Shown here piece by piece: positions 1 through 56,867 of a stretch of 56,867 nt of DNA. Under the pieces are notes generated by a model. That model did no database searches, had not been told where the DNA came from, and worked only from the letters and a program-made list of their open reading frames with translations. The DNA lies in IMG/VR virus record IMGVR_UViG_3300049042_000288, positions 1 to 56,867 of that record. The stretch is one strand, 5' to 3'. Numbering within the stretch: position 1 is the stretch's first letter; each line of letters opens with the position of its first letter. The translations under genes and the position numbers were made by a program. The stretch comes from a virus (lineage: Duplodnaviria; Caudoviricetes).

Positions 1-47
1 ACGTAGGCCGAGATCGAAGGGTCGTACTCGTGTGCGATGGTTGTCAT
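1..47 (-). CDS. 5' end of a DUF932/TIGR03299-like protein, truncated by the window edge; probably continues at 56867
   Basis: ATG at 47 follows RBS GGAGACACCAC and a consensus promoter. It reads MTTIAHEYDPSISAY, resembling the AHE...AYV start of this family. Confidence 0.6.
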   Translation of the reverse strand, partial: MTTIAHEYDPSISAY

Positions 48-154
48 GTGGTGTCTCCTTGGATCGGGCAGCGCGCCAACCGCGCCGCCAATAGGTGTGT
101 TTATAGGGGATCGCACTTTATCTGTCAAACAGATTGAGTGCGACATGTTGTCAG
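45..154 (-). repeat. Early regulatory cassette copy 1
   Basis: Minus strand: CTGACAACATGTCGCA box; TTGACA(128-123)-N17-TATAAA(105-100); hairpin GGCGGCGCG-GTTGG-CGCGCTGCC; GGAGACACCACATG. Confidence 0.9.
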
Positions 155-336
155 TCTCGGATCAGCTCAACCTTGGGGACCGTGATCTGGTCGTGGGGCA
201 TGAAGGCCCCGCAGCGCCGGGCGTTCCACCGGGCGATCCTGCGTGCCTCGGACTTGCCCCCGGCGTCCACGGTCTCCGTGTAGGTCTTGATGCCATCGAT
301 GCGGCTGGTGACCTTGATGGTGCAGAGGTAGTCCAT
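151..336 (-). CDS. Hypothetical early protein (MDYLCTIKV...)
   Basis: ATG overlaps the upstream TAA (TAATG). Its TGA stop is the first element of cassette 1. Confidence 0.75.
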   Translation of the reverse strand: MDYLCTIKVTSRIDGIKTYTETVDAGGKSEARRIARWNARRCGAFMPHDQITVPKVELIRD

Positions 337-551
337 TAGGCCACCGCCAGCAGGTTGAGGGTCTTCTCGATGATCTTGTGCTGGCGCTTCAGCGGCGAGA
401 CGACGCGCCATCCCTTCTTCGTGTTTTCCACGACCTGCGTGTAGTCGATCACTCCGCTGAAGCCGAAGCTTACGACGTAGAGCTTTTCGCCGTCTTTGGC
501 GTAAACCGTGGTGCCGCTCAGGCAGCTATTGGAAATTCGTTCGATGTTCAT
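336..551 (-). CDS. Hypothetical early protein (MNIERISNS...)
   Basis: ATG at 551 directly after the cassette RBS GGAGACACCAC. Confidence 0.8.
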   Translation of the reverse strand: MNIERISNSCLSGTTVYAKDGEKLYVVSFGFSGVIDYTQVVENTKKGWRVVSPLKRQHKIIEKTLNLLAVA

Positions 552-655
552 GTGGTGTCTCCGTTCCGGGCAGCGCGCCAACCGCGCCGCCAACACAAGT
601 GATCATAAAGGAGATCGCAGATAAGTCAAAGGATTTATCTGCGACATGTCGTCAG
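549..655 (-). repeat. Early regulatory cassette copy 2
   Basis: CTGACGACATGTCGCA box; TTGACT(629-624)-N16-TATGAT(607-602); same hairpin and RBS as copy 1. Confidence 0.9.
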
Positions 656-1107
656 CCTTTGAAGACCCAGTACCCATACACGCACCGGGTGCCGTCGCGG
701 CTGCAGTCGTAGGTGTCGTGGATGATCCCGTCGATCACCGCGCAGTAGTGCCGGGTCACCCGGACGATGATCCTGCCCATGGGCAGGTCCTCGGGGCGTA
801 GGTGGACCTTGCAGCCCGACCCGATGGTCATGCACGTCACCCAGACGAAGCCGTGCTTGACCATCCAGTCCTTGAACCACTTGCGCGTGGTCCAGATACC
901 GTGGTTCGCCGTTCGCCGACCGCAGCTCTTCTTGCGGCGGCTGCGCTTGGTCTGGCGCTGGTCAGCGTTGCCCTCTGCCATGGCGTCGTAGACGTACTGG
1001 TAGTCCAGCCCGGCTGCGATGGCGATGGCCCGGGTCACGCAGTCGCCTGCGCTACCCTTGAAGCCTGCCGCTGCGCGGCCACCGTCGTTGCAGATGAAGT
1101 TGCCCTT
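652..1107 (-). CDS. Conserved-looking phage protein, possible papain-like Cys/His fold; no canonical start at the apparent N-terminus
   Basis: From 1107 the frame reads KGNFICNDGGRAAAGFKGSAGDCVTRAIAIA...HYCAVIDGIIHDTYD. The first GTG (1038) lies after the GDC motif. Confidence 0.7.
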   Translation of the reverse strand, partial: KGNFICNDGGRAAAGFKGSAGDCVTRAIAIAAGLDYQYVYDAMAEGNADQRQTKRSRRKKSCGRRTANHGIWTTRKWFKDWMVKHGFVWVTCMTIGSGCKVHLRPEDLPMGRIIVRVTRHYCAVIDGIIHDTYDCSRDGTRCVYGYWVFKG

Positions 1108-1342
1108 AGGACACCTCCTGCAGGCTGGGCCACATCTTTAAGACGCGCGGCTTGATCAGGCTTGGCGTCTGCTCAATGGCGTACCGCGCGTTGCGCTCGT
1201 TGATGAAGTGCGCCGCGTTCAGCGGGCTCTCAGCGCCGAATGGCGACAGGATGCGATTGCGCTCCGGGTTCTGTTCGAACTTCGCAAAGATCATTTCGCC
1301 GAGCGCGTTGTTGCAGGCAATGACGTAAACTACGTTTTTCAT
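1106..1342 (-). CDS. Hypothetical early protein (MKNVVYVIAC...)
   Basis: ATG after the cassette RBS; 78 aa. Confidence 0.8.
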   Translation of the reverse strand: MKNVVYVIACNNALGEMIFAKFEQNPERNRILSPFGAESPLNAAHFINERNARYAIEQTPSLIKPRVLKMWPSLQEVS

Positions 1343-1447
1343 GTGGTGTCTCCGGTTCGTCCCGGCGGCGCGTGCCGTCGGCGACAGGTGCAGTTATAGG
1401 GGATCGCACTTAATCTGTCAAATCGATTAAGTGCGACATGTCGTCAG
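1340..1447 (-). repeat. Early regulatory cassette copy 3
   Basis: CTGACGACATGTCGCA box; TTGACA(1421-1416)-N17-TATAAC(1398-1393); variant GC hairpin; GGAGACACCACATG. Confidence 0.9.
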
Positions 1448-1740
1448 GAGACGATCTCCGTCGTTGGAACGAACTGCTCGCGCCATGCGTCCTGCACAGC
1501 CTGCGAGAACTTCTGTTCAACCTCAAGGTCGTTGAGGCGGTTCCAGAACGGGTGGTGATCGCCGTCGTTGTAGCGGCGCTGATAGGCGATGGCCATGCGG
1601 CGATAGCGGTCCAGCGCCTTGTAGGCTTTGCCTGTCGGCATCCTGCCGCCGTTCTTCGCCAGAAGATCGTTGATGTGGTTGTACAGGGCGTCAACCATCG
1701 GCATGAGAGGGCTGGTGCCGCTCCAGAAGCTGCTTTCCAT
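1444..1740 (-). CDS. Hypothetical early protein (may extend to 1761)
   Basis: 98-aa ORF whose TGA is the first element of cassette 3. In-frame AAG GGC AAC TCC ATC lies upstream of the ATG. Confidence 0.75.
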   Translation of the reverse strand: MESSFWSGTSPLMPMVDALYNHINDLLAKNGGRMPTGKAYKALDRYRRMAIAYQRRYNDGDHHPFWNRLNDLEVEQKFSQAVQDAWREQFVPTTEIVS

Positions 1741-1759
1741 GGTCGAGATGGAGTTGCCC

Positions 1760-1954
1760 TTAAGCCACCTCCACGATGTTCATGGCGACGCCCGTCCTTT
1801 CGAGCAACATGTTGCGAGCGGCGACCGCGCGCTCCCGGCTTTCCCAGCCGTTCGCTTCTGAACGGTCGGTGGTGTACACGATGCTACCGCCATCCGTGTC
1901 GTCGATGTAGGCGAGGTAGTCACTGCCGTTCTGGGCAATAAGAAAGAATTTCAT
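1760..1954 (-). CDS. Hypothetical early protein (MKFFLIAQNG...)
   Basis: ATG after GGAGACACCAT. Confidence 0.8.
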   Translation of the reverse strand: MKFFLIAQNGSDYLAYIDDTDGGSIVYTTDRSEANGWESRERAVAARNMLLERTGVAMNIVEVA

Positions 1955-2059
1955 ATGGTGTCTCCTTGGTCCGTGCGTCGCGCCATCGCGCCGCCACGAG
2001 TGAAGTTATAAGGGATCGCCTTTCGAAAGGCAATCCCTTTATCTGCGACATGTTGTCAG
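1952..2059 (-). repeat. Early regulatory cassette copy 4
   Basis: CTGACAACATGTCGCA box; TTGCCT(2033-2028)-N17-TATAAC(2010-2005); hairpin GGCGGCGCG-ATGG-CGCGACGC; GGAGACACCATATG. Confidence 0.9.
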
Positions 2060-2418
2060 GCGATACCGAGCTTCTTCTTTGCGTGTTCGATCTGCTTGAA
2101 GTACTTCGCTGGCACCTTCGGCCCGTCGCTCTCGCGGTCGCCCGTCGCGTTCAGGTCGAACGTCTTCGCCAGACCTGTGTCAGCGTCGTAGTAACCGTAG
2201 CCACGGCAGACGAGACCTTCTTCTTCGTTACCCCGGTTGCGCCAGAGTTCGAGTTGCCACGTCAAGCTGCCTTCGAGAGCTTCCTTCAGGTGATGCGAGT
2301 ATCCGTGACCGATGCGGTCAAGAAACCACTGCAGGTCGTCCGAGAAGTGGTGATCGACGATGTCACCATACTCGTCCACCTCGTGCAGGGTCCATTCGTA
2401 TGAGACGGTGGTTTTCAT
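2056..2418 (-). CDS. Hypothetical early protein (MKTTVSYEW...)
   Basis: Coupled to the upstream gene by TAATG. Its TGA is the first element of cassette 4. Confidence 0.8.
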   Translation of the reverse strand: MKTTVSYEWTLHEVDEYGDIVDHHFSDDLQWFLDRIGHGYSHHLKEALEGSLTWQLELWRNRGNEEEGLVCRGYGYYDADTGLAKTFDLNATGDRESDGPKVPAKYFKQIEHAKKKLGIA

Positions 2419-2594
2419 TAGCGTGCCACCTCGCAGTGTTCGACCTTTACGCGCATCTTGAGCGATGCCTCGCGCTCGGCCTTGAACTTCTTGCGAGCTT
2501 CGCGTGCATGCACGGCAACGATGAAGCCGTCCGTCTCAGCATAGTACATGCCGTCTTTTTCGTAGCAGGCGGCGATGAGGTAAAACTTTTTCAT
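2418..2594 (-). CDS. Hypothetical early protein (MKKFYLIAAC...)
   Basis: ATG at 2594 after the cassette RBS. Confidence 0.75.
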   Translation of the reverse strand: MKKFYLIAACYEKDGMYYAETDGFIVAVHAREARKKFKAEREASLKMRVKVEHCEVAR

Positions 2595-2698
2595 GTGGTG
2601 TCTCCGGTTCGTCGCAGCGCGCCGTCGCGCTGCCAACACCGATCAATATAAAGGGATCGCCGATTATTGCAAGCTGATTATATGCGACATGTTGTCAG
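2592..2698 (-). repeat. Early regulatory cassette copy 5 (head of the array)
   Basis: CTGACAACATGTCGCA box; TTGCAA(2672-2667)-N16-TATATT(2650-2645); hairpin GCAGCGCG-ACGG-CGCGCTGC; GGAGACACCACATG. Confidence 0.85.
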
Positions 2699-2699
2699 G

Positions 2700-2738
2700 G
2701 TAAACTGACTGCCGCCCAGTTAGTTTACTCTTTCTTTC
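2700..2738 (+). terminator. Hairpin with pyrimidine tail in the divergent intergenic region
   Basis: GTAAACTGACTG-CCGCC-CAGTTAGTTTAC followed by TCTTTCTTT. Confidence 0.45.
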
Positions 2739-2757
2739 CGGGATTATGAAATAACCA

Positions 2758-2786
2758 TTGAAAGATCGGTAATCCCCCATTATAAA
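2758..2786 (+). promoter_or_regulatory. Sigma70-type promoter for the replication operon
   Basis: TTGAAA-N17-TATAAA, ~50 nt upstream of the RBS (AAGGAG) of the 2838 gene. Confidence 0.75.
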
Positions 2787-2837
2787 GGGCTCCAATGGCA
2801 AAGGCGCATCCCGCGCAGTCCAGTTTAAGGAGTTCGC

Positions 2838-3644
2838 ATGAGCAGCAATACGCTTCCGGCCACACAGGCCACCAAGCCGGGTCTCCCGGCCTCTACCACC
2901 CCCGCCACACCGCAGATCATCCTCAAGGAAGACGGCAGTCTCGACTTCGAGGCCATGGCTGGCTTCGGCTTCGAGAACGTCAATGAGACCCGGGACATCG
3001 TCATCCCCCGGCTCACGATCTTGCAGGCCCTGTCGCCCCAGTGTACGCGGTCCAAGCATGAGTATCTGGCCGACGCCCGTCCCGGCGACATCTGCGATAC
3101 CGCGACCAACACAATCTTCCCGCAGCCGCTGAAGGTCGTCGTGGTGGATTACATGGTCAGCTATCTGGAGTGGGCTCCACGTGCCTCCACGAAGGGTCTC
3201 GTGGCCATCTACGCCGATGGCGGTCCGATGCCCGAGACGCGCCCTGACGAGCGCGGCAGGCAGGTTACAGCCGCTGGCAACCTGCTCGTCGAGAGCCGTC
3301 AGTTCTTCTGCCTCCTGCCCGAGCACGGCAATCGCCGGGTGTTCATCCCGATGTCGTCCACGCAGGCCAAGAAGGCGAAGAAGTGGGTGACCGCGATGCG
3401 CGCCGAGAAGTTCCCGGGCAAGGAGCTGATCGTGCCGCTCTTCTACCGCACGCATCTTCTGTCCAGCTTCGGCGAAAGCAATGCCGAGGGTAGCTGGGAA
3501 GGCTGGAAGATCGAGGCCGGGCCCACCGTCAAGGAACTGCCGAACGCAGTCGAGACCATGAAGGCGATCAGCTCGTTCTTCACGGTGCTCAAGTCCGGCC
3601 AGATGAAGGCCGCACACGCTGGCGAAGACGAGGTGGCGTTCTAA
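2838..3644 (+). CDS. Phage replication protein, putative ssDNA-binding protein
   Basis: 268 aa; GFENV...DIVIPRLTILQALSPQ motif; acidic tail ending in F (EDEVAF); first gene of the replication operon. Confidence 0.55.
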   Translation: MSSNTLPATQATKPGLPASTTPATPQIILKEDGSLDFEAMAGFGFENVNETRDIVIPRLTILQALSPQCTRSKHEYLADARPGDICDTATNTIFPQPLKVVVVDYMVSYLEWAPRASTKGLVAIYADGGPMPETRPDERGRQVTAAGNLLVESRQFFCLLPEHGNRRVFIPMSSTQAKKAKKWVTAMRAEKFPGKELIVPLFYRTHLLSSFGESNAEGSWEGWKIEAGPTVKELPNAVETMKAISSFFTVLKSGQMKAAHAGEDEVAF

Positions 3645-4213
3645 TGGTCGATGAGTTCGACACGATGATGGAAGAGGCGGCAAGTGCCGCCTCAACCGTC
3701 TCAACCTCAGACCTGCGCTCGCTGGTGATGTTGGGGGAGAAGACCGTTGGCATGAAGGCACAGATCGATGCACTCGACGAAGAGCTGGGCAAGCTCAAGC
3801 GCGAGTACACGGACCTGCGCCAGAAGGACCTGCCGGAAGCCATGGCCAAGATCGGCCTCGCCAAGTTCACGCTCGACAGTGGCGTGGAGATCAAGGTCGA
3901 GGAGTTCGTCGGCGGTGGACTGCCGAAGGACGCCGAGGCTAAGGAGAAGGCACTGCAATGGCTGATCGACAACGAGGCGTCTGGTCTCATCAAGACAGGC
4001 GTGTCGCTGACCTTCGGTCGCGACCAGTACGACACAGCGGTGGCGCTGGTCGATGAACTGAAGGGCAAGGGCCTTCCTGCCGAGATCGGTACAGGCGTCC
4101 ATCCCCAGACGTTGCATGCCTTCGTGCGCGAGCGCCTGAGGAACGGCGAGCCCGTCGATCAGGCTGCACTGGGCGTCTTCGTTGGCCGCGTTGCCAAGTT
4201 CAAGGGGGCGTAA
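3644..4213 (+). CDS. Conserved phage replication-region hypothetical protein
   Basis: 189 aa; N-terminal coiled coil; LPEAM and VHPQTLHAFVRE motifs; TAATG coupling. Confidence 0.75.
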   Translation: MVDEFDTMMEEAASAASTVSTSDLRSLVMLGEKTVGMKAQIDALDEELGKLKREYTDLRQKDLPEAMAKIGLAKFTLDSGVEIKVEEFVGGGLPKDAEAKEKALQWLIDNEASGLIKTGVSLTFGRDQYDTAVALVDELKGKGLPAEIGTGVHPQTLHAFVRERLRNGEPVDQAALGVFVGRVAKFKGA

Positions 4214-4666
4214 ATGACAACACCGCCCATCCGCAAGAAATGGCTGGTGCTCGATCTCGACGGTGTGCTGGCTGACAATAGTCACCGTCTGGGCGCAGCG
4301 CAGGCACGTGATTGGAACGCCTACGAGGAGCTGGCAAAGCTCGATCCCCCCGGGGAAGCCGCCAAGCAGCTCTTCTATCGCTGGGAGGACAGCGGTGGTC
4401 ACATCCTGATCCTGACGGGTCGTTCCAACTCTCGTAGGGAGCAGACCCGCCTCTGGCTTCAGGAGAACCAACTCGTGCCGGATGAGTTGCTCATGCGACC
4501 AGAAAATATGTGGGTCGCTGACGGCGAGATGAAGGTCCAGATGCTCGACGAGCATTTCGGCGACAGGGAGTCGGCGCTCGGGTCGGTGGCTTTGATCGTG
4601 GACGACACCGAGAGCGTAGTTGCTGCGCTCCGAAACGCAGGGTTCCCTGTATGGCACGCAGGGTAA
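4214..4666 (+). CDS. HAD-family phosphatase (PNK-phosphatase-like)
   Basis: DLDGVL, LTGR, LLMRP and VDD motifs. Confidence 0.85.
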   Translation: MTTPPIRKKWLVLDLDGVLADNSHRLGAAQARDWNAYEELAKLDPPGEAAKQLFYRWEDSGGHILILTGRSNSRREQTRLWLQENQLVPDELLMRPENMWVADGEMKVQMLDEHFGDRESALGSVALIVDDTESVVAALRNAGFPVWHAG

Positions 4667-4709
4667 CCCTGATCAACGCAGGGTAACCATGATCAATAAA
4701 TGGGTAAAC
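4635..4709 (+). repeat. Tandem ~20-bp repeats with palindromic core
   Basis: ACGCAGGGTTCCCTG (4635), ACGCAGGGTAACCCTGATCA (4656), ACGCAGGGTAACCATGATCA (4676), partial GGGTAAAC (4702). Confidence 0.8.
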
Positions 4710-4713
4710 GAAA

Positions 4714-5304
4714 ATGCAGATAGAGACGAAAGAAACAACGGACCAGCCGGAAACGGCATCAAGCAACGATCCGCTCTGGCTGGTGTTCGATACCGAAACC
4801 ACGGGCCTCGTCAATCCTGCCTCCAGTGACGTGCGGGACCAGCCTTACGTCATCGAGTTCGCTGGCGTCCTGATCAACAGGAGCGGGGATATCGTGAAAG
4901 AGTACGAGCAGCTCTTCAAGCCGCCCGTGACGCTGACCCCAAAGATCACGGAGATCACGGGGCTGACCGACGAGAAGCTAAAGGACGCCAAACCGTTCGA
5001 CTGCGACGCCGTCCAGAACTTCTTCAACACGCCCCACGTCCATGCGGCGGTGGCACACAATTTCTCCTTCGACAGGGCGATGATCGGGTTCGAGTTTGCC
5101 CGGGCTGAGCGTGTCATACAGTGGCCCCCGATTGTGATCTGTACGGTCGAAGCCACCTATCCGATTCACGGTCGCCGATTGAAGCTGGGCCAGATGTACA
5201 GGCACCTCTTCGGCGAGGATTTCACCGGGGCCCACCGTGCCATGGCAGACGTTAAGGCGCTGGCCAAATGCACTGCATACCTGATCCAGAGAGGGATGGT
5301 CTGA
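4714..5304 (+). CDS. dnaQ: DEDDh 3'-5' exonuclease, DNA polymerase III epsilon-like
   Basis: FDTETTG, AHNFSFD and AHRAMADV motifs. Confidence 0.9.
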   Translation: MQIETKETTDQPETASSNDPLWLVFDTETTGLVNPASSDVRDQPYVIEFAGVLINRSGDIVKEYEQLFKPPVTLTPKITEITGLTDEKLKDAKPFDCDAVQNFFNTPHVHAAVAHNFSFDRAMIGFEFARAERVIQWPPIVICTVEATYPIHGRRLKLGQMYRHLFGEDFTGAHRAMADVKALAKCTAYLIQRGMV

Positions 5305-5528
5305 TGCCGAAAGAGAGCAAGTTTACGGTCACCATGATCGAGGTCGTTGGTGAGCTTCACCGCGAGAGTCCGAAAGCCTACCTGTTCTACGACGGAGCAG
5401 GGCTGGTGTGGGTCCCCAAGAGTCAGTGCAAGTGGGAGCCAGATCCCAACGCCGCACCAAAGACTGGGCCGAAGCCGGGATCGATGCACGTGCCTGAATG
5501 GATCGCCAAAGAAAAGGGGATGATCTGA
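5304..5528 (+). CDS. Hypothetical protein
   Basis: TGATG coupling at both ends; VWVPKSQ...PEWIAKEKG. Confidence 0.75.
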   Translation: MPKESKFTVTMIEVVGELHRESPKAYLFYDGAGLVWVPKSQCKWEPDPNAAPKTGPKPGSMHVPEWIAKEKGMI

Positions 5529-5701
5529 TGGTGGGTCTTGCGCTCCTGATCTACGTAGTCATCGCCGTCTGGTTCCATGGATGGGTCTGCGGCGTTGACC
5601 ATGCCATGAGACCTCAACCAGCATTCTGGCTTCAGTTCAGCGTCGCGCTGTTATGGCCGATGGTAGTCTACAGCGCCTACAAGCAGTGGAGATCGCGTTG
5701 A
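5528..5701 (+). CDS. Small membrane protein
   Basis: Two hydrophobic segments (ALLWP motif); coupled start. Confidence 0.65.
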   Translation: MVGLALLIYVVIAVWFHGWVCGVDHAMRPQPAFWLQFSVALLWPMVVYSAYKQWRSR

Positions 5702-8544
5702 GAATTCGCACTGGCTATTCATTCGGAACTGCATTCGGCCACATCGAACAGGTGGCCGCTGCGGAGGGGGCGAAGTGGTGGGGCTTCATGCCTATCACCG
5801 ACCGCGCCAGCACCTTCGGTTGGAACCGCTGGGCCAAGCTGGCGAAGCACAGGAATGCAACCCCTGTCCATGGTATCGAGATAGCCGTCTCGTCCAACAT
5901 GAACGCCAAGGACCGGGACATCGATTACTGGACATTCTACTCGACGGATGGAACCCTCAAGCCTTTGCACGACCTGCTGCACCGCGCTACGGCGCAGTTC
6001 AAGTGGGAGCCCGTGCTTTCCGTAGATCAGGCTCTCAGAGCCGAAAATGTCCTGATTGTATCTGGCGGTGGGGCGCTGCCAGAGGTGGTGACGCGCGCGG
6101 CGGGGAAGGAGAACTTCGCCGTCGCGCTGTCACCTAGCCTGAGCAAGTTCGCTTTCGACGTGAACCACAATGCTGGAGGGAGGTTCGTTCTCAGCAATGA
6201 TAACTTCTATTTGGATGGACGAAGCGAGCAAGCCTACCACGTTGCACTGGGACGAGGCGCGTCTTCAGCTACTTGGGATCAGGGGATCAACACTGAGGTG
6301 GAGGTCTCAAAATCACTGGTTCATAGACATGGATCTGAAGTAGTCCTCCGGGCTTCCAAGTTGGCTCGCGAATGGCTCGGAAGAGCTTCGGCGGCACAGA
6401 TGGTGGTGGGCCACCTGATCAGCCCTGAATGGGCCGCTGGGATCGATCTTGGTTCACAATGCAATGAAGAGCTTGCTCAGCGCGGTCTTGCAGGCGATGC
6501 AGCGTATGTACGACGACTGCAGCGCGAGATCGAAGTTATCCGCGAGAAGGGGTTCGATGACTACTTCCACGTGGTAGGCGATCTTGTTCGCTGGGCGCGC
6601 AAGGAGATGCTCGTTGGTCCTGCGCGTGGCTCATCGTGCGGCTCACTGGTGTGCTACCTGCTGGGGATCACGACCGTCGATCCGATCAAGCACGGCCTTC
6701 TCTTCGAACGCTTCATCGACGTGAACCGCTCGGACCTGCCTGACATCGACATCGACTTCTCTGACCGCCAGCGGGGCAGGGCCTTCGAGTACATGGAGAA
6801 ACGCTATGGAAGAGATCACGTTGCAAGGCTTGGCACAGTCGCACTTTTCAGGCCAGCATCCGCCCTGCACGCTGGAGCTGCTGCTTTCGGGATTCCCCGA
6901 TGGCGAGTGGATGCTCTCGCTGAAACCATTGAACCACGAGCAGCAGGTGATGATCGCGCACTACTATCCCTTTCTGATGCTTTTACATCCCTCCCGGGAG
7001 GCCGGAAGTTGGTTGAGGAGCATCCTGAGCTTGCCACTGTGGGACAGCTCGAAGGACACCCGCGACATCACAGCCAACATGCTGCCGGGGTTGTTCTCAC
7101 TGATCGACCAGTACGTGAGTACGTGGCAGTCGATGCCCGGACGAACGCAACGCATTGTGATCTCAAGGACGCATCCGACCTCGGACTTCTCAAGATCGAC
7201 TGCCTTGGTCTGAAGCAGCTCAGCGTCTTCGAGGACATGTTCGAGATTCTGGGATCGCCGTTCGACGATCTCTTCAAGCTGCCGCTCGACCTGCCAGAGC
7301 CGCTCAAGATATTCAACGACGGCAACTTCACGGGCATCTTCCAGTTCAACGGTCAAGCCCTGCAGGGCATCACAAAGCGCGTCAAAGTCAAGAGCTTCGA
7401 CGATATCGTGGCCATCACCGCACTGGCACGCCCGGGACCGCTGAACTCTGGCATGACGGAGACGTGGATCGAGCGCAAGATCGCCGGGTCGTATGACGCA
7501 CGCTATCCGGTGTTCTTCGACATCCTGAAGGACACGCACGGTGTGCCTGTCTATCAGGAGCAGATCATGCAGATGTGCCGGGCGGTCGGCTTTGGTTGGG
7601 ACGACGTGACAGCCGTCCGTAAGGCGATGGGCAAGTCCATGGGTCTTGATTACCTGCGCCGCTGGATGCCCCGATTTGTCGATGGCTGCGAACAGAATAA
7701 CATCGGCAGAATTCAGGCAGAGAAGCTTTGGGGCGAGCTGTGCGAATTCGGTGCCTACGCCTTCAACAAGTCTCACTCGGTCGCCTACGCCGTGATCTCG
7801 TACTGGTGCGCGTGGGCCAAGGCGACGTACCCACTGGAGTTCGCAGCCGCCACCCTGACACACGAAGAGGACGCGGAGAAACAAATTCGCATCCTGCGCG
7901 AGCTGGTCGCCAACGGAGCCACCTACAAGGCCGTTGACCCTGACCTGTCGACCGACAAGTGGCAGGTCCATGGGCGCATGCTGCTGGGCCCCCTGACCGG
8001 GATCATCGGTCTGGGGCCGAAGATGCTGAGTGAGGTCATGAGCAGCCGCGCCCGCCCGGGCGAGGAGATCAAGGGCCGAACGCTGAAGATGCTGCAGGGC
8101 GCGCGCACCAACATCGACAGCCTCTGGCCGATCAGGGACAAAGCCATTGAGCTGCTGAAGAAGACACCTCATGGATTGAAGACACAGGCCATCCCTGTCG
8201 AGACGATGCTGGACCCCGGCTACAACACTGGCTGGGACACATGCGTCGCCATGGTGGTCGTTGATCGCCTGAACATCAAGGACGCGAACGACGAAGCGGG
8301 GATCGCCAAGCGCGGATTTGCTATCCGTGGCAAGGACACCAAGAGCCTGAACGTGTTCGTGCATGATGACACCGGGCAGATGTTCACGAAGGTGAGCGAG
8401 GCCCTGTTCGAGAAGGTGGGCCAGCCCATGATCGAGCGCGGTGGGGCAGGCAAGGCGATCTATGCCCTGCGCGGCAGGGTGCGTAACGGAGATTTCAGAA
8501 TGATGCACATAGAGAAGGCGCTCTATCTGGGAGACAAGACATGA
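5653..8544 (+). CDS. dnaE: DNA polymerase III alpha subunit-like (family C) polymerase; true start probably GTG 5686 or TTG 5698
   Basis: GPARGSSCGSLVCYLLGIT, LLFERF, PDIDIDF, HAAGVV, LLKIDCLGL, RPGP, YQEQIM and YAFNKSH motifs. Confidence 0.95.
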   Translation: MADGSLQRLQAVEIALRIRTGYSFGTAFGHIEQVAAAEGAKWWGFMPITDRASTFGWNRWAKLAKHRNATPVHGIEIAVSSNMNAKDRDIDYWTFYSTDGTLKPLHDLLHRATAQFKWEPVLSVDQALRAENVLIVSGGGALPEVVTRAAGKENFAVALSPSLSKFAFDVNHNAGGRFVLSNDNFYLDGRSEQAYHVALGRGASSATWDQGINTEVEVSKSLVHRHGSEVVLRASKLAREWLGRASAAQMVVGHLISPEWAAGIDLGSQCNEELAQRGLAGDAAYVRRLQREIEVIREKGFDDYFHVVGDLVRWARKEMLVGPARGSSCGSLVCYLLGITTVDPIKHGLLFERFIDVNRSDLPDIDIDFSDRQRGRAFEYMEKRYGRDHVARLGTVALFRPASALHAGAAAFGIPRWRVDALAETIEPRAAGDDRALLSLSDAFTSLPGGRKLVEEHPELATVGQLEGHPRHHSQHAAGVVLTDRPVREYVAVDARTNATHCDLKDASDLGLLKIDCLGLKQLSVFEDMFEILGSPFDDLFKLPLDLPEPLKIFNDGNFTGIFQFNGQALQGITKRVKVKSFDDIVAITALARPGPLNSGMTETWIERKIAGSYDARYPVFFDILKDTHGVPVYQEQIMQMCRAVGFGWDDVTAVRKAMGKSMGLDYLRRWMPRFVDGCEQNNIGRIQAEKLWGELCEFGAYAFNKSHSVAYAVISYWCAWAKATYPLEFAAATLTHEEDAEKQIRILRELVANGATYKAVDPDLSTDKWQVHGRMLLGPLTGIIGLGPKMLSEVMSSRARPGEEIKGRTLKMLQGARTNIDSLWPIRDKAIELLKKTPHGLKTQAIPVETMLDPGYNTGWDTCVAMVVVDRLNIKDANDEAGIAKRGFAIRGKDTKSLNVFVHDDTGQMFTKVSEALFEKVGQPMIERGGAGKAIYALRGRVRNGDFRMMHIEKALYLGDKT

Positions 8545-8590
8545 CGCTCTACAAGGGTGGTAACAACGAGATCTTCTGGGTGGTGACGCG

Positions 8591-9205
8591 ATGAATATTG
8601 ACCAACTACTGTCAGACTTTGATGCAGCCGTTACGCGCGCTCAGTTGGCGAACCAAGAAGAATTGCCTGCGTGGGCACATCGGCGGGCTGGATTGGTTGC
8701 TGTCATCGCTGCCGTGGCTGAGTGGAAGCCTATTGAGACAGCGCCAGACGACATCAAGGAACTGGTGAAGCGGCTGCGTGCGCCTGAAATGTTCTTGAAC
8801 CGCGACAGGCAAGAAGCAGCCGACGCGCTTGACGCACTGGTTGCAGAGCGCGACCGCCTGACGAGGGAGGTTGATGCGTTGCAGCAGTGGAAAGATGCGG
8901 CCAAGGCCGCTGAAGCTTCTTGGGACTTGAGGGAAGTTGGAAAGCTGATCAGCGCCCCGCTTGGTGCCCCTATTCGGCCCGCTATCCAGCCCGCCATCGA
9001 ACGCCTTGCGGCTGAGAACAAACAACTGCGCGCAGAACGCGACAGCCTGAGGGCTGCGCTGGAGCGGGTGCGCGCGATGGCGACATTAGTACTGGATGGT
9101 GCCGAAGCTCTCGACACCATCGAAGCCCTGCGCGCAGAGCGCGACCGCCTGAAGGGTGAGGTGGAGCGGTGGCGGGCTGCGTTTAACAAGGAGAAGGGGT
9201 TCTGA
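8591..9205 (+). CDS. Hypothetical coiled-coil protein
   Basis: 204 aa; WKPIETAP motif; repeated L(R/V)AERD(R/S)L. Confidence 0.75.
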   Translation: MNIDQLLSDFDAAVTRAQLANQEELPAWAHRRAGLVAVIAAVAEWKPIETAPDDIKELVKRLRAPEMFLNRDRQEAADALDALVAERDRLTREVDALQQWKDAAKAAEASWDLREVGKLISAPLGAPIRPAIQPAIERLAAENKQLRAERDSLRAALERVRAMATLVLDGAEALDTIEALRAERDRLKGEVERWRAAFNKEKGF

Positions 9206-9208
9206 TCC

Positions 9209-11473
9209 ATGAGTCGCATATCATCCATCTCTGAACTCACATCGGTACGCGACTATCTCGGACGCATCGGAGCGCGTGTGCGCTCCATGCGCACTGCGGT
9301 GGTGGAAGAGCGGGCTGGCAAGTATTGGCGAGATGTCGCCATCGTGCGATTCGAGAAGAACGGCGAGGTCAAGACCGATGTCCGCTTCGAACCCACAGAG
9401 ACCGAACAACAGGCGCTGACCGCCGAGTTCAGCACCGCCACGTTCCCATCGAACAAGGTAGTCTACGAGCCGCCCTCATGGCCTGACGAGGTGCAGGCGC
9501 TGATCGATGCCGGGGATACGGATCGTTACTTCGAACTCAGGGACAGGGATGGCGCGCTCCTGATGGTGCAGGTTCGTCGTCAACTCAAAGCGGATAGCCC
9601 TGATGACAGGGCCTACATCCCTTGGTCCTTCTGGGACGATGACCAGTGGCGGCAAATGGAGCCGGAAGGAATGCTGCCGCTCTGGGGCATGGACAAGCTG
9701 GGCGACCATGCGACGGTGTTCATTCACGAGGGGGCCAAGGCCGCTCGCGCCATGCAGAGGATGGTGAGCCGAGCGACGCCCGCCGACAGGGAGAAGTACG
9801 ATGCCCACCCATGGGCAACAGAGCTGAGCAACGCCGCCCATATTGGCTGGATCGGGGGCGCACTAAGCCCCCAACGCACAGACTGGAGCAGCCTCAGGAA
9901 GGCAGGAGTGAAGAGAGCCTTCATCGTCAGCGACAATGACAATCCCGGTCGCAGCGCAGTGCCAGCCGTCGCCTTCAAGCTGGACATGATCACTTTCCAT
10001 CTGCAGTTCGACCAGACGTTCCCGGGGAGCTTCGATCTGGCCGACGAGTTCCCGGATGACATGTTCGAGGGGTTCGAGGGAGGGCGCACTTACATAGGAC
10101 CACCGTTCAGGACGTGCATCCACCCGGCTACATGGGCGACGGACCTGATCCCCAACAAGCAGGGAAAGCCGACCGCCGTCCTGCGTGAGCATTTCAAGGA
10201 CCTGTTCGCCTACGCCGAGGCCAGCGACCTGTTCGTGTGCAAGGAGATGCCCCACATCGTCCGCAGCGAGAAGATCATGAACAACCTGCTCGCGCCCTTC
10301 TCCCACGTGCCAGAGACCACGAAGCTGATCGTCAAGGCATACAACGGACGCACCGTGTCGCTGAGCTACAGGCCTGACCAGAAAGAGCGCATGGTCACGA
10401 CCGAGGAGGCCAGCATCAACCTGCACGTGCCCGGCTATGTGAAGGCGAAGGCTGGCAACCCACGTCCATGGATCGAGTTCATGGAGTACCTGATCCCGGA
10501 CGCCACAGAACGGCTGGAGATGATGCGGTGGTGCGCCACCCTCATTGCCCGGCCTGATGTCAGGATGGAGTATGGCGTCCTGCTGGTGAGCGAGAAGCAG
10601 GGCATCGGGAAGACCACACTGGGATCGACGATCCTCGCCCCGCTGGTTGGTCGGCACAACACGGGCTATCCGACCGAGAGCATGATCGTTAACAGCGATT
10701 TCAATGATTGGCTGGCCAACAAAAGATTGGTGATCGTCAACGAGATTTACTCTGGTCATAGCTGGAAGGCCTACAACACACTGAAGTCGTACATTACAGA
10801 CAAGCAGGTGACCGTTAACGTTAAGTACCAGAGGCCCTACACCGTGGATAACTGGGCCCATATCTTCGCGTGTTCCAACAGCCTTAACGCCCTCAGGATG
10901 GAGGAAGATGACAGGCGCTGGTTTCACCCCAAGGTGGCCGAGGTGGCATGGCCCCGAGAGCGGTTCGCAACACTCAACAAGTGGCTCTCAGGAGGCGGTC
11001 TGGGCGTCATCAAGGCGTGGGCAGAGGGGTTCGAGATGGGTGGCACTGGTGCCTATGTGGTGCCCGGCGAGCGGGCTCCCATGACCGTCCAGAAGAAGAC
11101 GTTGATCCGGGAGAGCATGAGCGAGGCAAAGAGGGAGGCGCTGGTGCTGGCGGAAGCCATGATCGCTGATCGCCGTTCGCTGTCCGTTGGGAGCCATTCG
11201 GTGAGGCAGTGGGTCATCGAACAGCTCGCCAAAACAGGGCGGGTTTACGAGGCTGAAAACGACATTGTGAGGGCCATGAAGAACGCCGGACTGCACTCCA
11301 TCAAGGAGGTAAAACTGGGTGGTAGAATGCAGGTGGCGCTCTACAACGATACGTTGAAGAAAGAGGCAGAGGAGGATGCAAAGTTGCAGAACATCTCAGA
11401 GGAGAAGTCGCTGCGAAATGCAATCAGGGATAGGTTTCTCTCTCCGGGGGAAATTATGAAGGAGGGCTTCTAG
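9209..11473 (+). CDS. Primase-helicase (N-terminal TOPRIM-like, C-terminal SF3/DUF5906-like P-loop)
   Basis: FIHEG...GWIGGA...VSDND (TOPRIM); QGIGKTT Walker A; IVNEI Walker B; CSN and DDRRW. Confidence 0.85.
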   Translation: MSRISSISELTSVRDYLGRIGARVRSMRTAVVEERAGKYWRDVAIVRFEKNGEVKTDVRFEPTETEQQALTAEFSTATFPSNKVVYEPPSWPDEVQALIDAGDTDRYFELRDRDGALLMVQVRRQLKADSPDDRAYIPWSFWDDDQWRQMEPEGMLPLWGMDKLGDHATVFIHEGAKAARAMQRMVSRATPADREKYDAHPWATELSNAAHIGWIGGALSPQRTDWSSLRKAGVKRAFIVSDNDNPGRSAVPAVAFKLDMITFHLQFDQTFPGSFDLADEFPDDMFEGFEGGRTYIGPPFRTCIHPATWATDLIPNKQGKPTAVLREHFKDLFAYAEASDLFVCKEMPHIVRSEKIMNNLLAPFSHVPETTKLIVKAYNGRTVSLSYRPDQKERMVTTEEASINLHVPGYVKAKAGNPRPWIEFMEYLIPDATERLEMMRWCATLIARPDVRMEYGVLLVSEKQGIGKTTLGSTILAPLVGRHNTGYPTESMIVNSDFNDWLANKRLVIVNEIYSGHSWKAYNTLKSYITDKQVTVNVKYQRPYTVDNWAHIFACSNSLNALRMEEDDRRWFHPKVAEVAWPRERFATLNKWLSGGGLGVIKAWAEGFEMGGTGAYVVPGERAPMTVQKKTLIRESMSEAKREALVLAEAMIADRRSLSVGSHSVRQWVIEQLAKTGRVYEAENDIVRAMKNAGLHSIKEVKLGGRMQVALYNDTLKKEAEEDAKLQNISEEKSLRNAIRDRFLSPGEIMKEGF

Positions 11474-11505
11474 AAGTTGAGTTGGCGGAAAAGCGCCAAA
11501 TAAAA

Positions 11506-11626
11506 AGGACGGAGGACGGAGATACTTCCACAGTTTGGGACTTCTATAGGATAAAAGGGGATAATATTAAAAAAGAAATAGAGAGCGTAAAGGGGAAACT
11601 TCAGGCGGTCCTCCGTCCTCCGTCCT
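11506..11626. promoter_or_regulatory. Candidate replication origin
   Basis: Perfect 16-bp inverted repeat AGGACGGAGGACGGAG / CTCCGTCCTCCGTCCT around an A-rich spacer, just downstream of the primase-helicase gene. Confidence 0.55.
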
Positions 11627-11656
11627 CGGTTAAAAAATCAAAAGGAGAGCACACTT

Positions 11657-12100
11657 ATGCTGACTGAGACCAAGCTTTCGCAGATGGTCGGACGCCTCTG
11701 GATCGGTTGGTATGATCGCATCCAACCCGCTCATGGATCGACCATGGGTTTTCCTGACCTGCTCCTGTTCGATCCGGCGGTCGGTCACTTGCCTGTGGAG
11801 TTAAAGCTTGGGCACCACCCTCAGACCAATTTGATCCGCACCAGCGACTTGCGCCCTGCCCAAATCAGATGGCATAAAGGGATTGCCCAGCATGGCGGGT
11901 TCTCCGCGATCCTGATCGGCGTCCCTGATGGTAAAGGCTCTGCCACCATCTACGCAGTTAACGGACGCGATTGTGAGCGACTGCTCACTGACATCGGTAT
12001 CTTTGAAGGGGTGGCTACAAAGATCGCTCCTGTCGAGTTCAGAACAGCTCTCTTGAGCTGGGTGAAGATGGAGAAGTCGCATGCCAAGTCTCGTCCTTAG
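11657..12100 (+). CDS. PD-(D/E)XK nuclease (VRR-NUC/Holliday junction resolvase-like)
   Basis: GFPDLL...VELK...LRPAQIRWH. Confidence 0.8.
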   Translation: MLTETKLSQMVGRLWIGWYDRIQPAHGSTMGFPDLLLFDPAVGHLPVELKLGHHPQTNLIRTSDLRPAQIRWHKGIAQHGGFSAILIGVPDGKGSATIYAVNGRDCERLLTDIGIFEGVATKIAPVEFRTALLSWVKMEKSHAKSRP

Positions 12101-12581
12101 GGTTACCCGTGGCAGCGTGATTTACGCCACCGACAAGCTTAAATCAGTGATTTCGGTATACTGCCCCATCGAGACCCAGACACGCATCCATCGCAACGAT
12201 CCGAACAAGAACCGCCGCCGTATCGAGAAGCCCCTATTCCCCGGTTATGCTTTCGTTGAGGACACTCCCGAAGCTCGCAAGGTCGACCTGAAGCTCACCC
12301 TCGGCGACACGGCTGATGCCCACTACATGCACTGGAACGACAAGTACCTGCTCATTTCCGACCGGGAGATTGACCGGGTCAAGGCAATCGAGCGATCCAT
12401 TGCTGATCTGGCTGCAGTATCCCCCATAGGTCGGATCTGGAAGCCGGGCGACAGCGTCAAGATCCTGAGAGGCGTGCTGTCCGGGTCACTGGGCACAGTT
12501 GTTAACCTCCGCAAACGGACAGCCCTCGTAGCCATGAAGGGGCGCAGTCCGATTTTCATGGATGTGGCGATACTGGGGTAG
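12081..12581 (+). CDS. NusG-family transcription antitermination factor (NGN + KOW)
   Basis: EKPLFPGYAFV and KPGDSVKILRGVLSGSLGTV motifs. Confidence 0.85.
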   Translation: MPSLVLRVTRGSVIYATDKLKSVISVYCPIETQTRIHRNDPNKNRRRIEKPLFPGYAFVEDTPEARKVDLKLTLGDTADAHYMHWNDKYLLISDREIDRVKAIERSIADLAAVSPIGRIWKPGDSVKILRGVLSGSLGTVVNLRKRTALVAMKGRSPIFMDVAILG

Positions 12582-12729
12582 GGCTTGCGCGCTGCCTCAT
12601 CTTGCCGTAGAAGTCAACACTGGACGACCCGGCTGATCCTCTGATTTTACCGCGCAGAGAGTCGGACCCAGCGCACAGCGTGCGCCCACAAATCCATAAT
12701 CATAACCCCAGAACCATAGGAAGTGGCAC

Positions 12730-13203
12730 ATGACCATGACCCCTAATGGCCGGGGCTCACGTCGTGTGAAGCTCTTCAGGCCCGAGATCGCAGAACAGAT
12801 ACTCGATGCAATTGAAGATGGCCGCAGCGTCAGATCGATCTGCGAAGAGATTGGCTTTCACAAGGCTATATTCCACGGCTGGGTGGTGGATGACGTGGAG
12901 GGCCTCGCTGCCCGCTACACACGCGCGAAAACAATCGGCAACGAAGCCATCGTCGAGCGCATTGCAGAGATCGCAGCAGGCGAGCATCGCACAGGCCCCG
13001 ACGACCACGTAGCAGTGGGTCGCGACAGGCTGCACGTCGACACGCTGAAGTGGCACGCCGCGAAGGTCGCACCGACGAAATACGGTGACAGCTCGACGCT
13101 CCAAATCAAGGACGTGAACGACACCATCACCATCGTTCCACGCACGAAAGAAGACATCGCCGCTGCACGCGCAGCCTTCCTCGCGAAGCATGGCAAGCAG
13201 TGA
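12730..13203 (+). CDS. terS: Terminase small subunit
   Basis: IEDGRSVRSIC HTH, ARYTRAK, RLHVDTLKWHAAKVAPTKYGD; immediately upstream of TerL. Confidence 0.85.
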   Translation: MTMTPNGRGSRRVKLFRPEIAEQILDAIEDGRSVRSICEEIGFHKAIFHGWVVDDVEGLAARYTRAKTIGNEAIVERIAEIAAGEHRTGPDDHVAVGRDRLHVDTLKWHAAKVAPTKYGDSSTLQIKDVNDTITIVPRTKEDIAAARAAFLAKHGKQ

Positions 13204-14654
13204 ACTTCAACTACGGCTGGACGCCTCAGGCTGGTCCACAAGAAGCGTTCCTCGATTCACACCCGTTCTTCGACGTGTTGTTTGGTGGCGCTCGTGGAGG
13301 AGGAAAGACCGACGCCTGTCTCGGCGAGTTCCTCTGGCACGCCATGGACTGTGGAAGCGCCGCAAGGGGCGTGTTCATGCGCCGGGAGATGCCTCAGGCT
13401 GACTCGCTCATCGACCGCAGCCATGACCTGTTCAGACCGCTCGGTTGGAACTTCCAGAAAGTGGATCGACAGTGGACCGCCCCAAACGGGGCGATCTTGC
13501 GTTTCAGGCCCCTCGAAGACGACCGCGATGCCGAGAAATATCAGGGTCAACAGTTCAGCCGCGTGTACCTCGAAGAGCTGACCAACTGGCCGACACCCAA
13601 AGCCGCCGACAAGATGAAGGCCACGCTGCGCTCAGCGCGCGGCGCTCCCGTCCTGTTCCGCGCCACTGCCAACCCCGGGGGTGCTGGTCACCATTGGGTG
13701 AAGATGCGCTACATCGATCAGAACCCGATGGGCTACCAGCCATTGCTCGACGAGAGTGGCGAGTACAGCCGCATGTTCATTCCGGCATTCGTCACGGACA
13801 ACGTACAGCTCCTGACGAACGATCCGGGATACTTGTCCCGCCTTCAACTGTCCGGCTCGAAAGAGCTGGTGCGCGCATGGTTGGAAGGCGATTGGAACGT
13901 GGTCGAAGGCGCGTTCTTCGACAACTGGTCAAGCGACCGCCACATCACTCGGCCATTCACGATACCGAAGCACTGGCTCCGTTTTCGCTCAGCCGATTGG
14001 GGTAGCGCGAAGCCATTCAGCATCGGTTGGTATGGCGTGGCGAGCGAGGATTACCTCATGCCGAACGGCAAGACGCTGCCGCGCGGTGGGCTCATCAAGT
14101 ACCGCGAGTGGTACGGCTCTGATGGCACGCCGAACGTCGGCCTCAAGATGACTGCCGAGTCCGTGGCCGCGGGCATCCTGCAGCGCGAGGACAGCGAGAA
14201 GATTGACTACTCGGTCATGGACCCTGCAGCGTTCGCCAGTGACGGTGGACCGAGCATCGCCGAGCGCATGGCCATGCCACCCTATCGCGTCCTGTTCAGG
14301 CCTGCCGACAACAAGCGCATCGCAACGGTTGGTCACATGGGTGGATGGGACATGCTGCGCCACCGCCTCGAAGGCGAGGCCAACGACCGACCGATGCTCG
14401 TTTTCTTCTCGACCTGCACCGACAGCATCCGCACCATCCCGCTGCTGCAGCACGACAAGAACCGGGCCGAAGACGTTGATACTGACGGCGAAGATCACGC
14501 TGGCGACGATACCCGTTACGCCTGCCTGTCTCGCCCATGGACGAAGCCGCAGGAGAAGATCACCCCGCAGCACCTCGAAGGCCTCACTAGACTCACCATC
14601 AACGACCTCTGGAAGCGTCAAGCTTCAAGCAGCAAGGGAACACCCCGGATATGA
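13200..14654 (+). CDS. terL: Terminase large subunit
   Basis: GGARGGGKT, YLEE, TANPGG, DWG and EDHAGDDTRY motifs. Confidence 0.95.
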   Translation: MNFNYGWTPQAGPQEAFLDSHPFFDVLFGGARGGGKTDACLGEFLWHAMDCGSAARGVFMRREMPQADSLIDRSHDLFRPLGWNFQKVDRQWTAPNGAILRFRPLEDDRDAEKYQGQQFSRVYLEELTNWPTPKAADKMKATLRSARGAPVLFRATANPGGAGHHWVKMRYIDQNPMGYQPLLDESGEYSRMFIPAFVTDNVQLLTNDPGYLSRLQLSGSKELVRAWLEGDWNVVEGAFFDNWSSDRHITRPFTIPKHWLRFRSADWGSAKPFSIGWYGVASEDYLMPNGKTLPRGGLIKYREWYGSDGTPNVGLKMTAESVAAGILQREDSEKIDYSVMDPAAFASDGGPSIAERMAMPPYRVLFRPADNKRIATVGHMGGWDMLRHRLEGEANDRPMLVFFSTCTDSIRTIPLLQHDKNRAEDVDTDGEDHAGDDTRYACLSRPWTKPQEKITPQHLEGLTRLTINDLWKRQASSSKGTPRI

Positions 14655-14962
14655 CAGAAGTCACGCGAGTAGGCGGCGCGGCATTTGATGCTGGCGTCGC
14701 AACGAACATTACGACCAACACAACGACTCTCGTCTGCTCTGGCCCGGGCACCTTGGTGCGCATCGTCATCGGCCATCCAGCCGGAACGGGTACGGTCACG
14801 ATCTACGATGGTTTGACTGCCGCTGGCACGCCCATTGGAACTATTGTCACGCATACAGCTCCGCAGCCGATGACACTCGACTTCAACTGCGCGTTCAACA
14901 CGGGCCTGTGCATCGTCACGGCTGTTGCAGTGCAGAACATCACCGTCGTTCACAGGCCGTAG
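14651..14962 (+). CDS. Small beta-rich protein, probably structural
   Basis: 103 aa, Thr/Gly-rich, ATGA coupled to TerL. Confidence 0.65.
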   Translation: MTEVTRVGGAAFDAGVATNITTNTTTLVCSGPGTLVRIVIGHPAGTGTVTIYDGLTAAGTPIGTIVTHTAPQPMTLDFNCAFNTGLCIVTAVAVQNITVVHRP

Positions 14963-14969
14963 ACACCAG

Positions 14970-17900
14970 ATGGCCGACAAGAATCGCATCGCTGAAGCTT
15001 TGATGCGTCGCCAGCAGCGCGACGCCAATGGCAGGCTCATCGAGCCTGACTACAGCTTTGTGTTGCCTCCTGACGGCATCGATCCCAGCGCGCCTGTCTG
15101 GAAGGAGGCTAAGCCCAGCTTCCTCGAGTCGCTCATGGATCGCTTCGAGTTGAACCGCGCTCAGATGGCTGACGCGGACAACATCACCGCGTCCGCACTG
15201 CAAAGCGTAGGCGTCGACACGCCGATCCTCAAGAAGCGCCGCGAGGAGCAGACACGCAAGTACAACCAGTTGCGACCGTGGTACGAGGCCGATAATAACC
15301 TGCAGAGCTTGGCCGAGTTTGGTGCCGCGACTGCAGGCACGCTGACTGGCAGCATGGCTGACCCGATCAACTTCGTCGGTGGCGTCAGCAAGAAGGCTTA
15401 TGACACGTTTGCGCGCAACGCTGGCATCGCTGGTCTCGCCGACTCTGTCTTGCAGCTCACCGACACCGATAAGACCGTCTACAATCCTGCCTCAGAGAAG
15501 TATAACCCTGCGACGGGTGGATTCGATGCTCAGCTTGACAAGCAGGGCAACCCGATTGAGACATGGACCACGCCAGAGTTCGACCCGAGCCGGGTGCTCA
15601 TGTCCATGGGCGCTGGCGGAACGCTCTCGACGGGTGTGGCTGGTCAGATACCGCAGCTCGGTCGTGAGGCACTCGACGTTGCCAAGGAACCGATCCGCTC
15701 CGCGAACAGGGTCGCCGAGACACTCAATAAGAAAATCTACGAGCAGGGCGGAAAGCTGCTTCCTCCTGTAGACCCGATCAACGGCTGGGCCCTGACGCCT
15801 GAAGAGGCGATGAACCGCTGGGACGCGATCCGTCAGGACAGCGGCCAGAAGACCTTCCCCGACAACGCACTTACGCTCGACGAGGTGTTGGCCAACGACA
15901 ACCAGACCCTCGATGTTGGCATGCTCGAGTACAACTCGAAGGTCGCAGGTCCCGCCTACGAAGGCATGTCGGTCGACCAGTATAACGCCCTGACACCAGA
16001 GCAGCAGCAGGCCGCTCTCCCGGGAGCAGGGACAGGACACGTCCCCGCATCTGAAGCCACGCCTGTCGAGCCCCAAAACGCAGCCACGCCCGGGAAGATG
16101 AAGGCGCTGGCTACCGCACGTCGCAGCGGCGAACGGCGCGTCGGCAAGACAGTATGGAATAACCCATCGAACTTCGGCTCCCCGACCGGGTATGACAAGA
16201 CCGAAATTCTGCACAACCCGAACGCACGTCAGGTCAAGGCGCTCTCAAGGAAAGCTCCGTACGGAGAACTGCGCTGGCTGGCCGACATGACCACGGGCGA
16301 CGTTCACGTCTGGCCTGCGGCCCACGGCTTCCACAACGATGCTGCGAACGCCATGGGCATCAAGTACCTCGACAACTCGGGGCAGATGATCCACGGCTAC
16401 TTCGACGACAGCTACCCGGTTGATTTCGACAACGCGAAGACCATCGACGACCTGCTCGAACAGCAGTGGAAGGGGCGCGACTTCTTCGAGGGCCGCGACC
16501 GCCTGATGGACATGACGGGTCGCAAGACACCGCACGCTCCCGGATCAGTCAACCCTAAGTCCCCTGCAGAGCGCCTCGCCGCAGAGCAGACGCGCCCGCC
16601 CGGCGAGCCCGGCCCATCGATCAGGGAAGAGTACCCGGGTATCTACACCTACATGGGCGAGGGGGTCGACGATCCGCGCAATCCGATCCCCGCACTGACC
16701 GAAAAGGCGAAGGGCAACCTCGAAGATTTCGCGGGCGACTCATGGAACACCTTGGACGGCAAGTTCGTAGAAATAGAGCCGGGCCGCTTCATTACGCGCG
16801 AGCAGTATCTCGGGCTCAAGTCAGATATGTCCCGGGGTAAAATCGACCCAGCCTCGCGCATTGGCCGCGCCATTACCAAGCACGAAGAGCTGCAGGCGCG
16901 CCCCGACATGTACGGAAACCCGGCAGCGCCGATCAAGCCATACGCCGGGTACAAGCCCGCAGAGCCATACGCCCCGTACAAGCCCGCAGAGCCAACCGCT
17001 GGCGGCGATGAATACATGACGCTGAGCGAGATGAAGCGGGAGTGGGATGTCAGCCCCGGCATCTATCCTGCGTTCACGTTGGACAATGCGATCACGCACA
17101 ACATCTTGACGGGCAACGACTTCAACGCATATCGCGATGCGCTGAAGGGCGAAGGCAACAATCGTAACTGGCAGGGCAAGGTTCTGCCCGACAACGACCT
17201 TGCTCGCGCTCGTCGCGACCGCATGCGGGAGCGCGCTCGTGAGCGTGCGTTCACTGGCAGCGAGAGACCCGACGACCTCGACATGTTCGCGGACAATCCG
17301 GCGCTCGCCACGATATCGCCGAATGACATCGAGCGCCTCGTCGCTGAGCGTCCCGACTTCGCTGGTCTGGACGCACCGACGATGCAGTGGCTGCATGACG
17401 AAGCTGGCTGGTATCAGAGTCCGATGCAGGGGACAAACGAAGTTGATCCCATCTTCAGGCCGAACAGATATGGCACCGATGATGATCTTACCTCCTACAT
17501 TCAGGCAGGCATCAACGACATCCCGTCAATCCGCGATCTGGCCACCAAGTTCACCGACCAGAAGAGGGCCGCAGGGTCCATCGGCGAGGGTGTTGCCAAG
17601 GCTCTCATGGAGCGTAAAGCCCCGGCGAAGGCTGGTCTCGCTGGTGCGAAGGGCACGAAGCGCAAATCGAAGCGCAAGACGATCTACGACGACAAGGACA
17701 GCTATTTTGAACAGCGTACTGGCGCGTTTAGCGATGACCTCGACAACATCGACAACATGGATATGGCCGTCCACAACGATGGCGAGCCCGTCTACAAGGA
17801 CCTGAGCGAGCCGCGCAACGTCAAGGCAGCGCGCGCCAAGATGGCCAAGGGATCAACGCGCTACGATGACCCATCCATGTACGGTGATCCGTCAGGCGTC

Positions 17901-20900
17901 CCTTTCACGTATATCACGCACAACCCGACCATCAAGCAGTTCATGGACGTGGCCAAGAAGTCGCCGTATGGCGAGGTGCGCTACCTCGTAGACGGTAACG
18001 GGGACACACACATCTGGCCTGCCGCTCACTCCTACCACGATGACGCTGCCCGGTTCATGGGCCTCCCAGCAAATGATAGCATGCTCCATGGGAACATGAA
18101 CAAAAACGTCATCGACAAGGTGATGAAGAGATACCAGCCGGATAACATCCAGCAGCTCGTCTTCGCAGATCAGCGCGTGCCGCGCACGCCTGAAGACCTC
18201 AAGAGTGGCGCTGATCATTCCGGGACTTACGACATCGACACCTACATGATGGATCACGGGATCAACAATCCCGTATGGTACTTCGAGCAGGCTCGCTTCG
18301 ACAATCAGCTCCCGTATCGCCGCGCTGGTGATGGCATCAACGCCGCTGCCAAGGCCATCGATCCTGACCTGATGAACAGCGCAGCCGCGAAGGCGAAGGC
18401 GACAGCTACCGCCGCACCATCTCAGGACGGCGACGCAGCCATGCGCGCCATGCAGAACGAAGCCCGGTCGCGCACGCGCGTTCGCAAGAAAGGTGAACCG
18501 TCCTACGATCCGAAGCTTGGCTATCTGGAGCGTCAGTCGAAGGTCGGAAACGATCCCCTTACCGAAGCTGATCTTGGCGATGGCTTCGACGCGGCTGCAT
18601 CGTTCGATGGCAACGCGAAGGATTGGAGCAAGGTTCCGGTCAAGGACATCCACGCCGACCAGCGCGCCAAGCTCATAGACCCGACACGCCCGATCCCGGA
18701 CGAGACCGCAGCGCCGAAGCCGCTGAACACGCGCGAAGCCAAGAAGGTGCTGACGCCGGAAGAGGCCGACAAGGTACTCACCGAGCGCAGGACGGTGCTC
18801 GGTCAGCGCAACGAGGAGAAGGTCGTCAAGGCCACGACGCTTGGAGCATCGATCACAAGAAGCGTTGCCGACCACGCCAAGATGTCCCCGGCTGAGCGCG
18901 CCCTGAACCTCAAGGCGGCAGAAGAAGTCCTGTCCAAGGCGATGGGCAACAAGAACGGACAGGTCACGCGCCTGTTCACGAAGAACGCCAAGCTGTTGAA
19001 GGCCGAGAAGGGCTACGATGGCAACTGGGTCAAGGACCCGATGAAGCTGCCGAACGGTCAGGGCATCGAGACCACGGGCATGGCGCTCGCACCGTCGAGC
19101 GAAACACGTGGCTTCAAGACCTGCCCGAACAGCGCGTCGTGTCGCGATGCCTGCCTCGGGTTCAAGGCTGGCCAGTACTATCAGGGCGGCGTCGATGGTG
19201 GCCCGCAGACAGCGTCGCGCAAGCGCACGCAGGCACTGCTCGATCACCCTGATGCCTATGGCGTCCAGATGTACGAAGAGATCGCTGCGGCGCGTCGCAC
19301 GGCGATCAAGAACGGCAACATCCTTGGCGTTCGCATGAACGTACTCAGTGACGTGGACCCGAAGGTCTACAAGTCGCTGATCGAGGCGTTCCCCGACGTG
19401 TGGTTCTATGACTACACGAAGATGAACTATCGCCCCATCGCGCCGAACCATCACGTGACGTACTCGTCCACGGGCGTGTCGAACAAGGACGTGACTAACC
19501 TGAACCAGAACTGGTCGCGCATGCGCGCCAAGCTGGAGACGGGTGACAACGTCGCCATGGCATTCACCGACAAGAAGTCGATCCCGAAGTTCGTCATGGA
19601 CGAAGAGACGGGCAAGATTTACCGCACCGTCGATGGCGTCGGAACCGACTTCCGCCCAAGTGATCTCATGGAGACCGATGGCAAGGAAGGTGTGATCGTC
19701 GCGCTGAAGAACATGGAGCAGTCAACGCACAAGGGCGTTGAGCACATGGAAACCGCTGGCTTCCTCGTTCCCTACGACGCCAAGTACAAGCGCGAGATGT
19801 CGAAGACGGGCAAACCGGGCAAGTACATCCGCGACGAGCGCGGCCAGATGATCCCGACATCGGAGATCGCAGTGATCCCGAAACAGGTGTCGCGCAAGAC
19901 AGAGCGAGAGAAGGCCCGCGTCCAGATCACGGTCGGTGGCAAGGACATGTCGGATTACGGTGGGCAGTCAACAGGCTACACACCTGACCAGAGCACAGCG
20001 CCTGCCGCTGGCATGAGCAACGTGACGATGAAGAACACAGCGGCGCAGGACGCCCTGAACAGCTTCATCACGCCGGACATGCAGCTCAAAAACCCGATGC
20101 TCGTCCGTCGCGCTCCTCAGGCTGACTTTGACCGCGCCAGCACGACGAACCTGTCTCGCGACCAGCTTATTCAGGCACAGCGCAGCATGGTGCGGTTCCA
20201 GCAGGGAACCGAGGGCAAGCCGCTCAACGAGCGCACCAATGCCGATTGGATCAGGGGCAACCCGAACCTGCCGCAGCGCCCGTTCAGCGAGGACTACCCG
20301 AACATGGTCGTCCCCGAGAAGAAGGGGAAGGCCAAGCCCGAGAAGCTCACCGAGACACGTCGCGGCACGCCGATCACGGCACGCAACGTCATCGGTCGTC
20401 GCACGGTGGGTGGAGATGATGTCTCTCTCAACGACAAGGAAATTCGGGACATCGTCAAGTATCTCCTGAAGGAGAGCCCGCGCCGCAGCGCAGCTTTGTC
20501 GAACCCGCTCACTGGATCGCCAGCCAAGCCCGGCGTGCTCAGCAAGCGCAACCTCGGACTGGGCACGCTCGCGGCAGTCGAGATGGGGATCGTCAATAAA
20601 GCCGATGCATCGAGGGGCATAAAGACAGGCGACCTGCTGAACAAGAACATCCGCGTCAACAACCAGTATCCGGTTGAGTCACAGAACGACGCTCTCCGTC
20701 ATGAGGTCGGCCACGGCATCTTCGCCGAGACGCGCATGGGCAAGGACGATCTCTTCGCGCGCGGCACGAACAAGCGGTATGGAGACAGCACTAAACCGAT
20801 GCCGTTCCCGGAAATCCCGGACGACATCGCAGCCCAGATGCGTCGCGTCTACCATGACGTGGCCAAGGTCGATCCTATCGGAGACTACAGGCCAGACGTT

Positions 20901-21194
20901 GATCCGTGGGGCAACCTGTCCCCCGAGAATCTTGGATACCCGTCTTCGCACACGACGCACGAGCTGTTCGCCGAGTTCTTCAAGGCGGTTGTACGCGACC
21001 CGAACTACGTCAAGTCGGTCGCGCCGGAAGCCTATGAGTGGATGGCGAAGATGCTCGACCAAGACCCGTACCTGAGCAAGGTCGTGCAGATGAATAGCAT
21101 CGGCGGTGCGGCGGGTAGTGGCCTCGCAGCCTTCCTCGCATCGCAGATGACCGGAAATCAGGATCAGGGATATCAGGATCAAGGATATGAGTGA
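14970..21194 (+). CDS. Giant multidomain (polyvalent-type) protein: duplicated domain, Cys-containing GP88-like domain and C-terminal HExxH metallopeptidase
   Basis: ~2074-aa open frame; two HNP...YGE.R...H.WPAAH..H.DAA copies; TCPNSASCRDACLG...RMNVLSD...FYDYTK; LRHEVGH...ELFAE. Confidence 0.8.
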   Translation: MADKNRIAEALMRRQQRDANGRLIEPDYSFVLPPDGIDPSAPVWKEAKPSFLESLMDRFELNRAQMADADNITASALQSVGVDTPILKKRREEQTRKYNQLRPWYEADNNLQSLAEFGAATAGTLTGSMADPINFVGGVSKKAYDTFARNAGIAGLADSVLQLTDTDKTVYNPASEKYNPATGGFDAQLDKQGNPIETWTTPEFDPSRVLMSMGAGGTLSTGVAGQIPQLGREALDVAKEPIRSANRVAETLNKKIYEQGGKLLPPVDPINGWALTPEEAMNRWDAIRQDSGQKTFPDNALTLDEVLANDNQTLDVGMLEYNSKVAGPAYEGMSVDQYNALTPEQQQAALPGAGTGHVPASEATPVEPQNAATPGKMKALATARRSGERRVGKTVWNNPSNFGSPTGYDKTEILHNPNARQVKALSRKAPYGELRWLADMTTGDVHVWPAAHGFHNDAANAMGIKYLDNSGQMIHGYFDDSYPVDFDNAKTIDDLLEQQWKGRDFFEGRDRLMDMTGRKTPHAPGSVNPKSPAERLAAEQTRPPGEPGPSIREEYPGIYTYMGEGVDDPRNPIPALTEKAKGNLEDFAGDSWNTLDGKFVEIEPGRFITREQYLGLKSDMSRGKIDPASRIGRAITKHEELQARPDMYGNPAAPIKPYAGYKPAEPYAPYKPAEPTAGGDEYMTLSEMKREWDVSPGIYPAFTLDNAITHNILTGNDFNAYRDALKGEGNNRNWQGKVLPDNDLARARRDRMRERARERAFTGSERPDDLDMFADNPALATISPNDIERLVAERPDFAGLDAPTMQWLHDEAGWYQSPMQGTNEVDPIFRPNRYGTDDDLTSYIQAGINDIPSIRDLATKFTDQKRAAGSIGEGVAKALMERKAPAKAGLAGAKGTKRKSKRKTIYDDKDSYFEQRTGAFSDDLDNIDNMDMAVHNDGEPVYKDLSEPRNVKAARAKMAKGSTRYDDPSMYGDPSGVPFTYITHNPTIKQFMDVAKKSPYGEVRYLVDGNGDTHIWPAAHSYHDDAARFMGLPANDSMLHGNMNKNVIDKVMKRYQPDNIQQLVFADQRVPRTPEDLKSGADHSGTYDIDTYMMDHGINNPVWYFEQARFDNQLPYRRAGDGINAAAKAIDPDLMNSAAAKAKATATAAPSQDGDAAMRAMQNEARSRTRVRKKGEPSYDPKLGYLERQSKVGNDPLTEADLGDGFDAAASFDGNAKDWSKVPVKDIHADQRAKLIDPTRPIPDETAAPKPLNTREAKKVLTPEEADKVLTERRTVLGQRNEEKVVKATTLGASITRSVADHAKMSPAERALNLKAAEEVLSKAMGNKNGQVTRLFTKNAKLLKAEKGYDGNWVKDPMKLPNGQGIETTGMALAPSSETRGFKTCPNSASCRDACLGFKAGQYYQGGVDGGPQTASRKRTQALLDHPDAYGVQMYEEIAAARRTAIKNGNILGVRMNVLSDVDPKVYKSLIEAFPDVWFYDYTKMNYRPIAPNHHVTYSSTGVSNKDVTNLNQNWSRMRAKLETGDNVAMAFTDKKSIPKFVMDEETGKIYRTVDGVGTDFRPSDLMETDGKEGVIVALKNMEQSTHKGVEHMETAGFLVPYDAKYKREMSKTGKPGKYIRDERGQMIPTSEIAVIPKQVSRKTEREKARVQITVGGKDMSDYGGQSTGYTPDQSTAPAAGMSNVTMKNTAAQDALNSFITPDMQLKNPMLVRRAPQADFDRASTTNLSRDQLIQAQRSMVRFQQGTEGKPLNERTNADWIRGNPNLPQRPFSEDYPNMVVPEKKGKAKPEKLTETRRGTPITARNVIGRRTVGGDDVSLNDKEIRDIVKYLLKESPRRSAALSNPLTGSPAKPGVLSKRNLGLGTLAAVEMGIVNKADASRGIKTGDLLNKNIRVNNQYPVESQNDALRHEVGHGIFAETRMGKDDLFARGTNKRYGDSTKPMPFPEIPDDIAAQMRRVYHDVAKVDPIGDYRPDVDPWGNLSPENLGYPSSHTTHELFAEFFKAVVRDPNYVKSVAPEAYEWMAKMLDQDPYLSKVVQMNSIGGAAGSGLAAFLASQMTGNQDQGYQDQGYE

Positions 21195-21420
21195 CCCCAA
21201 GGAATACATCTGCAGCCACGATCAGGGTCATGCGGACGGAGAGTGCGCTGGCGATTGCGGCGGCACGTGCGATGAGCACGATGATGGCGAGCGCGAGAAC
21301 TATGGCGCTGACCTCGATCACCCACCGACACAGAAGCTTGTTGACTTCCGCGAGATGGGAAGGCAACTCCGCATGCCGGAACCTGACCGTCTTCAGGGTC
21401 TGATCGACAAGGGCTACTGA
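21187..21420 (+). CDS. Small acidic Cys/His-rich protein
   Basis: CSHDQGHADGECAGDCGGTCDEH; overlaps the giant gene stop and is TGATG-coupled to the portal. Confidence 0.6.
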   Translation: MSDPKEYICSHDQGHADGECAGDCGGTCDEHDDGERENYGADLDHPPTQKLVDFREMGRQLRMPEPDRLQGLIDKGY

Positions 21421-24245
21421 TGGCGAAGAAGAAGCCTCTGCAGAGGGCTGAAAAGTCCCAGAAGCAGGCAGAGACAGAAGCGCAGCAGCAGCACGCCCAC
21501 TGGGCGGATGAGATCAAGCGCGCCAAGAAGTACTTTGAGGATTGGCAGAAGCGGGCCAAGTCCATCGTCAAGCTGTACAAGGACGACCGGGCCCAGAGTG
21601 AAAACGAAGGCTTTGAGAAGAAGAGCAGGATGAACATCCTGTGGTCGAACATCTCGGTCTTGCAGCCATCACTCTACTCGCGAACGCCGGAACCGAACGT
21701 CTCCCGGAGGTTTATGGACAAGGACCCCGTGTCACGCACGGCGTCCCTGATCATTGAGCGTAACCTGCAGACCTCGCAGGAGATGATCGAGTTCGACTAC
21801 CCGATGAAGCGCGCGCGCGACGACTACCTTCTGGCCGCGCGTGGCACCGCATGGGTTCGCTTCGCTCCCGAGTTTGGCATGATGCCGATGAAGGAACCTG
21901 TCACGCAGATTTACGATGACGCAGGCGGCGGTTTGTACAAGGACAACAAGGGCAACCAGATCGATAAGTCGAAGGTCAAGAATGACGACGAGATTGGTGA
22001 GTACTACGAGACAGAGCCTGTCGAGCAGGTTTTGACGTATGGACTCGATGTCGATCACGTGCTGTGGTCCGACTTCCTGCACGAGCCAGCAAATAGCTGG
22101 AAAGGCGTGGGTTGGATCGCTCGCCGCCACATGATGAAGCGCGGTCAGGTCAAGAAGGAATTCGGAGAGGAGATCGGAAAGGCGATCACCTTGAACCGAT
22201 CCTATGAGCGCGAAGAGGATGGCCGCGTCACCGAAGAGCCCAACGCCGTCGAGGTGTGGGAAATCTGGTGCCGCACGAGCAAGTCGGTGTACTGGTTCAC
22301 GGATGCATGGCCGCAGGGTCTGCTCAAGGAACAGGAAGACCCGCTGCACCTGTCCAACTTCTTCCCATGCCCGCGCCCGATCTGGGGCACGATGTCGACC
22401 GACAGCACAGTTCCGGTGCCTGACTACTGTCTCTATCAGGATCAGGCAAACCAGATAGACCAGATCACGGATCGCATCCGCCTTCTGACCAAGGCCATTC
22501 GCGTCGTCGGCGTTTACAACGCTGCGAACGCCAGCCTGCAGGAGCTGCTTGAAGAGGGCAGAGAGAACGACATGATCCCGGTAGACAACTGGGTTTGGTT
22601 CTCGGGCTCAAGTGGTATCAAGGGAAACGTCGATTGGCTCCCCGTCGAGCCGATGGCCAACGTCCTCAAGACACTCTTCGAGGTTCGCTCGCAGCTCCGT
22701 CAGGACCTCTACGAGGTCACGGGTATCAGCGACATCATCCGCGGCTCGACCATGGCCAGCGAGACCGCTACGGCCCAGCAGATCAAGGCGAACTTCGGCA
22801 ACCTACGTCTGCAGGATCGTCAGTCGGAGATGAGCCGCTTTGCACGCGACACGCTTCGCATAATGGCGGAAATCCAGTGCGAGCATTATCCGCCCGAGGC
22901 GCTCATTGAGATGAGCGGTGTCCTCGAAACGGACGAGTACAAGTCCATCAACGATCAGAAGCAGCTCGAAGACGCAGCGACCAAGGTTGCTCAGGCCATC
23001 GAGATGATCAAGACGGACAAGCTCCGCACGTTCAAGATCGATATCGAGACCGACGCAACGGTCGCAGCCGATCAGCAGAAAGAGAAAGAGACTCGCGTCG
23101 AGTTCCTTCAGTCTGTGTCGCCGTTCCTCGAAAAGGCGGTGCAGGTTGGACAGGCATCTCCAGAGATGGTGCCGCTCCTTCTCAAGATGCTGGACTTCGG
23201 CGTTCGTGGGTTCCGCACTGGTCGGACACTGGAAGGCGCTATCGAGCAGTTCATCGACTCGACAGAAAAGGCTCAACAGGAAGCGGAGAAGAACCCGCAA
23301 CCAGACCAACCTTCTGACGAGCAGCTCAAAATACAGTCCGATATGCAGAAGCATGCCGAGACGCTCAAGGCTGAAATGCAGAAGCACATGGAAGAGCTTC
23401 AGGCCAAAGGTGCGTCGGAAGCGAACGCAGCGAAGCTCAAGGCAGACGAGATCGCAGCCCGTCGTGATGAAGCGATGGCCCGCGTCAAGCTCGATGAGAA
23501 GAAGCTGACCGAAGAGTTCAATATCCGCCGCGCCGAGCTGGAGAACCAGCAGCAGAAGACGCAGGCAGACATCCGAAAGATCGAAGCCGAAATCAAGAAG
23601 CTTGAGTCCGAAGCTGGCGTCGCCGAGATCAAGGAGATCATGGGCGAGGTGCCGGAAGAGCAACCGCAGCCGACAGATGTCGACAAAGCCGACGCAAAGT
23701 CGAAGATGGCGACGGCGCAGACGACACTCATCGAACAGCAGATCAAGTACGTCGAGCTGCAACAGCGCCTTGAAGCTCTGAAGGAGATGCAAAACACTGC
23801 GTATGGAAGCGAAGGCGACGAAGGCGACGAAGGCGACGAAGGTCACGAAAGCAGCGAAGAGCTGGAAGAACCGCCGACGAACGAGATCATGCGCGACGAA
23901 GCTGGCAACCTGACGGGCCTCAAGAGCGAGACCAAGGTCAAGCCAAAGCCAAGGTCAAGCATCGCGCTCCCGAACGATCTGGGGTCACCGGACTTTGGTC
24001 GGAGGAAGAAGCGCACGAAAATGCATCGTATCTTGCGCGGACCTGATGGAAACATCATGGGGGTGAAGACCGATGAAGTGGAAGAGGACGACGACGAAGC
24101 GCCTATCGAGACTGAAAATCTTGGGGCTGGTCCGCCGAAGCCTTCCGCCGAAGCTGCACCGGGCGTGCAGATGAATGGCCTGCCGACGCCGCCTTCGGAG
24201 ATGGCTGCTGTCGACCCAAACAAACCTATCGGGGCAATCGAATGA
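21420..24245 (+). CDS. Portal protein with long coiled-coil/acidic C-terminal extension
   Basis: NILWSNI..LQPSLY, FFPCPRP, YEVTGISDIIRG, ETATAQQIK; located between terminase and capsid genes. Confidence 0.85.
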   Translation: MAKKKPLQRAEKSQKQAETEAQQQHAHWADEIKRAKKYFEDWQKRAKSIVKLYKDDRAQSENEGFEKKSRMNILWSNISVLQPSLYSRTPEPNVSRRFMDKDPVSRTASLIIERNLQTSQEMIEFDYPMKRARDDYLLAARGTAWVRFAPEFGMMPMKEPVTQIYDDAGGGLYKDNKGNQIDKSKVKNDDEIGEYYETEPVEQVLTYGLDVDHVLWSDFLHEPANSWKGVGWIARRHMMKRGQVKKEFGEEIGKAITLNRSYEREEDGRVTEEPNAVEVWEIWCRTSKSVYWFTDAWPQGLLKEQEDPLHLSNFFPCPRPIWGTMSTDSTVPVPDYCLYQDQANQIDQITDRIRLLTKAIRVVGVYNAANASLQELLEEGRENDMIPVDNWVWFSGSSGIKGNVDWLPVEPMANVLKTLFEVRSQLRQDLYEVTGISDIIRGSTMASETATAQQIKANFGNLRLQDRQSEMSRFARDTLRIMAEIQCEHYPPEALIEMSGVLETDEYKSINDQKQLEDAATKVAQAIEMIKTDKLRTFKIDIETDATVAADQQKEKETRVEFLQSVSPFLEKAVQVGQASPEMVPLLLKMLDFGVRGFRTGRTLEGAIEQFIDSTEKAQQEAEKNPQPDQPSDEQLKIQSDMQKHAETLKAEMQKHMEELQAKGASEANAAKLKADEIAARRDEAMARVKLDEKKLTEEFNIRRAELENQQQKTQADIRKIEAEIKKLESEAGVAEIKEIMGEVPEEQPQPTDVDKADAKSKMATAQTTLIEQQIKYVELQQRLEALKEMQNTAYGSEGDEGDEGDEGHESSEELEEPPTNEIMRDEAGNLTGLKSETKVKPKPRSSIALPNDLGSPDFGRRKKRTKMHRILRGPDGNIMGVKTDEVEEDDDEAPIETENLGAGPPKPSAEAAPGVQMNGLPTPPSEMAAVDPNKPIGAIE

Positions 24246-24619
24246 CGCATGCAATATTCAGGCCTGACACACTCAACGGCGTGAAGATCTTCCGGCCCGT
24301 TGTTGAAGATGGTGGTATTCCGACCATCGTCAGCAACACGGTCGCCTTCGAGCCACTGATCGACATCGTCTATCCGACGTGCACGAACGAAGAGATCGCC
24401 GAGATGGCCCTTGGTGAGTTCATCACGATCTCGGAAGACAAGTCGCCAGAGCTTCAGGCCATGGCAAAGATGTTCCGAAAGCAGATATTCACTCTTCTGA
24501 GAAAGTGGCTGCAACGTTCCGCAATAAACGAGCGGACGATCATCATCAACGAACTTAAGAAATTCGGATTCGCTGAAGCGGCCTCATCTGTCGTCAAGCG
24601 AAATCACCAACCGGAGTAA
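24242..24619 (+). CDS. Hypothetical protein
   Basis: 125 aa, ATGA coupled to the portal. Confidence 0.7.
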   Translation: MTHAIFRPDTLNGVKIFRPVVEDGGIPTIVSNTVAFEPLIDIVYPTCTNEEIAEMALGEFITISEDKSPELQAMAKMFRKQIFTLLRKWLQRSAINERTIIINELKKFGFAEAASSVVKRNHQPE

Positions 24620-24624
24620 ATTGA

Positions 24625-25053
24625 ATGGCAAATACAGTACAGCAGGAATGGAAAGAAGAGTTGATGCAAGCGACGGCGAACACGTCGCTCGGCGGAACGG
24701 TGTCGTGTATCTTCACGACTGACGCTTATGCGGCAGCAGACGTGTTCGTGAACCCGGGCCTGACGGCTGTATTCGGTGACGGCTCGAACAACTTCGCAGG
24801 CCGCGAGAACCTCGGATCGAAGACCTTCGGAACGGTCGCCGCGAATGTCTTTGACGCTGCAGACGTTGTGTTTGCCTCGGTAAACACAGGTGGCACGTCA
24901 GTCACGGCAATCTCGGTGTTCACGGACACGTCAACGGACACGACCAGCCGTCTTGTCGCGTACTGGGACAGCGTCACTGGCATGCCATTCACGACATCGT
25001 CCGGCGCTCAAGTGACGATTGCGTGGAGCGCGTCAGGGTTGTTTGCACTGTAG
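24625..25053 (+). CDS. Small beta-rich virion structural protein
   Basis: 142 aa, Thr/Ser/Gly-rich, ends VTIAWSASGLFAL. Confidence 0.65.
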   Translation: MANTVQQEWKEELMQATANTSLGGTVSCIFTTDAYAAADVFVNPGLTAVFGDGSNNFAGRENLGSKTFGTVAANVFDAADVVFASVNTGGTSVTAISVFTDTSTDTTSRLVAYWDSVTGMPFTTSSGAQVTIAWSASGLFAL

Positions 25054-25055
25054 TC

Positions 25056-25349
25056 ATGCCAACTAAACTCAGAACCGATATATATGGAGAGTTGATCGTT
25101 CAACGGCGCGACATGGATGCTGGCGATGTGGTCCCCATGCACGATCACACCAACAGGCCTGCCACGAGCCACATCACGATTGTTTTGAAGGGGTCGATTT
25201 CGATCACTTTTGCTTCTTCTGGAAAAGAGAGGCTTGTTCCTGCGGGTGAATTGATCGATTACGCTTCTGATCAGGAGCAACATATGTTCACGGCTCTTGA
25301 GGATGGAACCATCGTTCTTAACATCATGCGTGGGCCTTACACAAAATGA
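25056..25349 (+). CDS. Cupin-like protein
   Basis: PMHDH...HITIVLKGSI...HMFTALEDGT. Confidence 0.7.
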   Translation: MPTKLRTDIYGELIVQRRDMDAGDVVPMHDHTNRPATSHITIVLKGSISITFASSGKERLVPAGELIDYASDQEQHMFTALEDGTIVLNIMRGPYTK

Positions 25350-26080
25350 CGATGCCAGCTTTTTTGTCGAAAGGCACTGTTGGCAATGCTACTTACGACT
25401 CTTGTGCTGGTACGTTCACTGCCGAAACGGTGCTTCCCGGGACAATTGTTTCTGGAGACATAATTGTACTCTTTGTTGGGACTGGCATTTCCTTTGGTGG
25501 TGGTACTATTGACTTCTTCGACAGTATCTCTGGGTATACGCAGGCGGCTACTACCGGGACAGGCAGCGGCGAGGCTGCAGCTTATTACTATAAGGTTGCT
25601 GACGGCACCGAAGACGGCACTGTCGTGACTGTAACTGGCACTTTTAATAATATTCTAATGTCTGGTGTGTTTCAGTCTTATGTTTTCAATAATTCTGGAA
25701 CAGGTGGATATCACAATGTAGGAGGAACAAGCACCGGAACGAGCGCAACGGCAACTTTTTCTAACGTTGTAACGTCGGAAGCGAATGAGCTTGCAGTCGG
25801 TTTGCTTTTTACGAAAGTCGATACAAATCCGGGAAATAATTCGGGGGAGACTGGAGGGGATTGGACCGAAGCTGCGGAAGATGATGGTGGCGGTGCCGGA
25901 ACACTTCAATGTCAGACGGCGCAAATGGCCAGCGCAGGAACCTTATCTGGCGGCAACACTTCAATCACTTCCACGGTTTGGAAGACTTTCTCTTTCGCCT
26001 TGAAAGAGATCGGAGGAGCGACCTTGCCCCCGCGCACACAGAACGTCAAAGTCGCGGTTCATCGCGCAGCAAGCTGGTAA
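25346..26080 (+). CDS. Thr/Gly-rich putative virion surface protein
   Basis: 244 aa; GDIIVLFV and YYKVADGTE; visibly more AT-rich than neighbours. Confidence 0.6.
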   Translation: MTMPAFLSKGTVGNATYDSCAGTFTAETVLPGTIVSGDIIVLFVGTGISFGGGTIDFFDSISGYTQAATTGTGSGEAAAYYYKVADGTEDGTVVTVTGTFNNILMSGVFQSYVFNNSGTGGYHNVGGTSTGTSATATFSNVVTSEANELAVGLLFTKVDTNPGNNSGETGGDWTEAAEDDGGGAGTLQCQTAQMASAGTLSGGNTSITSTVWKTFSFALKEIGGATLPPRTQNVKVAVHRAASW

Positions 26081-26089
26081 GGAAATAAA

Positions 26090-26554
26090 ATGGATCAAGT
26101 ATACAGCGCATACAACCCGACCGCATTCAGTGCGGCGACGGGTGCGAAGACCCTTATCAAGATCATCACGCCGACCAGCTTCAACATCAAGCTGCACGAG
26201 TTTGGTGTGTTCTTCGATGGAGTCACGTCGAGTGCGGTTCCGGCCACGGTCGATCTGTTCATCTCGGATGAAACGACGGCTGGTACGTCTGGCGTCACAG
26301 GAACAATCACTCAGGTGAAGGGCGCAACACTTGCGCACGGCTGTACCATTGGAACGAACTTCACGGCTGAAGGAACGACGTACACGATCCTGCGGTCATT
26401 TTATGTGCCGCAGTTCATGGGCTCGCTGATCATCCAGAACCCGCTTGGTCTCGAAGATCAGACCCCTGCGGGCTTGGCAGACAGTATCGGCATTCGCGTC
26501 AACACGTCGGCAACCGTCAACGTGAAGGGTTACATGAAGTTCTCGCGCGGCTAA
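26090..26554 (+). CDS. Putative structural protein
   Basis: 154 aa, beta-rich, RBS AAGGA. Confidence 0.65.
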   Translation: MDQVYSAYNPTAFSAATGAKTLIKIITPTSFNIKLHEFGVFFDGVTSSAVPATVDLFISDETTAGTSGVTGTITQVKGATLAHGCTIGTNFTAEGTTYTILRSFYVPQFMGSLIIQNPLGLEDQTPAGLADSIGIRVNTSATVNVKGYMKFSRG

Positions 26555-26580
26555 TCGCGCAAGCGCAAGGCGGCTAGGAA

Positions 26581-28236
26581 ATGTCACGTCACGGTCGCCA
26601 GTTCCCGGGCAAGGTAATAATAAGTCAGCGCCAAGTTCTTGGTGCTGGCGTAGCACCTTTCTCCGTATCGCCTCCGATCATCGCCTCGACGACAAGCGTC
26701 TTCACGCCGTCCGTCCAGTTGAGACTTGCTCCTTCGGTCATCGCGACAACGACGAGTCTGTTCACACCGGCAATTAAGCTTAGTGTGTCCACGCCGATCA
26801 TCGCATCGACCACGTCGGTCTTCACTCCTACCGTCGCACGCGATTTCTCTGTCTCGCCTTCACTGATCGCATCGACCACGTCTGTCTTCACTCCGTCCGC
26901 CCTCCTTAGACTATCGCCTTCCCTGATCGCATCGGCCACCGTTGTTTACGGTCCTTCGATCCAGCTTAAGGTGACGATTTCCTCGGTAATTACATCGACA
27001 ACGAGCGTATCGACGCCGACTGCATCTCTTGTCGCAAGCGTCTCGCCGTCAGTCATTGCATCGACCACGAACGTCTTCACGCCAAGTCTGTCGGTACAGC
27101 TTTCGGTCTCGCCTGCGGCAATTGCTTCCGCGACGAGCGTGTTTGCTCCTTCGACACGCCTGTCTCTGTCTCCTTCCGTTATTGCTACGGCGACAAGTGT
27201 CTTCTCGCCTTCGACGCAGCTTCTGCTTTCGCCTTCGATTATTGCATCGACGACGACTGTCTTTACACCAGCAGTGTCCACAGCGGGGTTTGTGAACGTA
27301 TCGCCGTCGATCATCGCATCGACGACTGCGGTCTTTACACCTACTGCCACACGAGCCTTCTCGGTCTCGCCTTCCGTCATCGCGACAACTACTGCAGTCT
27401 ATGCTCCAGCAGAGCAGTTGCAGGTTGGTCCGACGATCATCACATCGACGACTGCGGTCTTTACACCTACCGTCACGCTGTCTCTGAACGTATCGCCTGC
27501 GATCATCGTCAGCACGACGACGCTGTTCACGCCGATTGTGAACGATGGTTCTGTCCCGCCAGTGGTGGAGACGCCAAACCCGTACAACCCGACGGGTGGC
27601 GGCGGATCAAACCGCTTTTACACGGGCAAGTATCGCGGTGAGCTGCGCCAGACCATCCTGAAGGCAGCGCGCCTTCTCAGCGAAGCGCAGTCAGCACGCT
27701 CGAAGAAGCGCAAGGTCAAAAAGGCGGTCGAACAGATCGTTCAGCAGATCGAGAGCTTCGACATCAAGCTCGAAGACCTGCAATACGCTCCAGAGGATGC
27801 GCCTCAGAGCCTGACGCCTCTCATTGAGGCGCAAATCAACCTGATGCAGCTCATGATGGAGATGCGTCAGGCCAAGGAGCTTGGGATTGCCCGGGCCAAT
27901 GAGCTTCAGGCGCTCATGGAGGACTACGAGCGAGAAGCAGAGGCACTCGATCTTTTTGAGGAATATGAAGCAAGGCAGCGCGAGGAAGAAGAGCGTCAGC
28001 GTGTACTGGAATCAAAGAGGCGTCGCGAGGAAGATGAGATCATGACGATCATCCTCGAAATCTCGTCTGCGGACGAGGAGCCTTCGGTCACGTTCCCGCT
28101 GAAGGCGAAGGCCATGAAGAAGTCAGAAAAGGCGACCGAGATAAAGAAGCCCGCCGAAAAGAAAAAGTCATTCCACAAGATCGAATTCACCCGTGACGAA
28201 AACGGGGTCATCAATGGTGTAAAGATAGGTGAATAA
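26581..28236 (+). CDS. Ser/Thr/Pro repeat fibre-like protein with C-terminal helical domain
   Basis: 14 repeats of ~SPSIIASTTSVFTP, then GGGGSNRFYTGKYRGELR and a charged coiled coil. Confidence 0.8.
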   Translation: MSRHGRQFPGKVIISQRQVLGAGVAPFSVSPPIIASTTSVFTPSVQLRLAPSVIATTTSLFTPAIKLSVSTPIIASTTSVFTPTVARDFSVSPSLIASTTSVFTPSALLRLSPSLIASATVVYGPSIQLKVTISSVITSTTSVSTPTASLVASVSPSVIASTTNVFTPSLSVQLSVSPAAIASATSVFAPSTRLSLSPSVIATATSVFSPSTQLLLSPSIIASTTTVFTPAVSTAGFVNVSPSIIASTTAVFTPTATRAFSVSPSVIATTTAVYAPAEQLQVGPTIITSTTAVFTPTVTLSLNVSPAIIVSTTTLFTPIVNDGSVPPVVETPNPYNPTGGGGSNRFYTGKYRGELRQTILKAARLLSEAQSARSKKRKVKKAVEQIVQQIESFDIKLEDLQYAPEDAPQSLTPLIEAQINLMQLMMEMRQAKELGIARANELQALMEDYEREAEALDLFEEYEARQREEEERQRVLESKRRREEDEIMTIILEISSADEEPSVTFPLKAKAMKKSEKATEIKKPAEKKKSFHKIEFTRDENGVINGVKIGE

Positions 28237-28647
28237 ATGAGCTTCGGAAACACAACTGAAAACGACATCGCTTTGTTGCTGTTCAACGCAACGACTCTGA
28301 GTTGGAACGCAAACGGCAACCTGTTTGTCAGCCTTCACACGGCAGATCCGGGTGAAGCAGGCTCACAGACAACAAGCGAATGTGCTTACGGCTCGTATGC
28401 CCGCGTGAGTGTTGTTCGCACCAACGTCGGCTGGACTGTTTCCAACAACACGGCGACGAATGCTGCGCTGATCCAGTTCCCGCAGTGCACTTCAGGTTCC
28501 GAGACTGTCACTCACGTGGCGATTGGAACGGTGACGAGCGGCGCGGGCCAGATCATCTGCAAGGGGGCACTGAGTGCCTCGCTCGCAGTGTCCTCTGGCA
28601 TTCAGCCGCAGTTCTCGGCTGGCGAACTCGACTTCACGCTAGACTAA
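28237..28647 (+). CDS. Small conserved-looking virion structural protein
   Basis: LFVSLHTADPGEAG, YGSYARV, PQFSAGELDFTLD. Confidence 0.7.
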   Translation: MSFGNTTENDIALLLFNATTLSWNANGNLFVSLHTADPGEAGSQTTSECAYGSYARVSVVRTNVGWTVSNNTATNAALIQFPQCTSGSETVTHVAIGTVTSGAGQIICKGALSASLAVSSGIQPQFSAGELDFTLD

Positions 28648-28790
28648 TGACCATCTACTGCTACACCTGTTCAGAGTGCGGGCTCGTCACGCGGGTCGAA
28701 GACAACCATCCTTGGAAGGCTTGCGTCTGTCAGGCTCCTCCAGTTGTCGTGAACGAAGACGAAGAGGCGCAGGGCGATGGGGTTCCGTAA
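28647..28790 (+). CDS. Small Cys-rich (zinc-ribbon-like) protein
   Basis: MTIYCYTCSECG...KACVC; TAATG coupled. Confidence 0.55.
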   Translation: MTIYCYTCSECGLVTRVEDNHPWKACVCQAPPVVVNEDEEAQGDGVP

Positions 28791-29652
28791 CTACGAGAGC
28801 TTCAACGCTTCCTATGACGAAGGCCGGACGCGATTCTTTGGATGGCGCAAGGTCCCGTCGCAGACCACAGGCACTGGCATCTGGTTCGACCTGTCGATGT
28901 CGCCGGGTAATCCGGTGCCGAACTATTACGCTGCCACGCCTCTTCAGTCGAAGCGCATGGCGCAGTCAACTGACGGCGGTATTGCCCACGGTGGAGCGGT
29001 CACGCCGGGGACGAAACACCTGCATAGGCTGACGGCCATATCGACTACAGCTACCGCAGTGCCGCTTCCGATGATGCTCTGCGACTATCTGATGTACTAC
29101 CCGTTCGTGGACATGGCCGACACATCAACGCTCTCGATTGGCGTTATTGACGGGGTCTCACAGACGCTGCCGCGCTACACAACAGGCGCAGGCGTTCAAA
29201 TGATGGCGGTCGAGGTGGCGTCTCAGGTTGGTGGCACGCAGTTCAACGTTACCTATACGAATTCCAATGGTGTTGCTGGGCGCACATCGCAAACCGTGAC
29301 GTGCAATACGCAAACCGTACCGGGAACCATCATAACGACGGGCGGCGGCGCAGCAGCGAACGCTGGGCCATTCATCCCGCTTCAGAGGGACGACAGTGGC
29401 GTGCGGTCGATTGAGGGCGTGACGTTTCTGTCGAATGACGTGGGACTGATCACGCTCGTGCTTGTGAAGCCTCTTGCGAGCCTGAACATCTTCGACATCA
29501 CGGGTCCGGCTGAGAAAGACTTCTTTCACAACACGCAGTCGATGCCAGTCATCGTGGACGACGCCTACTTGAATTTCATCTGCTACCCAAGCGGCACACT
29601 CGCAGCAGCACCCATTCTGGGGACAGCCGAGTTCGTGTTCTCAAGCACATAG
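28777..29652 (+). CDS. Structural protein, paralogue of 29660-30820
   Basis: LPRYTTGAGVQ, TYTNS.G...RT, GPFIPLQ, SMP.I.D.A.L blocks shared with the next gene. Confidence 0.75.
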   Translation: MGFRNYESFNASYDEGRTRFFGWRKVPSQTTGTGIWFDLSMSPGNPVPNYYAATPLQSKRMAQSTDGGIAHGGAVTPGTKHLHRLTAISTTATAVPLPMMLCDYLMYYPFVDMADTSTLSIGVIDGVSQTLPRYTTGAGVQMMAVEVASQVGGTQFNVTYTNSNGVAGRTSQTVTCNTQTVPGTIITTGGGAAANAGPFIPLQRDDSGVRSIEGVTFLSNDVGLITLVLVKPLASLNIFDITGPAEKDFFHNTQSMPVIVDDAYLNFICYPSGTLAAAPILGTAEFVFSST

Positions 29653-29659
29653 GGGCTCC

Positions 29660-30820
29660 ATGGCCGGTTTTACGTCACTCGACAATCTAGTCTCCAACGT
29701 CTCCAACAGCGGCAAGTTCTGGCGCTCTGATTGGAACAAGCTGCACGCGACAGGCGGAGCGGTCGTGGCTGGCACGTGGCAGTGTCTGGCTGGTGGCGCG
29801 GGCAATCCGCCTGCGAACACGGCGCTTGGTTCCGGTGTCACGCTTGTGCAGAAGCCCATGTACGACATCTCCACCACGGGTGGCGGCATCTACCACGGCG
29901 GGAACGTCGGTGCATCGGCGACGGACTACAAAGTCATCCTGAACGCTTCGGCTTTCAGTGCATCAGCAACCACCATGCCGACGATTTTCCAGCTTGTTGA
30001 CCTGCTGGCCTATTCGACACTGACGAACGCGACCATTTCGACCACTGGCGCGAAGACGCTCGTGAACACGGAAGCGGTCACGTTCTCTTCTTCGTCTGGC
30101 CTGTTGATGACGACGGTTGCTGACTACGACAATCTCACGCCGTGCCGCTTCACGACCACTGGCGCGCTGCCGACTGGCTTGGATATCAACACGACCTACT
30201 GGACAATCCGCGTATCTGCCACGACATCGCGCCTCGCCACCTCCCTGACGAACGCAGTCGCCGCAACAGCCATCGCGTTTACAGACGCAGGATCTGGCAC
30301 GAACACATTCACACAGCGCCTTCCGCGATACGGCGACGGTGCTGGCGTTCAGGCGTTGCTCGTGGCATCGACTGCAGGCACAGCGGGAACGGGCACGTTC
30401 CAGTTGACCTACACGAATAGCGCAGGCACGGGTTCACGCACGACACCATCAACACCCGCCCTGCCAACGAATACGGCTGTCGCTCCACTGCTCACGGTCC
30501 CTTACAGCGGAACGGGTTCCGGCAAGTTTGGGCCGTTCTTCCCACTGCAAGGGACTGACGCGGGCATTCAGTCGATCCAGAGCATCACTCTGGGAACTGC
30601 TGGCGTGACCACGGGCGTCTATAACCTCTGCTATGCCAAGCCGCTCTTGACGCTTCCTATGACCACTATCGGCGTGGCTGCGGAGCGCGACCTTGTGAAC
30701 CAATTGCCTTCGATGCCGCGCGTTTATGACGGCGCTTGCCTTGTCTGGCTTTGCTACACGCAGGCAGCCATCCCGAACAACTCGCCGTTCTACGGTCACA
30801 TCGACTTCGGCTGGAGCTAG
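29660..30820 (+). CDS. Structural protein, paralogue of 28777-29652 with an internal insertion
   Basis: LPRYGDGAGVQ, TYTNSAG...RT, GPFFPLQ, SMPRVYDGACL. Confidence 0.75.
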   Translation: MAGFTSLDNLVSNVSNSGKFWRSDWNKLHATGGAVVAGTWQCLAGGAGNPPANTALGSGVTLVQKPMYDISTTGGGIYHGGNVGASATDYKVILNASAFSASATTMPTIFQLVDLLAYSTLTNATISTTGAKTLVNTEAVTFSSSSGLLMTTVADYDNLTPCRFTTTGALPTGLDINTTYWTIRVSATTSRLATSLTNAVAATAIAFTDAGSGTNTFTQRLPRYGDGAGVQALLVASTAGTAGTGTFQLTYTNSAGTGSRTTPSTPALPTNTAVAPLLTVPYSGTGSGKFGPFFPLQGTDAGIQSIQSITLGTAGVTTGVYNLCYAKPLLTLPMTTIGVAAERDLVNQLPSMPRVYDGACLVWLCYTQAAIPNNSPFYGHIDFGWS

Positions 30821-30823
30821 AAT

Positions 30824-31636
30824 GTGGCTCTGCACGGCAACTATACGGTCTTCACGAAGACGCCTTGCCGCCACTTCGGCGGAACAAGCACGGCGCACGC
30901 TTCTGGCGTAGGCTCGGCGCAGGTCACTGTCCCCGCGAACTGGGGTCGCGGCGGTGCTCTGCGAAATTGGGCATTGCCGGAAGGAACAGACGCTCTACAC
31001 TTCCTGTGTATCCCTGAAGGGTACGCGGCTGAGGGTTGGTTGCTTCCGATAACCGCAGGCTCCGTCTCGTCGCACGACCAGATGCTGGCAGCAGCGACCC
31101 TCACGGGCTCAGGCGCTCGCGGTGTGAATGGCTCAACGACGATCTCGGCTTCAGCAACGCTGACTGCAACTGGGAAGACTGTTGTTTCTGGCTCGGCCAC
31201 GATTTCCGCTTCTGGCTCTCTAACGGGCACTGTTCTGGCGGCTCTTCTTGGCTCGGCGACCATATCTGCGTCGGGCTCTTTGTCTGGCACGTCGATTGCG
31301 AAGGGCTTTATGTCCGCCACAATCTCCGCTTCCGCAACGCTGACCGGGACGCGCTACGCAAAGGGCTTCATGTCAGCCGATATTCGCCCGGCTACACAAC
31401 TTGAAGCTGCTGAGTTCTCGGCTTACGTGCTGGACACAGAGAACGTCGAGACAGGCTTGTCTGTCCGCAACACGCTGCGCCTCATGGCAGCAGCAATGGC
31501 GGGCGAGCTGAGTGGAGCGGCTGGTACGACCATCACGATCCGCAACGCCTTTGCAGATGACAAGGATCGCATCGTGGCAACGGTCACCAGCGAGGGCAAT
31601 CGCACCGCGATAACGTATGACCTGACGGACAGCTAG
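30824..31636 (+). CDS. Ser/Thr/Ala repeat fibre-like structural protein
   Basis: Repeated SATISAS(A/G)(T/S)L(T/S)G; C-terminal LRLMAAAMAG...RIVATV..EGNRT. Confidence 0.7.
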   Translation: MALHGNYTVFTKTPCRHFGGTSTAHASGVGSAQVTVPANWGRGGALRNWALPEGTDALHFLCIPEGYAAEGWLLPITAGSVSSHDQMLAAATLTGSGARGVNGSTTISASATLTATGKTVVSGSATISASGSLTGTVLAALLGSATISASGSLSGTSIAKGFMSATISASATLTGTRYAKGFMSADIRPATQLEAAEFSAYVLDTENVETGLSVRNTLRLMAAAMAGELSGAAGTTITIRNAFADDKDRIVATVTSEGNRTAITYDLTDS

Positions 31637-31638
31637 TC

Positions 31639-32355
31639 ATGGCTGGCGATCATTTTCCGAACAAGTACTTCCCAGATCGGTTCTTTCCGGGGACGTACTT
31701 TCAGGGCGGCGAGATCGATCCGAATGCGATGTCCGCGTCGATCACGGCGTCTGCATCGCTCACGGGAACGCTGGAGAACGGCGCGAGCGGAAGCATGTCT
31801 GCGTCGATCACGGCGTCTGCATCGCTCACGGGCTCTCTTACCGAAGCCAGCAACCCGAATGCGATGTCCGCGTCGATCACGGCGTCTGCATCGCTCACGG
31901 GATCGCTCGTCAATGGTGCCGCTGTTGTTCCCGTCCCTCTTCCGACCGGAACGACGGGCGGTGGTGGTTCGAACCTCTTCTACATCGGGAAATATCGCGG
32001 AGAGCTTCGTCGTACGATCAAGCGTGCAATGAGGTCCCTCGACAAGGCGAAGCCGACAAACGGCAAGAAGAAGAAGGTCAAAAGCGTTCGCAGGGCGGTG
32101 AAGACGCTTCTTGAAGTGCCTGATCTTTCGATCATTGAGAGTCGCTCGATTCCGCCAAAATATAAGCAGTTCGAAGAAATCAAGCTGCAGATTTCGTCGG
32201 TCGTCCTGTCCCTGAAAATAAAGGAGAAGCAGGATGAAAGGCGAACAGAAGAACTCAAGGCGCTCCTTGAGCAGTACGAACTCGAAGTGAAGAAGATTGA
32301 ACGCGAAGAGGAGGAACAGGCGCTCATCGTTGTGATGGCACTCTTGGCGGCATAG
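31639..32355 (+). CDS. Repeat protein with C-terminal helical domain related to that of 26581-28236
   Basis: Three MSASITASASLTG copies, then GGGGSNLFYIGKYRGELR and a charged coiled coil. Confidence 0.75.
   Translation: MAGDHFPNKYFPDRFFPGTYFQGGEIDPNAMSASITASASLTGTLENGASGSMSASITASASLTGSLTEASNPNAMSASITASASLTGSLVNGAAVVPVPLPTGTTGGGGSNLFYIGKYRGELRRTIKRAMRSLDKAKPTNGKKKKVKSVRRAVKTLLEVPDLSIIESRSIPPKYKQFEEIKLQISSVVLSLKIKEKQDERRTEELKALLEQYELEVKKIEREEEEQALIVVMALLAA
31726..31906 (+). repeat. Three near-identical intragenic DNA repeats
   Basis: ATGTC(C/T)GCGTCGATCACGGCGTCTGCATCGCTCACGGG three times. Confidence 0.9.
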
Positions 32356-32364
32356 GAGAGGGCA

Positions 32365-32679
32365 ATGGCAAGATCGCGTCACTGTGACGTGTGTAAAGAC
32401 TGGCATGACATGAATGAACCGTGGCCCAGCAAATGCTACGGGCACTTCAAGCGGATCGGGGAAAGCAACCGCAGGTCAGCAAACGTCATGAGTGATATCG
32501 AGCCGTACAAGAATGTGGTCGATGGAAGTGTGATCGGTGGACGGAAGCAACACCGTGATTTTCTCAAGTCGCGAAACCTTGTAGAGGTTGGAAACGAGAA
32601 GATCGAAAAAAGATACGAAGAGCCCGGCGGTCTCAAGCAAGACATCAAGCGGGCGATGCAGGAAACTGGCCTTAACTAG
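32365..32679 (+). CDS. Head-region hypothetical protein
   Basis: CDVC, DIEPYK..VDG..IGGR..HR..LK....EVGNE. Confidence 0.75.
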   Translation: MARSRHCDVCKDWHDMNEPWPSKCYGHFKRIGESNRRSANVMSDIEPYKNVVDGSVIGGRKQHRDFLKSRNLVEVGNEKIEKRYEEPGGLKQDIKRAMQETGLN

Positions 32680-32681
32680 GC

Positions 32682-32706
32682 AGGGAAACGAGTAACCCAA
32701 ACCTCG
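32682..32706 (+). promoter_or_regulatory. 25-nt element, copy 1
   Basis: AGGGAAACGAGTAACCCAAACCTCG, identical to 37393-37417, directly before a GGAG. Confidence 0.75.
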
Positions 32707-32707
32707 G

Positions 32708-33826
32708 ATGGAGACTGACATGAGTGGATCGAGCAGGGCGGCAGCGCCAGTAGTTGAAGATGTGAGTGGAACCGATCTCCCGGATGATCTCTGGGATGAT
32801 TCGATTGACCCCGGCAACAAAACTGATGAATCCCCAGAGCCCGAAGTTGAAGAACAACCGGATGCGCCTGAAGCAGAGGCGGATGCGGAGCAGCCTGATG
32901 CGGAAGCTCCTGAAGAAGAGCAGCCAGAAGACGAACAGTCCGAGACGGAAGAAGATCAATTCCAGCCCATCAACCCGCCGAACACATGGCCGCAGCAGGA
33001 GCAGGCATTTTTCCGCAAGCTTCCAGCGGCGCTTCAGCATGGGTACATGCAGCGCGTTCGTCACCTCGTAACGGACTACACCCGCAAGACGCAGGAGATC
33101 GGACAGGTTCGCCAGCGGTATCAGGGCATCGACCGCGTCATCGGCCAGCGCGAGCGTGGCTGGGCAGTAAACGGCGTCAGCCCTGAGCAGGCGCTGAACC
33201 AGATTTTTGCACTCTCCGACTTTGCTGCTGAGCAGCCGGAAGAGTTCATCAAGTACTTCGCGGAACAGCGGGGCGTCGACCTTCGCACCATTGGCTCTGC
33301 CGGATCACCCGGACAGAACAACCAACTCGGTGAGTATGTGGACCCCGAACTCCTTGCCGTCCGCAAGCAGGTGCAGGAACTGCAGCGCAATCTGCAGCAA
33401 TCCCAGCAGTCTGAAAAAACACGGCAGGAACAGGCGAAGAGGGCTGCTTACGAGCAGAACCTTGCTCGCACAACTGAGATGGTCAACCAGTTTGCATCGC
33501 AAACGGACAAGAACGGTAGGCTGCTTTATCCATTCTTCAACGAGCTTGAAGAAGATATCGCCATCGAGCTTCAGTCCAAGCGGGCAAACACCGTCGCCGA
33601 AGCTTACAACAATGCAGTGTGGGCAAACCCGCAGACGCGATCCAAAATGCTGGCCCGTTCTCGATCACTTGAGAATGCGAAGGCACGAGCGAAAGCAGAA
33701 GCGGCCAAGCGTGCTGCAGCGATGAAGCCGGGTGGTGGTGGTGCAAATGGTGGTCAATCAAAAGCAACCGGAGATATGAGTGTCGGAGATACGCTTCGTG
33801 CGGCTTTCCGGGGCGAACTCTCCTAA
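32708..33826 (+). CDS. Capsid scaffolding protein (start may be ATG 32720)
   Basis: Acidic N-terminus, DYTRKTQE, helical body, AY..AVWANP..R; directly upstream of the major capsid gene. Confidence 0.75.
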   Translation: METDMSGSSRAAAPVVEDVSGTDLPDDLWDDSIDPGNKTDESPEPEVEEQPDAPEAEADAEQPDAEAPEEEQPEDEQSETEEDQFQPINPPNTWPQQEQAFFRKLPAALQHGYMQRVRHLVTDYTRKTQEIGQVRQRYQGIDRVIGQRERGWAVNGVSPEQALNQIFALSDFAAEQPEEFIKYFAEQRGVDLRTIGSAGSPGQNNQLGEYVDPELLAVRKQVQELQRNLQQSQQSEKTRQEQAKRAAYEQNLARTTEMVNQFASQTDKNGRLLYPFFNELEEDIAIELQSKRANTVAEAYNNAVWANPQTRSKMLARSRSLENAKARAKAEAAKRAAAMKPGGGGANGGQSKATGDMSVGDTLRAAFRGELS

Positions 33827-33855
33827 ATCAAATTCAATTGTAAGGAACCAGAGGA

Positions 33856-34827
33856 ATGCCTTCACCAAACAGCAATTTCTCCGAAATGGTGACCACGACT
33901 CTTCGACATCGCTCGAAGAAGCTCAAGGACAACATGTCGAAGAACATTGCCTTGCTCATGCGCTTGCGTGAGAAGGACAATTCCCGCGAAGTCGCGGGCG
34001 GTCGCCAGATTATCGAGGAGCTTGAATACGCTGAAAACAGCACGTTCATGTACTACGATGGGGATGAGGTCCTCAACGTCGGTACGTCGGACGTGTTCAC
34101 GGCTGCGGAGTTCGATTGGAAGCAGGCGGCTGTTGCCGTCCGCATCAACGGCAAGGAAATGGCAATGAACTCCGGTTCAGACGCCGTCCTTGACTTGCTC
34201 GAAAGCCGCATCAAGAACGCCGAGAAAACCATGCTGAACAATCTCAGCACGGGTGTTTACTCGGACGGCACCGGAACGGGCGGTAAGCAGATCGGTGGTC
34301 TGCAGCTTCTCGTCTCTGACGCTGGTACGGGCACGGTTGGCAACATCAACTCGTCCACGTATTCGTTCTGGCAGAACGCGATCTACGATTTTTCAACGAA
34401 CTCGTCGACTGCGTCGGCTTCGACCATTCAGGATGCGATGAACTCGCTCTACCTGAACCTCTGCCGAAACCGTGATCGTCCCGACCTCATCGTCGCCGAC
34501 AACACGTATTTCTCGTACTACTGGAAGTCATTGCAGGCCATCCAGCGCATCTCCGATGACAAGGTGGCCAGCGCAGGCTTCCGCTCTCTGAAGTTCATGG
34601 ACAGCGATGTCGTCTTCGACGGCGGCTTCTCTGGCACGGCTCCGTCCGCGCACATGTACTTCCTCAACACGGACTACATCAAGTTCGTGAGCCATAAATC
34701 GCGTAATATGGTTCCCCTCAACCCGGATCGGTTCGCCACCAATCAGGATGCTCTCGTGAAGCTCATTGGATGGATGGGGAACATGACAATCTCCAACCGT
34801 TCGCTTCAGGGCGTCATCGTCGCTTAA
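33856..34827 (+). CDS. Major capsid protein
   Basis: 323 aa after the scaffold; GGRQIIEELEYAEN, AEFDWKQAAV, YSDGTG.GGKQI.GL, MYFLNT. Confidence 0.85.
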   Translation: MPSPNSNFSEMVTTTLRHRSKKLKDNMSKNIALLMRLREKDNSREVAGGRQIIEELEYAENSTFMYYDGDEVLNVGTSDVFTAAEFDWKQAAVAVRINGKEMAMNSGSDAVLDLLESRIKNAEKTMLNNLSTGVYSDGTGTGGKQIGGLQLLVSDAGTGTVGNINSSTYSFWQNAIYDFSTNSSTASASTIQDAMNSLYLNLCRNRDRPDLIVADNTYFSYYWKSLQAIQRISDDKVASAGFRSLKFMDSDVVFDGGFSGTAPSAHMYFLNTDYIKFVSHKSRNMVPLNPDRFATNQDALVKLIGWMGNMTISNRSLQGVIVA

Positions 34828-34840
34828 TTAGGAGGGCCAC

Positions 34841-35359
34841 ATGGCTTTTTTCACTTCAGGTTTTCTTGGCGGTGACCCGGACGTAATCGCGGGCACTGGA
34901 ACTTCAACGGCGGGCGCTGGTGCTCCGCACCGTCTCGGGCAGATAGAGTCTGCTTCTGACGGCAACACCTACATGTTCGTGCAGGCTGCTGAAGCCCTGA
35001 CACGATACTCCGCTCTGTTCATCACTGCTACCCATCAGGCAAGCATGATCACCAAGGCGGTTGCAGCAGCAGACACGGGTCGCCTCGGGTTCAATCAGGT
35101 GGCGTTCGCGCAGTATGATTTTGGATGGGTCATCATCCACGGATCGTCCTTCCGCATTCGCTTTGCTGATTCCTGCGCCAAGAACGTGCAGCTCTACACG
35201 ACTGATACGGCGGGCGTTCTCGACGACCTTACGGTCTCGACTTCGCAGTATCTGATCGCGGGTCTGTCGTTCTACACGGTATCCGGCAACACGGCTTCGG
35301 CTGGACTTGCCAACGGAGCATTCCCTCAGATTCGCAAGACCCTGACGGCAGCTTCGTAG
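34841..35359 (+). CDS. Putative capsid decoration protein
   Basis: 172 aa directly after the capsid gene; LGQ....DGNTYMFVQA, FGWVIIHG. Confidence 0.6.
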   Translation: MAFFTSGFLGGDPDVIAGTGTSTAGAGAPHRLGQIESASDGNTYMFVQAAEALTRYSALFITATHQASMITKAVAAADTGRLGFNQVAFAQYDFGWVIIHGSSFRIRFADSCAKNVQLYTTDTAGVLDDLTVSTSQYLIAGLSFYTVSGNTASAGLANGAFPQIRKTLTAAS

Positions 35360-35370
35360 TCAATAAATGG

Positions 35371-35400
35371 TGGAGGGGCAGGGATGCCCCTCCATTCATC
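35371..35400 (+). terminator. Hairpin after the capsid genes (weak terminator or stability element)
   Basis: TGGAGGGGCA-GGGA-TGCCCCTCCA with a poor U tract. Confidence 0.55.
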
Positions 35401-35418
35401 AACTGGAGAAGAGGGCAA

Positions 35419-36123
35419 ATGAATTACGATATATTTATTGGCTGGGACCCGCGCGACGATATTGCTGCGAAGGTCTGCCAGAAATCGATTGTGAAGCATC
35501 TGGTGTCGGAGCGTCCGATCAGGATCAACATGCTGAAGGAATACGAGCTTCGCCGGGCTGGGCTATATCGCCGCGAGTACATCGTGCGCGAAAACGGTCA
35601 GATGGTGGACAATGGAGACTTCAAGCCGTTCTCGACGCAGTTCTCGTTTACGCGGTTCCTGACGCCGAACCTGTCATGCGCCGAATACTCCGTGTTTGTA
35701 GATGCGGACTTCCTGTTCCGGCACGACATCGGGAGCATGCTTAACAAGATCGACACAAGCAAAGTAGTGTCGGTAGTCAAGCACGTCCACGTGCCTGAAG
35801 AGATGTTGAAGATGGATGGCATGATCCAGACGCGGTATCACCGCAAGAACTGGTCGAGCCTGATGGTCTTCAACACCGCGAAGGCGCGCCAGTGTATCAC
35901 CGTTGCCGACGTAACCGAGCACACGGGAGCATGGCTGCACGGCTTCAAGTGGGTGCACGATGACGACATCGGTGACATCGATATGGCGTGGAACTGGTTG
36001 AACGGGTATAACAAGAAAGACATCGACCCTGCCGCAGTTCACTTCACTCTCGGAACACCGGACATGATCGGCGACGACATCGCCTACGCTGCCGAGTGGC
36101 GCGAAGTGGAGCGCGGCGTATGA
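35419..36123 (+). CDS. GT-A fold glycosyltransferase (GT8-like)
   Basis: IFIGWDPR, STQFSFTRFL, FVDADFL (DxD), RKNWSSLMVFN, HFTLGTP. Confidence 0.85.
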   Translation: MNYDIFIGWDPRDDIAAKVCQKSIVKHLVSERPIRINMLKEYELRRAGLYRREYIVRENGQMVDNGDFKPFSTQFSFTRFLTPNLSCAEYSVFVDADFLFRHDIGSMLNKIDTSKVVSVVKHVHVPEEMLKMDGMIQTRYHRKNWSSLMVFNTAKARQCITVADVTEHTGAWLHGFKWVHDDDIGDIDMAWNWLNGYNKKDIDPAAVHFTLGTPDMIGDDIAYAAEWREVERGV

Positions 36124-37406
36124 AGCTGATCACCGAAGAATACCGGGAGCTGAACAGACAGCTTCACCATGACCGCGCCGATTACGGCATGAGCGGTGTC
36201 AAGTGGGCGGCTACCGTGAATGAGTTTCTTGATGAAGGGGACACGGTCCTCGACTACGGGTGCGGCAAGGGAACGCTGAAGCAGTTCGTGGACGCCGACG
36301 TGCGAGAGTACGACCCGGCGATCACGGGAAAGGATGGAGAGCCTGAGCCCGCTTCCATGGTCGTTTGCACGGACGTTCTGGAGCACATAGAGCCGGACTT
36401 GATCGACAAGGTGATCGGCCATATTTACTCGAAGACCGAGCGCATGGTGTTCCTCGTGATCGCCACCCGGCTGGCGAAGAAAACACTGGCAGATGGGCGC
36501 AACGCCCACCTGATCGTCGAGAACAAGGATTGGTGGCTGGAGAAACTCTCGAAGTACTTCAGCGCGGTTCAGGTCAGCGGGGACGAGCGCGAGTTTGTGT
36601 TTATCGGCCACCCGATCCGGGAGCTGAAGCCGATAGTCGGGAAAGGGGCGATCCCTGACGATGTCAGGAACGAGCAAGTCAGGCAGTGCATGGTGCGCTG
36701 TCTGAAGCGTCTTGAACTTCCTGATGCCGCCAACGAACGCACTGCAGTTCTGGTCTGCTATGGGCCATCCCTGAAGTACAAACTGGAGAAGATCAGGCTC
36801 CTGCAGCGCAGCGGTGCCGACATCATCACGTGCTCAGGCGCGCACGACTACCTGATCGCAAATGGAATCATACCGACGATCCACTCTGACATCGACGGGC
36901 GAGCCCACAAGGCAGAGCTTGTGACGCCCCACAACAGCGTGAAGTACTGGATGGCTTCGGTCTGCCACCCTACATACTTCGACAAGTTGCAGAACAACGA
37001 TGTTTCGGTCTTTCACATCTACAACACCGAGTCATCGGCGCAGTGGGTTGCAGAGAATGACCCGGACTCTTGGCTCCTGACCGGAGGCGTCACCATCGGT
37101 AACAGGCTCCTCGGCCTGCTCTATTACATGGGCTACCGCAACACTCACGTCTTTGGCATGGACTGTTCCTTCGGTATCGAAGGGGAGCGCCATGCAGGGC
37201 CTCACACGGGCAAGACGCAGAAGATGATAAAGGTCAGGTGTGGAGATATCTGGTTCGATACGTCACCCCAGATGGTGACTGCAGCGCGTGACATGATCGA
37301 GATGGTTGGGACTCTGAACCCTATCGGATACGATGTCACGTTTCATGGAAACGGCTTGCTTCAAGCGATGATCGCACAGGCCACAGGACTTAAGGGAAAC
37401 GAGTAA
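36120..37406 (+). CDS. SAM-dependent methyltransferase fused to a DUF115/Maf-like putative glycosyltransferase domain
   Basis: LDYGCGKG and DVLEHIEP, then VCYGPSL, GIIP, GVTIG and FGMDCSF. Confidence 0.8.
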   Translation: MKLITEEYRELNRQLHHDRADYGMSGVKWAATVNEFLDEGDTVLDYGCGKGTLKQFVDADVREYDPAITGKDGEPEPASMVVCTDVLEHIEPDLIDKVIGHIYSKTERMVFLVIATRLAKKTLADGRNAHLIVENKDWWLEKLSKYFSAVQVSGDEREFVFIGHPIRELKPIVGKGAIPDDVRNEQVRQCMVRCLKRLELPDAANERTAVLVCYGPSLKYKLEKIRLLQRSGADIITCSGAHDYLIANGIIPTIHSDIDGRAHKAELVTPHNSVKYWMASVCHPTYFDKLQNNDVSVFHIYNTESSAQWVAENDPDSWLLTGGVTIGNRLLGLLYYMGYRNTHVFGMDCSFGIEGERHAGPHTGKTQKMIKVRCGDIWFDTSPQMVTAARDMIEMVGTLNPIGYDVTFHGNGLLQAMIAQATGLKGNE

Positions 37407-37417
37407 CCCAAACCTCG
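37393..37417 (+). promoter_or_regulatory. 25-nt element, copy 2
   Basis: Identical to 32682-32706; followed by RBS AAGGAG. Confidence 0.75.
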
Positions 37418-37430
37418 AAGGAGAATTGAA

Positions 37431-38048
37431 ATGAATGCTTTGCCAAGTCAGGTGACAAACACCATCATCCCGCGCTTCAAGTCAGAGCGCCTCCGCATTC
37501 CAGACCAGTACGATCCAGATACGGGTCTGCCGATGTATCGCACGGTCGAGATGGTCGAATTGCTTATCCCCGGGGACAAAGGCAACGCTCCGGTCAAGAA
37601 GGTCAACGACGCGATCCGCGCTCAGTACAAGGCTGAGTACGACCGCTGGAAGTCATCCGGCAGGCAGGTCGAGAACGAAGGCAACGGTCTTCCCCTTTCG
37701 CAATGGCCACAGCTACCCAAGGAGATCGCCGCTGGTCTTCAGCACTCGAACATCTTCACGGTGCAACAGCTCGCCGCGATGTCGGACAGCCAGTGCCAGA
37801 TCAAGGGTACCATCGGCCTTCGCAAGTATCGCGATATGGCTTCAGCCTTTGTGGATGCCTCAAAGGCTGCTGAGCCAATCGCCCGCCTGTCCGTTGAGAA
37901 TGAGGCACTCAACCGTCGCATCTCGCTGCTCGAAGAGCAGCTCAAGAAGGTCAGCGCAATCGCTGAACAACAGTCAGAAGTGATCAAGACGCTGAAGACT
38001 GAAACGCCGTCACTTGAAACGCCGGACTTCGGCATAAACGAGGAATAG
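37431..38048 (+). CDS. Late-region hypothetical protein
   Basis: IPGDK, GLPLSQWP, IFTVQQLA, C-terminal coiled coil. Confidence 0.75.
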   Translation: MNALPSQVTNTIIPRFKSERLRIPDQYDPDTGLPMYRTVEMVELLIPGDKGNAPVKKVNDAIRAQYKAEYDRWKSSGRQVENEGNGLPLSQWPQLPKEIAAGLQHSNIFTVQQLAAMSDSQCQIKGTIGLRKYRDMASAFVDASKAAEPIARLSVENEALNRRISLLEEQLKKVSAIAEQQSEVIKTLKTETPSLETPDFGINEE

Positions 38049-38051
38049 AAA

Positions 38052-38411
38052 ATGGGAATGAAAAGAGAGAAGCTCCTTCGCGTAGGTTTCTCGGCTGCTC
38101 AGGCCGAAATTATGGCGGGAGAAGTTCAGGCGCTCGTCACGGCAGGATCGACTGCGACGGACGCCACACTGGCCACTGGGGAGACCGTGATCATCACGGG
38201 TGGCACTGGCGGCATCAGGCTCGCGCCCGCTCAGGGTGGAGACAGCGTTGACATCTACAACATCTCTGGCGCTGCAGCGACGCTGTACCCGCCAACGGGT
38301 GCAACGGTCAACAACACCACATCGGTGTCGCTCTCGGCCACGAACAAGTCGTGCCGGGTGATTTTCCGTAGCGCCACTGCCTGCTACACCATCCCTGCCG
38401 TCCCGTCATAG
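38052..38411 (+). CDS. Putative small structural protein
   Basis: 119 aa, Thr/Ala/Gly-rich. Confidence 0.65.
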   Translation: MGMKREKLLRVGFSAAQAEIMAGEVQALVTAGSTATDATLATGETVIITGGTGGIRLAPAQGGDSVDIYNISGAAATLYPPTGATVNNTTSVSLSATNKSCRVIFRSATACYTIPAVPS

Positions 38412-38419
38412 GCTGAACC

Positions 38420-39124
38420 ATGGCGACGCTCCTCTCCATCATCAATGATGCCCAAGCCCTGCTCGGTCTTCCGATATCAACATCGGTGATCGGGAACTCG
38501 GGGCAGACGCAGAAGCAGTTGCTGGCCATTGCCAACATGGATGCAAGGCTTCTGGCAGAGGAGTTCGCGTGGCAGCAGCTTGTTACTCAGACCACGTTTG
38601 CCACAACGGCGACCGAGGAGCAGACCAATGCCACGCTGCCCAGCGACTTTGGGTGGATGATCAACGAGAGCATGTTCAATCGTACGACGACTGACCCGGT
38701 CATGGGTCCGGTCAACACTCGCGATTGGCAGCAGATGAAAGCCGATGGCATTTACCTGACAATCCCAAGGTATCGAGTTCAAGGCAACTCGATCCTCTTT
38801 ATCCCGACGCCCACAGCGGGACAAAATATCTATTACGAGTACGTGTCGAAAAACTGGTGTGAAAGCTCTGTTGGTACGCCTCAGGCTGCTTGGGAGGCTG
38901 ACAACGATGTCCCGCGCTTGCCGGATACCGTGCTTGTTCTTGGGATCATCTGGCGTTGGCGCAAGTCGAAGGAGATCGACTACACCGAAGACTTCAACAC
39001 GTGGATGGTCGCGCGGGATCGCGCGGCGGCTCGTGAAGGGGCAAAGAGGAAGCTCAGCGTAGTAGGCCCGTCAACCCTCGGCTTCCCGGGGAAGGGCAAC
39101 ATCCCAGAAGGAAATTGGTCATGA
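38420..39124 (+). CDS. Head-to-tail adaptor-like protein
   Basis: MATLLSII, WQQL, LPSDF, FIPTP, YEYVSKNW; position before the nozzle-like gene. Confidence 0.65.
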   Translation: MATLLSIINDAQALLGLPISTSVIGNSGQTQKQLLAIANMDARLLAEEFAWQQLVTQTTFATTATEEQTNATLPSDFGWMINESMFNRTTTDPVMGPVNTRDWQQMKADGIYLTIPRYRVQGNSILFIPTPTAGQNIYYEYVSKNWCESSVGTPQAAWEADNDVPRLPDTVLVLGIIWRWRKSKEIDYTEDFNTWMVARDRAAAREGAKRKLSVVGPSTLGFPGKGNIPEGNWS

Positions 39125-39378
39125 GCAAAGACTCACTTATGAATTTCAACGTTGACACACCTCCGTCGATGTTGCCGCGACCAGAGATGTCATCTGTTCG
39201 CGATGACATGAAAAAGGCGATGAAAACAATGTCACAGAAGAGGCTCCGCAAGGAGTCTGGTGCCGCCGTGACAAATGCCGAAAAGGCCATGGTCACGAAG
39301 ACGAAGCCAGTATCCAAAGGCGCGAAGCAGTTCGACAAGGCCATGACGCACCCAGCCCTGAAGAATCTTGGCCTGTAA
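39121..39378 (+). CDS. Basic hypothetical protein
   Basis: ATGA and TAATG coupling. Confidence 0.6.
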   Translation: MSKDSLMNFNVDTPPSMLPRPEMSSVRDDMKKAMKTMSQKRLRKESGAAVTNAEKAMVTKTKPVSKGAKQFDKAMTHPALKNLGL

Positions 39379-40910
39379 TGAGCGGGCAGCGCAAGGTCAA
39401 TCGCGGAACGAAAAGTCAGTCCCGGACGCTCCCGCCGCCTGTTGGTGGTTGGAACGCACGGGACGCTCTCGCCTCGATGGGACAGGAAGACGCTGTCATC
39501 CTTCAGAACATCTTCCCGAAGCAGAGCGAGGTCGCCACTCGCGGTGGGTACACCCTTCACTGCAACACGGCGAACAGCGCAGCGATTAAAACACTGGCTG
39601 AATACAAGGTCGGAACGACGCGAAAACTTGTTGCTGCTGTCAACGGCAAGCTCATCGATGTCTCGACGAGCACGCCCAGCAACATTGGCACCGGGTTCAC
39701 GAACGACACTTGGCGCTGGGTGATCTTCGGTGGCAAAATTTTTCTCGTCAACGGAATCGATGCCCCGCAGGATTGGGATGGGACTACGCTGACAGCGACG
39801 GCATGGTCAGGCAGTGGCCTTACGATCACGAACCTGAGCGACGTTCTTGTATTCAAAGAGCGCATGTTCTTCATTGAGAAGAACACCCAGAGTTTCTGGT
39901 ACGCATCGGCCACCAAAGTCGTCACAGGCACGCTCACGAAGTTCGACCTTCGCTACGTCGGAAACTTCGGCGGAACGCTGGTTGGTATGGGATCGATCAC
40001 GCAGGACGGTGGTAACGGTGCGGACGATCTGCTCGCGCTCTACTTCTCTTCTGGCGAAGTCGTGATCTATTCAGGATCTGACCCCGGGGACGCAACAGAC
40101 TGGAGTATCGCCGGGCGCTTTGTCATTGGTGCCCCGGTCAATGCACAGCCAATTCAATTCGGCTCTGATCTGGTGTCGATCATCAACGGGGCCTATGTGC
40201 CTCTGACCAAGGTGGCCTCACTCGGTCGAGCAAACCCATCGTCCCTCGACCTGTCGGACAAGATCAGCGGTGAGGTCGCCAAGCTGACTGCTCTCTACAG
40301 CGGCAATACTGGCTGGCAGGCGGTCCTTTACCCAAAGGGGAGAAAACTTCTGTTCAACGTGCCTTTGTCGTCCTCGTCCTTCGAGCAGCATGTCATGAAC
40401 ATCGACACGAAGGCTTGGTGCAAGTTCACGGGATGGAACTTCCCCTGCTTCGGCTTGTTCAACGACCACCTGTACGGAGGCTCGACAGACGGAAAAGTTT
40501 ACAAGGTCGATAACGGGGTCAGTGACAACGGAGAGCCAATCCCTGTCGACATCCAGTGGTCTTGGAACTATTTCGGTGACCGAGGTCGCCAGAAGCAGTT
40601 CAACATGATCAACATTATCTTTACGGCTGCTGTTGACCCATCATCCACATACGTCACTGGCGTCGATTTTCAGATCGAAGTGCCATCCGAAGTCATCACC
40701 CTTGAGGACACTGGTAATCTGGGGGCAGAGTGGGATATCGCAGAATGGAACGTGGCGGAATGGAGCGGTCAGGTGAGGGTTCTGAAGGGATGGAACGGGG
40801 CGAACGGTCTCGGGTACTGCTTTTCCCTTCGGGCAAGAATGTTTCCAGACAATCAGCCCGTGACAATCCAAGCGGCGACGGTAATCATGTCCCCAGCCGG
40901 GTTGACATAG
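39378..40910 (+). CDS. Tail hub/nozzle (P22 gp10-like DNA stabilisation) protein
   Basis: 510 aa, beta-rich; LPPPVGGWNARD; EWDIAEWNVAEWS near the C-terminus. Confidence 0.65.
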   Translation: MSGQRKVNRGTKSQSRTLPPPVGGWNARDALASMGQEDAVILQNIFPKQSEVATRGGYTLHCNTANSAAIKTLAEYKVGTTRKLVAAVNGKLIDVSTSTPSNIGTGFTNDTWRWVIFGGKIFLVNGIDAPQDWDGTTLTATAWSGSGLTITNLSDVLVFKERMFFIEKNTQSFWYASATKVVTGTLTKFDLRYVGNFGGTLVGMGSITQDGGNGADDLLALYFSSGEVVIYSGSDPGDATDWSIAGRFVIGAPVNAQPIQFGSDLVSIINGAYVPLTKVASLGRANPSSLDLSDKISGEVAKLTALYSGNTGWQAVLYPKGRKLLFNVPLSSSSFEQHVMNIDTKAWCKFTGWNFPCFGLFNDHLYGGSTDGKVYKVDNGVSDNGEPIPVDIQWSWNYFGDRGRQKQFNMINIIFTAAVDPSSTYVTGVDFQIEVPSEVITLEDTGNLGAEWDIAEWNVAEWSGQVRVLKGWNGANGLGYCFSLRARMFPDNQPVTIQAATVIMSPAGLT

Positions 40911-40936
40911 CCCTCTTCCTTCAAGACCCAATTCTG

Positions 40937-41332
40937 GTGACACATTTTGTCGCCGTGAACATGCCGATAAATTCCGAACCACAAGACTTTTCTCCGTGTT
41001 CCGCTGTCGGCGTTCGCAAAGGCGACAAGCTCATCGCAGGGTTCGTCTACAACTGCTTCACTGGCAGAAGCATCGACGTTACCGTGGCATCCGTTGATCC
41101 GGCTTGGTCTCGTCGCAGGGACATCCTACACGCCCTGTTTGCCTACCCGTTTCTGCAACTTGGCTGCACGCGGATGTCCTGCCACGTTTCGGTTCACAAC
41201 AAGAAAGCAATCAAGCTTGCGGAAGGCCTCGGGTTCGTTCTCGAAGGAAGGCTTCGCCGGGGTTACGACGGTATTAACGACGCACTCCTCTACGGGATGC
41301 TGCGCGAAGAGTGTAATTGGCTGAGAGGTTGA
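40937..41332 (+). CDS. GNAT-fold protein of podoviral tail modules (start uncertain, 40901-40961)
   Basis: FAYPFLQLGC, NKKAIKLAEGLGFVLEGRLR, YGMLREEC. Confidence 0.8.
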   Translation: MTHFVAVNMPINSEPQDFSPCSAVGVRKGDKLIAGFVYNCFTGRSIDVTVASVDPAWSRRRDILHALFAYPFLQLGCTRMSCHVSVHNKKAIKLAEGLGFVLEGRLRRGYDGINDALLYGMLREECNWLRG

Positions 41333-41333
41333 A

Positions 41334-42299
41334 ATGAAGAAAACCAAGATGCCTGCTGTTCCTGATGCAACAAAGCTCACACAGCAGCAGAAACAGATGA
41401 GTGACGCCACTGCAGCGGACAACCGCTGGCAGAACAACGTCGACATCAATGGTCCAAGCGGCAGCGTCAAATGGACGAAAGATGCAGACGGGCGAATGAC
41501 GCAGAACGTCACTCTCAGCCCTGAGCAGCAGAATGCGCTCAATTCCCAGTACAAGGCGACATCAGACCTCTTTGGTCTAGCCAGCAACATGGTTGGCAAC
41601 GTCTCTGGTGATCCGTTCAAAATCCCGACCGGATTGCCGACGCGCCTGACGGGCCTTGATACGTCCGGCATGAAGAACCTGAACAGCACCGACTACGGCG
41701 CTGCGCGCGACGCATACACGAAGGCCATGTACGACCGATCCATGGAGCTTCTTGATCCTGAGTTCGATCAACAGAACTCGAAGGCAGAGCAGTTCCTGTC
41801 AGATCGCGGCATCCCGTTCCTCGATCAGGGCAACGGCGCGGCAACCGGGTATCGGAACAACATCGCCCGAACCCAGAACAGCCAGCGACGGGCAGCAGCC
41901 CGGGATGCAATACAGATGGGTGCAGCGGAGCAGTCTCGCCTCTTCGGGCTCGATCAGGCCACGAACGAGAACATCCTTCGCAACCAGATGGCCGATGCCG
42001 GGTTCCGCGACAACGCGCGCGACAAGGGGATCGAGGAAGCCTATCAGGAGTACAACGCACCGCTGGAGCGCATCCGCGCGCTCTTCGGATCGACCCCGGG
42101 TCTCGACATCATGGACCCGAGCGGTTTTAACGGGTTTGCCTCCCAAGGCGGCGACATTGCTGGCAACACGTGGAACCAGTACAACGCCAACATGGAACAG
42201 GCGAAGCAGAAGGCGGCTGACCAGAACGCCTTGACCAATTCACTCTTCGGCCTTGCTGGTACGGCTGGAAAAATCTGGGCAGGAGGAGGTTTCGGATGA
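41334..42299 (+). CDS. Putative DNA ejection/internal virion protein
   Basis: Gln/Asn/Ala-rich helical protein with Gly-rich hydrophobic C-terminus, after the GNAT gene. Confidence 0.6.
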   Translation: MKKTKMPAVPDATKLTQQQKQMSDATAADNRWQNNVDINGPSGSVKWTKDADGRMTQNVTLSPEQQNALNSQYKATSDLFGLASNMVGNVSGDPFKIPTGLPTRLTGLDTSGMKNLNSTDYGAARDAYTKAMYDRSMELLDPEFDQQNSKAEQFLSDRGIPFLDQGNGAATGYRNNIARTQNSQRRAAARDAIQMGAAEQSRLFGLDQATNENILRNQMADAGFRDNARDKGIEEAYQEYNAPLERIRALFGSTPGLDIMDPSGFNGFASQGGDIAGNTWNQYNANMEQAKQKAADQNALTNSLFGLAGTAGKIWAGGGFG

Positions 42300-42610
42300 T
42301 CGGAAGTCGTAGCATGGGAACGTTTGGCACCAAGATGCCGACCGGACCTGCATCACCGCAGGACATGTCCCCAGAGCCATTCAAACCTGTCCAGACGGGC
42401 CCTCAGACGATGCCGGGCAATCCCGACTCGCAGACCCCGACCGGCCCTCGCAAGCCCGGCGTGAGGCTCGCAAAGACCCTCATGGACATGCAGTTCAATC
42501 GCCAGCCCCAGAGCACGTTTGGGGCTCTGGCAGGTCTTGCTGACATCGGCGCAGATGCTTGGAACGAACGCCGCGCACGCCGCGCAGGCGTCTACCCGAC
42601 AGAGGAATAA
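42296..42610 (+). CDS. Hypothetical protein, possibly internal virion
   Basis: ATGA coupled; Pro-rich then FGALAGLA helix. Confidence 0.6.
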   Translation: MIGSRSMGTFGTKMPTGPASPQDMSPEPFKPVQTGPQTMPGNPDSQTPTGPRKPGVRLAKTLMDMQFNRQPQSTFGALAGLADIGADAWNERRARRAGVYPTEE

Positions 42611-42612
42611 TC

Positions 42613-43206
42613 ATGAGCAACGGAAACGTCGATAGCGTTAAGCGGGACATCATGGCCGCAATGATCCAGAACATGCCCCCGGAAAAGCGGCAGGCTTTGA
42701 TGCAGGGGCCTGCTGGTGGCCCCCAGCCGGGCGACATGGGTCGTGAGGGCGACATGGGGCCTCCGCCTATCGACGAAGCTGCCCTGATACAGGAGATGCA
42801 GGGGATGCCGCCCCAGATGCCTCCACAGGGCGCTGGTGGTCCTCCGGGGGCTCCACAGGGCGCTGGTGGTCCTCCGGGGCCCTTTTCGCAGCCGATGTCG
42901 CCCCTCCCGGCCCGACCTGACCCGCTGCTGAGTATGCTGGCTCAGGCCGTCCCCGGCGTTCCTGCTGGCCGTCCTACTCCGCAGGACGAAGCCCGGCACC
43001 AGCAGATGACGAGCATGATGGACAACGAAATCCAGTACCAGAAGCAGAACAATCAGGCCCATGCCCAGCGCATGGGCGTGAGCCCGCAGGAACTCGCGGC
43101 GGCGACCCAGCGTGGCAGGGACATGAATCCCCCGCCACAGGGCCTTGAGAAAGGCTCTGGCAACGCCTTGATCGACTACCTCATGCGTATGAGTATGGGT
43201 CAGTAG
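42613..43206 (+). CDS. Pro/Gly/Gln/Met-rich low-complexity protein
   Basis: RBS GAGG; 30-bp tandem duplication at 42821-42880 (PQGAGGPPG twice). Confidence 0.65.
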   Translation: MSNGNVDSVKRDIMAAMIQNMPPEKRQALMQGPAGGPQPGDMGREGDMGPPPIDEAALIQEMQGMPPQMPPQGAGGPPGAPQGAGGPPGPFSQPMSPLPARPDPLLSMLAQAVPGVPAGRPTPQDEARHQQMTSMMDNEIQYQKQNNQAHAQRMGVSPQELAAATQRGRDMNPPPQGLEKGSGNALIDYLMRMSMGQ

Positions 43207-43216
43207 GAGCACTTCG

Positions 43217-44563
43217 ATGGGTGTCACGTCACAGCCGTTCTTGGGCCGCAAGCGTCGGACTTTCCTTGGGCTGGATGATCTCGCCCAGTATGAAGACATA
43301 ATCAACCCTGCCATGGCTCAGAGACCGAAGCCGCGCCCTGAGGAGAACTACGTCGAGGCGCTGCCGGAAGAGGAAGCCCCAGAAGAGACGATGCAGTCCG
43401 TCATCCATGACGTGGAGACCGCCAAGGAGCGGCCTTCAAAGATGCAGATGGCGATTGCAGAACAACTTCTGCAGCGCGGTGAGCAGCCGATCCAGCAAGG
43501 CGCTGGATGGGTCGGTGGTCTCGATAAGCTGGCTGCATCCATCGGCGGTGCCTACATGGCGCGCAAGGCGGAAGAGGATCAGCTCGCCTACGAGCAGAAG
43601 CAGGCGCAGGCCATGGCCGACTCATTGTCAGGAATTCTTGGCGGTGAGGATGCGCGCTCCCGTTACATCAAAGCCATCGCGAAGACCGACCCCAAGCGCG
43701 CCCAAGCCATGCTTGATCGTCTGGCGACCGAGAAGCCGACCGAGGTGCGCCGCATTAGCCGCGACCGCGCAGATGGCAACAGGACCTATCAGGAAGAAAG
43801 CTTCGACGGTGGCAAGACGTGGAAGCAATACGGTCAGAAGGTCGATACATCAGGTTCTGGCGGCGGAGAAAACAGACCGCCGAATGGCTTCAGGTGGGGT
43901 CCTCCCGATGAAGCTGGGAACCCGACACTCATTGGGATCACCGGGGGCCCCGGCGACCAGAACTTGAAACCTGACACCGAAATTCAAGGCAAGTCGTTTG
44001 CCTTTGGAACGCGCATGGCTCAGACGATCCCGCAGCTCTCCGATCCAGAGATCATTTCGGCGCTCATGAACCCGACGAATGTTGCTTGGAGTGAATGGAC
44101 ACCGGAGATCATCAGCAACTATCGCGTCTCGTCGAAGTTTAGGAACGGCATGCAGGCGGTCCGAAACTTCATCAACGCCCAGCTCCGAAAGGAGTCTGGT
44201 GCCGCGATTGGAAGAGATGAATTCGACAACGCCTTCAGGCAGTACATCCCGCGCCCGGGCGACGACGCTGCAACCCTCAGGCAAAAAGAAAACAACAGGC
44301 GCGTTGCCATATACTCCATGTTCATAGAGGCTGGCCCGAAATACAAGAAGCTCGCGGACAGGTTCACGCCTGAAGGTCTCGTGACCGACCCGGCTACCAA
44401 AACGCCGGGCGTCCGGGACGTTGCCCCGTCAGGCGCAGCTCTGCCTTCTGGTCCCGCTGCACCAGCCGCAAGGCCGAAGCCGAAGGTAGGTGACACACGG
44501 CCTGATCCGCGCACGGGCAAACTCCGAGTCTGGGACGGCAATAACTGGGTTATAAAGAAATGA
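43217..44563 (+). CDS. Putative DNA ejection protein
   Basis: 448 aa; FINAQLRKESGAAIG..EF..A..QYIP.PGD; position in the ejection cluster. Confidence 0.65.
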   Translation: MGVTSQPFLGRKRRTFLGLDDLAQYEDIINPAMAQRPKPRPEENYVEALPEEEAPEETMQSVIHDVETAKERPSKMQMAIAEQLLQRGEQPIQQGAGWVGGLDKLAASIGGAYMARKAEEDQLAYEQKQAQAMADSLSGILGGEDARSRYIKAIAKTDPKRAQAMLDRLATEKPTEVRRISRDRADGNRTYQEESFDGGKTWKQYGQKVDTSGSGGGENRPPNGFRWGPPDEAGNPTLIGITGGPGDQNLKPDTEIQGKSFAFGTRMAQTIPQLSDPEIISALMNPTNVAWSEWTPEIISNYRVSSKFRNGMQAVRNFINAQLRKESGAAIGRDEFDNAFRQYIPRPGDDAATLRQKENNRRVAIYSMFIEAGPKYKKLADRFTPEGLVTDPATKTPGVRDVAPSGAALPSGPAAPAARPKPKVGDTRPDPRTGKLRVWDGNNWVIKK

Positions 44564-46791
44564 TCTATCCGCTCGCTCCGAAGCCGAAGCCGAAGCCGAA
44601 GCCACTGCAGACGAAGGTGGCCGACGATCCCAACGACGCTCCACTGAGCGACGAAGAGATGAACGCGCTCGACGCGCCGATGTCGGACGACGAGATGAAC
44701 GCGGCAGTGAAGCCTGCGGCCCCGGCGAAGCGCGCACCGAAGGACAGCGGCGATTCGAACGACCCAAAATACTTTACAAATTCAAAGACGGGTGAACGCA
44801 ATCGTCGCACTCTCGATCCTACAGATCGCACGTTAGGTGCTATTCTCGGTTCGCTTGAAGCGCCGCTGTTTGGTGCCAACGATGAATTTGTCGGGGCAAC
44901 ATCAGCCGTACTTGAGCAGGCGCAGGATCTCCTTGGTCTCATGCCGAAGGGCTTCAGATCCCGCACCGTCGCCGAAGGCATAAAGCGCGCACAGGATTTG
45001 AAGAACGCCTACGCCGCGGCGCGCGAGACAGGCGAAATCGGATTCTGGGACGAAGACAACGTCGCCTCGAACGTTGCTGGCACCGCTGCATCTATCCTTC
45101 CCTACGACTCCCTCTACAAGGGAGCAAAGGGGGCCGCGAACATTGCTCAGTCTCTTCTGACCAAGGGATCGCAGGCAACGACGAACCTGCACAAGCTCTA
45201 CAACTCCATCTACGGCCTCGCCGGGTCTGGTGCCGTTGGCTCAGAGCTGTACGAGACGTTCACGCCGGATGGCGATTTGAACAAGCGCATCGAGCATCTC
45301 AAACAGGCGGGCGCAACTCCAGCCGTCATGGGGGCGATCTTTGGTCTCGGTGGCGGCGTTCTTGGCAAAGGCATTGGCGCTGGTGGTGCTGGAATCATCA
45401 ACATGGCGTCTCCGGCTGCAAAGCAGGCGGCTCGTCGCCTTGCGGAGCTGCTGAATGAAGCCGACGTTTCCATCGATGACATCGCAGAGAGCCATGCCAA
45501 AAATACTGCCATTAAGCCCGATGCCACCCTTGGCGAAGCTGGGCCAGAATGGTTCCGTGCATGGCAGTCCGAAGGTGGGGCTGCTGCCCGCCAGCAAGGA
45601 TCGCGCGAAGCCGCAGCCAAAACCCTTTTTGAGCGGCAGCGTGGTTCTACGCGCCGTATTGAAGAAGACATCGTCCAAGGCTTCGGAGGTGGTGGTGCTT
45701 TCAAGACAACCTTCGACGGGCTCAAAAAGGCTGCTCAAGAAGCTGCTAAGCCGCTATACGACAAAGCCTACGCTAACCCCCCGTTGATGTCCCCGGAACT
45801 CTTCCAAATGGTCAACAGCCCAGCGGGCAAGCGCATGGCGCAGGCTGCTCAAAGGATCATGGAAGTTGACCCTGAGCTTGCAGGAAGGTTGCCCATTATC
45901 CCGAAAGATGCCGCTGGAAACATCATCGGTTATCCGACGCAGCTTCTTGATTATATGAAGCGCGGCATGGATGACATCATTCACGGGGCCTACAACGGAA
46001 AGAACCCGCAGCCACAGCTCGGTGCTGCCTACAAGAATTTCCGGGATAAGTTCTTGGGGGTCGTGGATGATTTGAACCCTGACTTCGCAAATGCTCGCGC
46101 TGCCTACGCTGGGCCGATGGCGACCCGCACAGCCCTCGAAAAGGGCTACGAGATGGCCCTACGCCCGAAGGAAGAGATCATCGAGTACATGGCGAAACTC
46201 AACGAGTCAGAGTTGGCGTTCTTCAAGCGCGGCTTCGCCCAGAACTGGATCAACGCGATGCGGAAGACACCGTACGGGGCGAACGCTGGTGGGAAGCTTC
46301 TCAACAACAACATGAAGGAAGACGCTGCACGCGCCGTCCTTGGCGACGAAGGCTTCAACAGCCTGAAGGCCAAAGCCGATCTCGAAGGTCGCATGACCGA
46401 CAATTACAACGAGGTCTACGGCAACTCGAAGACAGCCGAACGTCTGGCTGCTCAGGAAGATAGCAAGGCGCAGTCCGCAGAGGAGATGTTCAACGTCGCC
46501 TTTTCCACCACAGAACCAACTGCGTGGATCAGGGGCAAAGGCGCAAGCTGGATCGCCAGCAAGCTTCGTCTTTTTGACAAGGAAAAGCGCAACCAGATTG
46601 CCAAGATGCTCTACTCGCGCAACAAGGAAGAGCAGCAGGCGGCGATCAAAGCCATCTCCGATCAGATTGAATACGCACGACAGAAGGCTGCTGGCACTCG
46701 CGCATCGACAGCGGTTGGCGGCATCATCACTGGAACTGGAGCCGCTGGTCAGGGCACCGTCTCAGACATCTCGAAGGAGCAGGGTTTCTAA
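44560..46791 (+). CDS. Putative large DNA ejection protein
   Basis: 743 aa, Ala/Gly-rich hydrophobic patches, AKPLYDKAY, LLDYMKRGMDD. Confidence 0.65.
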   Translation: MIYPLAPKPKPKPKPLQTKVADDPNDAPLSDEEMNALDAPMSDDEMNAAVKPAAPAKRAPKDSGDSNDPKYFTNSKTGERNRRTLDPTDRTLGAILGSLEAPLFGANDEFVGATSAVLEQAQDLLGLMPKGFRSRTVAEGIKRAQDLKNAYAAARETGEIGFWDEDNVASNVAGTAASILPYDSLYKGAKGAANIAQSLLTKGSQATTNLHKLYNSIYGLAGSGAVGSELYETFTPDGDLNKRIEHLKQAGATPAVMGAIFGLGGGVLGKGIGAGGAGIINMASPAAKQAARRLAELLNEADVSIDDIAESHAKNTAIKPDATLGEAGPEWFRAWQSEGGAAARQQGSREAAAKTLFERQRGSTRRIEEDIVQGFGGGGAFKTTFDGLKKAAQEAAKPLYDKAYANPPLMSPELFQMVNSPAGKRMAQAAQRIMEVDPELAGRLPIIPKDAAGNIIGYPTQLLDYMKRGMDDIIHGAYNGKNPQPQLGAAYKNFRDKFLGVVDDLNPDFANARAAYAGPMATRTALEKGYEMALRPKEEIIEYMAKLNESELAFFKRGFAQNWINAMRKTPYGANAGGKLLNNNMKEDAARAVLGDEGFNSLKAKADLEGRMTDNYNEVYGNSKTAERLAAQEDSKAQSAEEMFNVAFSTTEPTAWIRGKGASWIASKLRLFDKEKRNQIAKMLYSRNKEEQQAAIKAISDQIEYARQKAAGTRASTAVGGIITGTGAAGQGTVSDISKEQGF

Positions 46792-48545
46792 TGGCATGGA
46801 ATGGAACAGGCACGTTTGCTCGCCTCTACAACTGGGTTTCTCGCGCAGCGAATCCGGCAACGAAGTATATCGATGCCACGACCATGGATGCGGAGTTCGA
46901 CAACTTCAAAGGCGGACTTGAAAACTGTCTCACCCGCTCTGGTGAAACGACGCCGACCGCAAATCAGGCCATGTCGAACTTTCGTCATACTAGCGTTGGA
47001 GCTGCTACCTCCCTGACCGACTACGCCCGTGTCAATGAAGTCCAGAAGGGAACGATCTTCAGGGCTGCTTCGCCGGGCGGAACCATCGATGCCATGACTG
47101 CAACAGTCACGCCTGCGCCATCTCTGACGGCAGGCCAGATAGTGACGATCATCGCCCCGGGAACAGGATCGAACACAGTAACAAACCCGACGCTTACCTT
47201 GAACGGCGGAAGTGCCGTCACGATCAGGAAGAGTCAGACCGCGCTTGCGGTCGGTGATTACTCCGTTGGAGACACACTCTTTCTCGTGTACGACGGAACC
47301 TACTTCGAACTCACGAACCCGAAAAACGCCGTAACCGTAACCAACCCGCTCAGCGCCTTTACGACAGATGCGACAGGCGGCGATGTCGCCGACTTCATCC
47401 CATTCATCGACACGAGCGAAAGCAGTGCGAACAACAAGGTTCTTGTTCCTGACCTCCTGACGAACGCTCTTGCCAGCATCACGGCAAAAACAGCACCCAT
47501 CGCAGCCGACACCTTGATGGTCGGAGACAGCGCAGCTTCAAATGCCGTGAAGCGGTCTACCGTGGAAAACTTCTACAAAACCATCGTAGGCGTAACGGAG
47601 GACACGACGCCTGATATTGCTGATAGCGTTCTGACTTACGACACAAGCGCAAGCGCAGCAAAGCGTTCGACGGTCGCGAACCTTTACAAGACGATCAACG
47701 GCCTGACGACCGACAGTACGCCAGACGCTTCGGCTGATTTTATTCCGACATATGACACCAGCGCATCAGGTCCCAAAAAGGTTTCGATAAACGTCCTTCA
47801 GACGGTGTCTGTGCCGAGTGCATCCGGGTTGGTTGTGAAAAACAACACGGGGGCCCCGAACACGCAGATCGACATAACAGCGGACCATGCTGTTCTGGTC
47901 AACTCTTCGGGAGCCGCAAAGTACGTTTCCGGGGTTTCGCTGAACGTCAACTTCGCAACAACTGGAGCGAACGCGCTCGACACAGGGTCGCATGCTTCGA
48001 GCACTTGGTATTATGTCTGGATAATCTCGAACGGAACGACAACCGCAGGTCTTGGATCGACTTCGTCGACTTCGCCGACCATGCCATCTGGATATACATA
48101 TAAAATGCGAGTGGGGGCTGTTCGTACGAATGGCTCAACACAATTCATGCTCACGAACCAGCGTGGAAGAAACGTTCGATATCAGCTCAAGGCCGGATCG
48201 ACGACGACCATCTGGCCGAACATCGCCACGGGGGCTGTCGGCTCCGTCTCCACACCAACGTACGTTTCCACTTCAATCGCGACACAAGTCCCGCCAACGG
48301 CTGTCACGGTATGCCTGACCGCAGCAATTGCCGCCACTGCTTCAAACTTCCTCGCTGCACCAAGCGCAGATTATGGCAATTCAAGCAGCACTACAGCCAT
48401 TGCGCCGTTTGTTGTTCTTCCTGACGACTTTTACGGCGTAGGTGGCGTGGGCGAAGTTCAGCTTGAAACCAGCCAGACCATCTTCGTCGCACAAAACGGC
48501 GGGAACCTGAATTGTCTCGGTTGGGTTGACGCCATCAACGCTTGA
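46791..48545 (+). CDS. Tail fibre/receptor-binding protein
   Basis: N-terminal MAWNGTGTF...IDATTMDAEFD anchor; repeated D...YDTSAS..K; Thr/Ser-rich C-terminal domains. Confidence 0.75.
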   Translation: MAWNGTGTFARLYNWVSRAANPATKYIDATTMDAEFDNFKGGLENCLTRSGETTPTANQAMSNFRHTSVGAATSLTDYARVNEVQKGTIFRAASPGGTIDAMTATVTPAPSLTAGQIVTIIAPGTGSNTVTNPTLTLNGGSAVTIRKSQTALAVGDYSVGDTLFLVYDGTYFELTNPKNAVTVTNPLSAFTTDATGGDVADFIPFIDTSESSANNKVLVPDLLTNALASITAKTAPIAADTLMVGDSAASNAVKRSTVENFYKTIVGVTEDTTPDIADSVLTYDTSASAAKRSTVANLYKTINGLTTDSTPDASADFIPTYDTSASGPKKVSINVLQTVSVPSASGLVVKNNTGAPNTQIDITADHAVLVNSSGAAKYVSGVSLNVNFATTGANALDTGSHASSTWYYVWIISNGTTTAGLGSTSSTSPTMPSGYTYKMRVGAVRTNGSTQFMLTNQRGRNVRYQLKAGSTTTIWPNIATGAVGSVSTPTYVSTSIATQVPPTAVTVCLTAAIAATASNFLAAPSADYGNSSSTTAIAPFVVLPDDFYGVGGVGEVQLETSQTIFVAQNGGNLNCLGWVDAINA

Positions 48546-48554
48546 GGCAGCTTC

Positions 48555-49193
48555 ATGATCACGATGTCAACTGCAATATTTCTTGCTCTGATAGGCGCGA
48601 TCCTGAACAGGCTTCGCGGAGGGCTGTTCACGCACGTTGCACAAAACATCGGCTGGACGTGGGCCACCAAGCAGCGCACGACGACCATGCGCCTGATCTG
48701 GGCTGTGCCGACAGGCCTACTGCTCTGGCACCTCACAGGCCAGAATGATTGGTTCTGGGCGGCGTTCATCGCGTCTAGCTTCGCAGGGTATGCGATGCTC
48801 GGACACGGGGCTCACATGGTCTATCGCATCGATGAAATCCACGAATTTTGGCGCACCAAACCATTCGCACTTCAAACGGAGTTGACGACAAGGTGGCTTC
48901 CGTTCGCATTCGGAGAAAATCCAAACGCACTATGGTCGGAGCGAAAGCTGTGGACGTACCACATGATCGGAATGAGCTTCATAGGGCTCATCCGATCAGC
49001 AATCATGCTGTCCCCAATTTGGTGGACGGAAGCGACCTTTTCTGGTTCGCTCGCGCTGGTCTTGTCGGGGTTGTTGCTTGGCCCCTTGTACTGGCTGGGT
49101 GGGCGCATTCAAGGCTCACAGGCCGCTGAACTCCTTGTCGGCGCGTTATATTGGTTCACCTTCTATGGAGTGTTGGGGTTGAAATGGCTTTAA
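48555..49193 (+). CDS. Multi-pass membrane protein
   Basis: Several hydrophobic Trp-rich segments; LNRLRGG. Confidence 0.7.
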   Translation: MITMSTAIFLALIGAILNRLRGGLFTHVAQNIGWTWATKQRTTTMRLIWAVPTGLLLWHLTGQNDWFWAAFIASSFAGYAMLGHGAHMVYRIDEIHEFWRTKPFALQTELTTRWLPFAFGENPNALWSERKLWTYHMIGMSFIGLIRSAIMLSPIWWTEATFSGSLALVLSGLLLGPLYWLGGRIQGSQAAELLVGALYWFTFYGVLGLKWL

Positions 49194-49603
49194 GCGAACG
49201 AAGCAAGAAGGCGCTGGTGGGTGTCCATCCCGATCTGATCAAAATCGTCGAACTGGCGCACGATCTGGCGCGACAGAACGATCTTGACTTCATCATCACG
49301 GAGGGCTGCAGGACGCTCGCCACGCAGCGCAAGTACGTTGCCAAGGGCGTCTCCCAGACCCTCAAAAGCCGACACATCCCCGGCACTGATGGATACGGCA
49401 AGGCCGTGGATTTCGCCCCTGTGATCGACACGGACGGCGACGGAGACACAGAGGTCACATTCGCGTGGCCAGCCTTCTATCCCATCGCAGAGTGTTTCAA
49501 GGCCGCAGCAGCGACATTGCAGGTTCCCATCGTCTGGGGCGGTGATTGGAAGTCCTTCAAGGATGGCCCGCACATCGAACTCGACAGGAAGAAATATCCG
49601 TGA
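49184..49603 (+). CDS. Endolysin, M15 family L-Ala-D-Glu peptidase
   Basis: GVHPDL, EGCRT...Q, SRH, AVD, WGGDW...DGPHIEL. Confidence 0.9.
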   Translation: MALSERSKKALVGVHPDLIKIVELAHDLARQNDLDFIITEGCRTLATQRKYVAKGVSQTLKSRHIPGTDGYGKAVDFAPVIDTDGDGDTEVTFAWPAFYPIAECFKAAAATLQVPIVWGGDWKSFKDGPHIELDRKKYP

Positions 49604-49905
49604 CCGAGAGAAGAGACGATGAAGACAGCAACTGGCATTTAGACAAACGCATCCCCATTGTCACGCTCATAGCCATCCTCGGGCAGGCTGTTGCTCTTGG
49701 GTGGATGGCGTCGAGCATGGACGGGCGTATTGCTCAGCTTGAGGCCTACACAGAAGAACTGCGCGTATCGCGCATCAGAGAACGCATGGCCGTCGAAGAA
49801 GCTGCCACGGTCGTAACGTCGCAACGCTTCGTACAGCTCGATAACCAACTCGACCGTCTTGAAGACAAGGTGGACAAGATCGCTGAAAAGATAGGAGCAA
49901 AGTGA
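49600..49905 (+). CDS. Single-TM coiled-coil protein in the lysis cassette
   Basis: WHLDKRIPI, one TM segment, LDRLEDKVDKI; GTGA coupled. Confidence 0.7.
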   Translation: MTERRDDEDSNWHLDKRIPIVTLIAILGQAVALGWMASSMDGRIAQLEAYTEELRVSRIRERMAVEEAATVVTSQRFVQLDNQLDRLEDKVDKIAEKIGAK

Positions 49906-50007
49906 CTGCACGGTGGCTAAGGCCATCTCCAGCCCGAAGGCTGCGCTCTCGTTGCCCCCTGAGCGTAGCTGCCATCGTGCGGGCCAACTGGGGCGAAGGA
50001 GACTTAA

Positions 50008-50238
50008 ATGAACGACACAGGTAAATCCGCAATCACGTCTGTCGGAATCATGGGCCCGGCACTGGCGATCCTCGTCCTGCTCCTGAACCAGTTCCTGTTC
50101 AAGGGCTCGGTCATTACCGATGCCGATATCACCTCGACTATCGATGCCGTCAGCACTCTGGTCGGTCTCGTCACTGGCATCATCGGTCGCTGGAAGGCGA
50201 CCACGGCCATCACTTCGGTCCTGCCGCCGAAGCAGTGA
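50008..50238 (+). CDS. Putative holin
   Basis: 76 aa, two hydrophobic segments, basic C-terminus, between endolysin and spanins. Confidence 0.6.
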   Translation: MNDTGKSAITSVGIMGPALAILVLLLNQFLFKGSVITDADITSTIDAVSTLVGLVTGIIGRWKATTAITSVLPPKQ

Positions 50239-50468
50239 CATACCTTCAAGCCGTCCTTGGACTGATCCAGATCATCAACTGGGTCATGTCCAAGCTTGAC
50301 GAAGAGAAGAAGGCCAAAGCATTGGCTCTTCTCTGGGAGCAGGAATTCATGAAGCGCGACAAGGAGATCATCGATGCAGCCAGCTCTGCGCGTGCTGCTG
50401 CTGAGCAGCGTCTTCGCGACAACCCTAACGGGCTGCGCGACCCTGACCCATTTGAACGCCCCGACTAA
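50235..50468 (+). CDS. Putative i-spanin (Rz-like)
   Basis: N-terminal hydrophobic segment then helical region; overlapped by a lipoprotein gene. Confidence 0.6.
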   Translation: MTYLQAVLGLIQIINWVMSKLDEEKKAKALALLWEQEFMKRDKEIIDAASSARAAAEQRLRDNPNGLRDPDPFERPD

Positions 50469-50634
50469 GCCTGAGTACGATCCTCGGCTCACCTTCTGTC
50501 AGGTGTTCACGCCGATCCTGTGGAACAAGCGGGACACGGACGAGACCCTGAGACAGGTCAAGGCTCACAACGATGTGTGGGTGACCACCTGCGGGCCTAT
50601 ATCGCGCCCCCCGCCCAAATCCCTGCCACCTTGA
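50374..50634 (+). CDS. Putative o-spanin lipoprotein (Rz1-like)
   Basis: Lipobox LTGC after a hydrophobic signal; overlaps the preceding gene in another frame. Confidence 0.65.
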   Translation: MQPALRVLLLSSVFATTLTGCATLTHLNAPTKPEYDPRLTFCQVFTPILWNKRDTDETLRQVKAHNDVWVTTCGPISRPPPKSLPP

Positions 50635-50703
50635 CAAGCGGTACGGGTTTCAGGATTGGTGAGTGACCCACAGAACAAGTGGGCGTTTACTCCCATGAAC
50701 TTG

Positions 50704-50735
50704 GGGGCAGTCTGGAAACGGACTGCCCCTTTTTT
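50704..50735 (+). terminator. Rho-independent terminator ending the late operon
   Basis: GGGGCAGTC-TGGAAACG-GACTGCCCC-TTTTTT at the convergence of the two transcription directions. Confidence 0.9.
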
Positions 50736-50737
50736 AT

Positions 50738-51070
50738 TCAGGCCGTAGCCTTCTCGTGCTTCATCGTCTCGTAAAGCTTGCGCGCCACGTTGCGATCCGC
50801 CTTCGTATCGAAGTCGTACTGGGCCTTATTCCCCCTCCCCAGCGTCGTCACACGACCGAAACTGATGCCATGGACGGCCAGCTTCAACCCCAGCATCCGC
50901 AACGCCAGCTTGGCGTGGTTGCGGCGCATCGCAGGCGTCTGCTTGTGCTCAATCGTCTTGACGTACTTCATCTTCTGCGTTGCGTAATCCAGCTCAACCG
51001 CCCCCTCACTCTTCGCAAACTTGTTGAGCACCAGCTCCAGCATGTTGAATTCCCGTTCAGTCAACTTCAT
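50738..51070 (-). CDS. Basic hypothetical protein
   Basis: 110 aa, RBS AAGGAG. Confidence 0.7.
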   Translation of the reverse strand: MKLTEREFNMLELVLNKFAKSEGAVELDYATQKMKYVKTIEHKQTPAMRRNHAKLALRMLGLKLAVHGISFGRVTTLGRGNKAQYDFDTKADRNVARKLYETMKHEKATA

Positions 51071-52712
51071 CGTTCAATATCTCCTTGATGTCACCCAGTG
51101 CCAAATCCGAAACGGATTTCTTCGCACGCAGGTTGGCCAAAATTCTCCGATCAGGAGACCCAACACACACCAGATCAAAGTAAGTCACGGTCCCTTGCAT
51201 GCCGATGCGGTGGGTCCGGTCCTCACTTTGCCACCTGTCCAACGACGAGAACGAATTCGAATAGTAGACCACAGTCCGGCAACCGCCGCCCTGCAGGTTC
51301 AGTCCGGTGCCCCCGGCTGCAGGATTGGAGACGAAGTAGTCTATCCCTGACGCAGGGTCAAGAAAAAGCGATACCGCTTTCTGACGGTCCTCTGAGCTGG
51401 TGGCCCCATAATAAGTTGCAGCCTTTTCACCCAGCGCCCTCTTGATCAACTCGATGTCGGCGTTGAACCGTGCCCAGATAATTGCTTTCCCCGGGCGCTG
51501 ATCCAACAGGTCCATCAGGGCGTCCATGCGCGGGTTGGCGATCAAGGTGTGCTCACCGCCCTCCTCCGCGGACGGAAGGACGCCACAGGTGATCTGCTGC
51601 AGCCTGAGCAGGCACGTGGCCGCGATCTTCACCGAGACCACATCGCCGTTGTCGAGCTGAGTCATGAAGGTGTCCCGCAGCGACTTGTAATGACGCTTCT
51701 GTTCGTCAGACATCTCGAATGGAACCGTGGCATAGACTTTCGGCGGCAGATCGAGATCGCTCTCCTTGGTGACCCGAAACGAGTACGGGTCAACTCGGGA
51801 TTTGAACTCCGGGAGGTTGCGCGTGCCGATGACCTGCCTGTTCTCGAAGCCGCCCATGACGCAGAACTGGTTGCGGAACGAGGTCAGGTAGCGGATGCCG
51901 ATTATACCCTCATCGAGGAACTTGAATTGGCTCCACTCGTCGCACAAATCTTTGGCGATGGGGGTGCCTGTCAGGATCATCCTGTGGCTCGCGTAGGGGG
52001 CGAGTTTGTAGCACGCCTGCGTGCGCTTTGCAGTCGTGTTCTTAATGATGTGGGACTCGTCGATGATGATCGCCAACCGTCCCTTGAACATCTTCACGAA
52101 TTTTTCGATGACCGCCGATCCTGTCTTCGTGATCGTGCTGTCGACGTTCACCGAGGCGATCTTCAGTTCTGGCGTGTTCAGGAACAGGTTCTTGGTGAAC
52201 CCCTTACCCGTCCAGTACGCAGCCACGTGCGGCACCTCCCCCAGATGGGTCGGTATCTGCTCGTTCACCCACTGGGCGTGGACGCCCTTCTTCGTGATGA
52301 TCAGCGCAGCGTCGATCTTGCTCTCGGCGTACAACTCGCCGACCCTGTCGATGGCTACCTTGGTCTTGCCCGTCCCCTGCTCCGCGAACAGAGCAAACAC
52401 GTCGTACTTTCGAGAGGCTTCCAACGCTCTCATCTGATGGGCGTAGGCCTTCGTGCGCGGGTGATAGGTCGCCCGCTGCAGTCTGGAGGCGGCTGGCCCG
52501 GCAGGGACCTCTACGGGCTCCTCCGGGACCTTGAACGAAACGCTCGGGATGAGCGCCGAGATCACCCGGCGGTTATGCCCGGTGTCCTCGACGATCATGC
52601 GGTCGCCGCCGACGAAGTATCGTCGACCTTCCATGCCTGTCAGCGCCGTTGCAACTTGTGACCCACGCGCAACGGGGAGATTGATGAGACCTGATTTGCA
52701 GACGGCTTCCAT
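51057..52712 (-). CDS. SNF2-family (SF2) helicase
   Basis: EQGTGKT, IIDESH, LTGTP, GLNLQ, QSEDRTHRIG; start 52712 or 52634. Confidence 0.9.
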   Translation of the reverse strand: MEAVCKSGLINLPVARGSQVATALTGMEGRRYFVGGDRMIVEDTGHNRRVISALIPSVSFKVPEEPVEVPAGPAASRLQRATYHPRTKAYAHQMRALEASRKYDVFALFAEQGTGKTKVAIDRVGELYAESKIDAALIITKKGVHAQWVNEQIPTHLGEVPHVAAYWTGKGFTKNLFLNTPELKIASVNVDSTITKTGSAVIEKFVKMFKGRLAIIIDESHIIKNTTAKRTQACYKLAPYASHRMILTGTPIAKDLCDEWSQFKFLDEGIIGIRYLTSFRNQFCVMGGFENRQVIGTRNLPEFKSRVDPYSFRVTKESDLDLPPKVYATVPFEMSDEQKRHYKSLRDTFMTQLDNGDVVSVKIAATCLLRLQQITCGVLPSAEEGGEHTLIANPRMDALMDLLDQRPGKAIIWARFNADIELIKRALGEKAATYYGATSSEDRQKAVSLFLDPASGIDYFVSNPAAGGTGLNLQGGGCRTVVYYSNSFSSLDRWQSEDRTHRIGMQGTVTYFDLVCVGSPDRRILANLRAKKSVSDLALGDIKEILNDEVD

Positions 52713-53146
52713 GGAACAAATACCCTTCTGATGTGTGTTTCGCACCAAGAGCCCCGACATGGGGCCCCGCAAAAATTCCGTGTCGAGGCTTCGCCTTCGA
52801 TCCACTGGCACGTTCCGGGTTTCCCGGACTCCAGAAGCTTCTTCAGGCGCTCGTCCTTCGACGGCTTGCCGCGCCCGAGCGCAATGGGCCTCGGCTCCAA
52901 CACTGGCAAGGATATCACATTTTGCCAATTACCGTGAGACTTGGTTACGGCAGCGATGTGCGTTTTTGTGATAACCTCATCGCCACGATTCTGGGCCCGA
53001 AAGACGATCCCAGAGACTACGTTTTTTGAGATGCCGAGATGCCGGGCGATGGCGGCGTGACTCATTCCTTTGGCCTTGAGCTTGTTGACTTCGGCCAGAT
53101 CAGCTTCGATCTTTTTTGACGGACGCTTCTTACGGTCGCACTTCAT
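52640..53146 (-). CDS. gcrA: GcrA-like cell-cycle regulator
   Basis: N-terminal GMSHAAIARHLGISKNVVSGIVFR; C-terminal CQWIEG...FCGAP...SWCETH. Confidence 0.8.
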   Translation of the reverse strand: MKCDRKKRPSKKIEADLAEVNKLKAKGMSHAAIARHLGISKNVVSGIVFRAQNRGDEVITKTHIAAVTKSHGNWQNVISLPVLEPRPIALGRGKPSKDERLKKLLESGKPGTCQWIEGEASTRNFCGAPCRGSWCETHIRRVFVPWKPSANQVSSISPLRVGHKLQRR

Positions 53147-53167
53147 GTTCTTCTCCTGTTGAATGTC

Positions 53168-53202
53168 GCGGGAGGAGGAGACACCACATCCACTCCTCCC
53201 GC
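53168..53202 (-). terminator. 3' hairpin with anti-RBS loop, copy 1
   Basis: Minus strand GCGGGAGGAG-TGGATGTGGTGTCTC-CTCCTCCCGC just after the stop of 53219-53914; no clear U tract. Confidence 0.65.
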
Positions 53203-53218
53203 TAGACTCCCGGGGCGC

Positions 53219-53914
53219 TTAGAGCGCCGCGAGAGCCCGATCTTCCCAGCCGTACCCTTCTTCGTCACGGCTGACGTATTCCTGTGCATCGTAGTCATAG
53301 ACCACGTCTTCGTGGCCATGGCTCTCACCGACCGACACCTTCAGGCCGTGGCCCTTCGGGTTGTGCGGCAGGCCGTACTTCTCGGCGCAGATCGGGCCGT
53401 AGCCAACTTCGATGCTGCCTGCATCGCTCAGCTCGCGGCTGCAGAAGCAGCAGTTGCCCGTGGCGTGGCCGTGCGCGGCTGCGGCCTTGACCGGGTCACA
53501 GGCGAAGGCCTTGACCTTCTCGAACGCCTGAGTGGCGTTCTCAGAGGCGACCGGATACCAGCGGCCATCCGCCGTGATCTTGCCGAGGTACTCAGTGCCC
53601 TGCTTCACGTAGGTGGCACCGATGTTGGTCGACGTGGCCTTCGCGGGCGAGAGCGTCACGCCAGCGACCTTGATCTTCGGGTTCTTCAGGCCCGCCGACA
53701 GGGCCTTCGAGAAGAGACCGCCGATGCGGGCGAGGTCAACAACTTCGCGTTCCGTGACAGGGGCCGTGGCTTTCTCGGCCAGCTTCGTGACCCAGTAGAT
53801 CTGCTTCGCCGACAGCGAACCGTAGCGGTCGAACGAGGCGATCAGACTCGACGCGAAATCGCGGTCCTTGATCGAGAGATTGTTGAGGTTGGTCTTGAGG
53901 GCTGAAATCGTCAT
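53219..53914 (-). CDS. DUF6011-like zinc-finger domain protein
   Basis: ATG after the cassette RBS; GNCCFCSRELSD..SIEVGYGPICA. Confidence 0.75.
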   Translation of the reverse strand: MTISALKTNLNNLSIKDRDFASSLIASFDRYGSLSAKQIYWVTKLAEKATAPVTEREVVDLARIGGLFSKALSAGLKNPKIKVAGVTLSPAKATSTNIGATYVKQGTEYLGKITADGRWYPVASENATQAFEKVKAFACDPVKAAAAHGHATGNCCFCSRELSDAGSIEVGYGPICAEKYGLPHNPKGHGLKVSVGESHGHEDVVYDYDAQEYVSRDEEGYGWEDRALAAL

Positions 53915-54010
53915 GTGGTGTCTCCGTCTTCGCCGCAGCGCGCCATCGCGCCGCCGACAGGTGAAGTTATAGGGGATCACCTTTTACTTGTCAAACGAAA
54001 TGGGTGCGAC
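53912..54010 (-). repeat. Early regulatory cassette copy 6
   Basis: TGTCGCA half box; TTGACA(53994-53989)-N17-TATAAC(53971-53966); hairpin GCGGCGCG-ATGG-CGCGCTGC; GGAGACACCACATG. Confidence 0.85.
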
Positions 54011-54097
54011 AAAAGCTCCCCCGGGAGGTTGTTGGGCACGCCCTCCCGGGAGTTCTCCCCCTCGCGTGCGGACGGATGCCGACGCGAGGGAAGCTTG
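54011..54097 (-). terminator. Double-hairpin 3' UTR/terminator
   Basis: CCCTCGCGT...ACGCGAGGG, then CCCGGGAGG...CCTCCCGGG, then CTTTTG. Confidence 0.6.
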
Positions 54098-54556
54098 TTA
54101 AGCCAGCTCGGGCTCAGGGATCGCCTCTTCGACGATCTGGCCAGTGGTCATCCCGAACTTCGCTTTCATGTACTCAAGCTTCAGCTCAAGCTCACGGATT
54201 TCCTGCTGCAGCTTGTCGATCTTTGTCCCGATCTTCTTTGCGTAGAAGTCGATGTTCTTCTCGAACGGACCGACAAGCGCCGCGGTGATCTCGATATCCT
54301 TCGTGCTGTCGTTCCAGACGAGGAACTTCACGTCCACGCTGTAGCCGTCCTCGATGTAGGCGATCACGATGGACGGCCTTGTCTTGAAAGGCTCAAACCC
54401 GATCACGATTCCGTCGAACACGGCATGGTCGCCGTAGGTCGCTTTCTTAAGGATGCGGAGGCGATCCCCGACTTTCATGGTGCTACGAACGACGGCCTGC
54501 GTCATCACTTCGAAGGACTGCCCCTTCAGCTCAATTTGTTGTGTATTCACGTTCAC
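54098..54556 (-). CDS. Hypothetical protein with C-terminal coiled coil
   Basis: GTG after AGGAGA. Confidence 0.7.
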   Translation of the reverse strand: MNVNTQQIELKGQSFEVMTQAVVRSTMKVGDRLRILKKATYGDHAVFDGIVIGFEPFKTRPSIVIAYIEDGYSVDVKFLVWNDSTKDIEITAALVGPFEKNIDFYAKKIGTKIDKLQQEIRELELKLEYMKAKFGMTTGQIVEEAIPEPELA

Positions 54557-54770
54557 TCTCCTGTGTCTGTCGATCCCGGGCATAAGCGCCCTTGTAGTTG
54601 ACAACGTTAAAAATGGTCTGCTCAGTCACGCCGAACTCTCTCGCCAGCGTGGCGTAGGTGTGGTGAACCTTGCGGGGTCCATAAAGTTCACGGTTCAGGA
54701 TTTCCCCGTCCCGATAGAGACGACGGATGTCATTTGCCGCCTCTAAGTTGACACTACGCTGCCGCGACAC
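54531..54770 (-). CDS. Small HTH DNA-binding protein
   Basis: IRRLY...YATLAREFGVTEQTIFNVV. Confidence 0.65.
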   Translation of the reverse strand: MSRQRSVNLEAANDIRRLYRDGEILNRELYGPRKVHHTYATLAREFGVTEQTIFNVVNYKGAYARDRQTQESEREYTTN

Positions 54771-55035
54771 GGCAGTCCTCAGTGATAGACTTTCCCGTCA
54801 ACGCCGCCAGCAGCGCCCGGGGGTCCGCGAACATCACGATCCCTGTCTTCCGCTGAAGGTCGTAGACTCGACTGCCAGCATCGGCGATATCACCAAGGAT
54901 GACCTTGGCCTCGGCCTCGCTGGTACTCGAGGTCATGTGGTTCAATCGATGGCAGGCAATCATGAACGAGCTGTAGGCCATCATCAGGTCCTTGATCTGC
55001 TCGCGCTCTTCCCAGCTCAGGATCAGGCTTATCAT
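54754..55035 (-). CDS. Hypothetical protein
   Basis: 93 aa, ATGA coupled. Confidence 0.7.
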   Translation of the reverse strand: MISLILSWEEREQIKDLMMAYSSFMIACHRLNHMTSSTSEAEAKVILGDIADAGSRVYDLQRKTGIVMFADPRALLAALTGKSITEDCRVAAA

Positions 55036-55322
55036 TGATCCAGCTCCTCGGCGAACGCCACCCTGTGCTCTTCTTCCCAGCCGTCGATGTCGTCAGACGT
55101 GACGGTCATGGCCTTGAAGAACACGGTCTCGAAGTTGTCGGCGTTCATTCCATGAAGAATGTCGCTCGGCATAACGCTGCCGGGCTTAGACTCCTTGGTG
55201 TTGACGATCAGCGTCCACGTGTCGCGATGGCCCATCTTGCGTCGAGTAATGGTGCCATTCACGCCACCGTCGAATTCGATATCGAATTCGGTGATGGAAT
55301 TTGGTCGAGTTGTTAGTTTCAT
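55032..55322 (-). CDS. Hypothetical acidic protein
   Basis: RBS AAGGAGAC; own promoter upstream. Confidence 0.7.
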   Translation of the reverse strand: MKLTTRPNSITEFDIEFDGGVNGTITRRKMGHRDTWTLIVNTKESKPGSVMPSDILHGMNADNFETVFFKAMTVTSDDIDGWEEEHRVAFAEELDQ

Positions 55323-55351
55323 TCAGATGTCTCCTTTGTTTTGACCAGCCG

Positions 55352-55398
55352 ATTATCGGCGATCCCATATAAAAACGCAATCACTCTTTATGCGACAT
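55352..55398 (-). promoter_or_regulatory. Degenerate cassette-type promoter
   Basis: ATGTCGCA half box, then TTGCGT(55380-55375)-N17-GATAAT(55357-55352). Confidence 0.55.
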
Positions 55399-55602
55399 TT
55401 TGGTTTGTACAGCCCGGCGCATTTTCGAGCTGCAGTTCAATAATGACCGATGGTCAGAAGGTGACGACGGCAGGAAAACCGTCGCCCCTGTTTGTCTGTG
55501 TATGACCACCCAGTGGCCGCTCCCAGCACGATCTGCGATCTCCCAGCCGCGGCCCTCCTCCCGCTTCATGAACTCCCGGATGATCTTATTTGGCCTTGGC
55601 AT
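55381..55602 (-). CDS. HicA-like small protein
   Basis: GWEI...GSGHWVVIH...TVFLPSSPSDHR. Confidence 0.55.
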   Translation of the reverse strand: MPRPNKIIREFMKREEGRGWEIADRAGSGHWVVIHRQTGATVFLPSSPSDHRSLLNCSSKMRRAVQTKMSHKE

Positions 55603-55777
55603 CTTCGCGGTCCTTCAATCTGACGTTGCTCTCGAAGTACGGTCTCCAGTAGCCATGCACTTGTCGGTACGCAGCCTCCTTGTCGGTGGCCCAGACGCTC
55701 TCTGCATTCCACCCTTCGATACCGTCGCGCCCGCACTCGTACACGTCGACCTCGTACAGCTTTAGTCCCTTATCCAT
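55586..55777 (-). CDS. Hypothetical protein (MDKGLKLYEV...)
   Basis: RBS GAGG; short overlaps with both neighbours. Confidence 0.65.
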   Translation of the reverse strand: MDKGLKLYEVDVYECGRDGIEGWNAESVWATDKEAAYRQVHGYWRPYFESNVRLKDREDAKAK

Positions 55778-55976
55778 GGGTGACCGCCTCGTCCGTGTTG
55801 ACGACACGTGGTTTGGCTTCCATGAACTTCGCCGGATCAGCGAAAGCCATGCGGATGCAAAGCTCTGCGTCTTCCTCTGTGGCGAAAACGTAAGGAGGGC
55901 AACCGCTGGGCTTGAGACAGACCCGCTCGTGCTTTCCTTTTTTGGTGACAATAGATAACTCAATTTTGAACCCCAC
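55770..55976 (-). CDS. Hypothetical protein
   Basis: GTG after AAGGAG. Confidence 0.65.
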   Translation of the reverse strand: MGFKIELSIVTKKGKHERVCLKPSGCPPYVFATEEDAELCIRMAFADPAKFMEAKPRVVNTDEAVTHG

Positions 55977-56005
55977 TTTTTTCTCCTTTCCGGTGCCTGT
56001 TGATG

Positions 56006-56047
56006 AAAAGCGGGAGGAGGGGAGACACCACATCATCCTCCTCCCGC
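56006..56047 (-). terminator. Terminator hairpin with anti-RBS loop, copy 2
   Basis: Minus strand GCGGGAGGAGG-ATGATGTGGTGTCTCC-CCTCCTCCCGC-TTTT after the DUF932-like gene stop. Confidence 0.75.
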
Positions 56048-56057
56048 CCCGGGCGGC

Positions 56058-56867
56058 TTAGGCGGCGAGGGCGAGAAGGCCCCGCTTTGCCTCTTCCACC
56101 GTCTTCGCCCGGTCCCCAAACCACGCCGAGGTCATGCGCGCATCGCGCACCCGGCCTGCGCGGTGATTGGTCCAGTAGGTCACGCCGTTGAAGACGCCCC
56201 AGCCAGACTGACGTTCGCCGGGCGTCGATCCCGGAGCGGTCTGGATGCTGTCCAGAACCTCGCTCAGAGGTTTGTTGACGCCCACGCCAGCCGTCAGGCG
56301 TTCGAGGAACTTCGCCTGCGTCAGGCCAGCATCCTCAAGCTCCTGCTCGGTGGCAGGCTGCAGCAGCGGCTGCAGGAACTTGACGATGTCGAAGCGGCCC
56401 AGCTCCACCTTCGTCAGGGTGTTGTAGGCATCCGCCTGATCGGCAGCGGCCTGCACCGCGAGGTCGTACATCGAGCGTACCGCGCCGAAGTCGAACTCGC
56501 TGGAGTGCGTCTGGGTGTATTCCATACCACCCTCACGCATCGCCATCGCTTCGGTGTTCGCGCAGACCACGCGGGTCGACACGGCCTTCGCCTTGTTGGC
56601 CTTGCCGACCACGTGTGACCAGCTCAGCAGCAGGTAGTTCTTGACCACGTCGTCAGCCTTGCCGACAAAAAAGTCCTTATTGATGTTGATCAGCGTGAAC
56701 GGCGTCTTGCCGTCACGGAGCGATCCGGCAGTCTCGACGAACGATCCAGTCTCGTCAGCGAATTCCTTCGCGAAAGCGAAGAAGGCGTCGTTCTGGGTCG
56801 GGGTCCAGCGCGAGCTGGCGACCGTGAACTGAGCGCCGTCCGTTGATCGGACTGCAACGCGGTGGCT
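56058..56867 (-). CDS. DUF932/TIGR03299-like protein, open to the window edge
   Basis: Frame open from 56867: QNDAFF...ETAGSLRDGK...NYLLLSWSH...RVVCANT...WGVFNGVTYWTNH...SAWFG. Confidence 0.85.
   Translation of the reverse strand, partial: SHRVAVRSTDGAQFTVASSRWTPTQNDAFFAFAKEFADETGSFVETAGSLRDGKTPFTLININKDFFVGKADDVVKNYLLLSWSHVVGKANKAKAVSTRVVCANTEAMAMREGGMEYTQTHSSEFDFGAVRSMYDLAVQAAADQADAYNTLTKVELGRFDIVKFLQPLLQPATEQELEDAGLTQAKFLERLTAGVGVNKPLSEVLDSIQTAPGSTPGERQSGWGVFNGVTYWTNHRAGRVRDARMTSAWFGDRAKTVEEAKRGLLALAA

Follow-up and report, generated by a model that had tools for sequence, protein, structure and literature searches.

The PeSL cassettes of T4-type phages show the same shuffling behaviour as the genes studied here (PMC2839356; see also PMC4122927). 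In both cases short conserved repeats, with promoter and hairpin in the T4-type phages and with a candidate promoter and hairpin here, flank small accessory genes, many of them without known relatives. Where related genomes differ by insertion, deletion or replacement, the breakpoints lie at the repeats. Unlike the T4-type myoviruses, the phage considered here has a genome of 56.9 kb, and it appears to have a second and much shorter crossover site, which lies at the stop-start junction between gene 1 and gene 2 of a cassette and extends into the first codons of gene 2.

This junction can be compared with three known systems of translation. The first is the translational coupling across TAATG in bacterial and phage operons, of which junctions A and D and an allele of gene B2 in the public run X2 are typical examples: the final codons of gene 1 contain the SD sequence, and the TAA overlaps the following start. 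Junctions B and C differ from it in the absence of the T, with the stop kept, and coupling there would need a downstream ATG (gene C2) or a non-canonical codon (gene B2). In the +1 frameshift of prfB (RF2), too, an SD lies just before a sense codon followed by a stop, with the downstream frame at +1; unlike prfB, the TAAG junctions have no slippery codon, the relatives use a separate ATG in the other frame and no fused form was seen among homologues of up to 263 aa. The stop of prfB has a weak context, from which the TAA-G of the window differs. The natural non-AUG starts, of which the AUU of infC is a bacterial example, are similar in having a strong SD before a non-AUG codon at the start position of the family, but AAG has another middle base than AUG and does not count as a near-cognate. 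In E. coli reporters, AUA, AUC, AUU and CUG, which are near-cognates, reached 1–2% of AUG, and the codons outside AUG, GUG, UUG and these four reached 0.01–1% (Hecht et al., 10.1101/063800). The change of ATG to AAG has been used in E. coli for non-translatable mRNAs (PMC2582610).

Early-gene cassettes at the left end of the genome

The window, which is the whole stretch of DNA that was analysed, corresponds to the whole of a virus record (56,867 bases) that the genome search rates as complete, and the public runs that contain it are labelled mostly as freshwater metagenome. In its left 2.7 kb, the genes are on the minus strand and form a row of small early-gene cassettes, each composed of a conserved repeat (~100 nt) with a candidate promoter and hairpin, gene 1 and gene 2. 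Four cassettes are complete at this end, with a gene 1 of 58–78 aa each and a gene 2 behind it. The main features are presented in Table 1.

Table 1. Coordinates of the junctions, genes and repeats in the window
Feature	Position	Strand	Description
Junction A	335..347	-	GCGGTGGCCTAATG, intact stop-start overlap; both flanks resemble junction B
Junction B	1092..1118	-	SD GGAGGTG, TCC, stop TAA (1108-1106) of B1, AAG (1107-1105), GGC AAC TTC ATC of B2
Junction C	1746..1772	-	SD GGAGGTG, GCT, stop TAA (1762-1760) of C1, AAG (1761-1759), GGC AAC TCC ATC
Junction D	2414..2431	-	GAGGTGGCACGCTAATG, intact stop-start overlap
Gene B1	1106..1342	-	gene 1 of cassette B, 78 aa, with C-terminus ...LQEVS*; SD of B2 contained in its final codons
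Gene B2	652..1107	-	151 codons from AAG; first canonical start is codon 24 (GTG 1038); in-frame ATC 1095-1093
Gene C1	1760..1954	-	gene 1 of cassette C, 64 aa, with C-terminus ...NIVEVA*
Gene C2	1444..1740	-	98 aa from ATG 1740; 104-105 codons counted from the junction
Cassette B repeat (candidate promoter and hairpin, RBS)	1338..1452	-	From alignment, repeat search and motif scan
Further repeat copies (n = 5)	43-160, 547-660, 1950-2064, 2590-2710, 53910-54030		

The six repeat copies align at a mean column identity of 76% and have in common ACATGTCGCA, one box like TTGACA and one like TATAAC, a short inverted repeat, a stretch rich in GC and GGAGACACCAYATG. Exact matches to the RBS/ATG motif occur six times on the minus strand, five at the left end and one at 53912–53925; with up to two mismatches there are 11 matches, against 0.55 expected. 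A strict promoter scan returned three promoter-like sites against 0.8 expected, two of them in cassette D and one in cassette A. In cassettes B, E and F, the boxes TTGACA-17 nt-TATAAC/TATAAA were recognized by eye in the alignment and are excluded by the rule of the strict scan. The repeat search revealed a palindrome (I1) at 2010–2039, in cassette C, and the inverted repeats GCACTTAATC/GATTAAGTGC of cassette B, with a similar pair in cassette E, were read by eye. The terminator scan indicated one terminator-like site (2697–2731, plus strand), against 2.5 expected from shuffles; it is at the outer edge of cassette D, and the other cassette repeats have no such site.

Pfam gave nothing above threshold for eight window proteins, the sub-threshold match of the gene at 336–551 to PF05774 (E 0.015, 16 bits, with the cut-off at 25) being implausible, and NCBIfam gave no family for four. 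Gene B1 has a relative of 78 aa, P0127, which ends in ...LQEVA and is encoded together with the B2 relative P0001 on one contig of 58,020 nt, the closest relative found. C1 has a weak match to phrog_37251, and C2 is an orphan, since a search among 5.8 billion proteins returned C2 itself alone. The variants found in other runs are synonymous for both genes (four of four in C1, three of three in C2), which indicates that both are live genes. P0129, a variant of C1, ends in ...NIVEIVS and carries the last residues of C2, which suggests that C2 was deleted in that variant.

Stop-start junctions of cassettes B and C

A reading made from the sequence only had reported that the junctions at 1092–1118 and 1746–1772, although between unrelated genes, match at 24 of 27 nt, and this identity was confirmed by the letters themselves, by a pattern search and by a repeat search. 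On the minus strand, both have the form GGAGGTG-NNN-TAAG-GGC-AAC (junction B, 1118–1092: GGAGGTGTCCTAAGGGCAACTTCATCT; junction C, 1772–1746: GGAGGTGGCTTAAGGGCAACTCCATCT). They correspond to the direct repeat D5, with 27 nt, 89% identity and copies 654 nt apart, and the sequences flanking them are unrelated. The pattern search across the window gave exactly two matches for the TAAG junction, and none of 100 dinucleotide shuffles gave any. At both junctions the downstream ORF is in the +1 frame and reads AAG GGC AAC TYC ATC, with AAG 6 nt after GGAGG, and an ordinary TAATG is found in the other two complete cassettes (339–335 and 2418–2414), as had also been described. The GGC AAC TCC ATC of junction C is the remnant of an MGNFI-type N-terminus fused in frame to C2.

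Junctions A and D, like the X2 allele, have a canonical start that overlaps the stop; junctions B and C have none. No in-frame ATG, GTG or TTG occurs from the preceding stop to GTG 1038 at junction B, nor from the preceding stop to ATG 1740 at junction C. The latter codon is in frame with C2, lies 19 nt past the stop and 27 nt past GGAGG, and has no SD of its own by eye. All four junctions have an SD (GGAGGTG, GAGGTG or GCGGTG) in the 3′ end of gene 1, at 5–8 nt before the start position; at the TAAG junctions, GGAGG ends 2 nt before TCC or GCT, and the same SD has an ordinary spacing for a start at the position of TAATG. The gene 1s that encode these sequences in their last codons are unrelated (...QEVS, ...VEVA and ...LAVA, with ...QEVA in P0127). 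The folding of the RNA at the four junctions showed nothing special (z of -0.10 and +0.04 for the TAAG junctions, -1.49 and +1.21 for the others), and a small hairpin at both TAAG junctions, in which the SD pairs with a CATCT stretch, is no better than those of shuffles.

The junctions were compared with the contigs (Logan) of four public DNA runs, X1, X2, X4 and X6; parts left without cover in the last three do not indicate absence. Run X1 may be the source sample of the window itself; run X2, from another study, and a variant protein in ENA are the independent support. One X1 contig covers 1081–1793 with no differences and no gaps, and one X2 contig covers 1339–2051 with eight substitutions and no gaps, including the TAAG at 1762–1759. 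One of these substitutions, 1763 A>G, changes GCT to GCC directly before the TAAG of junction C. This TAAG is common to two studies at ~1% divergence and so is not a brand-new mutation. Neither insertions nor deletions relative to the window were reported in the four runs. The TAAG junctions are not an error of sequencing or assembly. That two occurrences made an error unlikely had been argued before, and the conclusion stands, but the two sites derive from a single sequence by copying and do not count as separate events.

The form of B2 without a start is found on four contigs, in three protein entries, and has two upstream contexts in X1. On two ENA contigs, B2 was called as a protein of 128 aa from GTG, one of them with a P-to-R change. 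Such persistence and spread of an allele without a start, in place of its rapid removal, speaks against the loss of B2. The other allele, with GGAGGTGGCCTAATGGGCAAC, is seen in one other metagenome, X2, where the letters that adjoin the contig stretch 998–1105 read GGAGGTGGCCTAATG on the gene strand, before GGGCAAC and behind a different gene 1. In X6, 220 other letters stand in place of B1 (1106–1342, 237 nt); this length, 1 mod 3, would fit an extra T at that place, and a TAATG is presumed there.

The same contigs bear on the origin of the junctions. Upstream of the start position, junctions A and B are identical at 23 of 33 nt, and their first codons are similar after a gap of 3 nt. A contig of 59 nt in X1 (depth 8.4) joins 1081–1091, from the B2 side, to 1746–1793, from the C1 side, through GCC-TAAG, so that B2 occurs both behind C1 and behind B1, with TAAG both times. 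Other joints are located at the cassette repeats (1344/1955, 1361/2039, 1388/1985, 1462/2030 and 1105/1343, in runs X1, X4 and X6). Judging from these joints, the stop-start junction inside the cassette, besides the intergenic promoter repeat, appears to act as a recombination point in this phage. Of the origins proposed earlier, it is the recombination scar that the data support: the junction is a shared module boundary, relatives with TAATG are behind other gene 1s, and a recombinant contig links B and C.

Gene B2 and its start position

A protein search returned ~8,000 relatives of B2, with ~150 aa and covering 94–100% of the query. B2 matches no family in Pfam or NCBIfam, and its match in the phrogs is phrog_3754 (E 1.5e-11), of unknown function. 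Among 24 aligned sequences, the invariant residues include D7, G8, G9, R10, C22, H119 and D130. The B2 of the window keeps every family-invariant residue and has no signs of decay, an observation against the loss of the gene that fits a recent loss and, equally, an expressed gene. Its variants in other runs are six synonymous and six non-synonymous, a count that is uninformative, some of them coming from contigs less than 90% alike.

In the AlphaFold model of B2 (pLDDT 91.4, pTM 0.88), C22 heads the helix 22–31 and H119 is on the strand 119–124. Foldseek gave no match to this model at E <= 0.001, the best being Tae4, Josephin and C39 domains with E of 0.4–2. With VIA-align, all 50 matches listed are papain-like cysteine peptidases (among them PeiR, the C39 domains of PCAT1/ComA, staphopains and Josephins), with a best Z of 6.8, which is below the caution line of the tool at 8 (rmsd 3.2 over 106 residues; PeiR, PCAT1 C39 and staphopain). 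Based on the model, B2 is predicted with moderate confidence to have a papain-like Cys-His fold (clan CA), and the peptidase activity is putative. It had been noticed that a start at GTG 1038 removes a segment of conserved appearance, and the alignment bears this out, as the invariant D7, G8, G9, R10, G17, D21 and C22 are all upstream of it. Translated from GTG 1038, the protein would be without C22 and the NDGGR segment and would be inactive, according to the model.

The start position was surveyed in 63 loci of B2 relatives from scans of viral and metagenome sequences, in 56 of which the N-terminus is visible. A canonical start is at three codons or less from the AAG position in 55 of these 56 (53 ATG, one GTG and one TTG); the remaining locus, L045, has no in-frame canonical start near it. 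The closest proteins have the N-terminus MGNFI, as in P0001 (91% identity), P0122, P0124, P0003, P0004, P0005, P0007 and P0010, and P0122 and P0124 belong to the same 90% cluster as B2 or to a neighbouring one. The B2 of the window reads (K)GNFI, with AAG exactly at the position of the ATG of the family, and this comparison indicates ATG as the ancestral state of the B2 start. As to the check by homologues proposed earlier, nearly all relatives have a canonical start at or near the AAG position, X2 has a TAATG allele, and there is no fusion among the 11 longer homologues.

Searches for other relatives were made in collections from which records very near the window may be absent. The DNA search of the phage collection gave two weak matches, with 6–10% of the query covered. 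The scans with the B2 protein gave 23 loci in viral_contigs and 40 in metagenomes, all with at most 68% identity and none of the MGNFI subgroup. Exact scans of viral_contigs for the TAAG and for the TAATG junction, each with the downstream codons, gave no match, and a 15-nt pattern gave at least 119, none with the DGG motif encoded nearby. The cassette motif (14 single matches) and a looser junction pattern (5 viral and 48 genome matches) gave no B2 relative among the 67. The matches of the looser pattern look like chance, by a rough estimate for 17 bases in 596 Gb.

Origin and consequences of the TAAG junctions

Taken together, these data make it probable that TAAG is TAATG minus the T, that is, a deletion allele of a portable gene 1/gene 2 boundary which recombination has moved between cassettes. 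The normal boundary would be GGAGGTG-GCN-TAATG-GGC-AAC, where gene 1 ends in GAG GTG GCN (E V A) with the SD embedded in it. The lineage of this phage would have lost the T from the ATG of gene 2, with TAA kept and AAG left at the start position. Since the missing base belongs to the start codon itself, gene 2 stays in frame beginning with GGC, and its +1 position relative to gene 1 follows without further cause. Recombination within the shared ~27–45 nt would then have placed the defective junction before two unrelated genes.

The consequences would differ between the two cassettes. At junction C, the ribosomes that terminate at TAA would reinitiate at ATG 1740, at a cost of only seven residues. 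Junction B offers no canonical start ahead of the putative catalytic Cys, and B2 would be null or a strong hypomorph, made at best at a few per cent of the normal level, from ATC 1095 or AAG. From the absence of a canonical start before this Cys and from the start-codon data of E. coli, B2 is expected to be silenced or strongly reduced in this phage. The phage may tolerate this, with B2 as an accessory gene within a hyperplastic region.

A functional alternative, which we consider unlikely, is reinitiation at AAG 1107 or at ATC 1095, 10 nt downstream, by ribosomes held by the strong SD GGAGGTG; the peptidase-like protein would then be made at a low level, closely coupled to gene 1, and TAAG would be kept as an expression dimmer. 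It agrees with the complete set of family-invariant residues in B2, with the occurrence of the allele on several contigs and behind two different gene 1s, and with an in-frame ATC after both TAAG junctions. TAAGG, suitably spaced from ATC, also looks similar to the 5′ portion of an extended SD. In the E. coli reporters, AUC supports 1–2% of AUG and initiation at unrelated codons is measurable (10.1101/063800). On the other hand, AAG serves as a non-translatable start in E. coli (PMC2582610), same-gene relatives at 90% identity or more keep ATG, and the ATC is no more than a legacy of the MGNFI N-terminus. Among the papers listed by a literature search on AAG start or initiation codons, none concerns a natural bacterial or phage AAG start. 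A bolder form, in which TAAG is a working device for an SD-tethered restart on AAG or ATC that gives a trace of peptidase tied to the translation of gene 1, as a heritable and recombination-mobile dimmer, is quite doubtful; both forms together are given the same low chance as the reinitiation itself. A restart at AAG, if true, would be without a known natural precedent among bacterial-type starts.

The programmed fusion raised in the sequence-only reading, in which an SD-stimulated +1 frameshift as in prfB at TCC-TAA-G and GCT-TAA-G would give B1-B2 and C1-C2 proteins, is highly improbable. The frame downstream is +1 at both junctions, and the last sense codon has a strong SD ending 2 nt ahead of it, with the stop in the A site, although an SD so placed suits an ordinary start equally and does not discriminate. 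But a shift of the prfB type needs re-pairing in the +1 frame, on a slippery codon before the stop, and the peptidyl-tRNA on TCC or GCT cannot re-pair on the +1 codons CCT or CTT, a weakness that the earlier reading had itself foreseen. Moreover, in the TAATG allele of X2, B2 has an ATG of its own and stands in the other frame, so that conservation of a fusion frame is lacking; the homologues stand alone with ~150 aa and start with M, and the RNA structure at the TAAG junctions is not significant. None of the 11 longer homologues (up to 263 aa) is a fusion: they have C-terminal tails, or N-terminal extensions that resemble miscalled starts, and by eye none resembles a gene 1 of the window. An artefact, with TAATG as the true sequence at both sites, is barely credible: the loss of a single base twice in the same motif could be a systematic error, and X1 may be the sample of the window, but contigs of X1 reproduce both junctions, X2 reproduces junction C without gaps in spite of its substitutions and assembles the TAATG form of B2 correctly, and the 128-aa calls in ENA include a variant protein.

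Read as a deletion allele, the finding is mostly ordinary, namely the loss of a start codon by a one-base deletion, and it indicates that even a defective junction can be copied before unrelated genes. It also affects annotation, as gene callers mis-start B2 and give a 128-aa protein without the putative catalytic Cys. TAATG and TAAG would represent a natural allele pair of one gene in wild populations, which may be used for asking how much reinitiation survives when there is no start codon beside a strong SD.

Cassette repeats, hairpins and a further stop-start overlap

Small early genes on the minus strand lie downstream of the six copies of the putative promoter/hairpin/RBS repeat in the window, and contigs of other sequencing runs break and rejoin at the repeats. 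The arrangement resembles the PeSL cassettes known from T4-type phages, but sits in a 57-kb phage.

Repeats, hairpins and stop-start overlap located in the window
Feature	Sequence	Positions	Strand or location
Promoter/hairpin/RBS repeat, ~100 nt, 6 copies		43-160, 547-660, 1338-1452, 1950-2064, 2590-2710, 53910-54030	minus strand
GC-rich hairpin pair	GGGAGGAGG...CCTCCTCCC	53165-53200 and 56010-56050	3' of minus-strand genes
Stop-start overlap	ATGGATAAGGGA	55770-55790	minus strand

The loops of the two GC-rich hairpins near the right end hold the cassette RBS motif reversed and complemented (GGAGACACCACATC, plus strand, 53177-53190 and 56021-56034). These hairpins may be terminators, or they may carry the RBS copy in antisense. 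At the stop-start overlap, the TAA of the upstream gene comes 5 nt after the ATG of the downstream gene, so the TAAGGG found there arises from an ordinary arrangement, different from the TAAG junctions of genes B2 and C2.

Gene C2 and a variant of C1

The sole match of C2 (1444-1761, minus strand), the second gene of its cassette, among 5.8 billion proteins was C2 itself, and its variation between runs was synonymous only; C2 is a true orphan, and a gene under constraint. P0129, a relative of the preceding gene C1 (1760-1954), is a 65-aa variant whose C-terminal end, ...NIVEIVS, corresponds to the last residues of C2, which suggests a strain with C2 deleted between short GGAG-containing matches.

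Starts of B2 and its homologues

Among 56 loci homologous to B2, the gene with a probable papain-like fold, only L045 (metagenome contig Ga0126308_10092246) lacks a canonical start codon in frame close to where the family starts. Where its near-twins L046 and L048 read ATGGATTGGCAC, L045 carries a 4-nt duplication; this may be a further natural case of an indel that disrupts a start, or else an error due to low depth. For B2 itself, gene callers in two sources assigned the start to GTG 1038 (window 652-1038), giving 128 aa (P0121, P0002, P0123). Because this product has neither the invariant NDGGR segment nor Cys22, the database entries for the lineage of the window are truncated.

Follow-up and report, generated by a model that had tools for sequence, protein, structure and literature searches.

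Phage early-to-middle switches are mostly credited to proteins, i.e., repressors, RegA/RegB-type factors, and RNA polymerase modifiers. T4 RegA is a protein acting on early messages via shared ribosome-binding sites (RBSs), and long-range coat/replicase pairing in MS2 masks an RBS in cis. The T4 endoribonuclease RegB is described as cutting GGAG in early mRNAs (PMC1702504). Pairing of a 3′UTR with its own Shine–Dalgarno (SD) sequence is already known as a mechanism from S. aureus icaR, for which it is reported to block the initiation complex and to yield an RNase III substrate (PMC3868564), while a 14-bp pairing of the 5′UTR with the 3′UTR in B. subtilis hbs is reported to modulate RNase Y cleavage of the leader and to protect the mRNA (PMC5737220).

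Cluster K mycobacteriophages carry a start-associated sequence (SAS), described as a 13-bp asymmetric, SD-containing, and near-invariant repeat upstream of many non-structural/early ATGs (PMC3203893, PMC11373665). The 13-bp consensus given for SAS/ESAS is GGGATAGGAGCCC, located 3–9 bp upstream of start codons (PMC3203893), and an inverted repeat with a putative promoter stands ahead of some of the sites (PMC3203893, PMC11373665). Pope et al. (2011) noted a single reverse-oriented SAS in K1 phages, which the passage concerned leaves uninterpreted, and left both protein and RNA partners of the SAS open (PMC3203893). The role of the SAS was still termed unknown in papers of 2024 and 2025 (among them PMC11373665).

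The window analyzed here is the full 56,867-nt stretch of one viral record (IMGVR_UViG_3300049042_000288). The virus is a freshwater podophage. A motif search of the whole window located the 13-mer GGAGACACCACAT on the minus strand, exactly at 46, 550, 1341, 2593, and 53913 and with one mismatch (C>T) at 1953, a sixth gene start, in agreement with a preliminary description that had placed it at five starts and, with one variant, at a sixth. The 13-mer covers the SD, 7 nt of spacer, and the first two bases (AU) of the AUG, and is common to six promoter-leader cassettes, listed here with two of the genes concerned:

2592-2697, minus strand: early cassette 1, with a 58-aa ORF
1952-2058, minus strand: early cassette 2, with the variant RBS GGAGACACCATATG and a 64-aa ORF
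1340-1446, minus strand: early cassette 3, with a 78-aa ORF
549-654, minus strand: early cassette 4, with a 71-aa ORF
45-153, minus strand: early cassette 5, whose ORF exits the record at its beginning and presumably encodes the N-terminus of the DUF932-like protein
53912-54019, minus strand: early cassette 6, with −35 TTGACA, −10 TATAAC, a leader hairpin, and GGAGACACCACATG; promotes the DUF6011-like gene
53219-53914, minus strand: DUF6011-like gene (ORF), its stop ending at 53219
56058-56867, minus strand: DUF932-like gene (ORF), 5′ end truncated at the end of the record

Inverted repeats span cassette −35 regions at 615-644, 1404-1436, and 2010-2039 (inverted-repeat search and cassette alignment), a layout that resembles the inverted repeat and promoter of the SAS/ESAS by analogy only. 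It is plausible that the cassette at 46 heads the DUF932-like gene, for which a start at 47 had been assumed; however, when the ends of the record are joined directly, the ATG at 47 is out of frame with the DUF932-like ORF, so that some bases are missing between these ends.

Only two of the cassette units bear a hairpin module. These modules and the genes that follow them are:

53155-53221, minus strand: hairpin module 1, comprising the DUF6011-like stop codon, CCCGGG, a 10-bp stem, a 15-nt loop with AUGUGGUGUCUC(C), and a CAACAGG tail
53193-53202 / 53168-53177, minus strand: stem arms of hairpin 1, 10 bp (inverted-repeat search and fold)
53177-53189, minus strand: anti-RBS 13-mer of hairpin 1, reading AUGUGGUGUCUCC as RNA
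52643-53146, minus strand: GcrA-like/HTH gene downstream of hairpin 1, starting at 53146
55996-56060, minus strand: hairpin module 2, comprising the DUF932-like stop codon, CCCGGG, an 11-bp stem, a 16-nt loop, UUUUC, and a CAACAGG tail
56037-56047 / 56010-56020, minus strand: stem arms of hairpin 2, 11 bp (inverted-repeat search and fold)
56021-56033, minus strand: anti-RBS 13-mer of hairpin 2, entirely inside the 16-nt loop
start at 55973 (GTG), minus strand: ORF after hairpin 2 (ORF list)

Inverted-repeat search, folding, and ORF ends bore out the hairpins previously described at 53168-53202 and 56010-56047 behind the stops at 53219 and 56058; they start 16 nt (DUF6011-like) and 10 nt (DUF932-like) past the stop codon. 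Read as minus-strand RNA, the loop of hairpin 2 contains all 13 antisense bases and that of hairpin 1 contains 12, i.e., these bases are displayed like the seed of a trans-acting antisense RNA; minimum-energy folds put 3–4 weak pairs within the loops, leaving only 5 loop bases fully unpaired. As in icaR, an exact 13-nt complement of the same gene’s SD region is found downstream of the stop codon for the DUF6011-like gene, and likewise for the DUF932-like gene, whose 5′ end is discontinuous in the record. The two modules align over ~70 nt, from the stop codon to the common CAACAGG, and are paralogues, so that the antisense copy represents one independent event rather than two. Their stems are identical, as is a 14-nt apical block made up of a G and the 13-mer, while substitutions or indels separate them ahead of the stem, at the two edges of the loop, and behind the stem, where hairpin 1 is followed by GACAUUC, without a U tract, and hairpin 2 by UUUUC. 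Assignment as intrinsic (Rho-independent) terminators was rejected, the terminator scan having called neither; hairpin 2 could still be a weak one. Across the whole window, Rfam returned no match at the gathering score, and the sole sub-threshold match over hairpin 2 was a chance hit to a miRNA model (E 0.84).

We evaluated whether these complements, previously reported as perfect over 13 nt, exceed chance expectation. The reverse complement of GGAGACACCACAT occurs as two exact plus-strand copies, at 53177-53189 and 56021-56033, against 0.0011 expected from base composition; allowing ≤2 mismatches, the motif has 11 matches against a shuffle mean of 1.56, a count reached in none of 100 shuffles. 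Arbitrary exact 13-nt inverted pairs are themselves frequent in this genome (81, vs ~39 in shuffles), and the significance of the antisense copy arises because the motif is a pre-defined RBS and the position a hairpin apex. Read in this way, the antisense copy of the RBS motif is non-random.

The early region around the cassettes is entirely on the minus strand, which antisense bases and targets share. On the plus strand, the scan of 48000-56867 called no promoter-like sites, and 50703-50730 forms a strong terminator-like site; judged from these sequence features, the hairpins are therefore most likely read as minus-strand RNA only. The promoter scan of 48000-56867 also called no promoter-like site adjoining either hairpin. 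OOP and sar are antisense RNAs transcribed from the strand opposite their target; a cis-antisense RNA of this type was rejected here given the lack of plus-strand promoter-like sites in 48000-56867.

Pairing of the hairpin apices with the six cassette starts is predicted to be both favorable and specific. The predicted cost of opening the 13-mer is 8.2 kcal/mol for hairpin 1 and 2.0 kcal/mol for hairpin 2, that of opening the six cassette leaders is 1.8–4.2 kcal/mol, and the duplex between 13-mer and start site is predicted at −22.9 kcal/mol; subtracting the opening costs from this gain leaves a net of about −12 kcal/mol for hairpin 1 and −18 kcal/mol for hairpin 2. Among 63 gene starts, the best predicted partners of either apex were the six cassette starts, with duplexes of −25.3 to −30.8, compared to −20.2 for the best of the 57 others and medians of −12.2 and −12.8. 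The sole cassette variant (C>U) faces a G and pairs as G.U, for a duplex still predicted at −21.0.

We tentatively favor, at a likelihood a little short of even, a model in which sense-encoded hairpins mask the shared early RBS in cis and/or in trans. Specifically, the hairpin modules would be RNA elements within leftward early transcripts, each following the stop codon of a gene heading a cassette-driven unit (DUF6011-like and DUF932-like), in which a GC-rich stem presents a 15–16-nt apical loop. This loop would seed a 13-bp duplex with the translation-initiation region and block 30S binding, and the duplex may also offer a double-stranded nuclease substrate. The expected outcome is a negative feedback on early proteins that would rise as early RNA accumulates. 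A cis route, i.e., 3′-to-5′ pairing within one mRNA, would serve the two flanked genes, while a trans route could reach all six cassettes via long polycistronic RNAs or stable hairpin-ended decay or processing products. Transcription through the hairpin sites, duplex formation in vivo, and an effect on translation are what we infer from the sequence and the folds, and the icaR and hbs pairings provide precedent for such a mechanism.

Relatives with the cassette or the hairpin were absent from every collection searched, besides strains 95–99% identical; these have no listed change in either hairpin, a comparison without power since fewer than one change is expected. The 14-mer start-site sequence is found more widely: in other viral contigs, 72 of 108 occurrences begin ORFs of ≥60 codons, and it is a generically good start site. 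An unrelated virus fragment repeats this 14-mer at the starts of several genes and, over 32.7 kb, contains no reverse copy. In Cluster K, we found the K1 reverse SAS copy to lie in the apical loop of a conserved hairpin, with compensatory changes in 8 of its 16 consensus pairs. The hairpin loops differ between subclusters, however, and the loop is altered or lost in 8 of the 13 phages sampled; all five whole genomes checked are among those 8 and have a different loop, yet the SAS is invariant in every one of them, so that the anti-start loop is dispensable in Cluster K. This counts against the model, as do the general suitability of the 14-mer as a start site, its use in the unrelated fragment without an antisense copy over 32.7 kb, the few fully unpaired loop bases, the restriction of the hairpins to two cassette units, and the discontinuity between the cassette at 46 and the DUF932-like gene. 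Since the unrelated fragment keeps the 14-mer without a reverse copy in 32.7 kb, and since the SAS is invariant whatever the loop, the proposal that the hairpins explain the near-invariant SD-to-ATG spacer is weakened.

Membership of the present motif in the Cluster K SAS/ESAS was rejected, as it reads GGAGACACCACAT, not GGGATAGGAGCCC, and overlaps the start codon; Cluster K1 is an independent parallel, an analogue rather than the same family. That anti-start-site hairpins form a recurrent phage device, as short RNA modules embedded in early transcripts or released from them, titrating a shared RBS as a dose-dependent early shut-off timer and arisen independently here and in Cluster K1, appears rather unlikely. 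The record of a reverse SAS in K1 phages (PMC3203893) nevertheless qualifies the earlier statement that no phage system with this layout had been described. This statement and the spacer argument aside, the preliminary interpretation found partial support: the antisense is non-random, loop-displayed, carried on the transcribed strand, and predicted to pair specifically.

The alternative that survives best, although we consider it unlikely, is that these are ordinary intercistronic hairpins, i.e., 3′ stabilizers, attenuators, partial terminators, or processing sites uncoupling a strongly expressed first gene, in which the antisense RBS copy is a historical by-product with no role in pairing, such as an inverted copy captured by a stem with SD-like and anti-SD-like arms. 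The intercistronic position of both hairpins directly after a stop codon, the UUUUC behind hairpin 2, the SD that each downstream gene has of its own, and the GGAGG/CCUCC-like stem arms are all consistent with this, as are the other cassette units, behind which the head of the next cassette likewise supplies an inverted repeat able to form a hairpin, and Cluster K, where loops of unrelated sequence occur on the conserved homologous hairpin. However, hairpin 1 lacks a U tract, neither hairpin was called terminator-like, and an exact 13-nt match to the sole conserved motif is expected only 0.001 times. Moreover, the loop of a plain stabilizer normally varies freely, whereas here the loop block is intact in both diverged paralogues while adjacent positions differ.

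It is improbable that the 13-bp box is instead a DNA site for a protein, e.g., a roadblock or a regulator of phage or host origin, recognized in either orientation at the cassettes and at both hairpins, possibly in extruded cruciforms. The box does occur in both orientations, phage HTH proteins are encoded beside hairpin 1 (the GcrA-like/HTH gene at 52643-53146), and a protein partner was among those left open for the analogous SAS (PMC3203893). Yet the box has no internal symmetry, and its place in the cassettes, overlapping SD and start codon at ~45 nt downstream from the predicted −10, would be unusual for an operator. The reverse copies sit exactly in the loop of a 10–11-bp inverted repeat, which is antisense-RNA-like rather than operator-like, and no candidate binder of the box was identified.

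We consider it very improbable that the hairpins hide a start site, with the GGAGG of the 5′ arm as SD and a loop AUG at 3–5 nt, such that a ribosome terminating 10–16 nt upstream would melt the stem and a short upstream ORF would couple or tune expression from the next gene. The loop AUG of hairpin 2 is in frame with the next ORF (88-aa ORF 55770-56036) and that of hairpin 1 opens a 19-codon frame ending 15 nt inside the GcrA-like gene, but these frames differ between the modules, each downstream gene has a well-spaced SD of its own, and the exact complementarity to the cassette RBS is left unexplained. Finally, although the box in opposite orientations brackets both the DUF6011-like and the DUF932-like gene, a role of the copies as inverted repeats for DNA inversion or cassette mobility is extremely improbable, given that 13 bp is very short for homologous exchange, inversion would merely separate a gene from its promoter, and the Pfam scan of 63 ORFs (22 + 41) yielded no recombinase family.

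If RBS masking by sense-encoded hairpins is correct, an RNA hairpin on the sense strand that reads the initiation region of a whole early regulon would provide compact, protein-free feedback or timing. A testable hypothesis would then be available for motifs that, like the Cluster K SAS, are repeated and embedded in RBSs, and synthetic biology would obtain a small orthogonal RBS/anti-RBS pair. Should the recurrent-device reading hold as well, it would give a first functional handle on the SAS, unexplained since 2011.

Compared to known systems, the modules resemble intrinsic terminators and 3′ stabilizers in having a GC-rich stem directly after a coding region, with four U after the stem of hairpin 2, but differ in the missing U tract of hairpin 1, in that neither was called, and in their long (15–16 nt), sequence-conserved loops. 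Cluster K similarly combines an SD-containing 13-bp repeat at early starts, an inverted repeat and putative promoter ahead of a subset, and a reverse motif copy in a hairpin apical loop. The two cases differ, however, in motif sequence, host phylum, and phage and share no sequence homology, and the motif here includes the first two bases of the start codon whereas the SAS lies upstream of it. In Cluster K, the reverse copy has 12 matching bases out of 13 and is located past a terminator, within 385 nt of intergenic sequence, instead of immediately behind a stop codon as here, and the loop there is not kept across subclusters despite a constant SAS. As with RegB and RegA, a phage would shut down a set of early messages via a shared RBS feature, although the effectors there are proteins and the one proposed here, for a dsDNA podophage, is an RNA hairpin encoded on the sense strand. 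MS2 likewise masks an RBS by long-range pairing, but in an RNA genome and for one target. The hbs interaction, as reported, is a long-range duplex of similar length joining the two ends of one mRNA, but not directed at the SD and start codon (PMC5737220). Finally, icaR is described as having a complement of its SD region past the stop codon on one and the same mRNA, in a bacterial gene with a long 3′UTR, a 7-nt UCCCCUG motif, and a single target (PMC3868564), whereas here a phage carries a 13-nt, loop-displayed antisense in intercistronic position, in two copies, and with six potential targets.

IMG/VR lists the window, a whole virus record of 56,867 bp, as linear and estimates its completeness at 100. 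Pfam hits were obtained for DNA polymerase III alpha, large and small terminase, Pam3 gp34/gp33-like proteins, a GP4 fibre gp80-like protein, an SU10 adaptor, an SNF2 helicase, a GcrA-like HTH protein, DUF932, and DUF6011, a set indicative of a tailed dsDNA phage carrying parts of podophage type. The GcrA-like gene hints at an alphaproteobacterial host. Rightward genes extend from ~2838 to 46791, with a strong plus-strand terminator-like hairpin (50703–50730) at the end of this block, and an early-looking region is oriented leftward on the minus strand, where it occupies ~2700–1 and 56867–~48460. No plus-strand promoter-like site was called in 48000–56867, and RNA chaperone, RNase III, and recombinase families were absent from 63 ORFs compared with Pfam and 21 early ORFs compared with PHROGs. 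A weak NusG-like match (E 5.5e-4, 20.8 bits vs a 22.2 cutoff) was seen at 12081–12578 on the plus strand, with the small terminase just downstream; its product may act on late genes as a phage factor for elongation or antitermination.

Six minus-strand early promoter-leader units, hereafter “cassettes”, share a 13-mer start motif (SD, 7-nt spacer, and the AU of AUG). This motif, GGAGACACCACAT, has five exact minus-strand copies (46, 550, 1341, 2593, and 53913) and a sixth with one C>T (1953), and every one of these copies ends in the AT of an ORF-opening ATG. Alignment of the six upstream regions gave one common cassette, composed of a head, TGACRACATGTCGCA, with a TGA that in 5 of 6 cases also terminates the gene before it, an inverted repeat spanning a TTGACA-like −35, the −10 GATCCCCTATAAC, and a leader in which a GC-rich hairpin precedes the invariant GGAGACACCACATG. 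The units at 2593, 1953, 1341, and 550 each hold one or two small ORFs and directly abut the next cassette head; since no terminator was called between them, long nested leftward transcripts are expected. Inverted repeats over the −35 regions (615–644, 1404–1436, and 2010–2039) vary in arm sequence among cassettes while self-complementarity is kept, a layout akin to the extended start-associated sequences of Cluster K mycobacteriophages, and could be operators or RNA hairpins ending the preceding unit. A seventh promoter-like unit (55320–55420, minus strand) has a related head, ATGTCGCA, and −10 region with a different start site, GGAGACATCTGAATG, of which only the first 7 bases are common with the 13-mer, and drives a 96-aa ORF (55322–55035). 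Also on the minus strand, two consecutive GC-rich hairpins at 54007–54095, the second being CCCGGGAGG...CCTCCCGGG followed by GGAGCUUUUG, lie after the gene ending at 54098, just upstream of cassette 6, and are probably the terminator of the preceding unit.

The preliminary description had reported an antisense copy of this ribosome-binding motif in hairpin loops after two stop codons, and this was borne out: the plus strand has exact copies of GGAGACACCACAT at 53177 and 56021, both times inside the inverted repeat of a hairpin.

53168–53177/53193–53202, transcribed from the minus strand: inverted repeat of hairpin 1, behind the DUF6011-like gene, beginning 16 nt past the stop codon at 53219
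56010–56020/56037–56047, transcribed from the minus strand: inverted repeat of hairpin 2, behind the DUF932-like gene, beginning 10 nt past the stop codon at 56058

The minus-strand RNA is predicted to fold into 10–11-bp stems, with a few further pairs in the minimum-energy folds, and loops of 15–16 nt that read (UGG)AUGUGGUGUCUC(C) in hairpin 1 and AUGAUGUGGUGUCUCC in hairpin 2. From base composition, 0.0011 exact plus-strand copies of this 13-mer would be expected. Since exact 13-nt inverted pairs at arbitrary positions are not rare (81 observed vs ~39 in block shuffles), significance rests on three points: the antisense copy matches the very motif that six-fold conservation had already set apart, its position is the hairpin apex, and it is present in both members of the repeat family. 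On alignment from the stop codon to a common CAACAGG, the two hairpin modules are paralogues, with identical blocks (CTAAGC, CCCGGG, the stem arms, GATGTGGTGTCT plus CC, and TCAACAGG) and differences before the stem (two substitutions and a 6-nt indel), at both loop edges (indels), and in the 5–6 nt past the stem. This identity of stem and loop block amid diverged flanks indicates a single origin followed by stem/loop retention. Similarity between module and cassette is confined to the 13-mer, or to 14 nt when hairpin 1 is aligned with cassette 46 (the unit at 45–153). Elsewhere on the minus strand, 14 nt at 55553–55566, inside a 73-aa ORF (55381–55602), repeat the 5′ arm of hairpin 2 (56008–56021) and are complementary to its 3′ arm; CCGGGAGT, which precedes this repeat, resembles the start of a hairpin module, and the site may be a third, partial module copy or a chance match.

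We then computed the energetics of loop/start-site pairing. The 13-bp duplex amounts to −22.9 kcal/mol, or −21.0 kcal/mol with the C>U variant, for which a G.U pair is kept. To free the 13-mer takes 1.8–4.2 kcal/mol in the six leaders; the cost is 8.2 kcal/mol for hairpin 1, whose net computed gain is then about −12 kcal/mol, and 2.0 for hairpin 2, with a net of about −18. When 63 gene starts were ranked, the top six computed partners of either apex were the six cassettes (scores of −25.3 to −30.8, best other start −20.2, medians −12.2 and −12.8); this ranking follows from the complementarity itself, and shows that no other gene start in the genome is targeted by the apices.

The layout corresponds to a loop-displayed antisense: the stem is stable, the apical loop is long, and, all on the transcribed strand, an exact seed is directed at the SD, spacer, and AU of a defined message set. 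Given this layout we favor, with a confidence that falls just short of even, an RNA pairing that would mask the early translation-initiation region in cis and/or trans. Beyond sequence, fold, and energy the mechanism is inferred: the two flanked genes could be controlled by pairing inside a single mRNA and all six cassettes by pairing from one RNA to another, and the active species could be the full transcript or a hairpin-ended fragment. Alternatively, the hairpins might be plain intercistronic stabilizers or attenuators whose loop content is a relic, which we consider unlikely. The modules are found where a cassette unit is succeeded by genes without a cassette, the stems are followed by GACAUUC (hairpin 1) or UUUUC (hairpin 2), and neither hairpin was called terminator-like in the terminator scan. 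That the 13-bp box, found at gene starts on one strand and in hairpin loops on the other, is a DNA site for a protein appears improbable. We give very little credence to a hairpin that serves as a hidden start site for translational coupling; the 67-aa ORF downstream of hairpin 2 and the GcrA-like gene downstream of hairpin 1 each have their own SD. Least probable of all are 13-bp copies acting as inverted repeats for DNA rearrangement, and contigs of four DNA runs (rare variants dropped, cover incomplete) showed no joint between the inverted 13-mers of the kind that the inversion raised in the preliminary description would leave. The remaining weight goes to an explanation of a kind not considered here.

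The earlier assumed start of the DUF932-like gene at 47 still seems plausible, but direct joining of the record ends puts this ATG out of the DUF932 frame: across the junction, its frame stops after 74 codons and is not DUF932. The DUF932 fragment aligns to its homologue in Aminobacter phage Erebus from about residue 64 of the Erebus protein, and contigs of three other runs reach 130–392 nt past base 56867. Taken together, this indicates that some sequence is missing between the record ends. The 15 codons behind cassette 46 could be the DUF932 N-terminus, ~45 N-terminal residues seem to be missing from the record, and cassette 46 likely drives the DUF932 gene.

Relatives were sought among GenBank phages, in IMG/VR (four protein anchors and four DNA patterns), with a metagenome pattern, and in two genome-collection scans. 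Among the matches listed in these collections, from which records near-identical to the window were excluded, neither the cassette nor the hairpin module was found in any other genome, although some relatives may have escaped these scans. Megablast of 52800–56867 against GenBank phages gave no match, and tblastn recovered distant relatives only (partial matches with TerL ≤49.6%, DUF932 ≤39.7%, and DnaE ≤45.5% identity; 33–39% over longer matches). In phage Erebus the DUF932 gene is followed by a plain terminator, and no cassette is present. Protein anchors in IMG/VR led to 0 confirmed loci for DUF932, 3 at 37% without the layout for DUF6011, 1 at 33% for SNF2, and 3 at 33–36% for DnaE, with no cassette/hairpin counterpart among the listed repeats of these last three. 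The IMG/VR patterns returned at least 106 loci for the 14-mer GGAGACACCACATG (single occurrences except in one unrelated virus), 14 for the stem, all unrelated, 60 single hits for the cassette head without an nhmmer match to the cassette profile, and 16 for the anti-RBS pattern without a hairpin-module homologue. At least 118 loci matched the metagenome promoter pattern, with no convincing cassette match (only nhmmer hit E 0.13); in the genome collection, 0 loci matched the hairpin-module pattern and at least 120 the leader pattern, for which nhmmer was weak (best E 0.0012) and covered the pattern-matched part of the profile. Rfam gave no match. One look-alike among the stem-pattern loci, L127, was ruled out, lying inside a coding region beside tail-type genes.

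Sequencing runs holding part or all of the stretch came from 11 studies, were DNA, and were mostly labeled freshwater, with no RNA run among those listed. Strains were compared through contigs from four DNA runs, which drop rare variants and leave some stretches without cover; none of the listed differences fell within either hairpin, with 93 more lying outside the listing. One strain was 2–5% different (e.g., 43/897 and 21/912 letters). Hairpin 2 was spanned by three contigs, the most divergent of which had all 18 listed of its 21 differences outside 56010–56047, and hairpin 1 by one contig with no difference; as <1 change is expected per hairpin, unchanged hairpins in these 95–99% identical strains have no power. 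The strain of run X7 carries a 39-nt in-frame deletion (53239–53279) near the 3′ end of the DUF6011-like gene, ~20 nt upstream of the stop codon and of the hairpin module behind it.

The start-site word itself is found more widely. In other viral contigs, 72 of the 108 occurrences of GGAGACACCACATG among the matches listed open an ORF of ≥60 codons in the ATG frame, with 7 and 26 such ORFs in the other two frames, so the word is no more than a favorable combination of SD, 7-nt spacer, and ATG. One unrelated virus fragment from IMG/VR (L053/G001; 32,755 bp, 48.6% G+C), with no protein in common with the window at E 1e-4, has the 14-mer/13-mer exact at three gene starts and further near-copies of the 13-mer at others. 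Every copy with at most two mismatches is in forward orientation, and the 32.7-kb fragment has no reverse copy of that quality. An invariant SD-to-ATG spacer can thus do without an antisense partner, which weakens the earlier proposal that the antisense hairpins explain this invariance, although with 2.9 million contigs searched for the word, a second phage with the same repeated spacer may be a coincidence. In four viral contigs (L056, L057, L100, and L103), GGTGTCTCC lies 13 nt upstream of GGAGACACCACATG, giving a local hairpin that would sequester the same SD.

An independent parallel exists in Cluster K mycobacteriophages. Published accounts of their start-associated sequence describe a 13-bp motif, GGGATAGGAGCCC, at 13–19 gene starts, a subset of which have an upstream inverted repeat holding a putative promoter (PMC3203893; PMC11373665); papers of 2024 and 2025, PMC11373665 among them, still described its role as unknown, and Pope et al. 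report a single opposite-orientation copy, away from gene starts, in K1 phages (PMC3203893). In phage Anaya, this reverse copy matches at 12 of 13 bases, lies in the 385-nt gp96–gp97 spacer, and forms the 10-nt apical loop of a long hairpin (L466 39848–39902; fold z of −2.6 over 71 nt and −3.7 over 141 nt). The spacer has matches in 182 phage records; in 13 phages picked from a spread listing of these, i.e., a non-random sample, the hairpin aligns in 13/13, with compensatory changes at 8 of 16 consensus pairs. Five of the 13 (Anaya, Angelica, Yunkel11, Peanam, and SgtBeansprout) carry the anti-start loop, the form found in K1-type phages; the other 8 have pyrimidine-rich loops that differ from it, a loop unrelated to it, or a deletion. 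All five whole genomes checked have a different loop, and in each the start-associated sequence is unchanged, with 17–19 forward copies within two mismatches. Cluster K thus offers a second, unrelated lineage of phages in which a coding-strand hairpin loop presents the antisense of a repeated start motif, but in this lineage the loop is an accessory feature that does not co-vary with the motif.

The preliminary description held that no phage system with this layout had been described. A literature search by listings found no case of a phage 3′-hairpin/anti-RBS system, which does not prove absence from print, but the claim has to be narrowed, as K1 phages provide the closest precedent among phages, a reverse start-associated sequence that had already been recorded, though not explained. 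The mechanism class, i.e., pairing of 3′ sequence with an SD and antisense loops, is already known, and the proposed masking can be likened in its mode of action to the icaR 3′UTR/SD pairing, as outlined in PMC3868564. What appears to be new, on computational evidence, is a phage module that follows stop codons directly and is exactly complementary, over 13 nt, to an early regulon of six genes.
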